Source: a virus (Duplodnaviria > Caudoviricetes). Taken from it: a DNA stretch of 64,000 bases. Positions 1 to 64,000 of this stretch are shown here, piece by piece; within the stretch, counting starts at the first letter, position 1; every line of letters starts with the position of its first letter. Under the pieces are notes generated by a model. It was given only the letters and a program-made list of their open reading frames with translations, ran no database searches and was not told where the DNA came from. The DNA lies in the IMG/VR virus record IMGVR_UViG_3300017648_000198, positions 1,732-65,731 of that record; one strand, 5' to 3'. The position numbers and the translations under genes were made by a program.

Positions 1-13
1 AGGAGGAGATAAG

Positions 14-1006
14 ATGCGAGCTTCTGTATCAGAATTAATACAAGACGCTTTCGATATGGGGATCAGAAACAAATCGAAGATTGCGGAATTAATTGGAGTT
101 AGTAGAAAGTCAATCACTAGGGCAGTACAGGCGGGCAGGATTGAATACTATGAGCCATTCGACTCGAATTGGGGAATACAAGAACCTTCGTTAATCAATT
201 CCACAGAAGAACTTCGTGAGGAAATTGATAAATTAATTTCAGAATGTTTTTACGTAGAAAGCATTTCGTTAGATAGATTCGCGGAAGATATTTCATTCGA
301 TAGGCATGTTCGCCAAACATACGGTGATATTAAGGAAGCGATCATTCAAATAGGCGGGAAACCATATCTAAAGTGTTTCACTTGTACTTGCGTCGGATGT
401 AAAGTTCCGAAATTATTAACTAGATATAAATCTAAGAAGGGCGGTAAACTCGGCATAAGTCGCACATGTTCGGATTGCTTATATGATAAGTATGTTAACA
501 ATCCTAAACGAAAGGAGTGGGTACAAAGAAGACGTGCGTTGAAGAAAAAGTTACCGAACCTTTCGTATGATTTAGGTAATTTTTGTTTAATTACTGGAAG
601 CGGTAAAATTGCTCATGAACATTTTATACCGCTAGGTATAGGGCACGGAGGAACTTACCAGGGGAATATGATTCCGTTTGACTTTGATTTGAATAATAAA
701 AAGTTGGACAATCATCCGTTCACGTGGTTTGAAGCGAATAGGCAACGCTTCAATCTCGATCAATCCCGTTTTGACGCGGTCGTGGCGGACTTAGCGGCAC
801 AAAACGGACTTACACCGGACGAATACCGCCAATACGTCGATTGGTGCTTCGATAATAAACGAAGTCTCGACGATATTATAGCGGATAACAAACGATACGG
901 TTACGTCGTTACATCCGCCGAACTATGGCGCGAAGCAACGGGCAGATCGTTTCCACTCCGTTTCATCAACAATGAGCAAGCGTATGCGTCCGAAATTTCT
1001 GCGTAA
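14..1006 (+). CDS. HNH-like endonuclease with N-terminal HTH
   Basis: SD AGGAGG before the ATG; N-terminal HTH-like KSKIAELIGVSRKSI; CxxC pairs; HEHFIP..G..GG....N...LNNKK resembles an HNH motif. Confidence 0.6.
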   Translation: MRASVSELIQDAFDMGIRNKSKIAELIGVSRKSITRAVQAGRIEYYEPFDSNWGIQEPSLINSTEELREEIDKLISECFYVESISLDRFAEDISFDRHVRQTYGDIKEAIIQIGGKPYLKCFTCTCVGCKVPKLLTRYKSKKGGKLGISRTCSDCLYDKYVNNPKRKEWVQRRRALKKKLPNLSYDLGNFCLITGSGKIAHEHFIPLGIGHGGTYQGNMIPFDFDLNNKKLDNHPFTWFEANRQRFNLDQSRFDAVVADLAAQNGLTPDEYRQYVDWCFDNKRSLDDIIADNKRYGYVVTSAELWREATGRSFPLRFINNEQAYASEISA

Positions 1007-1409
1007 AATTTGCACTTTTTGTATACTTTTCGGAATCGAACGTTAGTATCCGTATAATTAACGTGGGACAAAATATGTCCCTTGTAATTTACGTGAAATT
1101 AGCGCCTTAATAGTGCGGTCGGGTATAAACACCCTATCCGACGGTTAGAACGGCTAAAATCACGTAAAAATGACGAGTAAAACCACATGTTAAACGGAGG
1201 GAGGTGGTGACGGTCGGATGGCGGCGCGGCGGATCGGTATATTTTATCTTTTATATTTTCTTTTTCTACGTCCTATATGATTTATATACGTCAAGTATAT
1301 CCGTTATCGTTATGGTTTTTATAACGATGACGGAATATTACTTGAACGTAGTGAAAGTAATATTATTAAGTCTTTTAAAAGATTTAAATAATTATTTAAA
1401 AGATTTTAT

Positions 1410-1438
1410 ATTATAACCGATAACGTCCGAAATGTCAA
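1410..1438 (-). promoter_or_regulatory. Consensus sigma-A promoter, leftward
   Basis: Minus strand reads TTGACA-17 nt-TATAAT. Confidence 0.8.
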
Positions 1439-1537
1439 GCGTTAATTTTCGCAAACTTAAAAGTTTCCGCAAATGGCTCGCCGACACTCGTTTTTATTTG
1501 CACTATTTTACACATTTTCGTAAAGGAGGAACGTTGA

Positions 1538-1735
1538 ATGAACGCTAAAATTTCCCGCCATCTAGTCGAATCCGCCGCACTAATTTTCGTCAACTTAGAA
1601 AACGGATTGTACCGCTGTTACAAATCGGACACAGCCGCCGTAATCCAAACCGGCATCTATACGTTAGATTTCGTAAGGAAATACGCACAGTCCGTACCAA
1701 ACGTTATTATCGTAAAGGAGGCGCAATTACCATGA
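1538..1735 (+). CDS. Hypothetical protein
   Basis: SD AAAGGAGG; coupled to the next ORF. Confidence 0.7.
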   Translation: MNAKISRHLVESAALIFVNLENGLYRCYKSDTAAVIQTGIYTLDFVRKYAQSVPNVIIVKEAQLP

Positions 1736-2085
1736 GTAACCTCGTTAAAATTCCGCAAGAAGTTGCGGCAAAACTCGATCAACTCCGCGAATACGGATAT
1801 AGCACGCGGTCGATTTTATCGTGCTATTACGAGCCTAGCGATACCTACGCGGTGCTACGTACGATTCCGTATGAGACGTTTATCCAGGCGGTCGTAAACG
1901 GATTTCACCGCGAGAAAACGGACGACGAGAAACACGCGGAGTTGGCTGCGGTGTATAACGGTTGTGATCTCGATATTGACTACGATGACGGCGTCCGTGT
2001 AGGAATCGTGCGCACACTCGATATACTCGGAATTACCGTCGAAGGCATCAATAATAAAACGGAGGTGTCCACTAATGAACGATAA
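1732..2085 (+). CDS. Hypothetical phage protein (possibly DUF1642-like)
   Basis: SD AAGGAGG; VKIPQEVA start is typical of this family. Confidence 0.6.
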   Translation: MSNLVKIPQEVAAKLDQLREYGYSTRSILSCYYEPSDTYAVLRTIPYETFIQAVVNGFHREKTDDEKHAELAAVYNGCDLDIDYDDGVRVGIVRTLDILGITVEGINNKTEVSTNER

Positions 2086-2428
2086 TAACAATATGCCCGC
2101 CCGCTTTATCGCAGTAACCGAAAACTACGGTCTTGTGCCGGAGGATACATGCTTCGTATTATGGCGCATGGCGTCCGTCGATCCGCGCCGCTCGCCCAAC
2201 TACAAAGGCGATATGTCCGACGCCGTTATCCGCAAGGAGTGGCGCGACTGCAAGCAATATTACAACTTGACGCCGGCTGGATTACGTAACGCGCTCCGCG
2301 AAATCTCCGTAAGAGAGGCGGTCGCCGTAACGGATAGTCAAACGGATATCGGACGTTTTATCCGTGCTATTGACGAATATGTAACGAGATTAGAACGATT
2401 AATTCCGGAGGTGTCTGCGAATGAATAA
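2075..2428 (+). CDS. Hypothetical protein
   Basis: SD GGAGG; overlaps neighbours in the operon. Confidence 0.65.
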   Translation: MNDNNNMPARFIAVTENYGLVPEDTCFVLWRMASVDPRRSPNYKGDMSDAVIRKEWRDCKQYYNLTPAGLRNALREISVREAVAVTDSQTDIGRFIRAIDEYVTRLERLIPEVSANE

Positions 2429-3305
2429 AACGGTGAAATTGTTTACACATACGGACTTGGACGGAGTTGGCTGCGCAGTGCTGGCTTACCACGCGTTTGG
2501 TCGCGACAATGTTGACGTTGAGTATTGCGACTATAGCAACGTTAACGATAAGATTTCCGCTTATTTAGACGAGGACGTGCGACACAGCGAGATTTACATT
2601 ACGGATATTAGCGTTAACGAGGCGGTTGCCAAGCGGATAGATCGTGATAATTACAACACATATTGGATGTTAATTGACCACCATAAAACAGCCGCATGGT
2701 TAAATACGTACGAATGGGCACTCGTCCTAAGTATTGACGGCGATAATACTAAAACATCCGGTACATCGTTATTCCACGAATATCTAGGCAATGTTTTACC
2801 GGAGTTCTCCGAAGCCGTCCGCTCATACGATACGTGGGATTGGACGTTAACAGGCGACCAGGCGGCGAAGGATTTGAACGATCTACTGTATCTGATCGGA
2901 CGTGACCGATTCGTCGACCGTTTTACTCGTAATATTTCCGTCGAATTAACCGCAGAGGAACGCCTGCTATTAGATGTAGAGCGGAGCCGCATTGACGCCT
3001 ATATTCGCGGTAAATCCACGGCAATAACCATACGTCAGATTAACGGCTACCGCGTCGGCATCGTATTCGCTGACCGCTACCAATCGGAACTCGGCAATCA
3101 TATCGTAGGTGAACGCGACGATATCGATCTAGTGGCGATGATTGATCCGGCAAAGGGAGTTAGTTATCGTAGCAAAGGCGATATAGACGTAGGGCTATTC
3201 GCAAAGGCGTATGCTGGCGGCGGACATAAAAACGCGGCAGGCTCGCAAGTATCGGACGAGCAGCGTGCGGCGATTATCGATATTATTTTCGGAGGTGTTT
3301 GTTAA
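2421..3305 (+). CDS. DHH/DHHA1 family phosphoesterase (oligoribonuclease-like)
   Basis: Motifs THTDLDG, ITD, IDHH, GGGHKNAAG. Confidence 0.88.
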   Translation: MNKTVKLFTHTDLDGVGCAVLAYHAFGRDNVDVEYCDYSNVNDKISAYLDEDVRHSEIYITDISVNEAVAKRIDRDNYNTYWMLIDHHKTAAWLNTYEWALVLSIDGDNTKTSGTSLFHEYLGNVLPEFSEAVRSYDTWDWTLTGDQAAKDLNDLLYLIGRDRFVDRFTRNISVELTAEERLLLDVERSRIDAYIRGKSTAITIRQINGYRVGIVFADRYQSELGNHIVGERDDIDLVAMIDPAKGVSYRSKGDIDVGLFAKAYAGGGHKNAAGSQVSDEQRAAIIDIIFGGVC

Positions 3306-3778
3306 TGGAAAACGTTAAAAATACGGCTACAGCCCGCGACTTTACCGCTGACCGTGCGATATGTGACGCGGCGACGGCTGGCGCTGACGTTTGGAAGGCG
3401 GACGGTAAGTCGGTAGTACAGTTCGACTACGATAATGGCGAATGGTATCCGTTATTTTACGGCGAGTTAGATACGGAAGACGACGCCCGTTTCATAGCGG
3501 AAGCACGCACCGGATGGCCGGCGGCACTCGATAGAATGGCGGAGTTAGAGGCGGAGAATAAACGTTTGAAATCCGAAATGCTATCCGCACACATTGACGA
3601 ACGTGTAGCGTTTAGTGCTGCGGAAACTTATTATAACGAGATTCAACGTTATAGGCAGGCGTTGGAATCGTTACTGTCCGTGTTCAACGGAAATTATATT
3701 ACGAAGAATAAACCGTCCGCACACGTAGACGCGGCGATACAAAAAGCGAAGGAGGCGTTGGGCGATGGCGGTGTATAA
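3305..3778 (+). CDS. Ead/Ea22-like hypothetical protein
   Basis: DARFIAEARTGWPAALD motif followed by a coiled coil. Confidence 0.55.
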   Translation: MENVKNTATARDFTADRAICDAATAGADVWKADGKSVVQFDYDNGEWYPLFYGELDTEDDARFIAEARTGWPAALDRMAELEAENKRLKSEMLSAHIDERVAFSAAETYYNEIQRYRQALESLLSVFNGNYITKNKPSAHVDAAIQKAKEALGDGGV

Positions 3779-4022
3779 ACAGCAAGACAGCGTAACAACG
3801 GGTATCCATACGAGAGTATCAAGCACTATGCGAATCTCTAGCGCATGGCGAACGTATGAGAACGTTAATTTTCGAACGCAAGCGTGGGAGACGTTGTTAT
3901 GGAACGGGGATAGGGTAATCGCGGAATACGATACGCTTAAAGATGCGGATGATGTTATCGAGTTACACCAACGTATTTTATCGGAAAGGAGTTCGTATGA
4001 TGACGAAGAAAACGAAAATTAA
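3765..4022 (+). CDS. Hypothetical protein
   Basis: SD GGAGG; operon context. Confidence 0.6.
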   Translation: MAVYKQQDSVTTGIHTRVSSTMRISSAWRTYENVNFRTQAWETLLWNGDRVIAEYDTLKDADDVIELHQRILSERSSYDDEENEN

Positions 4023-4374
4023 CACGGCAGATTGGCGGGCGCTTCCGGTAGATAAATGGAACGTCCGCACATTCTCGCAAATGTTCATCGACTTAAACCG
4101 CGAGTATTACGGTATGGAATATGCACCGATGCGTAACTGGCGGTTTGAGCAAGGCGTACTAAAGCGCGCAATCGAAGCGCACGGCACGGCGTTATTAAAA
4201 GGGGCATTCGACGAGTGCTTCCGTACTTACCGCCCTACACCGCAATATCCTATATTGACCGCGGGCTTCGCGGTGGCTTATCGGATTAATACGATCATTC
4301 CGAGATTGCTTGTTGCAGGCGAAGCGAAAGCGGAGACTGTGGAAGAAACGAAATTGCCGGAGGTGGTGTGGTAG
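3997..4374 (+). CDS. Conserved-looking phage hypothetical protein
   Basis: SD AAAGGAG before ATG 3997 (the track ORF starts too far upstream). Confidence 0.65.
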   Translation: MMTKKTKINTADWRALPVDKWNVRTFSQMFIDLNREYYGMEYAPMRNWRFEQGVLKRAIEAHGTALLKGAFDECFRTYRPTPQYPILTAGFAVAYRINTIIPRLLVAGEAKAETVEETKLPEVVW

Positions 4375-4376
4375 CC

Positions 4377-4571
4377 ATGCGTCCGGAATCTGCGCAATTA
4401 TTCGTAAAAGGCGTGTTCGTTTCGTGTGAATGCGGACAGCATTACGTCGATTTTCTCGATCCGTGTTGGAACGACCGCAGCCTCGGTTTCTATTCGTGCA
4501 ATACATGTAAACGACCGCTCGTTGTCCGTGGCGATGACGGAGATTTCTACGAGGTCGGCGATAAGTTATAA
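4377..4571 (+). CDS. Small Cys-rich (zinc-ribbon) protein
   Basis: CECG...C...CNTC. Confidence 0.55.
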   Translation: MRPESAQLFVKGVFVSCECGQHYVDFLDPCWNDRSLGFYSCNTCKRPLVVRGDDGDFYEVGDKL

Positions 4572-4583
4572 GGAGGCGGGATT

Positions 4584-4781
4584 ATGCGATTATTATACGC
4601 AATACATGCGGTGGCGTACGGATACACCGTTAAGTCCTGCGAGGGCAATACGTATACAGAGGCGGAGCTGCAACCGCATCGAATCGGGAATCATGCGTGG
4701 AGTTTCGCGAGTGTGTTGACGGAAGTGGAGATAAAAGGACGATGGGAAATCGTAAGGGAGGACGATGTATGTACGGATTAA
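4584..4781 (+). CDS. Hypothetical protein
   Basis: SD AAGGAGG. Confidence 0.65.
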   Translation: MRLLYAIHAVAYGYTVKSCEGNTYTEAELQPHRIGNHAWSFASVLTEVEIKGRWEIVREDDVCTD

Positions 4782-5098
4782 TCCACTTACCGGACGGATC
4801 GGCGGAATATGTACCGAATGCCGACCTTTTCCAATCGTTAGTGCACGATAGATTAGGGCGAGACGCTGCGGATATTGTAGCGGAATTGATACGGCAGGTG
4901 GACGTTGCTACACACGTAGTCGAATCGGACTTATTGGCGTACGAATCCGAGAATGAGGCGTTGATAGGGGCGGTACTTAATGCGTCTGAAATGACGGAAA
5001 AACTACGGGAGGAGATAGCGAGTGCTCCCCGCCTTAATCGGAGCCAGCTTGCGGAGAGTTTGGCGGCGATTGAGCGGACGTTGGTTGCGGTGGTTTAG
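4769..5098 (+). CDS. Hypothetical protein
   Basis: SD GGGAGG before ATG 4769; helical C-terminus. Confidence 0.6.
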   Translation: MYGLIHLPDGSAEYVPNADLFQSLVHDRLGRDAADIVAELIRQVDVATHVVESDLLAYESENEALIGAVLNASEMTEKLREEIASAPRLNRSQLAESLAAIERTLVAVV

Positions 5099-5102
5099 AC
5101 GT

Positions 5103-5148
5103 AAAAACGCGAGGCTCGGCGGGCAGGCTTCGTCTCGCGTTTATTTTC
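5103..5148. terminator. Bidirectional intrinsic terminator
   Basis: Stem AAACGCGAG/CTCGCGTTT with A-tract and T-tract flanks between convergent genes. Confidence 0.75.
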
Positions 5149-5215
5149 GTTTTGTATATGCGGAGACACAGCGAGGGGCTGACTCTCCGCAGGCTATCTA
5201 AGTATAGGCGAATCC

Positions 5216-5293
5216 TTAGCCTAGGAAACACTTCGCCAACAGTAACAATAAAAGAGTTACCGCCCACTTGTCTAACTCGAAAGTTATACGCAT
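5216..5293 (-). CDS. 25-aa hydrophobic peptide, type I toxin-like (MRITFELDKWAVTLLLLLLAKCFLG)
   Basis: Translated by hand; SD AAAGGAGG 9 nt upstream; TATAAT at 5376-5371; below the ORF-track cut-off. Confidence 0.7.
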   Translation of the reverse strand: MRITFELDKWAVTLLLLLLAKCFLG

Positions 5294-5400
5294 GTACACT
5301 ACCTCCTTTCGGTTTTGTACTCCTTAGGAGCACTAGGCACATACTCCTAAAACCAAAAGTGGCAATTGTAATTATACTAAAAATTAACATATTTTAGTAG

Positions 5401-5414
5401 AGAACACCAGTTCT
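5401..5414. promoter_or_regulatory. Firmicute LexA (Cheo) box
   Basis: aGAACaccaGTTCt matches GAAC-N4-GTTC. Confidence 0.6.
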
Positions 5415-5421
5415 AATAACA

Positions 5422-5751
5422 TTAGTCTTCGTTAAGTTCTTGATTCTTTAGTTTTACCCTCTTTATCATCTGCATTCCTTTTTCAGTAGGAAATATCTCT
5501 ATTAAACCATCTTTGTTTCGCGCATAACTAGACATATCAGGTACGAACTCGACAACGTCTTCAATCCGGCAATCAAGATACTCACAAATAACTGCGAGGG
5601 TATCTAACGAAACAGATTTATCAGCATTAAGGCTTGCCGTGGTATTTCTTCCCAAGCCAGTAGCTCGACGTAAGTCGGCCATGTTCATTTTTCGATCCAC
5701 TAAAATGTGACGTAATCTGTTATAACTAGGTCTAAGTTTCAAACCGATCAT
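5422..5751 (-). CDS. Xre/Cro-C1-type HTH transcriptional regulator (probable repressor)
   Basis: YNRLRHILVDRKMNMADLRRATGLGRNT..L...SVSLDTLAVICEYLDCRIEDVVEF; divergent from the lytic operon. Confidence 0.85.
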   Translation of the reverse strand: MIGLKLRPSYNRLRHILVDRKMNMADLRRATGLGRNTTASLNADKSVSLDTLAVICEYLDCRIEDVVEFVPDMSSYARNKDGLIEIFPTEKGMQMIKRVKLKNQELNED

Positions 5752-5773
5752 TCCTTTGTTTGGGGATGTAATT

Positions 5774-5859
5774 ATTATATCATATGTACTAATATCGTAA
5801 ACATACCGAAATAAAATTTAGAAAAAGTGATTGACATTACAATCGGTAAGTTGTAATAT
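5774..5859. promoter_or_regulatory. Divergent promoter pair with operator
   Basis: Leftward TTTACG-16-TATAAT (5801-5774); rightward TTGACA-17-TAATAT (5831-5859) containing the inverted repeat ATTACAA-N8-TTGTAAT. Confidence 0.7.
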
Positions 5860-6108
5860 AAGGTCATAAGAAAGATTTACCAACAACGAAACACAACATA
5901 AACTCCTCGCGGCATCCACGGCAACCATCCCCGCCAGCCGCACGATATTCCCCGAAATAACTCTCCGCTAAAATGACGTAATATCAACGTGCCTCTCACG
6001 TAGAATTACGATCCGTCTGACGTACCCCTTACGGCAGGCAGCGCAGAGTTTTTCTGCGTTGGGCGTAAGTCTGTTGGGCGAAATTAACGATAAAGGAGGC
6101 GATAATCT

Positions 6109-6258
6109 ATGCAACAGATGCTAATCGGAAACTATACGTCAAATCCGCCGGAGCTGCTGCTCGAACTCGCGGCAATGGCGGAGCAGAACGGTAACGAACG
6201 GGCACGCCGCGTGTACATGGCGAATTACTTGCGATTAACTGACGAAAGGAGACGATAA
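6109..6258 (+). CDS. 49-aa hypothetical protein
   Basis: SD AAAGGAGG; MQQMLIGNYTSNPPELLLELAAMAEQ...; not in the ORF track. Confidence 0.6.
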   Translation: MQQMLIGNYTSNPPELLLELAAMAEQNGNERARRVYMANYLRLTDERRR

Positions 6259-6259
6259 T

Positions 6260-6691
6260 ATGAATGGAGCACGCGAGTTTTACCGAATTATTAAAGATGC
6301 GCATCTCGTAGGGATCGGCGGTTTAGCTAAAACGCAGCGCTGTACGCATGGCGGCGATTCCGTGGCGTATCAGTGTGATAACGTTATATACGTTACATCA
6401 ACGCATGCACGCGGCAAGACGTTTCGTATCTACTTAGTTGACGGCGAAAATACGTTAGAGGTCTACGGTGTAGTCCGAGGTCAGCGGGGTTGGACGGAAG
6501 AGTACGGCTGGCGGCATAAAGGTACATGGGTGAAACCGATACTGTCGTATTTACGCAGACTAGAACGGGAGTATGCCGCATGTGTCGAGCGGCTTGAAGA
6601 AGATAAGCGCAAGAAACAATCGGAAGCTAATCGGCAGAAACAGCAACAATTCGATAAGTTTAACGAAATGTTTCGGGAGGTGTCCGAGTGA
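6260..6691 (+). CDS. Hypothetical protein
   Basis: SD AAAGGAG; C-terminal coiled coil. Confidence 0.7.
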   Translation: MNGAREFYRIIKDAHLVGIGGLAKTQRCTHGGDSVAYQCDNVIYVTSTHARGKTFRIYLVDGENTLEVYGVVRGQRGWTEEYGWRHKGTWVKPILSYLRRLEREYAACVERLEEDKRKKQSEANRQKQQQFDKFNEMFREVSE

Positions 6692-7047
6692 ACCGTACGG
6701 AAATCGAAGCGAAGTGGAATACGTTGACGCCGCGCGAACGTGACGCATGGGTTGCGGAGGTTGTTACGAAATATATACCGCTAAATACAGCGCCAAATTC
6801 CGATGGAACGTTCGGATTTTTGCCGAATTACACAACGGACATTTCGTCGGCGTGGGCGGTACTCGAATCGAGCCGAGCGTGGGGCGGCATGGAAATCCAA
6901 TTTCACGCACACGGATATACGGTCGAAACGAGTATAACGAACGATGACGACACGGAGGCGCAGATAGTAACGAAGCCGACCGCACCGGAAGCGATATGTC
7001 TCGCGTCACTTATCGTGAAGATTACGGAAAAGGAGGCGACGGTATGA
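6688..7047 (+). CDS. Phage ABA-sandwich/BC1872-like protein
   Basis: R.RDAWVAE.V ... PNYTTDISSAW.VLE motif. Confidence 0.65.
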   Translation: MNRTEIEAKWNTLTPRERDAWVAEVVTKYIPLNTAPNSDGTFGFLPNYTTDISSAWAVLESSRAWGGMEIQFHAHGYTVETSITNDDDTEAQIVTKPTAPEAICLASLIVKITEKEATV

Positions 7048-7226
7048 ATAAAACGTGGGTTACTGTATATACGCATAGAGGCGAAAATATACAGATACTT
7101 AGTGGCGCGGCGGCGGGCGAGATCGGATACCGTATAGAAGGAATCGAAGCGAAGCCGTTGTTCAGCACCGTTGCGGATGCGGTTAAATTCATCGACGAAC
7201 GGGAGGCGACGCCACTTGACGACTAA
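7044..7226 (+). CDS. Hypothetical protein
   Basis: SD AAGGAGG before ATG 7044. Confidence 0.6.
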   Translation: MNKTWVTVYTHRGENIQILSGAAAGEIGYRIEGIEAKPLFSTVADAVKFIDEREATPLDD

Positions 7227-8004
7227 CGTAACGCAGTCGAAACATTCCGCTAATTGCAACTTACGTCACGCCTGCCGAGCCGCCGACACGCCCGCATGTA
7301 ATCGTATCTGCAGCGCATTTATCGCGATCCACGGCGCAAACGGGCGCGGCGGCCGGCTTTCAGCGTCTAATATCCCGGACAGCTTACGTCATATAACGTT
7401 ACTATCATCGCCAGTCGCGGAGGATCAACCGAAGATATACGCACGGCTCGCAGAATACGTAAAGACGTTCGCGCGTCAATTTAACGAAGGACCGCCGGAC
7501 ATCAAATCGCTATATCTGTACTCGCAATCGCCAGGCACCGGCAAATCTACGACGGCGGCGGCGGTACTTAACGAATACCTTAACGTTCACTACATCGGCT
7601 CGGCTCGGCGCAATAGGCAAGCGTCAGAGCGGCCGGTATATTTCCTCGACGTTAACGAATGGCAGACGGATTACAATACGTTTAATCGTCCGCGGGTTCC
7701 GGAAAGCGTGGCAGCACCGGCCGCCGAACGATACTATAATAGCATGTCCGCCGCGTCAACGGTTCCGTTCGTAGTGTTCGACGATATTGGCGTGCGTGAA
7801 GCGACGGAAGCGTTTCGCGCCGATCTACATTCGGTAATAAATGCGCGTGTTGCCGCAGGGCTTCCGTCGGTTTACACTTCAAACGTTAAAATGGACGATA
7901 TAGTTCGGATATTTGACGCGCGGATTGCCGACCGTTTCCGTGAGCAGACGGTAGAGATTACGTTCGGCGGGGCAAGCAAGCGCGGATTACGGAAAACTAC
8001 GTAA
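7216..8004 (+). CDS. DnaC/IstB-like AAA+ helicase loader
   Basis: TTG start after GGGAGG; Cys-rich N-terminus; Walker A SPGTGKST; Walker B VVFDDIG; YTSN; RIADR. Confidence 0.85.
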   Translation: MTTNVTQSKHSANCNLRHACRAADTPACNRICSAFIAIHGANGRGGRLSASNIPDSLRHITLLSSPVAEDQPKIYARLAEYVKTFARQFNEGPPDIKSLYLYSQSPGTGKSTTAAAVLNEYLNVHYIGSARRNRQASERPVYFLDVNEWQTDYNTFNRPRVPESVAAPAAERYYNSMSAASTVPFVVFDDIGVREATEAFRADLHSVINARVAAGLPSVYTSNVKMDDIVRIFDARIADRFREQTVEITFGGASKRGLRKTT

Positions 8005-8192
8005 TCTTGCGAATGAGTGAGAAAACGAGAGTTCAGCCGTTTTTGCACGAAAATAATATCGTATAAAAAAGAATACAATAGAACACGATAGGACACGTCA
8101 AAATACCATAGTGTACAAAATTGTATCGAAACGAAAGGGTTTGAAAAGCGACAAGAAAACGTCAAAACTATGAAAATCGCCGAATTTGGCGT

Positions 8193-8221
8193 TTTACAGA
8201 ATATAGAAGCGTTAATATAAT
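8193..8221 (+). promoter_or_regulatory. Sigma-A promoter for the helicase/primase genes
   Basis: TTTACA-17-TATAAT. Confidence 0.65.
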
Positions 8222-8246
8222 CGAATACAACGAGGAGGCGAAAAAG

Positions 8247-9605
8247 ATGAGCTACGTAGAGCCACTATTGTCTCGGATCATCGACGAAAATAACGTGCCC
8301 GAACTGGATAAACTCGGATTATCTCGCGACTATTTCCATGATTCCGTCGAACAAGCGGCGTACGATTTCATCCGTAAATACCACGGTGAAAACGGACAAG
8401 CTCCGTCATATGCCGCAGTCGTGACGGAAGTGCCGGATTTTACGTACGTGCCCGCGGTTACGGATTCGTACGAGTTTATGGCGCGGCGTATAAAGGAAAC
8501 GTGGGCGCAGACGGAGATTCAACGATTCATGCAGAGCCGCGAGCACGCTGACAAATTCGCGGAGATCGGTCATTCTATCACATTCGATGACTACGCGCAA
8601 TACTTTAATTTACGCGTCGATTCGATTAAAATGAGAACAGAAGTTCGTAAAAATAACGGAGTGGATGTCGCGGCGGCGGGCGACCTGTTCCTAGCGGAAT
8701 ATGAGCGCAGAAAATCCGGCGAATCGTTTAAAATATGGAAGTCGGCGTTCCCTTCCGTTAATGCCGCGATTGGTGGCGGATACTTCTCCGGTAATATGTA
8801 TACGTGGTTCGGACGATCCGGCCGCGGTAAATCTATCGTTACGCTCGTCGAGGCGTTAGAGGCGGCAGTGGCGGGCGCTTGTGTAATCATATGGGCGATG
8901 GAAATGCCGATGTACGAGATTCTTACGCGTATAATTTCGTTCGTATCTGCTAGAATTGGCGTAATGATTGCGGATGTTGACGGTATGGAGATCGACGCCG
9001 GATTCGATAATCGCGCGATGTTAGCCGGCAAATTACCGTCGGAGATCGAGGCGGATATGGAGGCGTTCGTCAAAACGATTAACGAACATATTAGCGGACG
9101 TATTATCGTAAGAGCCGTCGATGATCCGACGTTTATCGACCGCAGCGTGCGTGCGTTAGAGCGTGAAATTAACGAGGTTAAAGCGGACGTTGTCGTTATC
9201 GATCCGATATATTACATGGACTACGAGCGCAATACGAGTAAGACCGCAGGCGGTGACGTCGCGGCTACAAGCGTGGCTTTACGTAGGCTTGCCGGACGAA
9301 CGCAGACGGTGATCCACGTAATAACGCAATCCGACGAGGACGAAAAAGATAAGACGTCGGAAGCCCGCGAGCTGAAACCGCCGAGCCGTTCGGAAGTAAA
9401 GAAAACGAAAGCTGTCCTCGAAGATGCGACCGTACTGTTCGCGTTTGATTCGCTGGCAAACGAGGGTCGCGGTAAGATAGCGCTCGGTAAAGGACGGGCA
9501 GGCGGCGAGGATACAACGGTTGAAGTCGTGTATCTACCGAATTACGGGATCGTACGGGAACCGAAGGTCGAGGATATAGCGGCACAGTTCGTAGGTAACT
9601 TTTAG
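8247..9605 (+). CDS. dnaB: DnaB-like replicative helicase
   Basis: Walker A GRSGRGKS; IWAMEM; VVVIDPIYYM; ITQS; KGRAG. Confidence 0.9.
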   Translation: MSYVEPLLSRIIDENNVPELDKLGLSRDYFHDSVEQAAYDFIRKYHGENGQAPSYAAVVTEVPDFTYVPAVTDSYEFMARRIKETWAQTEIQRFMQSREHADKFAEIGHSITFDDYAQYFNLRVDSIKMRTEVRKNNGVDVAAAGDLFLAEYERRKSGESFKIWKSAFPSVNAAIGGGYFSGNMYTWFGRSGRGKSIVTLVEALEAAVAGACVIIWAMEMPMYEILTRIISFVSARIGVMIADVDGMEIDAGFDNRAMLAGKLPSEIEADMEAFVKTINEHISGRIIVRAVDDPTFIDRSVRALEREINEVKADVVVIDPIYYMDYERNTSKTAGGDVAATSVALRRLAGRTQTVIHVITQSDEDEKDKTSEARELKPPSRSEVKKTKAVLEDATVLFAFDSLANEGRGKIALGKGRAGGEDTTVEVVYLPNYGIVREPKVEDIAAQFVGNF

Positions 9606-9621
9606 AAGGCGGTGACGCACG

Positions 9622-10548
9622 ATGATTGACGTACGTACCGAACTCGAAGCGTTTGACTGGACGGCCGCGACGTGGACAAGCCGTAAGTTACTCGCGGCCT
9701 CACCGTTCCGCTACGATACGCATCCGTCATTCTTCGTTAACCTCGAAACAGGCGGCTGGCACGATAGCGGCGCGACCGATCCGGACTGGCAGAGCGGTAA
9801 CTTTACGAAGCTGCTCGCATACTTACGGCAGGAATCGTACGAGGAAACAGCGGAATATCTATCGGCTAAATACGGTAACGGTTACGTCTTAACTTACGAT
9901 GAAACCGGCCGCCCAACGTTTAAGCCGCCCGATCTGTTGAAGGCACGCGTTAAGCCTCGCCGTATTCCTTCGTACATACTCGATGATTATCGCTATCGGT
10001 CGGAATATCTCGGCAGGCGCGGCATAAGCGAAGAGATACAGCGGTTAATGAACGTCGGCTACGATATGACGCAGAAAGCCGTAACAATTCCGTGGTTCAA
10101 CGCGGATGGATCGCTCGGCAACGTCATGTATCGTAAAACGGCGGGCAAGACGTTTTGGTATCGTAGCGACAGCCGTCCGATTGGCGAAATGTTATACGGA
10201 ATTAACATAGTGTACAAGCATCGGATTAAATCGGTTGGTATCGTAGAGGCGCCGATTGACGCATTGACACTTATGTCGAATGGGATATGCGGAATTGCGA
10301 CGGGCGGCACGGCGATAACAGCGGACAAGCTGGCGTTGATATTACGGTCGCCTATCGAGGAATTGACGATATGGCGGGATCAAGATGGGGCTGGGCGGAT
10401 ATGGCAGCGGAAATTAGTCGAAGGGCTACGCGGTAAGGTTCGTTTGAAAATCGCGAAAATTCCGACGGAATATAAGGACGTTAACGAGGCGGCGTGCGCG
10501 GGTATCGATATAAGTAGCGTAAAAATTCGTAATATTACCAGTTTTTAA
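9622..10548 (+). CDS. DNA primase (TOPRIM)
   Basis: SPFR.D.HPSF N-terminus; IVEAPIDAL; WRDQDGAG; KDVNE. Confidence 0.88.
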   Translation: MIDVRTELEAFDWTAATWTSRKLLAASPFRYDTHPSFFVNLETGGWHDSGATDPDWQSGNFTKLLAYLRQESYEETAEYLSAKYGNGYVLTYDETGRPTFKPPDLLKARVKPRRIPSYILDDYRYRSEYLGRRGISEEIQRLMNVGYDMTQKAVTIPWFNADGSLGNVMYRKTAGKTFWYRSDSRPIGEMLYGINIVYKHRIKSVGIVEAPIDALTLMSNGICGIATGGTAITADKLALILRSPIEELTIWRDQDGAGRIWQRKLVEGLRGKVRLKIAKIPTEYKDVNEAACAGIDISSVKIRNITSF

Positions 10549-10674
10549 CGTACCTTTCGCATACTTCGATATAATGCGAGAGTCAACGCCGGAGTGTTCC
10601 GCGAGTTGACGCTGCGTCCAGTTACGTTTAACGAGTAGTTCCGGAATGAGGCATCGACGCGGTTTTAATCGCAT
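10426..10674 (-). CDS. Xre-family HTH protein overlapping the primase 3' end
   Basis: SD GGAGG; RCLIPELLVKRNWTQRQLAEHSGVDSRIISKY. Confidence 0.55.
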   Translation of the reverse strand: MRLKPRRCLIPELLVKRNWTQRQLAEHSGVDSRIISKYAKGTLKTGNITNFYATYIDTRARRLVNVLIFRRNFRDFQTNLTA

Positions 10675-10714
10675 CGGACAACCTCCGAAAAATATTTATT
10701 AATTTATTTTTGAT

Positions 10715-10757
10715 AAAGTGTGCCGAATCGAGTTCGACCACGACTATATAAGTGTAA
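10715..10757 (+). promoter_or_regulatory. Phage-specific promoter motif, copy 1
   Basis: AAAGTGTGCC-N13-CCACGACTATATAAGTGTAA; the same flanks recur at 28273. Confidence 0.65.
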
Positions 10758-10772
10758 AGGAGTTGAAGTTAT

Positions 10773-11351
10773 TTGACAACAGTAAATTATCAGCAATCAT
10801 ATTTACAGTTCATTAACAAGAATATCAATTTCAACGATTTCTACCAGTCGCTTAAATCACTTCTAGACATACATAAACGCAAGGCGATGCGTACTTACAA
10901 CTTTGACGAACATACTGCGCAAGAAATCTTCGACGACGTAATTCTCACCATCACAGAAGGAATTGACAACTTTGAACACTGGCTAAATAAGGCCCTACAC
11001 CTAAGTCGCATTGACTACGACAGGAAGCGAGTAACTAAACGAAAGTACGAAGTAGTTCACGAATACATTTCCGAAACGGCGGCAACCGTTAAGGGAGCGG
11101 ACGTCGAATTACTAAAAAAAGAAACCGACCACCGGCAAGTGATCGATTTCCTTGTAAGGCATTCGCCTTCCGATGCAGCAACGACGGCAATCGTTGAAGC
11201 ATACTTATTCACGCCTGGCAGCGTATCTCGTAAAGAAATCGCAAGAACTCTTGGACTTCACCACGAGGTTGTTAAACGTAAACTAAATAGATTATCTCGT
11301 TATTACGATGGCAATCGTTTCGGAGATATTTACGACTATTTAGCCGTTTAA
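10773..11351 (+). CDS. Phage sigma-70-like transcription factor
   Basis: Region-2-like AQEIFDD..L...FEHWL....IDY.RK; region-4 HTH SRKEIARTLGLHHEVVKRKL. Confidence 0.7.
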   Translation: MTTVNYQQSYLQFINKNINFNDFYQSLKSLLDIHKRKAMRTYNFDEHTAQEIFDDVILTITEGIDNFEHWLNKALHLSRIDYDRKRVTKRKYEVVHEYISETAATVKGADVELLKKETDHRQVIDFLVRHSPSDAATTAIVEAYLFTPGSVSRKEIARTLGLHHEVVKRKLNRLSRYYDGNRFGDIYDYLAV

Positions 11352-11433
11352 CTTATTGAATATGAACATAGGCATCGTCCATATTCTTATATTCAGTATA
11401 ACATGAATGTCAATATAAAAATATGCTACTTAT

Positions 11434-11466
11434 GGAGAAGGCCGTTTAGGCATTACGGCTTTCTCC
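11434..11466. terminator. Hairpin after the sigma-like gene
   Basis: GGAGAAGGCCGT/ACGGCTTTCTCC stem; weak U-tract. Confidence 0.5.
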
Positions 11467-11547
11467 TTAAACAAGTCCATTATAATGAAAAATAACTTTC
11501 TCGTCAACACATTTACAATAAATAGTAATTTTCCGGAGGTGTTTATC

Positions 11548-11721
11548 GTGTCTTACACTAACTATATACGTAGTATATCCGCATTGGTTCCGAATTATTC
11601 ACGCAATTCTAACGAAATTTTACGAAATGATCTTCGATATGAGGGCGCAGCTCCGTCCGACGCCGATCCTGCCGATTATCAACGCGTCCGTTACGGTCGA
11701 GGGGCGGTGCGTATCGGATGA
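11548..11721 (+). CDS. Small hypothetical protein
   Basis: GTG after GGAGG. Confidence 0.55.
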   Translation: MSYTNYIRSISALVPNYSRNSNEILRNDLRYEGAAPSDADPADYQRVRYGRGAVRIG

Positions 11722-12275
11722 TTAAACGTAACATTCGCACCGAAATTGACCACGCGCAAGTTATCGTAAGTAATCACGCCGTTGACCGCGCCATCGAACG
11801 GTTGCACCTAAAACGCGAGGATGCCCGCCGTATTATCCGCGGCAACCTTCGTAACGCCGAGTACATATCGGAGGTTGCCGACGTTGACGGAAAGTATGGA
11901 CGTATGTTCGCGCACGATGGCGTTGCTTATGTGCTAGATTCGCGTTACGACCAGGTATTGACGTTATATCGTTTTGAGCGCAAACACATCACGTTAGCCG
12001 ACCGATTTGCTAAAATGGCGCGCGCCGAGCTTCGTAAATGGCAGCGAAAGGAGTCCGTTATTGAACGTGACATTACGATTAAGAAAGCGAAGCTAGACGT
12101 AGAAGCCGCGGAGTGCCGTTATAAAATGGCGATTACACCGAGTAAAGCCGTTCTACGAGTTAATAATGAGCGTTTGCGCCAAATTGACGAAGAAAAAGCA
12201 AAGTTGGATGAGGAACTTGCGGAAGTTGTTCGTATGAAAACGGCCGTTGCGAAAGGTTTGACGGCATTTATTTAA
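11718..12275 (+). CDS. Hypothetical protein with coiled coil
   Basis: Operon context; SNHAVDRAIERL motif. Confidence 0.7.
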   Translation: MIKRNIRTEIDHAQVIVSNHAVDRAIERLHLKREDARRIIRGNLRNAEYISEVADVDGKYGRMFAHDGVAYVLDSRYDQVLTLYRFERKHITLADRFAKMARAELRKWQRKESVIERDITIKKAKLDVEAAECRYKMAITPSKAVLRVNNERLRQIDEEKAKLDEELAEVVRMKTAVAKGLTAFI

Positions 12276-12283
12276 GCGCAATA

Positions 12284-12672
12284 GTGACGATAAGATAACG
12301 AAGTAATAACGTTATCTTACGTCGGCAACCGGTTCCTAACGCCGAAGGTTCGGGGCTATCCCGGACGCCAAACACTAACTACGTTAGATGTTCGGAAAGT
12401 AAGCGTTAGGAGACGGTTGCGGACGTAAGAGCCGAGCGAAGGGTTGTGCCGTAATTGGCGGAATCCGCAATTAGCCTGCTGAAACGTAAGACAGAAGCGA
12501 TATAGAGCATGCATATATCGATTCTGCAAACTTACGTCCGATTGAGCCGCGAGGGCGACGCGGTATCGGCGCCGGGCCGACATTAAATAATAACCGGAAA
12601 CAACGAATCGTCACGCGGCGGCGGGCACGCGAACCAACGTCCGCCAACAAAACACAAGGCCGAAAGGCTGAA
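12284..12672 (+). ncRNA. Candidate large structured RNA / ssb leader
   Basis: At least six nested stems identified by eye in an intergenic region with no credible ORF. Confidence 0.55.
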
Positions 12673-12689
12673 TAAGGAGCGATGTGTTA

Positions 12690-13493
12690 ATGGGTCAATT
12701 TACACGTAAAGGTTCGGCAGCAGTAGCGGCGGCAACGGCGGAGCAAGAAACGAAGGTTTCCGCACATGTACCGTTCCCGAGCGGAACGACGTTAAAAGTC
12801 CGCATTTTATCGGCGGAAGATTCGGCGGAGTATTACGCGCACAGCATTTTCGGCAAGGTGCCAACTTTCGTACCAAAAACGCCAGCCGAACGCAACGACC
12901 GCGGATTTATTACCGGCAATCCTTCGTTATTCGACCGCGCAGCCGAGCTACTTTATGCGGACGCAAAAGCCGCTAAAGACGCCGGTGACGAATCAAAGGC
13001 GGAGAAACTCCGTAACGAAGCGTATCTGTATAAGTCCAAACCGCGCTATCTTGTAGGGTTCGGAAATCTCGAAACCGGTGAGTTAGGGTTCGTAGATTTG
13101 ACGCCGAAACAAGCGAAAGGCGTGTTCGCAACAATTTCGAAGTATGCGAAGAAACTCGATAAACTCGCGTTTGAGCTATCGAAAACCGGTAGCAGTACAA
13201 ATACGGCCGTTACGTTATCGCCGATTCTCGATATCGACGATGAGGACGAATTAACGAAGGAGCAGCGTGCAAACTTCGATAAACTCGATGGTAAATCGTT
13301 CGACTTCGGCGTGTTCGACGGATTCTTATTCGAGGCGGACGAAGCGGAGCAGGCGACTAATCTCGTAAAGGCAGGATTCGATATTAGCCGTCTCGGCTTG
13401 ACGATTGGGAGCGGAGCAGTCGCGAGTGATAACATTAAACCGATCGACGACGACCGACCAATCGATATCAGCGAGGACGATCTTCCGTTTTAA
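12690..13493 (+). CDS. ssb: Single-stranded DNA-binding protein
   Basis: Replication context; acidic tail ending DISEDDLPF. Confidence 0.7.
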   Translation: MGQFTRKGSAAVAAATAEQETKVSAHVPFPSGTTLKVRILSAEDSAEYYAHSIFGKVPTFVPKTPAERNDRGFITGNPSLFDRAAELLYADAKAAKDAGDESKAEKLRNEAYLYKSKPRYLVGFGNLETGELGFVDLTPKQAKGVFATISKYAKKLDKLAFELSKTGSSTNTAVTLSPILDIDDEDELTKEQRANFDKLDGKSFDFGVFDGFLFEADEAEQATNLVKAGFDISRLGLTIGSGAVASDNIKPIDDDRPIDISEDDLPF

Positions 13494-13548
13494 TACGGAG
13501 ATTGTCCCGAGCAATGCCAACGAAAAATAGCGAAAAGGAGACGATATT

Positions 13549-13656
13549 ATGTTCAAGTTTATCGATTTAATTTCGAAAGTTACGGTGGTTACGGATGTTG
13601 CGAAATTGTCCGCGGGGCAGAAACGTCTTATTCAAGTGGTGGCTAACCGTAAATAA
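13549..13656 (+). CDS. 35-aa hypothetical protein
   Basis: SD AAAAGGAG; MFKFIDLISKVTVVTDVAKLSAGQKRLIQVVANRK. Confidence 0.55.
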   Translation: MFKFIDLISKVTVVTDVAKLSAGQKRLIQVVANRK

Positions 13657-13686
13657 GACGGTATATCGGAAAAGGAGGCGATTAAT

Positions 13687-14118
13687 ACGGCACACGTAAC
13701 GGAAATTACCGGACGCTATTCGGAAACGGTCGCGGCGGCTGCGTTAATGGCGGCGGGATGGACGGTGCATCGACCGGTCACGGACGAGCCATACGATATC
13801 TTGGCGACTGATCCCGTGAATGGCGAGCATTACCGTATTCAGGTCAAAACGATTCGTCAACGTACGGACCGCGGCGGCGAACTCGTTGTATATGCGAAGA
13901 AAGGGAGCGGCGAGCCTTATACGAAATCCGACGCTGACTATATCGTTGGCGTGTGGGCGGAAAACGGCGTCGCACCTCGCGTGTATATGTTCGAAGTGCG
14001 CGGAATCGGCGAGTACTGGGCGAGTGAAGCATCGGCGGCTGCACGTTGGGTCGAATTACCGCTCGCACTCGATAGGGAATCGTTGACAAGTGTAGGTGAT
14101 ACGGAATGTCATACGTAG
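13687..14118 (+). CDS. PD-(D/E)XK endonuclease (group I intron-associated type); probable ACG start
   Basis: G..SE...AAL...GW.V.RP..EPYD.....IQVKT; the conserved N-terminus precedes the first ATG (13747). Confidence 0.75.
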   Translation, partial: TAHVTEITGRYSETVAAAALMAAGWTVHRPVTDEPYDILATDPVNGEHYRIQVKTIRQRTDRGGELVVYAKKGSGEPYTKSDADYIVGVWAENGVAPRVYMFEVRGIGEYWASEASAAARWVELPLALDRESLTSVGDTECHT

Positions 14119-14333
14119 AATTACCGATTAACCCGCCGGAGCCGCGCGAAGTAGCGGAGTGTGCGTGGTGCGGCGGTGAGATTTACGAAGGTGACGAGGT
14201 TGCCGTAGTTATTGGAAGTTTCGGTAGTCGCACGGAATATATTCACGCAGACAACGAGTGTAAAGCTGAGTATGCGTACAGCGTTGCATACGAACTGGTA
14301 GGCGTAATCGACCGTTATAAAAATATAGAATAA
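14106..14333 (+). CDS. Small Zn-binding hypothetical protein
   Basis: CAWC...HADNEC. Confidence 0.6.
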   Translation: MSYVELPINPPEPREVAECAWCGGEIYEGDEVAVVIGSFGSRTEYIHADNECKAEYAYSVAYELVGVIDRYKNIE

Positions 14334-14347
14334 AGGTGGCGTTAATA

Positions 14348-15373
14348 TTGGCGAAATTAAACGTTGTGACTCCGAATAACGAAGTGACAATCCGTACGGA
14401 AAGCGGCGAAACGGTGACGTACCGTAAATCAAACCGAACTTACGAGGAAGCGGTTGTTGGCGATATCGTTCAGCACAATGCGAACGGATTCGATTACCTA
14501 CCGTACGGTTCATTTTACGAAGTCGTTACAGGTAAGGATGATGATAGCGGTGTAATTGACGAGGAAGGCGATTTTCTAACGTTAGATGATGATTTTGAAG
14601 TCTACGAAAAAGTAACCGAGGACAAAACGGAACGATCCGATGTTATCACGATTGAAGGCAGACAATATCGTAAGGCTAAACGTCCGGCGGCTGTGGGCGA
14701 GCGTATTTTAATTATCGGATTGGAAAACGGAAGTGTTGGAGGCGCATATTACCGCATAGGAGATGCCGCAGTAGTGGAATATATCGGAAATGTAGATGTT
14801 CTTGCGGATTTTAAAGGCAATGAATACGTTCGTAACGCCGGCAGGTGGTACGTAGGGCATGATGATTACGTCGTACTCGAACCGATTACTGAAGAGTCTG
14901 CGGAACCAGCCGAGCCTGCCCGCATTCCGGTCGGCACTTACGTTAAGGTTACGAATGGCGACGATTTACCGAACGGTGCAATCGCAAAAATAACGGTTGA
15001 TGACGGGAACGACGGCTACTGGCCATATAAATGCGAATTGCTCGACGGAAGTGACTACGACTGGCTTGAAGCGGACCAATTCGAAGTCCTATCAGAAGCC
15101 GACGCAAAGACAGCGGTCGAGGCAGAAGCGGAGCGTGTTAAATGGGCGGCGATTGGGCGCGAGGTTAACGAATATAAGGTCGGCGACGTTGTAGTAAACG
15201 TAGGCTGGGCGAGAGCGGGCTACGGCGAAGTTACTGAGGAATGTAACGGTAGGTATCGTGTGGCGTACTCCAATCCGGCGTATAATACATGTTTGGAAAC
15301 GGTCGATATAATTTCATTAGTAACTCCGGTAGAGCAGCGCTTTGACCGCCAAACTGACGGAGTGCTCCACTAA
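14348..15373 (+). CDS. Multi-module SH3/KOW-like hypothetical protein
   Basis: Repeated xVGD/xVGE beta modules; shares a domain with 31607..32677. Confidence 0.65.
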   Translation: MAKLNVVTPNNEVTIRTESGETVTYRKSNRTYEEAVVGDIVQHNANGFDYLPYGSFYEVVTGKDDDSGVIDEEGDFLTLDDDFEVYEKVTEDKTERSDVITIEGRQYRKAKRPAAVGERILIIGLENGSVGGAYYRIGDAAVVEYIGNVDVLADFKGNEYVRNAGRWYVGHDDYVVLEPITEESAEPAEPARIPVGTYVKVTNGDDLPNGAIAKITVDDGNDGYWPYKCELLDGSDYDWLEADQFEVLSEADAKTAVEAEAERVKWAAIGREVNEYKVGDVVVNVGWARAGYGEVTEECNGRYRVAYSNPAYNTCLETVDIISLVTPVEQRFDRQTDGVLH

Positions 15374-17556
15374 TGAATCCGGCTGACATCAAGACACGTC
15401 GGAAGCAGGCGAAGGCAGCGCTTGCGTCAGCAGCATCGGCGAAATCAGCGGCGACGGAGACGTTGGAAGACGCATGGCAACGTATTCTAACGATGAACAA
15501 CAGCGATACCGATACACAACGTCTAATAGCGGTAAAGTCGGCAATGGCGGAGGGCCTTATAGGCAGAGCGCCCTCCTCAGCCGGCAAACGTTTCAGTAAA
15601 GCGGAAGCACTCCGGATGTATGCCGATTTATCTGAGCGTAACAAGGCGGCAACCTTGCGCTCGATGGTCGACAACATGCCGGACAATTACCGCTTAATCA
15701 CGACGGCCGCGCAACTTTCCGAAATCGTCCGCTTACTACAGAATGAAACGATAACAGCGGTCGATACGGAGACTACGGGCGTTGACGTGTATACGGACGT
15801 AATAGTCGGTATCTCAATAACGTTGCCAGCCGCGGATTTACACGTCTATATTCCGGTGGCGCACGATGAGGGTCCGCAGCTCGACCGCGATTACGTGCTA
15901 AACGAGTTACGTCCGTTCCTTTACGACGAAGGCATCGGAAAGGTATTGCATAACGCCATGTTCGATATAGCGATGTTTAGACGGCACGGCTCCGATCTGC
16001 TCGGCGTGGTGTGGGATACGATGACGGCAATGCACGTACTTAACGAAAACGAGGAATCGTTCCGATTGAAGGATTTGGCGACGAAATACCTTGCGGTTCC
16101 GTCCGACACGTTCGATACGTTATTCGGCAAGAATACAAAGTTTAACACAATTCCGCTCGATATTGCGTTAGCGTATGCCGCAAAGGATACGGATATTACG
16201 TGGAAACTGTACAAGTTCCAACGTAAACACTTCGATAAGTTACCGTCGATACTCCGTTATTACGAAACGGTCGAGGTTCCCCTACTATACGTAATCGTCG
16301 ATATGGAAGCGAATGGTTACGTATTAGACCTCGAATTTGCGCGTGAGTATGGCGAGACGTTGCGGAAACAGGCGGACGAGTTACATGCGTATCTACTCGA
16401 AGAGTTAACGAAACATCACGCCGGCGACGAACCGCTTAACCTTAATTCCGGCCCACAGATGAAAATCGTGTTATCGGCGGCAATCGGGCAAGAACTGCCG
16501 AACCTCGACGCTAAGAAAACGTTGAAGCCGCTCGCCGGACAACATGAAATCATAGCGAAGTTACTCGAATACCGTAAGATAGCGAAATTGTCCGGTACGT
16601 ATATCGATAAGCTTCCGTTGAAACAGAATCCGACGACCGGCCGCTGGCACTCGCGATTCAATCCGATGGGAACGGTAACGGGACGGTTCAGCTCCGGCGA
16701 AGACAAAGACGAAGGTAACTCGAATCAGTTTAACGTTCAGAATCAACCGTACGAAGCCCGCCGTATGTTCGTTGCGCCGCCAGGTAAAGTAATCGTTGGT
16801 GCCGACTTCAAAGCGCAGGAAATCCGATGCGTTGCGTACCTGTCCGGTGAGCCAGCGTTAGTAGAAGCGTTCGAAAAAGGTCTCGATCCTTACGCGATGC
16901 TTGCCGTGCGATTCACAGGCAAACCGTACGAAGAAGTTTATAAGAATCCGGACGGCTCCGATACGAAGGAACGTAAGATGATGAAGGTCGCGTGGCTCGC
17001 AGCACTTTACGGTACGTCCAAGTATACGATGGCGGAGCAGCTCGGTACAACACCGGATGAGGCGGCGCAGTTTATGAAGGAGCTATTCGATAGCTTGCCG
17101 GTACTTCGCGACTGGATCAAAGGTAACGAGGCCTTTGCGGAAAAACACGGATTCGTATGGATGGACAAGCAGCAACGGAAACGACGGTTACCGGACGCAA
17201 CGATAAAGGCGAAATGGGGCGACCGTGATTCCTACCGTAAGAAGAACCGTGCGATGCGCCAGGCAACGAATGCCCGCGTACAAGGATCGTCGTCGATACA
17301 GACGAAAGTTACGATGATTAAGGCGCACGAATACTGCAAGACGCGCGATGGCTGGCGTTTGTGGGGTACGGTGCATGACGAAAATTTATTCGAAATTCCG
17401 GAGGACTTTACGCGTGAGGATATCGAGGCTATTCGTAAACTTATGACGGAATCGTACGCCTGGGGCGATGTTGCGAACGGTACGGATATCGAGATCATGC
17501 GTAGGTGGGGCGAGGGAGTTTCGGTTGATGAGTGGTTTGCGAATAAAAACGATTAG
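15373..17556 (+). CDS. polA: Family A DNA polymerase with 3'-5' exonuclease
   Basis: DTETTG exo I; HNAMFD; TVTGRFSS; ADFKAQEIR; RKMMKVAWLAALYG; VQGSSS; TVHDE. Confidence 0.95.
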   Translation: MNPADIKTRRKQAKAALASAASAKSAATETLEDAWQRILTMNNSDTDTQRLIAVKSAMAEGLIGRAPSSAGKRFSKAEALRMYADLSERNKAATLRSMVDNMPDNYRLITTAAQLSEIVRLLQNETITAVDTETTGVDVYTDVIVGISITLPAADLHVYIPVAHDEGPQLDRDYVLNELRPFLYDEGIGKVLHNAMFDIAMFRRHGSDLLGVVWDTMTAMHVLNENEESFRLKDLATKYLAVPSDTFDTLFGKNTKFNTIPLDIALAYAAKDTDITWKLYKFQRKHFDKLPSILRYYETVEVPLLYVIVDMEANGYVLDLEFAREYGETLRKQADELHAYLLEELTKHHAGDEPLNLNSGPQMKIVLSAAIGQELPNLDAKKTLKPLAGQHEIIAKLLEYRKIAKLSGTYIDKLPLKQNPTTGRWHSRFNPMGTVTGRFSSGEDKDEGNSNQFNVQNQPYEARRMFVAPPGKVIVGADFKAQEIRCVAYLSGEPALVEAFEKGLDPYAMLAVRFTGKPYEEVYKNPDGSDTKERKMMKVAWLAALYGTSKYTMAEQLGTTPDEAAQFMKELFDSLPVLRDWIKGNEAFAEKHGFVWMDKQQRKRRLPDATIKAKWGDRDSYRKKNRAMRQATNARVQGSSSIQTKVTMIKAHEYCKTRDGWRLWGTVHDENLFEIPEDFTREDIEAIRKLMTESYAWGDVANGTDIEIMRRWGEGVSVDEWFANKND

Positions 17557-17567
17557 GAGGCGGTTGT

Positions 17568-17918
17568 GTGAAAAGTATTATCGAAGAACTACGTGATTTT
17601 TGCGGTAAGCAGGGCGAAGTATGGGACGAGAATTACGAAACAATTGATGCCGCTCTTGACGGGTACATGAGCGATAAGGACGGATTCACAACTTATAAAG
17701 TCGAAAAAGTCGACGAGTCCTTTGAGGATGGCGGACGCTGGACTAATTATCGCACTAAAGTCTATAGGATTACGGAAACTGACGGAAGCGTAGCGTACTT
17801 TTCGTTATGGCGTGAGCTGCCCGCGACTGAAATCCAAGATGGCGGAGATTTCTCGTACGAGTTAGAGGAAGTCGAGCCGAAGGAAGTAACGACAATTCGA
17901 TATGTAACGAAACGATAA
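17568..17918 (+). CDS. Hypothetical protein
   Basis: SD AGGAGG; GGRW...ATEIQ motif. Confidence 0.7.
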   Translation: MKSIIEELRDFCGKQGEVWDENYETIDAALDGYMSDKDGFTTYKVEKVDESFEDGGRWTNYRTKVYRITETDGSVAYFSLWRELPATEIQDGGDFSYELEEVEPKEVTTIRYVTKR

Positions 17919-17932
17919 GGAGGCGGTATAAT

Positions 17933-18991
17933 ATCGGACATTTCCAACGAGTTTCATACGACATCCAAACGGAACAATCACGTACACTAGCGGACGAAAT
18001 CCGCGATAACTTCCGCGCTATGCTTGACGAATGGTATAGCCGGCCGGAAACGTACGACAACGAATTGGACGCGCAGATTCATAAGTGGTATTACGACGTA
18101 CTATCCGATAAACGCCGCGCTGTATGGCCGCCGCGTAATATGCCGTATTTCTCGCCATCGTCCGCTAACTCCGATCCGCGCGAGCTTTACGAAAAAGTCC
18201 GCGGCGCTAAACGTGAGCGTACCGGACAACCTCCGCATCAAGGGCGTTGGCAGGCGGTCGGCACAGCGATTGGGGATACGATTCAGCGCGCGTTACTATT
18301 CGTAGAAAAACACTTACCGGGCGCACGATTCCGCTTCGAACGTAACGACCGTAACGAGCCGATGTTCGAGGACTTCGCGAAGGTCAGCCGCGAGATAACG
18401 GTCGGCAGCCGTAAGTTCGCGTTATATGGAACGTGCGACGGTATCCTGCGATACGTGAGCGAAGCCGGCGAAATAATCCGCGTCGGACTCGAAGTTAAAT
18501 CGAAGCAGGGAACGTATTCCAAAACGTCGGCGTACGAGCATCGTAATGGACCGCAAGAGGATCACGCGCAGCAGACGATTAGCTATTCGGTAATGTACGA
18601 TAAGCCGGGCGAGCCTATCGATTATTACGTTATCCTCTACGTAAACGGATCGAAGAAAGCGTGGAATATGACGCCGGAAGAATACGAGAAGAATCCGGAT
18701 ATCGCCGTACATTGTATCGAGATAACGGACGAAATGAGACGCGCGCAGATGATCCATTTCGCTAGTATCGTAGAGTCTGTCGAAAAAGGAACGCCGCCGC
18801 CGCTCGACTTATCGAAATGGACGTTTAACAATTTGAAGCAGGCGTGCGCAACTTCGTTATCTGACGATGAAATGGCGGCACTCGAACGGCAAGTCGACGT
18901 GGTTAAACGTAGTGGATTAAAGGATTCGCAGAAGCAGGCGTATGTGTCTGCGCTAGGCGAAATCAAACAATTACGAGAGGCGGCGGTTTAA
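17933..18991 (+). CDS. PD-(D/E)XK exonuclease-like protein; probable ATC start
   Basis: SPSS, G.AIG, GTCDGIL, GLEVKSK, Q..SY motifs; SD 9 nt before ATC 17933 and none before ATG 18020. Confidence 0.75.
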   Translation: MGHFQRVSYDIQTEQSRTLADEIRDNFRAMLDEWYSRPETYDNELDAQIHKWYYDVLSDKRRAVWPPRNMPYFSPSSANSDPRELYEKVRGAKRERTGQPPHQGRWQAVGTAIGDTIQRALLFVEKHLPGARFRFERNDRNEPMFEDFAKVSREITVGSRKFALYGTCDGILRYVSEAGEIIRVGLEVKSKQGTYSKTSAYEHRNGPQEDHAQQTISYSVMYDKPGEPIDYYVILYVNGSKKAWNMTPEEYEKNPDIAVHCIEITDEMRRAQMIHFASIVESVEKGTPPPLDLSKWTFNNLKQACATSLSDDEMAALERQVDVVKRSGLKDSQKQAYVSALGEIKQLREAAV

Positions 18992-19212
18992 TGAATATTA
19001 CGAAGAATGAGGACGGGACATTTACGTTATCCGACGTATCTCGTCCACAGCTTACGAGAATTGCGCTTTCTATCGGAATAGTAACTCCGTTACAACTACG
19101 AGAAGAAGCGAAAAATTACGTAAAGGTAACGGATGAAATTGCGGATGCTACCACGGACTGGGGTGACGAGTATGACGAAATGCTATACGCGTTAGGCATC
19201 GACGTATGGTGA
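18991..19212 (+). CDS. Hypothetical protein
   Basis: SD GAGG; operon context. Confidence 0.6.
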   Translation: MNITKNEDGTFTLSDVSRPQLTRIALSIGIVTPLQLREEAKNYVKVTDEIADATTDWGDEYDEMLYALGIDVW

Positions 19213-19231
19213 CGAAGGGAGGCGCCCGCCA

Positions 19232-19306
19232 ATGATAACGAAATTTGACCGATTACTTGACGGAATCCTATCGAAATTACTACGTACACGTTACGTATCA
19301 TGCTAA
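19232..19306 (+). CDS. 24-aa hypothetical peptide
   Basis: SD GGGAGG; MITKFDRLLDGILSKLLRTRYVSC. Confidence 0.4.
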   Translation: MITKFDRLLDGILSKLLRTRYVSC

Positions 19307-19318
19307 GGAGGCGGACGG

Positions 19319-19543
19319 ATGAAATGGTTAAAACATATCGTAGCCGCGTTAATGATGACGCTAAGTGTTGCGTTAGGCATCGAGTGGATCACGCTAATTA
19401 TTCGTAGCTTATACGAAACATTGACGACTAGTGTTGTCGCTGCGGTAATTTACGGTGCATTATTCCTATTCTTATTATACGTTACGATCACCGTCGAACT
19501 AGAAGGAGGCGGAGAAAATAACGAAAACACTACGCAAGAATAA
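19319..19543 (+). CDS. Small membrane protein (2 TM)
   Basis: SD AAGGAGG; two hydrophobic segments. Confidence 0.65.
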   Translation: MKWLKHIVAALMMTLSVALGIEWITLIIRSLYETLTTSVVAAVIYGALFLFLLYVTITVELEGGGENNENTTQE

Positions 19544-20051
19544 GCCGCCAGCCGACCGCTATCTAATCTACGATATATCGTTAACCTCGCCGGGCTTCGC
19601 GGCAATCGACGTAGCCGACCGGAAGCCCTCGTTAATTACGTCGTCGCACATCAAGACCGACGCAAGTCAGCCGGACGGACAGCGTTATGCCATTATCGAG
19701 GCATTTGCGATTACGACGGCAAGCGTCTATGCTACCGCCAATACGACCGTTATCCGCGAGGACTATAAGAATCCGAAGCAGAAGCGGCAGGGGCAGACGA
19801 TATTTGGCGCATGGGCGGCGGTCGACAGCGGCTTGCAGCGGTGCGGACTTACGGTGACGGCCGAAGTTAACGCAAGCACCGTTAAGCGCGTCGTCGGCGG
19901 GCACGGCAAAGCGGATAAAGACGAAGTGGCTGCGGGCGTGCGGCGAATACTTGGACTACCGGATGGCTTCGTATTTGCGACCGATGACGAATCCGATAGC
20001 GTAGCGATTGGCTTAACGTACCTTATCGAAAAGGGGCTGATTGACGTATGA
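19518..20051 (+). CDS. ruvC: RuvC-like Holliday junction resolvase; ATA start
   Basis: Frame is open from ATA 19518; YLIYDISLTSPGFA, VIRED, VKRVVGGHGKADKDEV, DDESDSVAIG; the first NTG (19833) lies after two catalytic motifs. Confidence 0.85.
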   Translation: MTKTLRKNKPPADRYLIYDISLTSPGFAAIDVADRKPSLITSSHIKTDASQPDGQRYAIIEAFAITTASVYATANTTVIREDYKNPKQKRQGQTIFGAWAAVDSGLQRCGLTVTAEVNASTVKRVVGGHGKADKDEVAAGVRRILGLPDGFVFATDDESDSVAIGLTYLIEKGLIDV

Positions 20052-20224
20052 AATATCTAGCGTATGTATGTGAGGGCTGCGGCTGTAGGTTCGCGGTCGA
20101 TGCGTTTACCTCTCCGGCTTCTGACGTATCTTGTCCGAATTGCGGAGACGATTATGATGTTACGGAGACTGGCGAAGGAATCGAATCCCCTAATTTCGTT
20201 CCGATTGGGGCGATGAGCGAATGA
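20048..20224 (+). CDS. 58-aa zinc-ribbon protein
   Basis: CEGC...CPNC; overlaps neighbours. Confidence 0.55.
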   Translation: MKYLAYVCEGCGCRFAVDAFTSPASDVSCPNCGDDYDVTETGEGIESPNFVPIGAMSE

Positions 20225-20538
20225 ACATTCCATCAACGGTAAAAGTGGGCGGAAAAGTATACACGGTCAAGTGTGTACCCCATCCGGTAGTCGTAGGTGG
20301 CCGCGAGTGTTACGGAAGCATCGATTATAACGAACAGATTATATCGATTTGCACCAACGGTAATTCCGCACAGCAACAGTTCAATACGTTCCTACACGAA
20401 TTAGTTCACGCTATTTCATACGAGCGTATGATTGATTGGGGCGATAAGGACGAAGAATACACGGAATCACTGGCGAAGGGGCTACACGCCTTAATCGTAG
20501 ACAACAACGTTACGATGAGCGGAGCATCAACGCCATGA
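20221..20538 (+). CDS. HEXXH zinc metallopeptidase-like protein (ImmA/IrrE-like fold)
   Basis: YGSIDY...I.I ... TFLHELVHAI ... E. Confidence 0.65.
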   Translation: MNIPSTVKVGGKVYTVKCVPHPVVVGGRECYGSIDYNEQIISICTNGNSAQQQFNTFLHELVHAISYERMIDWGDKDEEYTESLAKGLHALIVDNNVTMSGASTP

Positions 20539-20774
20539 CCGTTCCGCTCACAAACCGCAGATATTACGCACTTTTACGAGAGCGCGACGAATTAACGTAT
20601 CAGATCGGTATATGGCAGGGATTCATCGATAAACGTAACGCGCGGCTGGCGGAAATCGACCGTCAGCTTGCGGAATACGAAACGAAGGGGCGCGATGTAA
20701 TTGTTAACACAAGCGAAAAAACTACAGTTAGTTACGAAGCATTGTCCGAAGTTTGCGGAGCCGGCGAAAAGTAG
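20535..20774 (+). CDS. Hypothetical coiled-coil protein
   Basis: Operon context. Confidence 0.45.
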   Translation: MTVPLTNRRYYALLRERDELTYQIGIWQGFIDKRNARLAEIDRQLAEYETKGRDVIVNTSEKTTVSYEALSEVCGAGEK

Positions 20775-21339
20775 CAGTGTGCTTCGTGGGGTTAAGTATG
20801 AGGCGGACGGTTCCGTTGTCGTAACGGATCGACACCGATTGCTACGAATTGCCGACGCTCACAGCTTCGCAGAGCCTTTCGTTGCCGACGCGAAAACGGG
20901 CGCTTTAATTGAGGGCACGTATCCGGATACGTCACGCATTATTCCGAGCGAAGCCGGTACAACAGATATTATGATAATCGGTACGGACATTAAGGCGCTA
21001 TTACAAGGTGTAAAACTAGCGGTAGGTGCGGCGAAACTTGCGGGAGTTCCTACGAAATTGATTACGCTACAGATAGTCGGAGGCACCTACGAAATCAAAG
21101 CGCAATACAACGATAATAGTGTTGACTTACGTTTACGTGGCGAAGGTGTGGCGGCCGGTGAGGATTTGACGGTTTCGTGCAATGCCGAATATCTACTAGA
21201 CGCAATCAACGTATTTGTTGACGCAGGCACGTCGAAGTTAACGATAGATTTCTATGGAAAAACGCATCCGATTATTCTCCGCGACAAACAAAACGGAATC
21301 GAGGCGGTCGTACTACCGTACCGCGTGTCCGCCGAATGA
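20701..21339 (+). CDS. DNA polymerase III beta-clamp-like protein (two domains)
   Basis: VVTDRHRL, EGTYPDTSRIIP, NAEYLLDAI, PIIL, VVLPYR. Confidence 0.75.
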   Translation: MLTQAKKLQLVTKHCPKFAEPAKSSSVLRGVKYEADGSVVVTDRHRLLRIADAHSFAEPFVADAKTGALIEGTYPDTSRIIPSEAGTTDIMIIGTDIKALLQGVKLAVGAAKLAGVPTKLITLQIVGGTYEIKAQYNDNSVDLRLRGEGVAAGEDLTVSCNAEYLLDAINVFVDAGTSKLTIDFYGKTHPIILRDKQNGIEAVVLPYRVSAE

Positions 21340-21707
21340 TTATCGCATATTACTCGCTGACCGGTAACGTCCGGCGGTTCGTCGGCAAACTCGGTCGGGC
21401 ATCTTCGCTGTATACGATTAAGCCGGGGATTGGCACGGTGTTGACGGAGCCGTTCGTGCTGATAACACCTACGACCGGCTTCGGACAAGTGCCGGCGACC
21501 GTTGCGGAGTTTCTTACGAATAATTCCGATATGCTCCGCGGCGTGGTTGCGAGCGGCAACGTCAACTGGGGCGCAAACTTCGGTAAGGCTGGTCGGATTA
21601 TATCGGAACAATACGCCGTGCCGCTGATCCATACGTTCGAGCTGTCGGGTACGGACGTGGACGTACGGATCGTTAACGAATATATCGAAGGGATGGCGAT
21701 TGAGTGA
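21336..21707 (+). CDS. nrdI: Class Ib RNR flavodoxin
   Basis: YYSLTGNVRRF, TPTTGFGQVP, GVVASGNVNWG..FGKAG, FELSG. Confidence 0.95.
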   Translation: MIIAYYSLTGNVRRFVGKLGRASSLYTIKPGIGTVLTEPFVLITPTTGFGQVPATVAEFLTNNSDMLRGVVASGNVNWGANFGKAGRIISEQYAVPLIHTFELSGTDVDVRIVNEYIEGMAIE

Positions 21708-22459
21708 CGAAACAATTACTCGGAAGTCTCGAATTAAACCGTATTTATCAGCAAGACTGTATCGAGGGGATGCGGGCGATTCCGGACGGAAGTATCGATA
21801 TGATATTGTGCGATTTGCCGTACGGGACGACCGCTTGTAAGTGGGATACGATAATTCCGTTTGAACCGTTGTGGGAACAATATGAGCGTATTATAAAGGG
21901 TGACGGGGCGATTGTGTTAACCGCTAGCCAGCCGTTTACATCTGCGCTTGTGATGAGCAATCCTAAATTGTTTCGTTACGAGTGGATATGGGACAAAAAG
22001 ATACCTAGCGGCATGAGTTACGCAAGATTTCAACCTATGCGACAGCATGAAGTTGTTCTCGTGTTTAGTAAAGGGCGTGTTACTTATAATCCGCAAATGA
22101 TTAAACGAGATAAACCAATAAAGGCTGGCGGGATGAAACCTAGTGATAGCGCTGCTACAAATGGATATACGGCACTAAAGAAAACGTACGATTACAAGAA
22201 TCCTACAACTTTACTTCAATTTGATAAGGTACGTAAAGGGAGTGTACATCCCACACAAAAGCCTGTCGACCTATTCCGCTACCTAATCCGCACGTATACG
22301 AATCCTGGCGAAATCGTCCTCGATAATTGTATGGGTTCCGGTACAACGGCGGTCGCGGCAACGATAGAGGGGCGTAGTTGGATCGGATTTGAAACGGAAC
22401 GAGAGTACGTAGAAATCGCCAACAAGCGCCTAGACTCGCTAGAAATTCCGGCAAACTAA
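21704..22459 (+). CDS. N4-C/N6-A DNA methyltransferase (beta class)
   Basis: ILCDLPYG; HPTQKP; VLDNCMGSGTT. Confidence 0.9.
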   Translation: MTKQLLGSLELNRIYQQDCIEGMRAIPDGSIDMILCDLPYGTTACKWDTIIPFEPLWEQYERIIKGDGAIVLTASQPFTSALVMSNPKLFRYEWIWDKKIPSGMSYARFQPMRQHEVVLVFSKGRVTYNPQMIKRDKPIKAGGMKPSDSAATNGYTALKKTYDYKNPTTLLQFDKVRKGSVHPTQKPVDLFRYLIRTYTNPGEIVLDNCMGSGTTAVAATIEGRSWIGFETEREYVEIANKRLDSLEIPAN

Positions 22460-22477
22460 CGAAAAGGAGACGATAAG

Positions 22478-23194
22478 TTGACGAAAACAAACGTATCACA
22501 CATCGAACTTAATAACGAAATTATGACGCGAGGGGCGGACGGGTGGTATCAACTCGATAAGGACCGCGAGGCCGTCGACGTATTCTTGGCGGAAGTGTCC
22601 GCTAAGAGCCGCAAGTTTCCGTCGCAGGCCGCCCGTTATCGTTGGCTTATCGACAACGGGTATTACGACGACATGCTGACGTTATATGGCGAGGCGGCGG
22701 TCGAGCGCGTCGTTGCCGTATGTAATTCGTACGGCTTCCGATTTGCTTCGTACATGGCGGCGTCTAAGTTTTACAAGGACTATGCGCTAAAGACGGACGA
22801 TAAAACGGAGTATCTCGAATCGTATGCGGAACACGTCGCGCAAGTGGCGTTATATATCGGACAAGGTGACGAAGAGGCAGCAGAAAGGTTCGCACGATCA
22901 ATGATGGAACAGCGACTACAGCCGGCTACTCCAACGTTTATGAACGCTGGCCGAGCGAAACGTGGCGAAATGGTATCGTGCTTCTTGCTCGAAATGGACG
23001 ATGCGTTAAATTCGATTAACTACGTGCTTAGCACCTGTATGCAGTTATCGAAAATAGGCGGAGGCGTGGCGGTCAATTTATCGAAGCTACGCGGGCGCGG
23101 CGCTCCGATTAAAGGCGTTGAAGGCGCGGCTAAAGGCGTTATGCCCGTTATGAAGCTGATGGAGGACGCGTTCTCGTACGCCGATCAAATGGGT
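22478..23194 (+). CDS. nrdE: Ribonucleotide reductase class Ib alpha subunit, exon 1
   Basis: QPATPTF.NAGR...VSCFL...SKIGGGVAVNLSKLR...YADQMG. Confidence 0.92.
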
Positions 23195-24109
23195 TAATAT
23201 TGGCCCCTTCCGTTGGTAACAGCGGTCGAAAACCTCTCTAATTCATGGAAAACCCAAGGAGGGCAATCATGAGCGAAGCAAGACAAATATGGAATAAGGC
23301 CGATATTGATGAAACATTTATTCGCGATAATTACGATAAAATGAGCGCAAGGCAAATAGGCGAGATATTAGGGGTATCTCGTGAGTTAATCAATCACAGA
23401 GTAAGGGCGTTGGGATTACGTAAAACAAAGATACCGTACACGCCACTAGACGGTGAAGTGCTTGCTTCCATAAAAGGAATAAGTGAGTACGCAGTCTCTA
23501 ATAAGAGCAGAGTAGTTAATCTTAAAGAGATGACGCTAGTAAAGCCTAAGATTGATCGGGAAGGATATTGGAAAGTGACACTATTTACTGATGGAAAACG
23601 TTTAGAACGACGTTTACATCGAATAGTAGCAGAGGCATTTATTCCCAATCCACTAAACTTACCATTCGTCAATCATATCGACGGAGATAAAACAAATGCT
23701 GAAATTACTAACCTAGAGTGGGTGACTCCTAAAGGCAACGCAGAACATGCCGCGGAATTAGGGCTGTTAGCAAGAGGTGAAAGCTCCCCAAAAGCTAAGA
23801 TAACAGAGACACAAGCTATGAGTATTCTCGCTGACGCTCTTAGTGGTCTTAGCACACAGCAATTACTACAGCGGCACCCCTATGCCACTAAATCAATTAT
23901 TACCAAAATCGCGAATAGATCTCGATGGAAGCACTTATCCTGTACGTCTTGAACGTGCAACGACTAGGCGACAGCCGTAGGACGCAAGCGATTGGCGTTC
24001 GAAATGGGAGGGGTCCTGTTTTACAGGATCGTGATATAGTCTGCTCTACATGGGAACATGTAGCTGCCGTATGGCGGCATGAGTGTAGCGAACTCATGTG
24101 AACACAACG
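23195..24109 (+). mobile_element. Group I intron 1 in nrdE
   Basis: Splicing GGT|...G|CAA restores DQMGQRKGSGAAY; P1 with U.G wobble; P4 TTCATG/CATGAG; GACTAG/ATAGTC P7-like pair. Confidence 0.9.
23269..23952 (+). CDS. Intron-encoded NUMOD4-HNH homing endonuclease
   Basis: YAVSNKSRV; LHRIVAEAFIPNP.NLPFVNHIDGDKTN...NLEWVT..N. Confidence 0.9.
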   Translation: MSEARQIWNKADIDETFIRDNYDKMSARQIGEILGVSRELINHRVRALGLRKTKIPYTPLDGEVLASIKGISEYAVSNKSRVVNLKEMTLVKPKIDREGYWKVTLFTDGKRLERRLHRIVAEAFIPNPLNLPFVNHIDGDKTNAEITNLEWVTPKGNAEHAAELGLLARGESSPKAKITETQAMSILADALSGLSTQQLLQRHPYATKSIITKIANRSRWKHLSCTS

Positions 24110-24535
24110 CAAAGAAAGGGAAGCGGCGCGGCTTACTACAATATCTTCGGATGGGACGTTATCGAGTTCTTAGATTCGAAGAAAATCAACGCAGATGAAA
24201 AGTCACGCATCAAAACGCTATCTATCGGTCTAATCGTACCGGACAAGTTTTACGAATTGGCACGCGACAACAAAGCGTTATACGTATTCGAGCCGTATTC
24301 CGTGTACAAAGCGTATGGAACGCATATGGACGATATGAGTATGACGGATATGTACGACGCGTTGCTACAGAATCCCAACGTAATCAAGCGCCGCGTTATG
24401 TCAGCCCGCGATATGTTAACGAAGATTGCGACGATTCAACTTGAATCCGGCTACCCGTACATTGCGAATATCGATAACGCAAACCGGCAACACGCAAACG
24501 GAGCGCTCGGCCGCGTAAAAATGTCGAACCTGTGT
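24110..24535 (+). CDS. nrdE: nrdE exon 2
   Basis: QRKGSGAAY...KTLSIG...ESGYPYI...KMSNLC. Confidence 0.9.
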
Positions 24536-25384
24536 GGATAGCGCACCTATACGGAGCAATCCGTATCAGCAAACCCGTCTAAACGGGGGAAGCCTCTCGT
24601 AGGTAATCCCGTGCTAAAAGTTGCGTATCTCCTTATAAAAAGGAGGAGATAAAATGTACAGCGTGTACGAAATAAAGTGTCAACCAATTGGAAGGTCTTA
24701 TTACGGACGGAGCCAAGAGATTGAGAAGCGGTGGCGCTCACATACAAACATGCTGCGAAATAACGAGCACAGTAACACCGCTCTTCAATCAGATTGGAAT
24801 CATTACGGAGAGGATGCTTTTACTTTCACAGTTCTATCGAAGTTTGACGATTTACAAACGTCAATTGACGAAGAACAACGTTTAATAGACGAAAGTAGGG
24901 GCGTTTCTTACAACATAAGTAACGCTACTCCCGGCGGAGATACATTCACATTTAATCCTCGTAAGGAAGAAATACGGGAATTAAAACGTTTATTATCTAG
25001 CGGTTCTAGTAATCCGATGTACGGAAAACCAAAGTCGGAACTAGCAATTCGACGTATTAAAGAAGCTAACTCAAGACCGGTAGAAATTGACGGTAAGAGG
25101 TTTGCAAGTATGTCGGATGCCGCCAAGACGTACGGGGTTTCTGTTTCTACCGTAAGTAACCGTATTGCGTCCAGCAACAATAAATTCGCCAATTGGAGAT
25201 ACGCAACTAATGCCTAACGACTATCGAAACCGACCGATCAAGGTTAAGGGAGTAGAGTAGGGCGCAAGCGATCGGCGCTCGAAACGGTGGGAGTCCTTTA
25301 TGGACTATGATATAGTCTATTCTGCATGGCGACATGCAGCAGCCTATGGCGGTATAGGCGTAGCGAACCTATGCGAATACAAAG
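24536..25384 (+). mobile_element. Group I intron 2 in nrdE
   Basis: Splicing TGT|...G|ACC restores active-site SNLCTEIFQ; 14-bp helix 24619-32/25195-208; GACTA/TAGTC. Confidence 0.9.
24654..25217 (+). CDS. Intron-encoded GIY-YIG homing endonuclease
   Basis: SVYEI...SYYGRS...RW..H...H.N..LQ.DWN.YG..AF; C-terminal NUMOD/HTH-like motifs. Confidence 0.88.
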   Translation: MYSVYEIKCQPIGRSYYGRSQEIEKRWRSHTNMLRNNEHSNTALQSDWNHYGEDAFTFTVLSKFDDLQTSIDEEQRLIDESRGVSYNISNATPGGDTFTFNPRKEEIRELKRLLSSGSSNPMYGKPKSELAIRRIKEANSRPVEIDGKRFASMSDAAKTYGVSVSTVSNRIASSNNKFANWRYATNA

Positions 25385-26389
25385 ACCGAAATTTTCCAGT
25401 TACAGGAAACGTCAACGATTACGGATTATGGCGAACCGGACGTCATTCGTCGAGACATTTCGTGTAACCTCGCATCGCTTAACATTGTTAACGTTATGGA
25501 ATCCGGCAAGTTGCGCGAATCTGTTCACGAAGGTATGGACGCGCTAACGGTCGTAACCGATCAGTCGGCGGTGGCTAATGCGCCCGGCGTCCGTAAAGCT
25601 AACCGCGAGCTACATTCCGTCGGGCTTGGCGTAATGAACCTTAACGGATTCCTCGCGAAGAATAAAATACCGTACGAGTCCGAAGAGGCCCGCGATTTCT
25701 GCCGGACGTTCTTTGCGGCGATGAACTACCACAGTATATTGGCGTCGTCTGTCATTGCGTATGAGAAGGCGAAGACATATAAGGGGCCGCCGGAAGCTAC
25801 GTACTATGAGCGTAGTTCATTCGCAGGGTTTGAGCAGTCGGATTACTATACCGGAGTGTACTTCGACAAGTACATCAACGAAGACTTTACGCCAAGAACC
25901 GAAAAAATACGCGAAGTGTTCGTAAATGCGGGCATCGACGTTCCTGGGAAATCCGATTGGGAATTCCTACGGGCCCAAGTACGTTCCTACGGACTATATC
26001 ACGCGTACCGCCTAGCGATTGCGCCTACGCAAAGTATTTCGTATATCCAAAACGCCACATCGTCCGTTATGCCGATTGTCGAGCATATCGAAACGCGTAC
26101 GTACGCTAACGCCACAACGTTTTATCCAATGCCGTATCTATCGCCGGAAACGCAGTGGGTCTATAAGTCCGCGTATAATATCGATCAATTTAAGCTTATC
26201 GATTTGATTGCGGAGATACAGCCGCATTGCGATCAAGGCATTAGTACGGTGCTTCACGTTAATTCGGACGTCACGACGCGCGACCTAGCGAGGTTGTACG
26301 TATATGCACACCATCGCGGGCTAAAGAGCCTTTACTACACACGTACGAAACGCTTGTCGGTCGAGGAATGTACGAGCTGTGCGGTGTGA
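25385..26389 (+). CDS. nrdE: nrdE exon 3 (spliced NrdE about 715 aa)
   Basis: TEIFQ, SCNLASLN, VGLGVMNL, AIAPTQSISY, DQGIS, KSLYY, CTSCAV. Confidence 0.92.
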   Translation, partial: TEIFQLQETSTITDYGEPDVIRRDISCNLASLNIVNVMESGKLRESVHEGMDALTVVTDQSAVANAPGVRKANRELHSVGLGVMNLNGFLAKNKIPYESEEARDFCRTFFAAMNYHSILASSVIAYEKAKTYKGPPEATYYERSSFAGFEQSDYYTGVYFDKYINEDFTPRTEKIREVFVNAGIDVPGKSDWEFLRAQVRSYGLYHAYRLAIAPTQSISYIQNATSSVMPIVEHIETRTYANATTFYPMPYLSPETQWVYKSAYNIDQFKLIDLIAEIQPHCDQGISTVLHVNSDVTTRDLARLYVYAHHRGLKSLYYTRTKRLSVEECTSCAV

Positions 26390-26429
26390 CGAAGTAGCTT
26401 TATAATGTAGCAGAAAGGAGACGGGAGTA

Positions 26430-26999
26430 TTGAGCACACTAACAGCTTCCTCTATCGCAGGAGGAAATCAAGGTAATAGAGAGGCTAACGACTTCTATCC
26501 AACAGATCCTAGAGCAGTTCACGCCATTTTGTTACGCGAAGAATTGAATGGAACGATATACGAGCCTGCTTGTGGAGATGGCGCGATAAGCGAAGTTATT
26601 AAACAATACTACCCAGATAGTTCCCTATATTCGACCGACTTAATTGATAGAGGTTATGGAGACGAAACTGGGATTAATTTTCTCACACACAGTTACGACA
26701 GGAGATTTGGTACGATCATCACAAATCCCCCTTTTAAGGAAGCCAAAGAGTTTGTTGAAAGAGCTATAGAATTAAGTGATTCCAAAGTAATAATGCTCAT
26801 GCGAATCAACTTCTTAGAAAGCGCCTCAAGGTATAGTTTATTTAAAAGTACGCCTCTTAAGAAAGTCTATGTATTCTCCAAACGTTTGGAAATATACAAA
26901 GGTGGGATTAAAGGGAAAAACAGCGGGATAACTTGCTATTGTTGGTTCGTGTGGGAACACGGATACGATGGTGAGCCGACTATTGATTGGATAATTTAA
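26430..26999 (+). CDS. N6-adenine DNA methyltransferase-like protein
   Basis: DFYPT, EPACGDG, IITNPPF; AT-richer than its neighbours. Confidence 0.8.
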   Translation: MSTLTASSIAGGNQGNREANDFYPTDPRAVHAILLREELNGTIYEPACGDGAISEVIKQYYPDSSLYSTDLIDRGYGDETGINFLTHSYDRRFGTIITNPPFKEAKEFVERAIELSDSKVIMLMRINFLESASRYSLFKSTPLKKVYVFSKRLEIYKGGIKGKNSGITCYCWFVWEHGYDGEPTIDWII

Positions 27000-27040
27000 T
27001 ACACAGCACAACGAAACTATCACGCAAAGGAGCGGATTAC

Positions 27041-28000
27041 TTGATACGCGCTGTTAACTGGAACCGACCGGACGATGACTTTACCCAAACGTTTTGGCAG
27101 CAGAATATTATGCAATTTTGGACGGACGAAGAAATCCCGCTATCCGACGATAAGATGGACTGGGAAACGTTGTCCGAGGCGGAGCGCACCGCATATAAAC
27201 GCGTGCTTGGCGGTCTGACGTTACTCGATACGATACAGGGTGGCGTAGGTATGCCGAAGATACTCGATCACGTCGACGGACTTCAACGTAAAGCGGTACT
27301 CGGATTTATGGCGATGATGGAGCAGATACACGCTAAATCGTACAGCTCGATATTTACTACGCTCGCGCCGACGGAGGAAATCGACGAAATATTCCGATGG
27401 GTCGAACGCAATCCGCAGCTCCAGCGGAAGGCTTCGCTAATCGTCGCGTGGTACAACGGGATCGAGACGGACGAGGACTTGTACCGTGCGATGGCGGCTT
27501 CCGTCATGCTCGAAAGTTACCTGTTTTATAGCGGATTCTTTTATCCGTTATATCTCGCAGGACAAGGTAAAATGACGGCTAGCGGCGAGATTATCGATTT
27601 AATCTTGCGCGACGAAAGTATCCACGGACTATACGTCGGTACGCTGGCGCAGGAACTCTATGCTACGTTTTCGGACGAGAAGCAGGCGGAATTGTCTGCA
27701 GAGGTAATGCGTTTCTTAGCGGAGCTTTACGAAAACGAGTGCGACTATACGGACGACGTGTACGGCGCTATCGGACTGGCGGACGAAGTTAAGGCGTACG
27801 TACGATATAACGCGAATAAGGCGTTGATGAATCTCGGTCTGCCTACGTATTTTCCGGACAAGCCGATTAATCCGATCGTGCTAAACGGAATCAATACGTC
27901 GACGAAGCAGCACGATTTCTTTTCGAAGAAAGGTAACGGGTATGTGCGTACGGTGAATATCGAACCGATGCGCGACGAAGATTTCGTATTTAATTCGTAA
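27041..28000 (+). CDS. nrdF: Ribonucleotide reductase class Ib beta subunit
   Basis: TTG after AAAGGAG; AVNWN, FWTDEE, LTLLDT.Q, EQIHAKSYS, LESYLFYSGF, RDESIH, HDFFSKKGNGY. Confidence 0.95.
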   Translation: MIRAVNWNRPDDDFTQTFWQQNIMQFWTDEEIPLSDDKMDWETLSEAERTAYKRVLGGLTLLDTIQGGVGMPKILDHVDGLQRKAVLGFMAMMEQIHAKSYSSIFTTLAPTEEIDEIFRWVERNPQLQRKASLIVAWYNGIETDEDLYRAMAASVMLESYLFYSGFFYPLYLAGQGKMTASGEIIDLILRDESIHGLYVGTLAQELYATFSDEKQAELSAEVMRFLAELYENECDYTDDVYGAIGLADEVKAYVRYNANKALMNLGLPTYFPDKPINPIVLNGINTSTKQHDFFSKKGNGYVRTVNIEPMRDEDFVFNS

Positions 28001-28021
28001 GGGAGGGGCGTGTCCAGTACG

Positions 28022-28201
28022 ATGAGCAAACGGCTACTACTTTATATTATTCGTTGGCAGGCGTCCACTCCGATTCTTTACGTATGTATGGCGTGGTTAC
28101 CGTTCGGACCACTGCTTAAAACGGTAATCGCAAATTTCGTTGGGGCGCTGATCTTCTTTCCGATTGACCGCGCGATAATGAGGTCGCGGAATGGCGAGTA
28201 G
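28022..28201 (+). CDS. Small membrane protein
   Basis: YIIRWQASTPIL ... ANFVGALIFFPIDR. Confidence 0.65.
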   Translation: MSKRLLLYIIRWQASTPILYVCMAWLPFGPLLKTVIANFVGALIFFPIDRAIMRSRNGE

Positions 28202-28272
28202 CGATTACGGGGATTCCGGTTACACTGGATTCTCCGTAAGGCTTCGGAAATTTTCGAAAAGAAATTATCGGA

Positions 28273-28315
28273 AAAGTGTGCCAATGTGAAGTGAGCCACG
28301 ACTATATAAGTGTAA
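28273..28315 (+). promoter_or_regulatory. Phage-specific promoter motif, copy 2
   Basis: AAAGTGTGCC-N13-CCACGACTATATAAGTGTAA; preceded by a hairpin at about 28204-28238. Confidence 0.65.
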
Positions 28316-28343
28316 GACGAAAACACAACGGAGGGAGTTCGGT

Positions 28344-28526
28344 ATGATGGATAAAGTGTCACGCGTAGTTACTGTAATCTTCTCGGTATGTTGGGCGATA
28401 TTCTTTGTAACCTATATCACTGGTGTGTTCGAACCTTTGCCAATCACAGTAGCCGCTTCGTTCCTTACTTCCGCGCTTGCATTCGTACGAGAATACTCAC
28501 TACTCCGTAAGGAGGCAGAGGAATGA
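28344..28526 (+). CDS. Small membrane protein (2 TM)
   Basis: SD GGAGGGAG; hydrophobic. Confidence 0.6.
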   Translation: MMDKVSRVVTVIFSVCWAIFFVTYITGVFEPLPITVAASFLTSALAFVREYSLLRKEAEE

Positions 28527-28666
28527 CGCAGAAAATAACGGTAACTATTACGTTCGATAACGTAGAATCCGCGAACCGTATTATTAACGAAGTCGATAAC
28601 GCGCTGTTTAACGCAGACGTCGACGATAATCTCGAATGGGAATACGAAGGAGATGGCGTAGAATGA
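28523..28666 (+). CDS. 47-aa acidic hypothetical protein
   Basis: SD AAGGAGG; coupled to dut. Confidence 0.55.
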   Translation: MTQKITVTITFDNVESANRIINEVDNALFNADVDDNLEWEYEGDGVE

Positions 28667-29184
28667 CGCAATTAAACGTTAAAATCCGCAAAGTCCGTCC
28701 ACATGCGATAATCCCAACGTACGGAACCGCCGGGGCCGCCTGCTTCGATTTATATGCGGCAGAAGACACGATAGTTGCGCCAGGCGAGACGGTCGCGGTT
28801 CCGGTCGGATTCGCCGTGGAATTACCGGACGGTTACGAAATGCAGATACGGCCGCGCTCCGGTATATCGTTGAAAACGAAGTTACGCGTCGCCAATTCGC
28901 CAGGTTGCGTAGACAGTGATTTTCGGGGAGAGGTTGCGGTAATATTCGATAACATCGCGACGACATATAACGAACACTTTCCGTCAGTAACGACGTTAGA
29001 TGGCGGACTTGAATACGACGGCTTCGGACAGTACCTGTTTAACACGTATCTAATCCGCCGTGGCGACCGCATCGCCCAAGCAGCCGTCGTACCGGTTCCG
29101 CGGGTATCATTCGTAGAGGTTGACGAAGAATTGACGCAGACGGAACGAGGGATCGGCGGCTTCGGACACACTGGCGTAAGTTAA
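28663..29184 (+). CDS. dut: Trimeric dUTPase
   Basis: AACFDL, RPRSG, GCVDSDFRGE, GDRIAQ, RGIGGFGHTG. Confidence 0.95.
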   Translation: MTQLNVKIRKVRPHAIIPTYGTAGAACFDLYAAEDTIVAPGETVAVPVGFAVELPDGYEMQIRPRSGISLKTKLRVANSPGCVDSDFRGEVAVIFDNIATTYNEHFPSVTTLDGGLEYDGFGQYLFNTYLIRRGDRIAQAAVVPVPRVSFVEVDEELTQTERGIGGFGHTGVS

Positions 29185-29197
29185 CGAAGGAGGTGTT

Positions 29198-29701
29198 ATC
29201 GTTAATCATAAAATAATAAAAACTAAATGTGGTCGCGAGGTATTAGTAGACGCTGATGATTACGACAGGTTGATAAAAATTACTTGGCGTGTAGATCGAG
29301 ACGGATATGCAGCTAACTCAGAGTATTTAGGTGGAGGGAGACACTCCGCAAAGTACCGCACAAACAGAATGCACCGATTAATTACACAAGCCAAAAGAGG
29401 ACAAATAGTAGATCATATTAATAGAAACCGCCTAGATAACCGTAAGGAAAACTTACGTATTGTAACTAGGTCGGAGAATACGTTAAACCGTGGGGCAAAC
29501 AAGAATAACACAAGTGGATATAAAGGTGTCTATTGGAGGAGCGATTTAGGAAAATGGGTATCTTTGATTACATTCAAATACAAAACTCATTGCCTCGGAT
29601 TCTACGATAGCAAAAACGAAGCTGCTAAGGCTTACAATCAAAAAGCCACGGAGTTTTTCGGAGAAGGGGCTTACTTAAATGTTATAACAGAGGAGGAGTA
29701 A
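29198..29701 (+). CDS. HNH-AP2 homing endonuclease; non-NTG start
   Basis: GREVLVDADDYDRL upstream of the first TTG; MHRLI...VDHINRNRLDNRKENLR; SGYKGV..AP2 domain. Confidence 0.85.
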   Translation: MVNHKIIKTKCGREVLVDADDYDRLIKITWRVDRDGYAANSEYLGGGRHSAKYRTNRMHRLITQAKRGQIVDHINRNRLDNRKENLRIVTRSENTLNRGANKNNTSGYKGVYWRSDLGKWVSLITFKYKTHCLGFYDSKNEAAKAYNQKATEFFGEGAYLNVITEEE

Positions 29702-29703
29702 TT

Positions 29704-30474
29704 TTGAGGGTTTGTTTACTTGCACACACAACGTTATCAGACAAGTTTACCGATTATCTAACGAAGGAGTATTGGGACGAGGGCGGTTGTGGTTACACCG
29801 TTCCTCACGACAACGACCGGGCCGCCGTCGCATTAACCGCTATTCGTACGTGCTATTCTCCGCTTAAACCGTCCGAAATAGTTGCAGTCGAAGGCGGCAA
29901 ATACTTTGGAACGGCCGCGGCAGACGGCGGTAAAGGTACGGACGCCGACCGATTATTCCGTCAAATCGTCCGATCCAAGCATACGAGTACACTCGAACAC
30001 ATCACGTACACTTTCGCAGTCGAATGTGTATCACGGTCACTACTCGCACAATTAACGCGTCACCGTCAATTCTCGTTCAGCGTACAATCGCAGCGCTACG
30101 TTAAATTCGGAAGCGGCGATAAGTCCGGCGGATTCGATTACGTTACGCCGCCGAGCATTGACGGAAAAGTCGCGGACGACGGATTCCAAGCGGCCGATTT
30201 TTACGAATCAGTGATGCGATACGCACAGGATACCTACGATCTACTGCGGAAGGCGGGCGTTCCTGCGGAAGATGCCCGTTACGTCCTACCGAATGCCGCC
30301 GCTTGCAACTTTGTAATCTCTGGCAACCTCCGCGCATTCCTCGAATTCTACGGTAAACGTAAAGCTGGCGGCGGGGCGCAGCACGAAATCGCCGATCTTG
30401 CGGAGCGATTCCGCGAAGAAATAACGAAAGTCGACGAATGGGTATCACCATTCTTTACGAAAGGGGACGAATAG
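29704..30474 (+). CDS. thyX: Flavin-dependent thymidylate synthase
   Basis: H.STLEH, SRSLLAQLTRHR.FSFSVQSQRY, EDARYVLP, AQHEI. Confidence 0.95.
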   Translation: MRVCLLAHTTLSDKFTDYLTKEYWDEGGCGYTVPHDNDRAAVALTAIRTCYSPLKPSEIVAVEGGKYFGTAAADGGKGTDADRLFRQIVRSKHTSTLEHITYTFAVECVSRSLLAQLTRHRQFSFSVQSQRYVKFGSGDKSGGFDYVTPPSIDGKVADDGFQAADFYESVMRYAQDTYDLLRKAGVPAEDARYVLPNAAACNFVISGNLRAFLEFYGKRKAGGGAQHEIADLAERFREEITKVDEWVSPFFTKGDE

Positions 30475-30475
30475 T

Positions 30476-30841
30476 ATGGCGAAACAGCCGAAAAGTTTAA
30501 CGGAACAATTAGCTGAGGCACGCGCGAAAGTTGCGGAGTTAGAGAAGAAACTGTGCTCGCAAATGGTAGGTTCGTTTGCGCTCGTCTCGGAAACTGGCCG
30601 ATACGACGATATTAAAGTTGGTACTGTCGTGGTAATTACGGCGGTAGGTGAGATCGATTCGCTTGAAGACGATGAGTACCCTGTGAAAGTGGTATTACTC
30701 GACGATAGCGATTATGATTTTTTCAAAGTTGAGGACCTCGAACTCCTCACGGACGAACAGGCGCGCGAATCGCTAGTTGCCGGTATTGACCGCCAGTTAG
30801 CCGAAGTCCGCAAACGATTTACGAAAGGAGCCTTCGAATAA
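30476..30841 (+). CDS. Hypothetical protein (coiled coil + KOW/SH3-like)
   Basis: IKVGTVVVI...YPVKV.LLD. Confidence 0.65.
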   Translation: MAKQPKSLTEQLAEARAKVAELEKKLCSQMVGSFALVSETGRYDDIKVGTVVVITAVGEIDSLEDDEYPVKVVLLDDSDYDFFKVEDLELLTDEQARESLVAGIDRQLAEVRKRFTKGAFE

Positions 30842-31161
30842 TGCCCGAAACGCTATACGAACAGTTAACGGAAGCGCAGCGCCGCGCCACCGAAGCCACC
30901 GCCGAAGTTATCCGCTTAGAAACGGAAATCCGACAGGCGACGCGCCTTAAAATGGGCGATTACGTCAAGATCACGGAATCCGTCGATTACGAAGGAGCAT
31001 ACGGACGCATCGTACAACTCGGACGCCCTGACGATTTCCTTCCGTATTTAGTCGAAGTTATTCCGTACCGTCGCAAAGTCCGCGCGTATTCCGTTGAACC
31101 CGTAGAAAAGTCCGCCGTCGCCGAGTATATGCGCGAGGTATACGAACAGCTAATCCGTTAA
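30841..31161 (+). CDS. Hypothetical protein (coiled coil + KOW-like)
   Basis: LKMGDYVKI...PYLVE. Confidence 0.65.
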   Translation: MPETLYEQLTEAQRRATEATAEVIRLETEIRQATRLKMGDYVKITESVDYEGAYGRIVQLGRPDDFLPYLVEVIPYRRKVRAYSVEPVEKSAVAEYMREVYEQLIR

Positions 31162-31181
31162 CGTTCGCGCTGTGGACGTAT

Positions 31182-31607
31182 ATGGTTATGCGGATAATAG
31201 CGGGATTAGCGGAGATTGACGGGCAGACGGAAGTTAACGAAGTTTCAACGCAAACTTACGAAGTAGAAACGGAAACCGCGACAGAGTGGAGCGTGTTTGA
31301 AGCGACTGCATACACCGCTGATTGCCTCGGCTGTATCGGTATTACGAAAACGGGGATTGACGTACGGAACACGACCGAATACGAGGGCCGCACGGTAATA
31401 GCGGTCGATCCCGAGGTGATTCCGTTAGGTTCGGCGGTGGAAATACGGCTGGCTGACGGTACGATTATCGAAGGGACTGCGCAAGATGTCGGCGGTAAAA
31501 TCGTAGGGAATCGTATCGACGTGTTACACGAAACGTACGATGCAGCGATTGAGTTCGGACGGCAGACGGTTGAGGTACGAATTATAAACGAAAAGGAGAC
31601 GATTTAA
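31182..31607 (+). CDS. 3D-domain protein (peptidoglycan hydrolase-like)
   Basis: ATAYT...ITKTG...IAVDPEVIPLGS...AQDVGGKIVGNRIDVL. Confidence 0.85.
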   Translation: MVMRIIAGLAEIDGQTEVNEVSTQTYEVETETATEWSVFEATAYTADCLGCIGITKTGIDVRNTTEYEGRTVIAVDPEVIPLGSAVEIRLADGTIIEGTAQDVGGKIVGNRIDVLHETYDAAIEFGRQTVEVRIINEKETI

Positions 31608-32677
31608 TGACGAAGGTTTTACGCGAAGTAAAGTCGGATAACGGTGTTTCTGATTGGATCGAAATTAATCCGAAGGAGGGCGGTGAATCTATGGAAAATG
31701 TAATCGAAATTGACGGCGTTAAGTACCGCGAGGTTAAACGTAAGGCTGCGGTTGGTGAGCGTATTCTAGTAGTCGGTGAGGACGACGGTAGTTGTGGTGG
31801 CACGTACTATCGAAAAGGTAATATAGCGACTGTCTCACACGTTAGACCTAACGGCGTTACTGCCGATTTCAGCGGTAACACCTACGTTTATAATGGCGGG
31901 ATGTGGGCGATTGGTCACGGTGATTATGTAGTCCTCGAACCTATTACGGAAATCGACGACATCGCGGCATCGGACGTTGACCTTATCGTACTCCAACGTG
32001 AACTTAACAGCCTACGCAAACAGGTCGACGGATTAACCGGTACGATTGCGAAAATGGCGACGCAGCTCCGCGTGGCTCGCGAGGACATCGTATTGATCGA
32101 AGAAGGCGTTGCGGACGACATTAAACGTTTGGAAGCCGCTGTATTTACGCAGGCAGCGAGTAAAACCCGCGACGAAATTGTAGCGCAGGCTAAACGTGAC
32201 GTTGCGGAACTGCTTTCCGAAGAAGGCGGCAAATATGCACGGTATAGTGTTTGTGGTAACGTATCCGTCGAGTTTGTAGTAAATCGAGAGAAACGTACAG
32301 TAGTCGCTTTATTACGTAGGGCGTATGTGGCTCCTAACGAAGTAATAGCGCGTGGTATCGCAAAAGCCGCGCCGGGCGACGTATTCAACGTACACATTGG
32401 CCGTGCGATTGCGTTGCGCCGTGCGTTAGAACTCGAAGTGCCGACCGAATACACGAACGCGCCGCAGCCGGAGGGTGTACGTGTTGGAGACGTTGTCTGT
32501 CATCGTGATTTTCCGAATGAAATAACGGTAGTGACGGAAATCTACAAGAACGGTGACGTTGCGGTAGTGCCGTATATTGACGAGGAAGAAGGCGAAGAAG
32601 TTGTCGGATTCGGACGTAATGTGGTCGCTGTAATCGACGATTCCGATCGATATAACGACGGGGTGCCTGCGAAATGA
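31607..32677 (+). CDS. Multi-module hypothetical protein
   Basis: Shares the KR.AAVGERIL...YVVLEPITE module with 14348..15373; GIAKAAPGDVFN..IGRAIALRRAL domain. Confidence 0.7.
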   Translation: MTKVLREVKSDNGVSDWIEINPKEGGESMENVIEIDGVKYREVKRKAAVGERILVVGEDDGSCGGTYYRKGNIATVSHVRPNGVTADFSGNTYVYNGGMWAIGHGDYVVLEPITEIDDIAASDVDLIVLQRELNSLRKQVDGLTGTIAKMATQLRVAREDIVLIEEGVADDIKRLEAAVFTQAASKTRDEIVAQAKRDVAELLSEEGGKYARYSVCGNVSVEFVVNREKRTVVALLRRAYVAPNEVIARGIAKAAPGDVFNVHIGRAIALRRALELEVPTEYTNAPQPEGVRVGDVVCHRDFPNEITVVTEIYKNGDVAVVPYIDEEEGEEVVGFGRNVVAVIDDSDRYNDGVPAK

Positions 32678-32877
32678 ACAACACGCTGAATAATCTCGCA
32701 CATATCGTAAAGCCTTCCGCTAAAATTACGACGGCGACTGTTTGGTCCAACGGTAAAACGGTGCGCCGTTACTGCGGACAAGACCGACCGGACAGCGGTT
32801 TTTACGTAAAAGACGGTGCTGCACGTGGTTACCGTAAAATGACGATGATACTAATCGATGACGGAGGGGATTCGTAA
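32674..32877 (+). CDS. Hypothetical protein
   Basis: Operon coupling. Confidence 0.55.
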   Translation: MNNTLNNLAHIVKPSAKITTATVWSNGKTVRRYCGQDRPDSGFYVKDGAARGYRKMTMILIDDGGDS

Positions 32878-33443
32878 TGCTGAAACCGATAGCAATAACC
32901 GGTAAATTCCGTTCGGGAAAAGATACAGTCGCGGCGCACCTCGTCGAACGTTACGGATACACGCGCTTCGCGTTTGGCGACGAGTTGAAACGTTACGCCA
33001 ACGAATTGTTTCCGGCTGAATCCGCAGACGGACGCAAGCCTCGCGAATTGTACCAATGGTTCGGACAAGCGATGAGGCAACGTGATCCCGACGTATGGGT
33101 GCGGAAGTGCTTCGATAACATTTCGTGGTCGTATAAAATCGCGGAGAATAACGGAGGGTCAATCGTCGGCACGCCCGTCGTCATTTCCGATTTAAGGCAG
33201 CCAAACGAATTTGACCGATGCCGCGCGGAAGACTACGTAATCATCCGAGTTACACGACCGGACAGCGACCGGCTGGCGACCGCGGCTGCTACGGACAATT
33301 TCGATGACACCGCGGTTACACACGAAACGGAATCGTACGTCGACGGATTCGCAGTCGATTACGAAATTATAAACGACGGCACGGTGGACGAGTTGTTGCG
33401 AAAGGTTGACGAAGTATTAACGAAAATTAACGGAGGGCGATGA
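32877..33443 (+). CDS. Deoxynucleoside monophosphate kinase-like P-loop protein
   Basis: IAITGKFRSGKDT, FAFGDELK, VISDLRQPNE, HETE. Confidence 0.8.
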   Translation: MLKPIAITGKFRSGKDTVAAHLVERYGYTRFAFGDELKRYANELFPAESADGRKPRELYQWFGQAMRQRDPDVWVRKCFDNISWSYKIAENNGGSIVGTPVVISDLRQPNEFDRCRAEDYVIIRVTRPDSDRLATAAATDNFDDTAVTHETESYVDGFAVDYEIINDGTVDELLRKVDEVLTKINGGR

Positions 33444-34610
33444 ATGTTAATCGAATTTGAAGAGTACCGTTATCTCTCGCCGGAAAACAGCCGCGTCAGT
33501 AAACCACAGATTACGAATCACGAAGAGTATAACAAGACCGCTAACTTAACGTCGAAAATCGAATACAGCAACGCAGTTATATACGAAGCGTTGTACCTCG
33601 TCCGTGATCGTTACGGTGATGACGCAAAGGTCGTCGTATCGTGTTCGTTCGGAATAGATTCGATCGTAACGCTTCACCTCGTACAGAAAGCGTGCAAAGT
33701 GTTGGGAATGACGTTCGACGTCGTTTGGAACAACACACTAAACGAATATCCACAGACGCGTAAATTTGCTGCAGAGTTATCGGAAGCGTGGGGGCTGCGG
33801 CTAATCGAAGCAAAACCGGAAACGACATTGCGTAAAATCTACGAAAATAATGGCGTAGATACGCTATTCAAACGTAAAGGCGACCGCTCCGGTAAAACGC
33901 CCGTCGTAGAAAAGTGTTGCGGGGCGTTAAAGCACAAGCCGATGAAGGCCGCGATAAAGGAACACGGATGGCATCTGATGTTTAACGGTGTAAGAGCTGG
34001 CGAAAGTCGACAGCGATGGATGGCCGGCCGCCGTGACGGAGATTTCTACTACTCTAAAACGGAGTGGAAAACGTTAGTATGCCGTCCGATCATGTGGTGG
34101 TCGTCGGCGAGCGATTCGTTTAACTACGGAAATAACCGGCAAGAGGATATATGGGAGTACGTGCGGCAACACGATATTCCGTATAATCCGATTTACGACT
34201 TAAATGCCGTACTGGACGAACGTTATGCCGAGCCTAACGTAATCGTACCTCGCGAACGTGCCGAACAATTACTCGCCGACGGGTATAACGTATTCATGCC
34301 TCGAACCGGCTGCCAAGCGTGTCCAATACCGATTAAACGTGGATACCTTCGTTATTTACGCGAAGTGTTCCCGCGGGTATACCGTTCGATGCTGTTCCAA
34401 CTCGGATTTGCCCGCGTGCTTATTGCGGAAATGGACGAAGACGTCCGGGAGGCGCTGTTCGACGAGATGAGTATGTTCGGAATTATCGATGAGAAAACAG
34501 AAGCCGCAGTATTGGATCGGTTGGAGGATATTATCGAAATGAAACCGTGCGTGTTCGATGGAGTGGGCGTAATCAAACGGAAAAAGACTAACGAAATAGG
34601 CAATCGTTAG
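33444..34610 (+). CDS. Phosphoadenosine phosphosulfate (PAPS) reductase family protein
   Basis: SCSFGIDS PP-loop; NTLNEYPQT; CC..LK.KP; GVRAGES..R; PIMWW; RTGCQACP. Confidence 0.85.
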   Translation: MLIEFEEYRYLSPENSRVSKPQITNHEEYNKTANLTSKIEYSNAVIYEALYLVRDRYGDDAKVVVSCSFGIDSIVTLHLVQKACKVLGMTFDVVWNNTLNEYPQTRKFAAELSEAWGLRLIEAKPETTLRKIYENNGVDTLFKRKGDRSGKTPVVEKCCGALKHKPMKAAIKEHGWHLMFNGVRAGESRQRWMAGRRDGDFYYSKTEWKTLVCRPIMWWSSASDSFNYGNNRQEDIWEYVRQHDIPYNPIYDLNAVLDERYAEPNVIVPRERAEQLLADGYNVFMPRTGCQACPIPIKRGYLRYLREVFPRVYRSMLFQLGFARVLIAEMDEDVREALFDEMSMFGIIDEKTEAAVLDRLEDIIEMKPCVFDGVGVIKRKKTNEIGNR

Positions 34611-34957
34611 TCTACAGGTTCCTTCGCTTCCTCCGCAATAAACACGAGCCACCCGTCCTGCTTGTCGGCGAAATTGTACCGGCGAAATTCCGGTGTCAGC
34701 CGCGTATTGTTGAAGAACTTGCCGGCAGGGATGTATCCCCGCTTATCGATGCGCCCGTCCTCCGGATCGTCCTCGATTTCCGGTATTCGTATCGCAATCG
34801 CCGCGGCCGCCCGGTCATATCCGATAGTGACGCGGCTGCCAGGCTTCAATCCGTACTCGCCGAGTATATCCGCCGATAACCGGATGCGCTTCTGCTTGTC
34901 CGTCGTCAGATAAAAGTAGGCGAGCGGTATTCTTTCGATATTAAATCGTTTCTCCAT
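34607..34957 (-). CDS. AbrB/SpoVT-like DNA-binding protein
   Basis: DKQKRIRL......GLKPGSRVTI swapped-hairpin-like pattern, with a second repeat IDKRGYIPA. Confidence 0.5.
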   Translation of the reverse strand: MEKRFNIERIPLAYFYLTTDKQKRIRLSADILGEYGLKPGSRVTIGYDRAAAAIAIRIPEIEDDPEDGRIDKRGYIPAGKFFNNTRLTPEFRRYNFADKQDGWLVFIAEEAKEPVD

Positions 34958-35023
34958 ATATTCATCAGCTCCATTAACGATAGTTTAACGGAAAATTAAC
35001 GATAGTACAAGGAGGTGTTAACG

Positions 35024-35611
35024 ATAGCAGTTACTATTCGCAAATGCGATTTTTGTGGAGCAGAGTTTAAGAGTTACAATCCCAAACCGAGATATTGTTC
35101 TCGTTCGTGTAAAGATGATTCGCAGAAACATCACGTACCGATAGAAAGCATCATTAGGTTGTATGAAAAAGGACATACACAAACAGAAGTAGCCGAAATT
35201 CTAGGAACTACTCAAAAAGTAATATACAAACGAATGAAGGACATTGGGTATACAGCTAGAATCGCAGCAAAACGGAATCAGACAAGAGATAGAAACTCAT
35301 ACTGGCGCGGAGGTAGGGTTTCTGACGGTAAAGGATATATTTACGTAAAGTCGCCCGGACACCCGCGTGCTAAAAGGTGCGGTGATTATGTTAGGGAGCA
35401 CATTGTTGTAGTCGAAAATTTCATAGGTAGGCACCTTGAAAAACACGAGATCGTACACCACATAAACGGAATTAAACATGATAATAGGCCGGAAAACCTT
35501 TATATTACAGACGCAGTAGAGCACGTAAAACTTCACAACAGTAAAACAGCACATCTAGTGGAGTCTAATCTTCAAAAATATAAGGAGGCGGTAGCAGTTG
35601 GATCCATTTAA
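35024..35611 (+). CDS. HNH homing endonuclease with Zn-finger/HTH; probable ATA start
   Basis: CDFC..YCSRSC; GYIYV..PGHP; EH.VV...E.VHHINGIKHDNRPENL. Confidence 0.85.
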   Translation: MAVTIRKCDFCGAEFKSYNPKPRYCSRSCKDDSQKHHVPIESIIRLYEKGHTQTEVAEILGTTQKVIYKRMKDIGYTARIAAKRNQTRDRNSYWRGGRVSDGKGYIYVKSPGHPRAKRCGDYVREHIVVVENFIGRHLEKHEIVHHINGIKHDNRPENLYITDAVEHVKLHNSKTAHLVESNLQKYKEAVAVGSI

Positions 35612-37097
35612 TTATATAGAATTATTTTCCGGAGTGGGTGGCTTTCGTATGGCGCTTGATGAGTTAGGCGGTCATTGCGTATTTGCGTCAGAGATCGATA
35701 AGTACGCACAGCAATCGTATAAAGCGATATACGGCGATAGTGGCGAATTGCACGGTGATATTACGAAGATTGCGGCGGCAGACATTCCGGATCATGACGT
35801 ATTGGTTGGCGGATTTCCGTGCCAGGCGTTCAGCGTCGCCGGCCAACGTAAAGGATTCGAAGATACGCGAGGCACATTATTCTTCGAAATCGCACGGATT
35901 GCAGATGCGAAGCGTCCGCGCCTACTACTGTTGGAGAACGTTAAAGGGCTGTTATCGCACGATGGCGGTAATACGTTCGAAGTGATGTGCCGTACACTAA
36001 ACGAAATCGGCTACGCAATCGATTTCCGCGTGCTTAATTCGAAATATTTCGGAGTACCGCAGAATCGTGAGCGTATCTTTATCGTAGCTGACCGAGACGC
36101 CGTGCATGAGCCGTGGGCTGACGTTAAGGGTAACGATGTTGTAACGAAGGCTAAACGCAAGGCTAACGCTTGGGGCGTCCGTTCGTTTAACTTCGAATGG
36201 CCGGCGGAGGGCGACGTAACGGTGCGATTGCGTGATGTACTAGAGCCGGCGGTCGACGAGAAATATTACCTTTCCGAGGATAAGACGGCAAAGTTGTTGG
36301 CGCAACTGAACACATCAGAGCCACAAGTTCTTCGTCCGGTTCGTACGGAATACGGAAAAGAGATTCGCAAACAGTACGAGGCTGGGGATATTCAAGAGAG
36401 CCGCCATAATATGACGGAGTTAAGACCACGTGAGGACGGTATAAGTAATACAATAACGACCGTAGAGAAAGATAACTTACTAGCAGTACCGGTCGTTATT
36501 GGTTCACTCGATCATTACGGAAACGATCAGATGAATCGCGTATATTCCGTGGAAGGCGTTTCTCCTACGATTACAGTCGTTAGCGGCGGCGGTAGGGAGC
36601 AGAAGATTGCGGAGCCTCAAATAGATAAAGTCGGGCATCTTCCGTCAGATAGTGGACAAACCGGCGCGGTATACAGTGCCGACGGAATAGCTCCCACATG
36701 CTTAAACCAGCATGGCAATGCTGTTACTAAAATTACGGAGCCTCGTCTAGAAATAATAGGGCATAGTGGGAGTGTGGGTCAAAAGGGACACATTTATCAT
36801 TCAAACGGTTTGGCTAGCTGTTTAACCGCAACCGACTATAAACAACCGAAGCAAATCGCAGTAAGAGAACACTTAAAATATCGTATCCGCAAGCTTACGC
36901 CGCTCGAATGCTGGCGATTACAAGGCTTTCCGGACGCAGCGCACGAAACAGCGAAGCTCGCCGGCGTATCGGACTCACAACGTTATAAACAGGCGGGAAA
37001 TGCGGTAACGGTTAACGTAATCAGCGCAATAGGCAAGCGTATGATTGCGAGACTAGGCGAATCCGAACGGAGTGAGGCGGTGGTCGCCGTTGGGTAA
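35598..37097 (+). CDS. C5-cytosine DNA methyltransferase, multispecific SPR/phi3T type
   Basis: FSGVGG, GFPCQAFS, ENVKG, PQNRER, RKLTPLEC.RLQGF, YKQAGNAV; four tandem TRD-like modules. Confidence 0.92.
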   Translation: MDPFNYIELFSGVGGFRMALDELGGHCVFASEIDKYAQQSYKAIYGDSGELHGDITKIAAADIPDHDVLVGGFPCQAFSVAGQRKGFEDTRGTLFFEIARIADAKRPRLLLLENVKGLLSHDGGNTFEVMCRTLNEIGYAIDFRVLNSKYFGVPQNRERIFIVADRDAVHEPWADVKGNDVVTKAKRKANAWGVRSFNFEWPAEGDVTVRLRDVLEPAVDEKYYLSEDKTAKLLAQLNTSEPQVLRPVRTEYGKEIRKQYEAGDIQESRHNMTELRPREDGISNTITTVEKDNLLAVPVVIGSLDHYGNDQMNRVYSVEGVSPTITVVSGGGREQKIAEPQIDKVGHLPSDSGQTGAVYSADGIAPTCLNQHGNAVTKITEPRLEIIGHSGSVGQKGHIYHSNGLASCLTATDYKQPKQIAVREHLKYRIRKLTPLECWRLQGFPDAAHETAKLAGVSDSQRYKQAGNAVTVNVISAIGKRMIARLGESERSEAVVAVG

Positions 37098-38340
37098 AGC
37101 GTCAAGGCAACGATGGGAAGGCAACGTCCGCTCGATGGCGATTGTTGCGAAGCCGGACGATCAGATTACGGAAGATGACCGTCAATTTCTCCGCGAGAAT
37201 TATACGTCGACGGGCGGGCTGCTGCCGAACGCATACGCCGGTGGAGCGTTCTATACGCCAACACACGTCGCGCGCTTCGTAATCGAAGTTTTACGCGGAA
37301 TAACCGGCGAGTTTCCGGAGGATTCGAAATGGCTCGAACCGTCGGCCGGCAGCGGCGTATTCATCGAACATATTCCGCCGGATCACGAAATCACCGCGCT
37401 AGAACTGGACGTAACTTCGGCAAGAGTAACGTCCCTACTATATCCGCACGTAAACGTAGAGAACGTCGACGCATTAACGCACAGCCGGCGCGATTATTAC
37501 GATTTTGTTATCGGCAATCCTCCGTACGGCGTTAATCTCGATGTGGCCGCCGAGGACGTGCCGGATCCGTACGTAACGTTATCGAAGAAAAAGGGCGGCC
37601 GGCTCGGCGGTAAATCGGAATTAGCGTTTATCGAGTTAGCGGTCAAAGCTGCGAAAGTTGGCGGATACATTGCGTTCGTGCTTCCGCTCGGGATTAGCTA
37701 TGCGGGAACCGCCGAGAAGGTTCGTACGTTGCTCCACGAAAACTGCTGGCACGTCGCTACTATCGGATTGCCCGGCGAGACGTTCGCATTAACCGGCACA
37801 ACGATAGAGACGCAGATTCTAATCGTAAGGAAAGCTCCGCCAGGCCTTCCGCTAATTGAACCGGCCGTCAAACGTTGGGGATCGAGCCGCGGAGGTAGTT
37901 ATGGCGATATATCCGATTGGAACGCTCGATTCCTTCCGGGGCAACCTCCGGCATACTTCGCCAAGGTAACGGATATCGGATTCGATAAAGATGGGCGACG
38001 TACGAAGGATAAATGGGGCGACGAAACGGATCAATTAGCGGACTTACTCGAAGATTGGACGGACGGCGGTCTCGTACGTGAAAACTTGTATCCGCACGTT
38101 CCTTCGTGGACAGGCGTTAAGCAGCCGACCGCTTTCATGTTCCAACACGGCAACGGAACATCAGACGGTTGTCACGATGCCGAGCGTACGTATGGCGAAT
38201 GGACGGCGCGTCGTTGGCAGGAGTTAACGTTGGGCGCCGGTCATGAAATCAAATGCCCAATAACGGGCATTGAATATAGTTCGTGGGTTGGCGACTGCGA
38301 ACGGTGGCAGGCGGATTTGATAAGCAGATATTACGAATAG
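37090..38340 (+). CDS. N6-adenine DNA methyltransferase
   Basis: FYTP, LEPSAGSG.F, IGNPPY, FIELA. Confidence 0.85.
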   Translation: MGKASRQRWEGNVRSMAIVAKPDDQITEDDRQFLRENYTSTGGLLPNAYAGGAFYTPTHVARFVIEVLRGITGEFPEDSKWLEPSAGSGVFIEHIPPDHEITALELDVTSARVTSLLYPHVNVENVDALTHSRRDYYDFVIGNPPYGVNLDVAAEDVPDPYVTLSKKKGGRLGGKSELAFIELAVKAAKVGGYIAFVLPLGISYAGTAEKVRTLLHENCWHVATIGLPGETFALTGTTIETQILIVRKAPPGLPLIEPAVKRWGSSRGGSYGDISDWNARFLPGQPPAYFAKVTDIGFDKDGRRTKDKWGDETDQLADLLEDWTDGGLVRENLYPHVPSWTGVKQPTAFMFQHGNGTSDGCHDAERTYGEWTARRWQELTLGAGHEIKCPITGIEYSSWVGDCERWQADLISRYYE

Positions 38341-38377
38341 GCAACGTAATATCTCGACTATAACGGAGGTGTAGCGT

Positions 38378-38785
38378 ATGGAAGGCTTGTATATTCGCGC
38401 ATTCATCGATAAGAAGGCGGAAATAACACGCGACGAGGCGGACGCACTATTACGCTGGCTCCACGAATATCCGGACGTATACAAGCGTGAGGAACGTATA
38501 GCGGTGGTCACGGCGTATATCGAGCGCCTTAATCGTAAAGCAGCCGCCGACGCCGCGTACGAAGCCGGCTGGATTGCGAAGGCTCGCGAAATCAACGCAA
38601 TTAAGCGTGAATGGGCGGATATGGGCGCTACGTGTGCGGAAACTTACGATTGTGGCGTCGGCTATACGGATTGGACGTTTCCGGACGGGCGTAAATTCCG
38701 TTGGTGGTCGTACGAAACGATCGACGAGACACTCGCTAATATGCGAAAGTTTAACGATGAATTAACGAAAGGAGCAACGGTATGA
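38378..38785 (+). CDS. Hypothetical protein
   Basis: SD GGAGG. Confidence 0.7.
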   Translation: MEGLYIRAFIDKKAEITRDEADALLRWLHEYPDVYKREERIAVVTAYIERLNRKAAADAAYEAGWIAKAREINAIKREWADMGATCAETYDCGVGYTDWTFPDGRKFRWWSYETIDETLANMRKFNDELTKGATV

Positions 38786-39135
38786 AAATCGAAAAGTTTC
38801 CGGTAATTGCGCCGGACGGGACGGAGTATCGCGTTACGATTACGGAAGATTACGACCGTTTCCTCGATTGGTGGTGTTACAAATTTACGGTATACTCCGA
38901 ACGAAAGGGGCGCAAGTGGTTCCGCTTCAAGAAACTACGGGAGTATTCGTATAGAGCAAGCGAAGAGGGTGCGCGCGCTGTTGGGAATTGGTACGTAGAT
39001 GTCGCGCAAAGTACGTTACTGCAGTACATTGACGAAATCAACGCTAAACGTCAAGAAACGGAAGGGGTGGCGGCTGCGCTCGAAGCCTTCCGCCAATGGG
39101 ACGGAAAAATAAACGAAAATCAAACGGAGGTGTAA
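38782..39135 (+). CDS. Hypothetical protein
   Basis: SD AAAGGAG. Confidence 0.7.
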   Translation: MKIEKFPVIAPDGTEYRVTITEDYDRFLDWWCYKFTVYSERKGRKWFRFKKLREYSYRASEEGARAVGNWYVDVAQSTLLQYIDEINAKRQETEGVAAALEAFRQWDGKINENQTEV

Positions 39136-39138
39136 CGT

Positions 39139-39525
39139 ATGGGACACGTTAAGATCGACACGCACGCAAAGGAACGTACTTATACGGAAAGCTACGCATT
39201 ATCGACGCCGGCGGGCGTTAAGAAGCTACTACGCGACCGGCACCACATTGCGTCTAGGCGTTATAAAGGCGATACAGCGGCATCGGACATACTCATCGAT
39301 TTACACAGCGCTATTAACTCGGCGGGGCTTACGGACAGACAAACGGAGGCTGTCGCATGGGTTTACGGTGTTGACGTTACTCAATCGAAGGCGGCCGCAA
39401 TTATGGGGATATCGCAGCAAGCAGTAGAATCGCTGCTATCTGCAGCAATAATACGCATTTCGGACGTATATAAACGATGGAATTACGAAGACATAACGGT
39501 GGTATACGAAAAGGAGGCGGTATAG
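39139..39525 (+). CDS. Sigma-70 region-4-like HTH regulator (candidate late activator)
   Basis: LTDRQ.EAV..VY..D.TQ..AA.IMGISQQAV. Confidence 0.75.
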   Translation: MGHVKIDTHAKERTYTESYALSTPAGVKKLLRDRHHIASRRYKGDTAASDILIDLHSAINSAGLTDRQTEAVAWVYGVDVTQSKAAAIMGISQQAVESLLSAAIIRISDVYKRWNYEDITVVYEKEAV

Positions 39526-39526
39526 T

Positions 39527-39847
39527 TTGAAGAGTGAGCTTGCGGTGCTGTGTGTGGAACAGGTCATAGATATGTCCGAATGGTCGAGTGGAATTGTGTT
39601 AACGCCATTGACGTTTGATGCGACGGAGATTACCGTAGGGGACATAGCATTTATGTTAGTTAGACGCGAAGCAAAGGACGGGGAGTTAATCCTCGTCCCC
39701 GACAAAAAAAGCACAACAACCGGTCATGTTTACAAGGTCAAAGGACTTCACAACTGGCATAACATGGACGTGATCGTTGAGGGACGTGGTGTGCCGATTA
39801 AAAGTGGTAGTTACTACGTACTAAAACCCATCAAGGGAGGTATCTAA
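39527..39847 (+). CDS. Hypothetical protein
   Basis: TTG after AAGGAGG; VRREAKDGELIL module. Confidence 0.6.
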   Translation: MKSELAVLCVEQVIDMSEWSSGIVLTPLTFDATEITVGDIAFMLVRREAKDGELILVPDKKSTTTGHVYKVKGLHNWHNMDVIVEGRGVPIKSGSYYVLKPIKGGI

Positions 39848-40482
39848 TGAACTATACACAAAAGGCGTCAGAAGCGGTTTCTTTGTTTGAATCTGCACTA
39901 AGGACTGTTGACAAATTAATTTGTATAGATAACGTACTATACGACATTTCTGAACCTAAAAATAGTATCCCTTTAATAGAACGTGTTGCAAATGAATACC
40001 GCGATGCTCACGCAGAATTTAATCAACGCAGAATCGACGCTTGGAGGACGAAAGGTTGCAGGGGAGAGCGCCCTTCGTCAGTTAGCATGAATACCGTGCT
40101 TCTAGACAGAATGTCTGACGTTATACTAGACAAATGGCTTCGCGACGACACGCCGTACAAAGGACGTGACGAAGAATACCCGTTTCTTAGTGAGCGTCAA
40201 TTAGAACGGAGGCGTTCAAAGGAAGTTCCATTATCTTTTTTAGCGGATACGCTTGATTTAGACGGTGTGGATCGACGTAAACCTACTCGTCGGATTAAGA
40301 GTAAACGAGAAAAAGCATACTTAGACCGTAAAACAAAAAGTAGGAATCGAGAACGTAAACGCGCACACGAAGAATTTAAGTCGGGAAAAGGTTGTGGAGT
40401 ATTTACCGTTGATATAAAAACAGGCGATATTACATTAAGGAATGCAAAAATATTTAGAGAAATATATAAAACAGCCTTGTAA
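39847..40482 (+). CDS. Hypothetical phage protein
   Basis: SD GGGAGG; EYPFLSERQLERRR motif. Confidence 0.7.
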   Translation: MNYTQKASEAVSLFESALRTVDKLICIDNVLYDISEPKNSIPLIERVANEYRDAHAEFNQRRIDAWRTKGCRGERPSSVSMNTVLLDRMSDVILDKWLRDDTPYKGRDEEYPFLSERQLERRRSKEVPLSFLADTLDLDGVDRRKPTRRIKSKREKAYLDRKTKSRNRERKRAHEEFKSGKGCGVFTVDIKTGDITLRNAKIFREIYKTAL

Positions 40483-40567
40483 AAGTCGCTCCGAATAGGT
40501 AATACACTATGAACGGGAGTATGCGCAAATTACAATACTTCCGTTTATTTTTCGTTAGGAGGTCGTT

Positions 40568-41083
40568 ATGTCAACGATTGTTAATACGGAAACCGGCGAA
40601 GTTATTGACGAAGTGTCGACGAAACGTTTCCGCAACAATACGGACGCCGAACAGACGGTCGTTATGACGGTAAAGGCCGGCGAGCAAGTTAACGTAAACA
40701 GGCCGCGGAAATTCGTTAAGTCGGCGGAGTTTACGATGGTATTCCACGGTAGCACGCGCGAGTTAGTCCGGTCGAAAACGTTGACTGACGACGAGAAATC
40801 GTTGCTGTTTTCGTTACTCGTCTATCTCGATTACGATCAATACGTAAAAGACGAGGAATCGTTCTTTTTTAACGTTATACGGGCGGCTGAGCTAATGGGA
40901 TGGAGCCGGGCACGCTGCGGTCGTGTACTCGAAAGCCTTCGGAAAAAGCGAATACTCGGTACGACGATGATAGGCCGGGCGAAATACTATATGCTGAATC
41001 CGCGGTTCATCTATCGCGGCGATACGGCAGGACTGGCGTCGGCTGTACGATTATTCGAGCAATCTGCGGAAGATAGCGAGTAG
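40568..41083 (+). CDS. RepL-like replication/maintenance wHTH protein
   Basis: F.MVF...LVYLDY....AELMG.SR...RVLESL.KK......G...YMLNPRFIYRG. Confidence 0.7.
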   Translation: MSTIVNTETGEVIDEVSTKRFRNNTDAEQTVVMTVKAGEQVNVNRPRKFVKSAEFTMVFHGSTRELVRSKTLTDDEKSLLFSLLVYLDYDQYVKDEESFFFNVIRAAELMGWSRARCGRVLESLRKKRILGTTMIGRAKYYMLNPRFIYRGDTAGLASAVRLFEQSAEDSE

Positions 41084-41119
41084 TGTTCGTATGGATACGA
41101 ATTTCCAGCCGTTTCCAAT

Positions 41120-41160
41120 ATGTAACGCTAGCGTTACATTAACGTAATGCTAGCGTTACA
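41120..41160. repeat. Tandem palindromes
   Basis: Perfect 20-bp ATGTAACGCTAGCGTTACAT plus an imperfect copy GTAATGCTAGCGTTAC. Confidence 0.85.
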
Positions 41161-41246
41161 CTAGAATCGCCGAGAACCCGCGTGGTTACGGGATTTCGGG
41201 TACTTTTCCCTTCTTATCCCGTAAAACAACGAAAGGAGATACGAAT

Positions 41247-41432
41247 ATGATCGCATGGGTTAACGGAAGGATGGTCGTTGGTAGTCCGGAGGAAATAGCG
41301 GAATATGAACGATTGTCTATCGAAAACAATTCCGGTAAATATATACCGCTAGATTTCGATGATTGGCGTTATAGAAACGTAGATACAGGTATCGAGTATC
41401 TACGGTATTGTCCGGAGTGTAACGAGCAATAG
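41247..41432 (+). CDS. Small hypothetical protein
   Basis: SD AAAGGAG; C-terminal CPEC. Confidence 0.55.
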   Translation: MIAWVNGRMVVGSPEEIAEYERLSIENNSGKYIPLDFDDWRYRNVDTGIEYLRYCPECNEQ

Positions 41433-41524
41433 CGGATGGCTTCGCCTATAAAACCTATCAGTTAATATCTACTACGTATCTATTAACTGAACGTTATACG
41501 AATAAATAATAATAATAATATAGT

Positions 41525-41560
41525 CCGGTCTAGGCGAAAGCCTGGGCCGGTATTTGTTTA
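41525..41560 (+). terminator. Intrinsic terminator
   Basis: CCGGTCTAGGC-GAAA-GCCTGGGCCGG followed by TATTTGTTT. Confidence 0.65.
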
Positions 41561-42301
41561 TAAGGGAATCGAAGATTCCTCGACTATTCCCGTTCAGTCA
41601 TATTGACTGTTCGTGAATAAACGTTATACACCTCGCAGATATAACGAATGCCTAACGTTATATCCTTCGTATAAGCCGATCCGTATCCACCAACGTAACC
41701 TATCGATACTATTCGTTGCTATTATATGTAGCGTTGCACTGGCGGTAGTTTACGTTAGGTTACGGAGATAAGGGAAACGGAACGTATAGAGGCGAGTACG
41801 TCCGTATGGTTAACGTCTATACCGACGATACACGTGCTGGACGGCGCTGACCGGAAGCCCTTCGGAAACTCACGGGGTCAGCCGCAGCCGGCCGCCTAAT
41901 TCCGCCTATTTCGTTTGTACTATTACGCATATTTACGTTGGATCGGTGATTTACGGATATTGACGTATGGGAGCGAAGGGGCTACGAATGGCGTAACGGT
42001 GCGGTTTCGCGGGGATTCGGAGGGTGCGGGTACTATTACATAAATGTCGTGTTTTGTTCATTAGTAGTGTATTAGTACGGTAACACACCGAGTGATTTTC
42101 GTAACCCCCCAACGAGTATGTGTGACAGGGGTTCGGTAGCTGTTCAGAATTTGCGTATAAAATTTTAATCTCGGGAGGTATACGTTGCTACACGATAACC
42201 TTCCGTATACACATATGGTTTTACACGTTGCGGACACGGCAAAATACCCGTCCTAGTGGCGGAATAGTATAAACACACTATAACGAAGGAGGAACGCTAA
42301 T

Positions 42302-42760
42302 ATGACGCCAAAACAACGGGAGAAACTAGCGGCGAAATTGGACGGGCGGCAACGGGCGGCGGCGCTCGCATGTGTCGAACGCGAATTTAGTCCGGAAGCC
42401 GAGCGCAGGGGATTCGAAGACATTGCGAAGGAAGCCGGAGTTACACGCAATACACTGTACGAATGGCGGACGCAGAATCGAGCGTTTATCGAGTATATGA
42501 ACGCAATAGCCGACGATTATCTATCCGGTAAGCGGGCAATCGTATACAAACGTTTGATGCAGCTTATCGATAGCGGGCAGCCGTCCGTTAAGGCTATCGA
42601 CTTGTTTATGAAACGCGAAGGCTTAATCACGGCGAAAGCGGAAATTGACGTAACAGGCGGAAGCGCGGCGCCGAAATCGAACGAAGAGCTAGCGGCTGAA
42701 CTCGCCGAGCTGGACGATATCCTGGCGGATGTGGACGGTACTGACGGAGTTGATTCGTAA
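42302..42760 (+). CDS. terS: Terminase small subunit (HTH type)
   Basis: HTH EDIAKEAGVTRNTLYEWR; overlaps terL. Confidence 0.75.
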   Translation: MTPKQREKLAAKLDGRQRAAALACVEREFSPEAERRGFEDIAKEAGVTRNTLYEWRTQNRAFIEYMNAIADDYLSGKRAIVYKRLMQLIDSGQPSVKAIDLFMKREGLITAKAEIDVTGGSAAPKSNEELAAELAELDDILADVDGTDGVDS

Positions 42761-44517
42761 TGTACGTTGATGGGCGTTGGCTTGACCGGACGGAGCGTGG
42801 CGAGAGATTAACGTTACTCCGCGACCGTGCGGATAAGCTACGTAAGCTAATCCAAGCGAAGCTCGGCACGGAATATCACGTCGAACAATATCGCGAGACG
42901 GTAGCGGAGTTGAAACGTGCCGTCCGTATCCATAAAGCGGAAAACGACGTTGCTTATTTTACGTACGAATACCTTTCCGACGGCGGCAACGCAGATAACG
43001 AAGATAATATTATCCGACACGCCGATGATGGTACTTTACACGATCCACTCGACCGCATCGCGCCGATTCACCGGGAATTTTTCGACTTATGTGATTACGT
43101 AGATCACACGGAACGGAACGCCCGTTTAGCGATAGCCGCCGCAAGGGGACATTCGAAATCCGGTATGTTCTCGAATAGCTTTCCGCTGCATCAAGTGGTA
43201 TTCCGTAAACGCCGCTATATTCTCGTAATATCCGAAACCGATACGTTGAGTAAGAAGCTTATCGGATGGATCAACAAGCAATTGAAGTATAACGCTAAAC
43301 TCCGCGAGGACTTCGGCGAATTATTATACGAACGTAACAACCTTAACGAAAAGGACAATGAGGAAGCGTTTATTACGTCGAGTAATACGTTAGTCGAGGC
43401 GTCATCGTCCGGTAAACAACTCCGCGGTAAACGTCACGGTTCTTATCGTCCTGATCTCGTTATTGTCGATGACCCGTCGTCAACAAACAACGAAGGAACG
43501 AAGGAAGCCCGCGAAAAGCTAGTGCATTGGTTTAACTCGGTTGTCGTACCGATTGGTACAAAAAGCACCGCTATTATTCTCGTTGGTACGATGGTATCGG
43601 CAACCGGCCTACTTAATCACGTACTCAAACGTAAAGATTTCAAATCTTCGTTTCATGGTGCGGTCATATCGGAGCCAAGCAATCCGGCGTTGTGGGAGCA
43701 ATATCTCGAAATATACGGACGTTCCGACACAATGGCGGAAGTAGACGAGTTTTACGAAGCTAACCACGAACAACTCGAAGCCGGCGTGGAGCTTGCGTGG
43801 CCGTGGCGTTGGACATATCGGGCGTTAATGCACGAAAAGTTCAATATGGGAACACGCGCATACAATTCGGAGTTTCGTAACTTGGCGTTTAGTGAAGACG
43901 AGCAGTTCTTCTTCCCGGACCAATACGCATATTACCGTTATGAATACGATGGCGGGCGGCGCTATATCCGTTATGGCGAATTACGAATACCAGTCGATGA
44001 ATTAACGATTAGCGGCGCGTGGGATATTGCGCTCGGTAAAAACGCACGAAGCTGTTATAACGCCGTATTAACCGTTGGTCGCTACGAAAAAACCGGACAC
44101 ATATTCGTGTTAGACGAGTACGCATCGAAAGAGCCGGCACACGTATACATCGACTTAATCGTCGAGAAAATGCGGGAGTGGCGCCATCATATATTTAGTG
44201 TCGAAACGATTAACGCTCAACACGAATTTTACCGTCAGTTACAAGAGGCGGCGCGGAAAGCAGGCGTAGCACGAACGCGTATTAACGATGTGAAGTCGTA
44301 TAAATCATCGAAAGAAGAACGTATCGAATCGTTAGAACCGCTATGCCATAATAAAACGTTAGTGTTTAACGAAGGGCACCGCATGTTACTCGATCAAATG
44401 GCGCAATACCCTCACGGCGACTTCGTGGATTCCGTGGATGCCCTTCAACTTGCGGTCGAACACGTATCGCGAGCGAAGAAAACAGTACGCAATAAACCGG
44501 CACTATTTTATAAATAA
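42760..44517 (+). CDS. terL: Terminase large subunit
   Basis: AARGHSKS, LRGKR, LVIVDD, VGT, AWDIA, SVET, HGDFVDSV. Confidence 0.92.
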   Translation: MYVDGRWLDRTERGERLTLLRDRADKLRKLIQAKLGTEYHVEQYRETVAELKRAVRIHKAENDVAYFTYEYLSDGGNADNEDNIIRHADDGTLHDPLDRIAPIHREFFDLCDYVDHTERNARLAIAAARGHSKSGMFSNSFPLHQVVFRKRRYILVISETDTLSKKLIGWINKQLKYNAKLREDFGELLYERNNLNEKDNEEAFITSSNTLVEASSSGKQLRGKRHGSYRPDLVIVDDPSSTNNEGTKEAREKLVHWFNSVVVPIGTKSTAIILVGTMVSATGLLNHVLKRKDFKSSFHGAVISEPSNPALWEQYLEIYGRSDTMAEVDEFYEANHEQLEAGVELAWPWRWTYRALMHEKFNMGTRAYNSEFRNLAFSEDEQFFFPDQYAYYRYEYDGGRRYIRYGELRIPVDELTISGAWDIALGKNARSCYNAVLTVGRYEKTGHIFVLDEYASKEPAHVYIDLIVEKMREWRHHIFSVETINAQHEFYRQLQEAARKAGVARTRINDVKSYKSSKEERIESLEPLCHNKTLVFNEGHRMLLDQMAQYPHGDFVDSVDALQLAVEHVSRAKKTVRNKPALFYK

Positions 44518-44550
44518 ACATTAGACGTAAGTCTGAAAGGAGGACGTTAA

Positions 44551-53312: not shown

Positions 53313-56300
53313 ATGGCAATCGGAGGTGGATCAGCAACAGACGTAGGTTCGATACGCGCGGGATTTGTCGTTGATATAGCGGACGGCAAGCGTAAGATGA
53401 CGGAGATTCGGACGGAATTGACGCAGACGGCGAGTAAGGCGAAGGAATCGAGTAAAGGTATGAAAGAGTTCGGCGATTCAATCAAGGAAGCCGCGGAAAA
53501 ACGCAAGCAGCTTGATGAACTCGGCAAAACGCTAGATAACGTCAACGCTCGTATAGAAAATCAGAAGAAGACGTTGAAGACGCTAAAAGAAGCGTATGCT
53601 GCAACGTTTGAGGAAGATAAGAAAACGAAACTAGAGGCGAAAATACTAAGCCTTGAAGCATCGCTTATTAGCTTGACTAAAACGTCGGACCGGACAGCGC
53701 GCGAAATGTGGGAACTCGAAGATAGTCTGAACCAAACGGAAGTCGCGACGGATAAGGCGGAGAGTTCGTTCGGCGGTCTTAAATCTGCATTAACAGCGCT
53801 AGGAGCCGGTGCGGCGGCAGCAGGTATCGCAAAAACGGTAACGACACTTGTTGACGAAGCGAACAAACTCGGCAATGCGTTATCCGGCGTTAAGCAAGTT
53901 GCAGCGGCACTCGGACAGGACGTCGGAAAAGTAACGGCGGCAACGGAAGAACTCGCGAACCGAGGTATCTTATCGTTAACCGAAGCGGCGACGGCGATCA
54001 AAACGGGACTAGCTACTGGCTATGATCTCGATCAAACGATTGCGCTTATTAATACGTTAACGGACGCGGCGGCGTACAATCGCGAGGCTCATTACGAGTG
54101 GGGCGAGGCTGTCGTAGTTGCGATGCAAGGTATCAAATCCGGCAACTCTACGTTAACGGACGCAGCCGGTATCACAACGAATCTATCCGTTATGCACGAC
54201 AAATTTGCGAAGTCACTCGGCACCACGGCGGATAAGTTGACGGACGCAGGCAAGGCGCAGGCGGCATATAACGGAATGATGCAGGAAGCCGGTATTTTCG
54301 CGGGCAATGCGGACGCGGCGCTCGAAGGTTATACGGGTACGAACAACTCGTTTAAGAAATCGATTGAAGAAGCACGCGTTGAACTTGGCGAGGCGTTTTT
54401 GCCGATCGTACAAGGAATTACAGAAGAGATTACGCCGCTTATCCAACGTTTTACGGATTGGGCATCCGTAAATAAAGACGTAGTAGCAGGCGCGACGGCG
54501 GCAGGATTCGCGATTACCGGACTGACAGCGGTACTTACGACGGCAATAACCGTAGTCACCGCGTTAAAGTTCGCAGTCGATGCGTTAAAGATTTCGTTAG
54601 GACCGGCAGGATGGTTTTTACTCGGAGTGAGCGCAATCGCTACGGGCTTATCCGCGTATTCGGTGGCAGCGGATGCGGCAACGGAATCGACGTGGCAATT
54701 TGCGAAAAGCCAAGAGGAGCTTAACGAAAAGTTAAACGAATCACCGCTAAATCGTACGGTCGATGATTTGAAAAAGCTGCAGGCGGATTATGACGAACTA
54801 AACCGTTTACTCGAACGTCAAGCCGAGATCATCGAAGAAATGAACGCCTTGCCGAATTTTAACGGAGGTATGACGGAAGAAGCGAAAGCTGCAATACCGG
54901 TGCAGCGCGCGTTATCGGAAGAACTTTCGGAAGTTAAAGATGCACTGGAAGCGCTCGGTATTACTACGGAAGAAGAAGGCACGGAAAAGCTTGCTCGTAT
55001 GCGCGAAGAAATCGAAGCATCTACGCCGGCACTCCGCGAGCTTCGTAACGAAACGCTAAGTCAAATCGCCGCACAAGAAGACGCCGTCTCCGAAACGGAA
55101 AAGCTTGCAGATCGATACCGCGAGTTAACGTCGCAAACGGAACTAACGAAGGAACAATCGGACGAGTTAACGTCGATCGTACGTAAACTTACCGAAAACT
55201 ATCCGGAGCTACATGCGGAAATGGACGAGCAAGGGCGCTTGCTTATTGTGAATGAATCGTTAATTCGCGACTTAATTGCGGCTGAATCGGAATCGGTCGA
55301 CATTTTGATTGCCGGAGAGCGTGCGAAGACGGACGCGTTATTGGCGACGGCAGAGGCTGCGTTGACTTCGGCGGAGAACCAGTTGACCGCGTTAGAAGCG
55401 GTGGCAAATGCATATTCGCAAGAGATCACCGTGCCGGAAATAAAAAGCACGAATCCGCATTTTAACGATATCTTACAAACCGGACACATACTCAACTCGC
55501 CAACTTTCGGAGAGGTTGCGGCGGCTCGTTATCAGATACCTGGTGCGAAAGAAGAAGTCGCTAATCGACGCGGTGAGGTCAACAAACTTCGTAATGACCT
55601 AGCGGTTTTCGATACAGACTGGCGAGCATTGGCCGGAAGCACAAGTTCCGAGACTAAGTCGTACACCGAACCCGGCAAGGAAAAGAAGTCGAAAACGAAA
55701 ACGACGAAGGAAAAAACGGCCGAGGAAATCGCGGAGGAATCGTATCGTGAATCGTTAAAGTATATCCAGTATAAACGCGACCTCAATCAAATGTCGGAAG
55801 AGCAGGAAATTGCCGCGCTCGAACGGCTGCTCGAACGGCACGGTCAGTACGAAGACATTCGTATGGACGCGGAAGTCCGCATTTATAAAATCCGCGAACA
55901 AATGGATGCCGACGCGAAGAAAAAAGCGGAGCAAGCCGAAAAGGAAGCGAAGAAGAAGGCGGACGAAGACGCGAAAGCGGCGAAAAAGAAAGCGGAAGAG
56001 GAAGCGAAGGCTGCGGAAAAAGCGGAGCGTGACCGTTTCCAGGCGTCCGTCGAGTGGATCGAAAAGAAGACCCGCGAAATGACGGAAGCCGGCGCAACCG
56101 AAGCGGAGATTGCGCAGATGCAGCTTGATGCGTGGACCCGCGTACGTAACCGTTATTCGAAGGATTCCGACTACTATAAACGCGCGGATAAGGAAATGTA
56201 CGGTGCCCGCATGGATTTACGCAAACAAGACGAAAAGTTAGCGAAGGAAATCGCTGACCAACAGAAAGATCACGTTAAGGATTCGTTAAAGGCGATCGAG

Positions 56301-57242
56301 GATTTGAAGAACGCCGAGCTTAAAGCGTTAGATGAACGTAGGAAAGCGGTCGAGAAGCACTACGAATCGCTGCTACGTAGTATCGACGAATCCGAACGGG
56401 GCCGCGAGCGGGCGGAAATCGAAGCCGAAGCGGAGAAATACCGTTATGCTACGTCGGAAAAAGGTAAGAAGCAATACGCCGATTTACTCGAACGGCTACG
56501 CAAGATGGACGTTGAGGATCAGAAGCAGGCACTCGAAGACGAACGTGACACTAAGCTTGACAGCTTAGACGAACAGAAGGCGGATATCGAATCGTGGTAC
56601 GACGATATTAAAGCGGCGGCGGACAACTTTAACGGCGATATGATTGCGATGTACCAATTAACGGAGGATGCCCGGTTAAAAGCCTTTGTTACGACGAATC
56701 AGCAGATAATAGCGGAAATGGTCAAGTTTCAGACGGAAATGGCGGCGTTACAAGATTCGGCGGCGGCCGTCGGGAACTCGGCAGTCATTGCGCAAATGTC
56801 CGCGAATAGTAAGGCGTGGAAAACAGCGGATACGAGTACCCGCGAGTTGTTAGCGGCGGAGAATCAACGGCTCGGACAATCGATTAACGCAACATATAAC
56901 AGTGGCTCCGGCAAATGGTTCGGCGCGGACGGATTGCCGTTATTTCATACGGGACGCGACGGAGAAACAGGGCAGACGTTTAGCGTTGGCGACCGCTTAA
57001 TGCCGGACGAAATTGCGGCAATCTTACGTGATACGGAATACGTGTTCAATCCGGGACAATTACGTTCGTTATTAGACGCGCGCGGCGGCGGAAATGTCGT
57101 TAACATCGAAATCGAAAAGGTCGTCGGACTTGAAATCGGCGAGGCAACCGTCGAGGATACGATAGATATTACAGCATATGGACGTACAGGCAACGAGTTA
57201 GCGGCTGATCTCGTACGTCAGCAATTTACGAAAGGGGAGTAG
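53313..57242 (+). CDS. Tape measure protein
   Basis: 1309 aa, Ala-rich and coiled-coil; FHTG near the C-terminus. Confidence 0.92.
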   Translation: MAIGGGSATDVGSIRAGFVVDIADGKRKMTEIRTELTQTASKAKESSKGMKEFGDSIKEAAEKRKQLDELGKTLDNVNARIENQKKTLKTLKEAYAATFEEDKKTKLEAKILSLEASLISLTKTSDRTAREMWELEDSLNQTEVATDKAESSFGGLKSALTALGAGAAAAGIAKTVTTLVDEANKLGNALSGVKQVAAALGQDVGKVTAATEELANRGILSLTEAATAIKTGLATGYDLDQTIALINTLTDAAAYNREAHYEWGEAVVVAMQGIKSGNSTLTDAAGITTNLSVMHDKFAKSLGTTADKLTDAGKAQAAYNGMMQEAGIFAGNADAALEGYTGTNNSFKKSIEEARVELGEAFLPIVQGITEEITPLIQRFTDWASVNKDVVAGATAAGFAITGLTAVLTTAITVVTALKFAVDALKISLGPAGWFLLGVSAIATGLSAYSVAADAATESTWQFAKSQEELNEKLNESPLNRTVDDLKKLQADYDELNRLLERQAEIIEEMNALPNFNGGMTEEAKAAIPVQRALSEELSEVKDALEALGITTEEEGTEKLARMREEIEASTPALRELRNETLSQIAAQEDAVSETEKLADRYRELTSQTELTKEQSDELTSIVRKLTENYPELHAEMDEQGRLLIVNESLIRDLIAAESESVDILIAGERAKTDALLATAEAALTSAENQLTALEAVANAYSQEITVPEIKSTNPHFNDILQTGHILNSPTFGEVAAARYQIPGAKEEVANRRGEVNKLRNDLAVFDTDWRALAGSTSSETKSYTEPGKEKKSKTKTTKEKTAEEIAEESYRESLKYIQYKRDLNQMSEEQEIAALERLLERHGQYEDIRMDAEVRIYKIREQMDADAKKKAEQAEKEAKKKADEDAKAAKKKAEEEAKAAEKAERDRFQASVEWIEKKTREMTEAGATEAEIAQMQLDAWTRVRNRYSKDSDYYKRADKEMYGARMDLRKQDEKLAKEIADQQKDHVKDSLKAIEDLKNAELKALDERRKAVEKHYESLLRSIDESERGRERAEIEAEAEKYRYATSEKGKKQYADLLERLRKMDVEDQKQALEDERDTKLDSLDEQKADIESWYDDIKAAADNFNGDMIAMYQLTEDARLKAFVTTNQQIIAEMVKFQTEMAALQDSAAAVGNSAVIAQMSANSKAWKTADTSTRELLAAENQRLGQSINATYNSGSGKWFGADGLPLFHTGRDGETGQTFSVGDRLMPDEIAAILRDTEYVFNPGQLRSLLDARGGGNVVNIEIEKVVGLEIGEATVEDTIDITAYGRTGNELAADLVRQQFTKGE

Positions 57243-57249
57243 GCGACGG

Positions 57250-58020
57250 ATGACATACAGCTTTACGTACAAAGGACGTGACGTGACGGAGTTTGGCGGG
57301 CGCCTACTCCGCTATAACGTCGGCAGTCCGCAGCTTCGAGAATACGAAGATACCGTTGCCGGACGCGACGGCGTTATCGATTACGGAACCGAACTCGGTA
57401 AGCGTGAAATCGAAGTCGTATTCGATATTGATCCGAACGATACGCAGTTTAAGCGGAGGCAGTCGCAAATATTATCGTGGCTGAAACCGAATGGGGCGGG
57501 CGAGTTAACGTTTAGCGACATGCCCGACCGTTATTTTACCGCGAAGATGACGGGAACGCTCGCCGCGGAACAAATCGGCAAATACGGCGAGTTCCGTATC
57601 ACGTTCAAGGCGTCCGATCCTTACGCATATTCGAAAACGGATTCGCTAGATATCGTACTAGATTCGGATATTTTACTAGACGAAGATATTACGTTAGACG
57701 ACGCGTGGTCGTTCAATGTGACGTCTCCGCAAACGGTAACGGTCAACAACTGGGGATACGAAGACGTCCGCCCGATTATTACGATTAGCGGAAGTTGGTC
57801 GACCGTATCTGTTGCCGGTATGACGTATAACACGGCGGCGAGTAGTAAAACGTTAATCATCGACTGTGTCCGTGAAACAGCTACGATTGACGGAGTGTCG
57901 GTACTCGGCAATATAACGGGCGGTTTCGTGACGTTAACGCCCGGCGAGAATACGGTTAGCATCGGAGGAACGGCGCTTAATTGTACGGTGAGTTTCGGGT
58001 TTCGTTCGAGATATTTATAA
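57250..58020 (+). CDS. Distal tail protein (Dit)
   Basis: GRDG.IDYG..LG.R.I, L.FSD.PDRYF, F.ASDPYAY, GGFVTL.PG.N. Confidence 0.85.
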   Translation: MTYSFTYKGRDVTEFGGRLLRYNVGSPQLREYEDTVAGRDGVIDYGTELGKREIEVVFDIDPNDTQFKRRQSQILSWLKPNGAGELTFSDMPDRYFTAKMTGTLAAEQIGKYGEFRITFKASDPYAYSKTDSLDIVLDSDILLDEDITLDDAWSFNVTSPQTVTVNNWGYEDVRPIITISGSWSTVSVAGMTYNTAASSKTLIIDCVRETATIDGVSVLGNITGGFVTLTPGENTVSIGGTALNCTVSFGFRSRYL

Positions 58021-58056
58021 GACGATATAACAATAGTTACGGAAGGGGAGCGACTG

Positions 58057-59769
58057 ATGGCGGAAATTACGCAATTAACGGGTGATATGACGTTACGGGA
58101 AATGTACCCGAAAGTTAACGCAAACGTAACGAAGGTTAACGCAGAGATTACGTCACATAAAGCGTCGGATGCAGCGCACGGGGCGGATGCAATTACGTAT
58201 AGTGGCGATGTGAGCGGGGCGGCGAACGTTAAGCAGGCGGTTGATAAGCTTAAACAACGTGTCGATACGATAGTTTCGCAGGCGGGCGACGATAATACGG
58301 AGATAGTGGATGCGCGCGGTGATGCTCCGGTACTCGGCGACAGACTAAACGGACTTGATGCACAGTTGGCGGATATTGCGATAATACCTAAGCTTCAAGA
58401 TGGCGAATCAAATTGGACAGACGCCATACATCGTGCAATAGCCGAAGCGAAATCTTCGGGTCGTAATCGTGTATATTTTTATTCGGGTGTCTATGAGCAT
58501 GACGGGATATTAATTGAAGAATGCGACTACTTGATATTCGAAGGGCATAAAGACGCGATATTAAAATTATCGGAAGAATCAACTGCACATGTCATTCAAG
58601 TAAGAAATAGTAAGTACGTTAAAATTTCAGGTTTAACAATCGAAGGTAATTTACAATTGAACGATGAAGACTTGCTTAATTCTCGTGGAATATCCTTGAG
58701 CACCGGTGCAAAAGGATGCACTATTGACAATGTGTTGGTTAAAGGCACAAAAGGAGACGGAATACTTTTAGGTGATGTTAATCAAGCTAGCAACGTGCAA
58801 GTTAGAGGTTCTGGCGGCTATGGAATTGTTGTTGGGGCTGATTGTAATTTGTCTAATTGTCAGGCAGGCGTCACTTATCGAGAGGGATTTAATTTCCAAG
58901 GCGGTAATACAAACGCATCATCCATTTATGCTTGGATGTCAGGCAATAACGAGGATTACCAATTGGCACAGAATGTAGATTGCGATGGAATACGCATAGC
59001 TGGTAAAAACGTTGTCCTTGCTGGTTTTAATGTCCTTGCATCGAATCGGCATGGTGTGTTTTTAAGTTCGACCTTCGGAGCGAACATTACTGGAACAGTT
59101 GATAGATGCGGCAGAAATTCTTATTACAATAATGGCTCTTGTGGTGTGTATGTGAATAACGCTAAATCCAGCATCGTTAACGTATCTGTACAAAATAATG
59201 ATTACGACTCCGTTGATGATGAGGGATTGACCAAAACCGCAGTACATGTTCAAAATCCTAATCTTTCATCTACGAACAACACAATTAATGTTACATCATC
59301 TAATGTTGATAATCTAATTACAACTAGTGATACTGCCAATTTAGAAAATAGCAATTTACTCACGCCACTTTTATTGACAGAAAGGAACAAACAAAAAAAT
59401 AGGTTCATTGGAACGTATAGTGATAGTATCTCCAACAGCACATCAATTTATCCGCAATTCTCAGCAAGTGCATCTGTAGGATTTGAACAAAAAGAAGACA
59501 ATCATATTTATGTAGGTGAATCTGGATTATATAGTATTCATGTAGATGCAAGTTTATCCGCAGGAACAGGATTGAAAATCCTAGCAATTCAGAGAAACTC
59601 TAGTAATATAGACAGTTATAGTGGAGAAACATCAAATGCAGAAAGTTTTAAGTTTGATCGGATTATGCGTTTAAATGCAAATGATCGTATTCGTTTCCGT
59701 TTCTTTCAAAGCACTGGAGCTGCATTAGATGGAACTTGTAACATTGAAATATATTACTTACACAGTTAG
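58057..59769 (+). CDS. Tail fibre/spike with right-handed beta-helix (pectate-lyase-like)
   Basis: EIVDARG anchor, LDAQLADI junction, AIHRAI, repeated G/N-rich beta-helix rungs. Confidence 0.75.
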   Translation: MAEITQLTGDMTLREMYPKVNANVTKVNAEITSHKASDAAHGADAITYSGDVSGAANVKQAVDKLKQRVDTIVSQAGDDNTEIVDARGDAPVLGDRLNGLDAQLADIAIIPKLQDGESNWTDAIHRAIAEAKSSGRNRVYFYSGVYEHDGILIEECDYLIFEGHKDAILKLSEESTAHVIQVRNSKYVKISGLTIEGNLQLNDEDLLNSRGISLSTGAKGCTIDNVLVKGTKGDGILLGDVNQASNVQVRGSGGYGIVVGADCNLSNCQAGVTYREGFNFQGGNTNASSIYAWMSGNNEDYQLAQNVDCDGIRIAGKNVVLAGFNVLASNRHGVFLSSTFGANITGTVDRCGRNSYYNNGSCGVYVNNAKSSIVNVSVQNNDYDSVDDEGLTKTAVHVQNPNLSSTNNTINVTSSNVDNLITTSDTANLENSNLLTPLLLTERNKQKNRFIGTYSDSISNSTSIYPQFSASASVGFEQKEDNHIYVGESGLYSIHVDASLSAGTGLKILAIQRNSSNIDSYSGETSNAESFKFDRIMRLNANDRIRFRFFQSTGAALDGTCNIEIYYLHS

Positions 59770-59783
59770 GGAGGGAGCTTGGT

Positions 59784-60143
59784 ATGGCTATAACAAAAAC
59801 AGTTACTATTGAGTTAGTGTATCGCAATCACGATTTACAATATGACGAAGATTTTCAAGAAACTTTCGAATTCTTAAAAGATAACGATCCATCTTTAGTA
59901 AAAGAGATCGTTAAAAGTGTAGATGTTGAAGATGCTTATATTGTCATAAGTCAATTAAGTGGTAATAAAGATCGTATTAACTATACTTTGTCTATTTATA
60001 CAGATAACTCAAAAAAACATCTAATCACTACTAGGCACTATATCTTTGTACCTGATGTATCAACTGATACAACGCCTAACTATCACGTACAAGCTTATAA
60101 TCACGCTAAAGCAAATGAGTATGTTGGGGCAATTGATTGTTGA
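59784..60143 (+). CDS. Tail-fibre-associated small protein
   Basis: DAYI.I..LSGNK ... QAY..AK...GAIDC; follows the fibre gene. Confidence 0.55.
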   Translation: MAITKTVTIELVYRNHDLQYDEDFQETFEFLKDNDPSLVKEIVKSVDVEDAYIVISQLSGNKDRINYTLSIYTDNSKKHLITTRHYIFVPDVSTDTTPNYHVQAYNHAKANEYVGAIDC

Positions 60144-60175
60144 ACATACGGACCAAACTGTTTACTAAACGATAG

Positions 60176-60202
60176 GACGCTGCCACTCCGTAGCGTCTTT
60201 TT
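60176..60202 (+). terminator. Terminator-like hairpin
   Basis: GGACGCTGC/GTAGCGTCT followed by TTTT. Confidence 0.55.
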
Positions 60203-60230
60203 CGCATACCCAACGAAAGGAGGACGTTAT

Positions 60231-61982
60231 TTGCCGAATCAATCGTTAACACTCGAAACCTACGTCGGCAGCAACGCCGTTCACCGCCTGCCCGCCGCCA
60301 TGAACGTACTCATTAAGCAGCGGCTAAACGGTCACTATTACGTTACCTTTACGTATCCGCGACTGCCCGACGACGATGAACGTTATGGGGCGCTGATCGA
60401 ACGTAATCACATCGTAATGCCCGATAACGTATCTGATGCAGCCGCCGGTCAGCGTTTCGTCATCAAGTCCGTATCGGAAATTCGGTCGGGCGCCCGCGTA
60501 TATAAACAGGTCGAGGCGCATCACGTCGCGTTCGAGCTCGGACGATATTACCTCGATTCGTACACGGACTTTGCCGCATCCGTTTCGCCGGCTTCGCTAC
60601 TTACGCAAATCGGTAATAACACGCCGTTTACGATGGCGATTTCCGGTTCATTCACGGCACAGGACGTATGGGATTTCGGCGAGGTACGGAAAAACGCGGC
60701 GCTCGAATACGTCCGAACTACGTTTGAAGCCGACCTCGAATACGATAACTACGAAATTACGTTAACGACGCGGGCGGGGGCGAATCGGGGCGCGTCCGTA
60801 AGATACCGTAAAAATCTCGCCGGCATTACGCGAAAAAGTCACGACATGGAACGGATTACCCGTTTATATGGCTACGGTAAGAACGGACTGACCATCGAAG
60901 GCTATTCCGGTTATACAACGAAATATATCGATTCCGTTTATTTTGACGAGAACCATCCGTACGAAGGCTCCGTTACCTTTTCGGACATCGATACACAGGC
61001 GGGGCTATTAACGGCGATGCAGAAGCATTTGCGCGAGTACGAGTTGCCGGCTGTGTCCTACGATATAGATTTCGTTCAACTCGAAAAAGCCGATCCGTCG
61101 GCAACTTCCGATATTATCCATACCGTCGGCGATACGGTTACGGTGTACGACGATGACCTCGGATACCATTTCGACGCGCGCGTTACGGAATATGACCGTT
61201 ATCCGTTCGAACCACGGAAGGCCCGCGTAACACTGGCTAATTTCCGCGAGTTAACCGCGTCCGATTACGTATGGAAAGCGACGGTCGGCGGGCAGCAGGC
61301 GATAAAGTATACGAATAAGCACGCGGTAATGAAAGGCGTGAAGTATGACGATTCCATAACGTTAGTCGACGGAATGGGCATGGCGGTGTCCGACGATTTA
61401 GACCGTATACGTGTCCGTTTAGGTCAAGTGGCGGCGGGCGAATACGGTATGACGTTGTACAATAAAGCGGGCACGCGGACGTTGTGGCTCGATGCGACAA
61501 CGGGAGACGCGGTATTTGCCGGTAATGTAATTGGCGCGAGCATCTTCGGATCAAATTTCCGTACGAACGCCGGCAGTTATCCATACGTTGAGTTATCGTC
61601 GGACAATAACGTGTTTAAGGCGGCGAAGTCGGCGTCGGGTTATTACGAAATTGTTGCGGACCCTTCGTCTTATGCTTCACCAGTTATTTACCATACGGAC
61701 GGTACTGCGATGGCGTTGACTGGCGTCTTGAGCGGTAACTACTTTTCGCTAGTTTCCGGAGGTAATTACGATATTGGGGCGTCGAGCGGAGCGTTTAGGG
61801 TAAATAGCGACACCGTCAGTGTAACAGCGAATCAAACTAATTTTAATAGTCATATATTCGTCCCTAGTAGTAAAAATCTAGTACTAGGAGGTACTTCTAA
61901 CTTGCTTTTTGGAAGTATGACACTGTCTTCCATATTAAATAGTATATTCTACAGGCTGGATGCCTTAGAGGCTGCAATTTAA
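60231..61982 (+). CDS. Tail-associated protein (Tal/prophage tail endopeptidase family)
   Basis: A.H..FEL, YDNY, YRKNL.GI, TRLYGYGKNGLTI, SYDIDF, GDTV.V.D.DLG. Confidence 0.85.
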   Translation: MPNQSLTLETYVGSNAVHRLPAAMNVLIKQRLNGHYYVTFTYPRLPDDDERYGALIERNHIVMPDNVSDAAAGQRFVIKSVSEIRSGARVYKQVEAHHVAFELGRYYLDSYTDFAASVSPASLLTQIGNNTPFTMAISGSFTAQDVWDFGEVRKNAALEYVRTTFEADLEYDNYEITLTTRAGANRGASVRYRKNLAGITRKSHDMERITRLYGYGKNGLTIEGYSGYTTKYIDSVYFDENHPYEGSVTFSDIDTQAGLLTAMQKHLREYELPAVSYDIDFVQLEKADPSATSDIIHTVGDTVTVYDDDLGYHFDARVTEYDRYPFEPRKARVTLANFRELTASDYVWKATVGGQQAIKYTNKHAVMKGVKYDDSITLVDGMGMAVSDDLDRIRVRLGQVAAGEYGMTLYNKAGTRTLWLDATTGDAVFAGNVIGASIFGSNFRTNAGSYPYVELSSDNNVFKAAKSASGYYEIVADPSSYASPVIYHTDGTAMALTGVLSGNYFSLVSGGNYDIGASSGAFRVNSDTVSVTANQTNFNSHIFVPSSKNLVLGGTSNLLFGSMTLSSILNSIFYRLDALEAAI

Positions 61983-62033
61983 CGAAACCTTTTCCCTAAA
62001 ATGTGGTATATTATAGAAAAGGAGGCGTTAGAT

Positions 62034-62558
62034 ATGCGGAAGCTATTAATTGCAGCGATAGTAGTGTCATTAGTCGGAGGAACTGCGGTTTACGCTAGTA
62101 CGACGTCGCTAGTTGGACGTAAGATACAATCCGAAGTTTCTGTTAATTTAGATGGAAAAGAAATCGGTAGTGGTTTTGTTGTTGACGGAACTTCGTACGT
62201 GCCACTACGTTTAATTGCAGAATCAACTGGACTTTCTGTGGGATATAAGAAAGGTGAGACGAAAGGAGAGGTTTCGTTGACAGCGGTAGAGACGGAGAAC
62301 GAGATAGACGTCGAGGCACTGCAAAAAGAACGTAGAACACTAGACGCAAGAGCGAATTTCTTGAAGGATGTTATTGTCGATAGTGAAAAAGCAATAGACC
62401 TCTATGGTGACGGCGTGAAAAACGCAGACGAAACAACTATCGATTATTTCGTAGATTCATTAGCGAAGTCAATTCAAGATAACGCAGATTATAAAAACGA
62501 ACTCGCACAAGTAAACGCCCGCATTGCGGAAGTCGACGAGATACTCAATCAACAGTAA
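62034..62558 (+). CDS. Secreted moron protein with stalk (copper-amine-oxidase N-terminal-like) domain and coiled coil
   Basis: Signal peptide MRKLLIAAIVVSLVGGTAVYA; DGTSYVPLRLIAE..G..V; extended -10 TGGTATATT; terminator at about 62572-62612. Confidence 0.75.
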   Translation: MRKLLIAAIVVSLVGGTAVYASTTSLVGRKIQSEVSVNLDGKEIGSGFVVDGTSYVPLRLIAESTGLSVGYKKGETKGEVSLTAVETENEIDVEALQKERRTLDARANFLKDVIVDSEKAIDLYGDGVKNADETTIDYFVDSLAKSIQDNADYKNELAQVNARIAEVDEILNQQ

Positions 62559-62637
62559 CGGAATATTACGAAAAGACTACGGACGTTGCCGAAAGCCGCC
62601 GTGGTCTTTTTCATTTTAAACGAAAGGTGGCGGAAAA

Positions 62638-62829
62638 GTGGCATATATACGTCATAAACTCGAAATCCTCGTCAATATCGACGAACCTGTAGCGGAGATA
62701 CAAAACGTAATATCCGCATTTATACAACTACATCCCGGCCGCGAACACGAAATACTGGCGGCACTACAACGCAATATTAACGAAGCTATTACGAAAATTG
62801 AAGCGGAAGGCGGCGGGGCGAATGAGTAA
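62638..62829 (+). CDS. Hypothetical protein
   Basis: GTG after AAAGGTGG. Confidence 0.6.
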   Translation: MAYIRHKLEILVNIDEPVAEIQNVISAFIQLHPGREHEILAALQRNINEAITKIEAEGGGANE

Positions 62830-63073
62830 CGCAGAATCGTCGGAAGTCCTACAGCGGTTAACGCGTGTAGAAACGAAAGTCGACGGAATGGATACGAAGC
62901 TGGATAACGCTATCCGTGCGAATGAGACGGCGATTTTGGCGCTAGAGCACGCCCGCCACGCAAACACCCGTATCGATAAAATCGAAGATAATCAACGTTG
63001 GTTATGGCGGACGTTCGGCGCGGTTATTATCGTAGCTGTCGCAACGTTCATTATTTCCGGTGGATTAAAATAG
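62822..63073 (+). CDS. Hemolysin XhlA-family membrane protein
   Basis: RLTRVETK ... RIDKIEDNQRWLWRT + TM. Confidence 0.8.
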   Translation: MSNAESSEVLQRLTRVETKVDGMDTKLDNAIRANETAILALEHARHANTRIDKIEDNQRWLWRTFGAVIIVAVATFIISGGLK

Positions 63074-63092
63074 ATTAACGGAGGGATTACGT

Positions 63093-63293
63093 ATGACAAA
63101 TTGGGCAAAGGCGGCAACGGTCCGCGCAATTAAAACGGCAGCACAGACGGCAATTGGGGCAATCGGTGCGACGACGGTATTTGGTGATGTAGATTGGCGC
63201 ATCGTGGGCGGTACAGTACTACTCGCGACGGTTACGAGTTTCCTTACGAGTTTGGCTGGACTGCCGGAAGTTGACGGGGGCGAATCGGAATGA
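63093..63293 (+). CDS. Holin
   Basis: RAIKTAAQT ... DW ... S.LTSLAGLPEV. Confidence 0.85.
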   Translation: MTNWAKAATVRAIKTAAQTAIGAIGATTVFGDVDWRIVGGTVLLATVTSFLTSLAGLPEVDGGESE

Positions 63294-64000
63294 CCTACGT
63301 ATATCGAACGGATCACATTCCGAAGTCGACCGCGTGTAACCGGCGACCTGGAATCGGAATGGCGGCGACTACAATTACCGTGCATAACACCGCTAATGAG
63401 AAATCGACCGCAGCTAACGAACGCGCGTGGCTGACGAATCCATCGAATAGCCGGACGGCTTCGTATCACATCGTAATCGACGAGCGCGAGGCAATCGAAG
63501 TCCTGCCGCTGAACGAAGTCGGATGGCACGCGGGCGACGGCGGCGGCGCGAAGTCCGGCAACCGTACGTCCATCGGTATCGAAATTTGCGAGAGTGGCGA
63601 TTACGAAAAAACGTTATCCAATGCGGTATCGCTCGTTGCGAAAATGCTGCATGAACGCGGTTGGGATACGTCAAAGTTACGTCGTCATTACGATTGGTCC
63701 GGCAAGATATGTCCGAGGCTAATGTACGATAACGGAACGTGGCGAGGTTGGGCGGAGTTTGTCTCGCGAGTTAAAACGGAGTTGGAACGTATTAAGAAAT
63801 CGGAGGTGGCGAAAGTGGGCGAAGCGAAAACGGCAAATTACGAAGAAGTCACCGTAAAAGTTAACGGCAAGGACGTTGGCGAAGTCGGATGGCTTGCGGC
63901 AGGCGTAACGCGAGTTCCCGTTCGTAAGATTGCGGAAGCGTTTGGTGCCCGCGTGACGTATGATGCGAAAAGTAAAACGGTAAATATAACGAAGGCGTAG
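63290..64000 (+). CDS. N-acetylmuramoyl-L-alanine amidase endolysin (Amidase_2) with C-terminal stalk-like binding domain
   Basis: ITVHNTAN, SYH.VID, WHAGDG, GNRTSIGIEIC, HYDWSGKICP; VPVRKIAEAFGA.V.YD. Confidence 0.92.
   Translation: MTYVYRTDHIPKSTACNRRPGIGMAATTITVHNTANEKSTAANERAWLTNPSNSRTASYHIVIDEREAIEVLPLNEVGWHAGDGGGAKSGNRTSIGIEICESGDYEKTLSNAVSLVAKMLHERGWDTSKLRRHYDWSGKICPRLMYDNGTWRGWAEFVSRVKTELERIKKSEVAKVGEAKTANYEEVTVKVNGKDVGEVGWLAAGVTRVPVRKIAEAFGARVTYDAKSKTVNITKA

What the first reader, a model, noticed from the sequence alone, without database searches (positions are those of the whole stretch)
5150..5376. Hidden 25-aa hydrophobic peptide with an RBS-sequestering leader (type I toxin-like)
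Seen: the minus-strand ORF 5293-5216 encodes MRITFELDKWAVTLLLLLLAKCFLG behind AAAGGAGG. In the leader, CUUUUGGUUUU pairs over 11 bp with AAAACCGAAAG, burying the 5' edge of the SD around an inner UAGGAG/CUCCUA stem. The 3' UTR has a GCGGAGA/UCUCCGC stem and ends at a bidirectional terminator shared with the convergent early operon. Established: Firmicute type I toxins are short single-TM peptides on such self-inhibited mRNAs. Inference: a prophage-maintenance, superinfection-exclusion or abortive peptide. No antitoxin RNA could be located.
Basis: partly seen in the sequence, partly recalled or inferred. Interest (0 to 1): 0.72.

Follow-up and report, generated by a model that had tools for sequence, protein, structure and literature searches.

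The report
Orphan micro-ORF cassette beside prophage repressor
Next to the repressor gene of a Paenibacillus-type prophage lies a 275-base insert, found in no related phage, with a promoter-like site, a folded leader over a very strong ribosome-binding site and a 25-codon reading frame; it looks like a small accessory gene, and the evidence does not show it to be a type I toxin.

Summary
On the minus strand, after a Cro/CI-type HTH gene (5751-5422), come two palindromes, a perfect TATAAT and a stable leader hairpin (z -4.4). The hairpin pairs 6 of the 8 bases of AAAGGAGG. An ATG follows 8 nt later, then a 25-codon ORF, a 3' hairpin and a bidirectional terminator. This is the only AAGGAGG on the minus strand of the 64-kb window, so a real translation start is plausible.

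The type I toxin reading fails the tests I could run:
- No antisense promoter was found.
- The peptide matched no toxin family in Pfam, NCBIfam, PADLOC or PHROGs.
- The peptide is polar at the N-end and hydrophobic at the C-end, the reverse of Firmicute type I toxins. Its hydrophobic stretch is only 16 residues and includes a lysine.
- 8 of 41 genes of the same phage have an SD at least as occluded.

The 275-nt module (5147-5421) is missing from both syntenic relatives. It has no DNA or peptide homologue anywhere I could search, so frame conservation cannot be tested.

My odds are:
- orphan, moron-like micro-ORF cassette co-transcribed with the repressor, about 0.45;
- non-coding structured RNA, about 0.3;
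- relic of a lost gene, about 0.2.

Interest is modest.

The parts
5422..5751 (-). Cro/CI-type HTH (Pfam HTH_26) gene, the candidate prophage repressor. It is 109 aa from ATG 5751, but the true start is more likely TTG 5742. No terminator separates it from the micro-ORF.
   Evidence: HTH_26, E 5e-19; own TG-extended promoter 5801-5774.
5401..5414 (.). Palindrome AGAAC-N4-GTTCT, with the core of the Bacillales LexA (Cheo) box as I recall it. It starts 8 nt after the HTH gene's stop codon.
   Evidence: 3 GAAC-N4-GTTC sites in the window against 1.5 expected, so not significant as a count.
5375..5399 (.). Perfect palindrome TACTAAAA-N9-TTTTAGTA over the -35 region, the spacer and the first two bases of the -10. 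It is a candidate operator.
   Evidence: I14; one match in the window, 0 in shuffles; 3 of the 9 TACTAAWA half-sites lie in 5375-5794.
5371..5376 (-). TATAAT -10 box of a leftward promoter with a weak -35 (2 of 6). The inferred start is about 5366-5363.
5306..5359 (-). Leader hairpin: an outer stem of 10-11 bp around two small inner hairpins, pairing A58-G61 of the SD. An extra AUUGCC/GGUAGU stem (5366-5361 with 5303-5298) pairs G64 and G65.
   Evidence: z -4.4; hairpin alone -20.1 kcal/mol, 12.2 kcal/mol to open the RBS, stable from 20 to 60 C.
5302..5309 (-). Shine-Dalgarno AAAGGAGG, the only AAGGAGG on the minus strand of the window.
5216..5293 (-). 25-codon ORF plus stop, encoding MRITFELDKWAVTLLLLLLAKCFLG.
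   Evidence: codon log-odds +3.2, best of six frames; Kyte-Doolittle 15-residue maximum 2.31, 19-residue maximum 1.59.
5159..5191 (-). G+C-rich 3' hairpin (UGCGGAGA...UCUCCGCA) with no U tract. Role unknown; it may stabilise the RNA or be a processing site.
   Evidence: (I2).
5105..5142 (.). Bidirectional intrinsic terminator shared with the convergent + strand operon that ends at 5098. It is older than the module: the relative G404 keeps it at the same junction.
   Evidence: I8; 92% identity over 39 nt..

Best explanation
The 275 nt between the repressor gene's stop (5422) and the conserved bidirectional terminator form a small accessory, moron-like cassette carried only by this prophage. It is transcribed leftward in two ways. 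Read-through from the repressor promoter is unavoidable, because the first terminator after the repressor gene is at 5142-5105. There may also be transcription from its own promoter, which has a perfect -10, a weak -35, and a perfect palindrome plus a Cheo-like box over and just upstream of it. The RNA carries a very strong SD and an ATG 8 nt later, which open a 25-codon frame for a peptide with a polar N-half and a hydrophobic C-end. A stable leader hairpin pairs 6 of the 8 SD bases and costs about 12 kcal/mol to open, so translation is damped rather than blocked. The product would be a low-abundance, membrane-associated micropeptide made in the lysogen and perhaps more on derepression. The anatomy, the RNA stability, the uniqueness of the SD and the absence from relatives are shown. 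Transcription, translation, membrane association and any effect on the cell are inferred.
For: The cassette is an insertion. In the closest relative by terminase (91%, G405) the homologues of the 133-aa gene and of the HTH gene converge with a 14-nt gap. In G404 (terminase 88%) the same terminator (92% over 39 nt) is followed directly by a different repressor gene. This is the only AAGGAGG on the minus strand in 64 kb, with ATG at the ideal 8 nt, whereas most of the 24 + strand copies precede genes. The codon log-odds of the frame is +3.2, the best of six frames; real genes give 8.1 +/- 4.8 and wrong frames -13.4 +/- 11. The leader fold has z -4.4. The TACTAAAA-N9-TTTTAGTA palindrome over the promoter is unique in the window. 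No terminator lies between the HTH gene and the ORF. G+C is 40.7% against 48.5% for the window. A tyrosine integrase lies just upstream of the window, so this is a temperate phage with a lysogeny module. Morons are defined as additions absent from related phages, with their own promoter and terminator (PMC3594210).
Against: There is no homologue of the DNA or the peptide, so purifying selection on the frame cannot be shown. Twenty-five open codons are not significant on their own. The -35 is poor. The hydrophobic stretch has only 16 residues and includes a lysine, which is marginal for a membrane helix. The terminator does not belong to the cassette. The cassette's G+C equals that of the adjacent repressor gene (38.5%), so composition does not mark it as a separate acquisition. 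A codon score from 25 codons is weak evidence.
Confidence: 0.45

Rival explanations
1. Non-coding structured RNA. The segment is the long 3' UTR of the repressor mRNA, or a 3'-UTR-derived or independently transcribed small RNA. Its hairpins would act in RNA stability, processing or base-pairing. The SD-like and anti-SD-like motifs (UAGGAG, CUCCUA, AAGGAG, AAAGGAGG, UCUCCGC) would be structural or ribosome-docking elements in the manner of the Bacillus STAB-SD stabiliser, recalled from Agaisse and Lereclus 1996; the name is cited in PMC3903433. The ORF would be incidental.
For: The whole 267-nt transcript is unusually stable (z -3.8). Four separate helices cover most of it, including a 9-bp hairpin inside the ORF. 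Several mutually complementary SD and anti-SD motifs are present. The SD is mostly paired. The peptide is very short, with a marginal hydrophobic segment.
Against: No Rfam family matched even at E up to 10. A STAB-SD-type stabiliser protects a downstream coding region, and nothing but the 25-codon ORF lies downstream. The 10-nt complement to the 16S tail with an ATG at exactly 8 nt, in an open frame with the best codon score, is more than a structural role requires. No homologues exist, so covariation cannot be tested.
Confidence: 0.3
2. Relic. The SD, the ATG and the 25 codons are the surviving 5' end, a signal-peptide-like n-region and h-region, of a longer accessory gene such as a secreted or lipoprotein exclusion factor. 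Such genes often sit in Gram-positive lysogeny modules (my recollection). The rest was lost by deletion up to the terminator, so the present product would have no function.
For: The peptide has the layout of a signal peptide: a short charged N-end, a Leu-rich core, then A-K-C-F-L-G, which is near to but not a lipobox. Only 70 nt separate the stop from the terminator. The junction is mosaic among relatives, with three different arrangements in three phages.
Against: No longer homologue was found whose N-terminus matches. The six-frame and ORF-based searches were empty, although the 25-aa peptide itself was below the 40-aa minimum of that protein-database search. The elaborate leader, the palindromic operator and the 3' hairpin are intact, which is not expected of decaying DNA. 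The acidic residues E6 and D8 are unusual in a signal peptide's n-region.
Confidence: 0.17
3. Type I toxin-antitoxin module. The peptide is a membrane-damaging toxin kept silent by its self-inhibited mRNA and by an antisense RNA not yet seen. That RNA might be the 3' end of the convergent + strand transcript, which overlaps across the shared terminator, or read-through of it. This is a subset of the coding reading.
For: The peptide is small and hydrophobic and the SD is buried, as in txpA, bsrE and bsrG (PMC6562991). The location is a prophage, like bsrG and yonT in SPbeta and the C. difficile phiCD630 toxins (PMC6562991, PMC7699646). Convergent transcripts share about 40 nt at their 3' ends. 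A Cheo-like box recalls the SOS-controlled tisB, dinQ and symE (PMC6562991).
Against: No sigma-A-like promoter for an antisense RNA lies on the + strand between 5050 and 5345. A 3' overlap across a bidirectional terminator is generic and not specific to toxin-antitoxin pairs. The peptide's polarity is the reverse of the hydrophobic N-terminus and charged tail of Firmicute toxins (PMC7699646). The hydrophobic stretch is 16 residues. No toxin family matched. The gene must be co-transcribed with the repressor in every lysogen. SD occlusion is ordinary for this phage. The LexA-box count is at chance level.
Confidence: 0.12

Closest known systems
Phage morons (accessory transcription units such as HK97 gene 15; PMC3594210)
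   Same: It is extra DNA missing from related phages at the same junction. It sits between two conserved genes, has a promoter-like site and ends at a terminator. Its G+C is lower than the genome average, and it is expected to be expressed from the repressed prophage.
   Different: It is far smaller than typical morons: 275 nt and 25 codons. The terminator is inherited rather than brought in. Its G+C matches the neighbouring repressor gene. Its own promoter is weak and overlaid by a palindrome, so expression may depend mainly on read-through from the repressor promoter.
Prophage-borne type I toxins of Firmicutes (bsrG/SR4, yonT/SR6, txpA/RatA, bsrE/SR5 in B. subtilis; CD0977.1/RCd11 and relatives in C. 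difficile phiCD630; PMC6562991, PMC7699646)
   Same: A short hydrophobic peptide gene in a prophage, a strong SD 7-8 nt before the ATG, and an SD base-paired within the mRNA's own structure.
   Different: No antisense RNA gene is detectable and there is no sequence similarity. The peptide is shorter (25 aa against 29-59). It has a polar N-end and a hydrophobic C-end, where those toxins have a hydrophobic N-terminus and a charged tail. It lies in an operon position behind the repressor gene.
E. coli SOS-induced small membrane toxins (tisB, dinQ; PMC6562991) and the short toxins ShoB and Ibs (recalled)
   Same: The size class is 19-29 aa. A GAAC-N4-GTTC palindrome lies upstream of the promoter. 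ShoB, as I recall, also has a polar N-half and a hydrophobic C-half.
   Different: The phylum is different and there is no homology. The LexA-type box here is statistically unremarkable and lies at about -50 to -37, not over the promoter core. No Sok-, IstR- or OhsC-like partner was found.

Membership tests
Type I toxin-antitoxin system | Cis-encoded antisense RNA antitoxin with its own promoter, overlapping the toxin mRNA | tested here: not met
   No sigma-A-like promoter on the + strand between 5050 and 5345, even at relaxed thresholds. The only + strand candidates (5346-5395, 5440-5469) fire away from the ORF. The only overlap with another transcript is the generic one across the shared terminator. 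Promoter scans are weak evidence, so strand-specific RNA-seq is needed for certainty.
Type I toxin-antitoxin system | Toxin is a small (<60 aa) hydrophobic peptide with an alpha-helical transmembrane domain (PMC6562991) | tested here: inconclusive
   The peptide has 25 aa. The hydrophobic run W10-G25 has 16 residues and includes K21. The Kyte-Doolittle mean is 2.31 over 15 residues but only 1.59 over 19. It is too short for the structure predictor and the language-model atlas (30-aa minimum).
Type I toxin-antitoxin system | Hydrophobic N-terminal region followed by a positively charged tail (called characteristic in PMC7699646) | tested here: not met
   Sequence read directly. The N-half carries R2, E6, D8 and K9 (net 0). 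The hydrophobic part is C-terminal and the peptide ends ...AKCFLG with no charged tail.
Type I toxin-antitoxin system | Ribosome-binding site sequestered in the toxin mRNA's own structure (txpA, bsrE, bsrG: 4-5 G-C pairs; PMC6562991) | tested here: met
   Six of the 8 SD bases are paired with probability about 0.8-0.9, and forcing the RBS open costs 12.2 kcal/mol. However, 8 of 41 genes of the same phage have an SD at least as occluded, so the feature is not discriminating here.
Type I toxin-antitoxin system | Sequence membership in a described toxin family (Fst/Ldr, TxpA/BsrG, BsrE, YonT, SprA1, SprG, Hok, TisB, and others) | tested here: not met
   No hit at E up to 10 in Pfam, NCBIfam or PADLOC, and none at the E 0.01 limit used for PHROGs. 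Profile searches have little power on 25 residues.
Type I toxin-antitoxin system | Growth arrest or killing on overexpression, relieved by the antitoxin RNA | not testable with these tools
   Needs the bench.
Phage moron | Present in one phage, absent at the same junction in related phages | tested here: met
   G405 has a 14-nt gap between the convergent homologues. G404 has the terminator followed directly by the repressor gene. More distant HTH_26 loci (L003, L004, L009-L011) show the convergent gene abutting or overlapping the HTH gene; L024 does not, and it also has no match to the module.
Phage moron | Own promoter and own terminator | tested here: inconclusive
   The -10 is perfect and the -35 matches 2 of 6. 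A palindrome lies over the promoter. The terminator is shared and predates the insert.
Phage moron | Base composition different from the surrounding genes | tested here: inconclusive
   G+C is 40.7% against 48.5% for the window and 52% for the gene on the left, but 38.5% for the repressor gene on the right.
SOS (LexA) regulon member | Cheo box (CGAAC-N4-GTTCG type) at the promoter | tested here: inconclusive
   AGAAC-ACCA-GTTCT lies at 5401-5414, about -50 to -37 from the inferred start. There are 3 core matches in the window against 1.5 expected, and 16 of 100 shuffles do as well.

The most novel reading that the evidence does not exclude
The cassette would be a new kind of repressor-linked micro-gene: a 25-aa peptide anchored by its C-end, transcribed with the prophage repressor, held nearly silent by its own leader, and switched on when a protein leaves the TACTAAAA-N9-TTTTAGTA operator or the Cheo-like box. 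It would then act on the membrane as an antitoxin-less, self-locked toxin, or as an exclusion or induction-timing factor. It would have no relative among described toxin or exclusion families.
Probability: 0.1. Interest if true: 0.55.

Novelty: new member of a known kind. Interest (0 to 1): 0.3.

Why it matters
If the peptide is made, it adds one more example of the very small membrane peptides that prophages carry and gene callers miss. It would sit in an unusual place, as the distal cistron of the repressor transcript, under both an operator-like palindrome and a translational brake. That could link lysogeny control to a membrane effect such as exclusion, abortive killing or timing of induction. 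As it stands it is a single orphan locus with no comparative support. Its main value is as a well-delimited 275-nt candidate for a simple deletion, tagging and expression experiment. It also shows that a hydrophobic micro-ORF with a buried SD is not enough to call a type I toxin.

Tried and rejected
**Known RNA families and tRNAs.**
- Rfam at E up to 10 over 4000-7000 gave only noise.
- No tRNA or tmRNA was found.

**DNA and peptide homologue searches.**
- INPHARED phages by blastn and by tblastn of the peptide: empty.
- PLSDB plasmids: empty.
- IMG/VR with an exact 25-mer: empty.
- IMG/VR with a degenerate TFELDKW pattern: four hits, all inside unrelated frames.
- 401 Paenibacillaceae, 401 Bacilli and 74 congeneric genomes: only 19-41-nt chance-level hits.
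- 40 records of the same phage family: only the terminator matched.
- About 100 loci carrying relatives of the HTH gene, from viral, genome and metagenome collections: empty.

**Protein-database route.**
- The 25-aa peptide is below the 40-aa minimum.
- The overlapping 118-aa frame, used as a proxy for miscalled ORFs, found nothing.

**Readings rejected.**
- A Streptococcus match, KWAMTELMLLL downstream of HTH homologues, lies out of frame inside an 837-aa methyltransferase gene, so it is chance.
- RNA thermometer: SD pairing is unchanged from 20 to 60 C.
- Leucine-type attenuator, prompted by six consecutive Leu codons: there is nothing downstream to regulate, and Firmicutes use T-boxes (my knowledge).
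- Arbitrium-type AimP: there is no N-terminal signal sequence and no AimR-like neighbour.
- Lipoprotein signal: A-K-C is not a lipobox.
- The + strand 81-aa and minus strand 118-aa ORFs across the region have no SD and poor codon scores.

Full report
**Context.** The window is nearly all of a 65.7-kb IMG/VR provirus record. A tyrosine integrase lies just upstream of the window. Almost every gene is on the + strand.

One gene is reversed, at 5751-5422. It encodes a 109-aa Cro/CI-type HTH protein (Pfam HTH_26, E 5e-19). It has a TG-extended promoter, TTTACG-16-TATAAT (5801-5774), back to back with a rightward TTGACA-17-TAATAT promoter (5831-5859). This is the lysogeny switch.

Relatives of the HTH protein and of the terminase are proviruses of Paenibacillus, Brevibacillus and similar Bacillales. 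The + strand operon on the left ends at 5098.

**The observation.**
- A palindrome AGAAC-N4-GTTCT (5414-5401) starts 8 nt after the HTH gene's stop.
- A second, perfect palindrome TACTAAAA-N9-TTTTAGTA (5399-5375) follows. It is unique in the window and absent from shuffles. It runs into a perfect TATAAT (5376-5371), whose -35 matches only 2 of 6.
- In the leader, CUUUUGGUUUU (5359-5349) pairs with AAAACCGAAAG (5316-5306). Two alternative inner foldings of UAGGAG, CUCCUA and AAGGAG fit inside this stem.
- A further stem, AUUGCC/GGUAGU, closes over the last two G's of the SD.
- The 82-nt leader folds at -29.4 kcal/mol, against -17.5 +/- 2.7 for shuffles (z -4.4). The full transcript has z -3.8.
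- The SD AAAGGAGG (5309-5302) is followed after 8 nt by ATG 5293 and 25 codons to TAA 5218-5216.
- A G+C-rich hairpin (5191-5159) and a terminator with perfect 9-bp arms and T runs on both strands (5142-5105) finish the unit.

**Is the start site more than chance?** AAGGAGG occurs 24 times on the + strand, mostly in front of genes, and once on the minus strand, here.
- The ORF frame has the best codon log-odds of the six frames: +3.2. Real genes give 8.1 +/- 4.8 and wrong frames -13.4 +/- 11. With 25 codons this is only mildly supportive.
- The length of the open frame carries no weight by itself.

**How strong is the RBS-sequestering claim?** Six of the 8 SD bases are paired with high probability whatever 5' end is assumed. 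That includes read-through transcripts from the repressor promoter.
- Forcing the RBS open costs 12.2 kcal/mol, and the pairing does not melt between 20 and 60 C.
- Measured the same way, however, 8 of 41 genes of this phage have an SD at least as occluded.
- So the brake is real but not exceptional. It is opposed by a very strong SD, 10 nt complementary to the 16S tail as I recall that sequence.

**Comparative evidence.** This is the decisive part, and it is negative in an informative way.
- The closest relative by terminase (91%, G405, IMGVR_UViG_3300017565_000004) has homologues of the 133-aa gene, the HTH gene and the 49-aa and 143-aa early genes in the same order. Its two convergent genes are only 14 nt apart.
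- The next relative (88%, G404) keeps the same terminator (92% over 39 nt). A different, 143-aa repressor gene follows it directly.
- In more distant HTH_26 loci (L003, L004, L009, L010, L011) the convergent gene abuts or overlaps the HTH gene. L024 has no convergent gene abutting it, and nothing there matches the module.
- So 5147-5421 is an insertion specific to this phage, between the repressor gene and an older terminator.
- Nothing similar to its DNA or its peptide was found in any collection I could search. The short hits were chance. One is a 26-of-27 match to the RBS and first four codons of a gene whose product I read as FliD-like from its N-terminus.

**Type I toxin membership.** Reviews define these toxins as hydrophobic peptides under 60 aa with a transmembrane helix, controlled by an antisense RNA. 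In B. subtilis that RNA pairs at the 3' end, and the SD is buried in the toxin mRNA (PMC6562991). A hydrophobic N-terminus and a positively charged tail are called characteristic (PMC7699646). Here:
- The buried SD is present.
- No promoter for an antisense RNA is found.
- The peptide has the reverse polarity and only a 16-residue hydrophobic run with a lysine in it.
- No toxin family matched.
- The gene is necessarily co-transcribed with the repressor in every lysogen.

I therefore do not file it as a type I toxin. It may still work like one, but I put that at about 0.12.

**Best reading.** I read this as an orphan, moron-like micro-ORF cassette (PMC3594210 for the concept). It is expressed at a low level behind the repressor gene and perhaps from its own operator-covered promoter. 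Its product would be a small membrane-associated peptide of unknown effect (confidence 0.45). The rivals are:
- a non-coding structured 3' UTR or small RNA whose SD-like motifs are structural (0.3);
- the signal-peptide-like stump of a lost accessory gene (0.17).

The Cheo-like box is not statistically supported: 3 sites against 1.5 expected. The TACTAAWA half-sites, in contrast, cluster in the switch region, with 3 of 9 within 420 nt. That hints that the phage repressor or a host factor binds at the cassette's promoter.

**Verdict.** The cassette is a clean, testable candidate, but a single orphan locus. Interest is 0.3.

Noticed in passing
window 5742-5751: The HTH gene's annotated ATG (5751) has AAAGGA directly against it. 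TTG at 5742 has proper SD spacing and gives an N-terminus (MKLRP...) that matches the homologues (MRLKPSYKPL and similar), so the true start is probably 5742.
   Followed up: partly
window 5836-5857: Palindrome ATTACAA-N8-TTGTAAT lies between the -35 and -10 of the rightward early promoter and is a likely repressor operator. A third ATTACAA copy sits at 5366-5372, right after the TATAAT of the micro-ORF promoter.
   Followed up: partly
window 6109-6258: A 49-aa ORF with a perfect AAAGGAGG is the first gene of the rightward operon. It is conserved in relatives (93% in G405, 67% in G404), so it is a real small gene that ORF length cut-offs could miss.
   Followed up: partly
window 10426-10674 (minus strand): This is the only other minus-strand ORF in the window led by GGAGG with an ATG at 7 nt (82 aa), a second reversed gene in an otherwise one-directional genome.
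   Followed up: no
L177 1189-1455 (G404): At the equivalent junction the relative G404 carries an 88-aa, probably two-pass membrane protein on the + strand just before the conserved terminator. The repressor-proximal junction seems to be a hot spot for small accessory genes.
   Followed up: no
L190 1501-1526: A 26-of-27-nt match to the micro-ORF's SD, spacer and first four codons (MRIT) lies at the start of a gene in a 2.6-Mb Bacilli genome whose product I read as FliD-like from its N-terminus. About 0.2 such hits are expected over all genomes searched, so it is probably chance.
   Followed up: partly
L053 1501-1526; L191 1508-1532: Near-copies of the TACTAAAA-N9/10-TTTTAGTA palindrome occur in intergenic DNA of two unrelated Bacilli genomes. 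This could be a shared binding site for a host factor, or just AT-rich coincidence.
   Followed up: no
window 5401-5408 (minus strand): The right arm of the Cheo-like palindrome reads GTTCTCT, which also fits the SinR operator half-site GTTCTYT as I recall it. The box may belong to an XRE/SinR-type protein and not to LexA.
   Followed up: no
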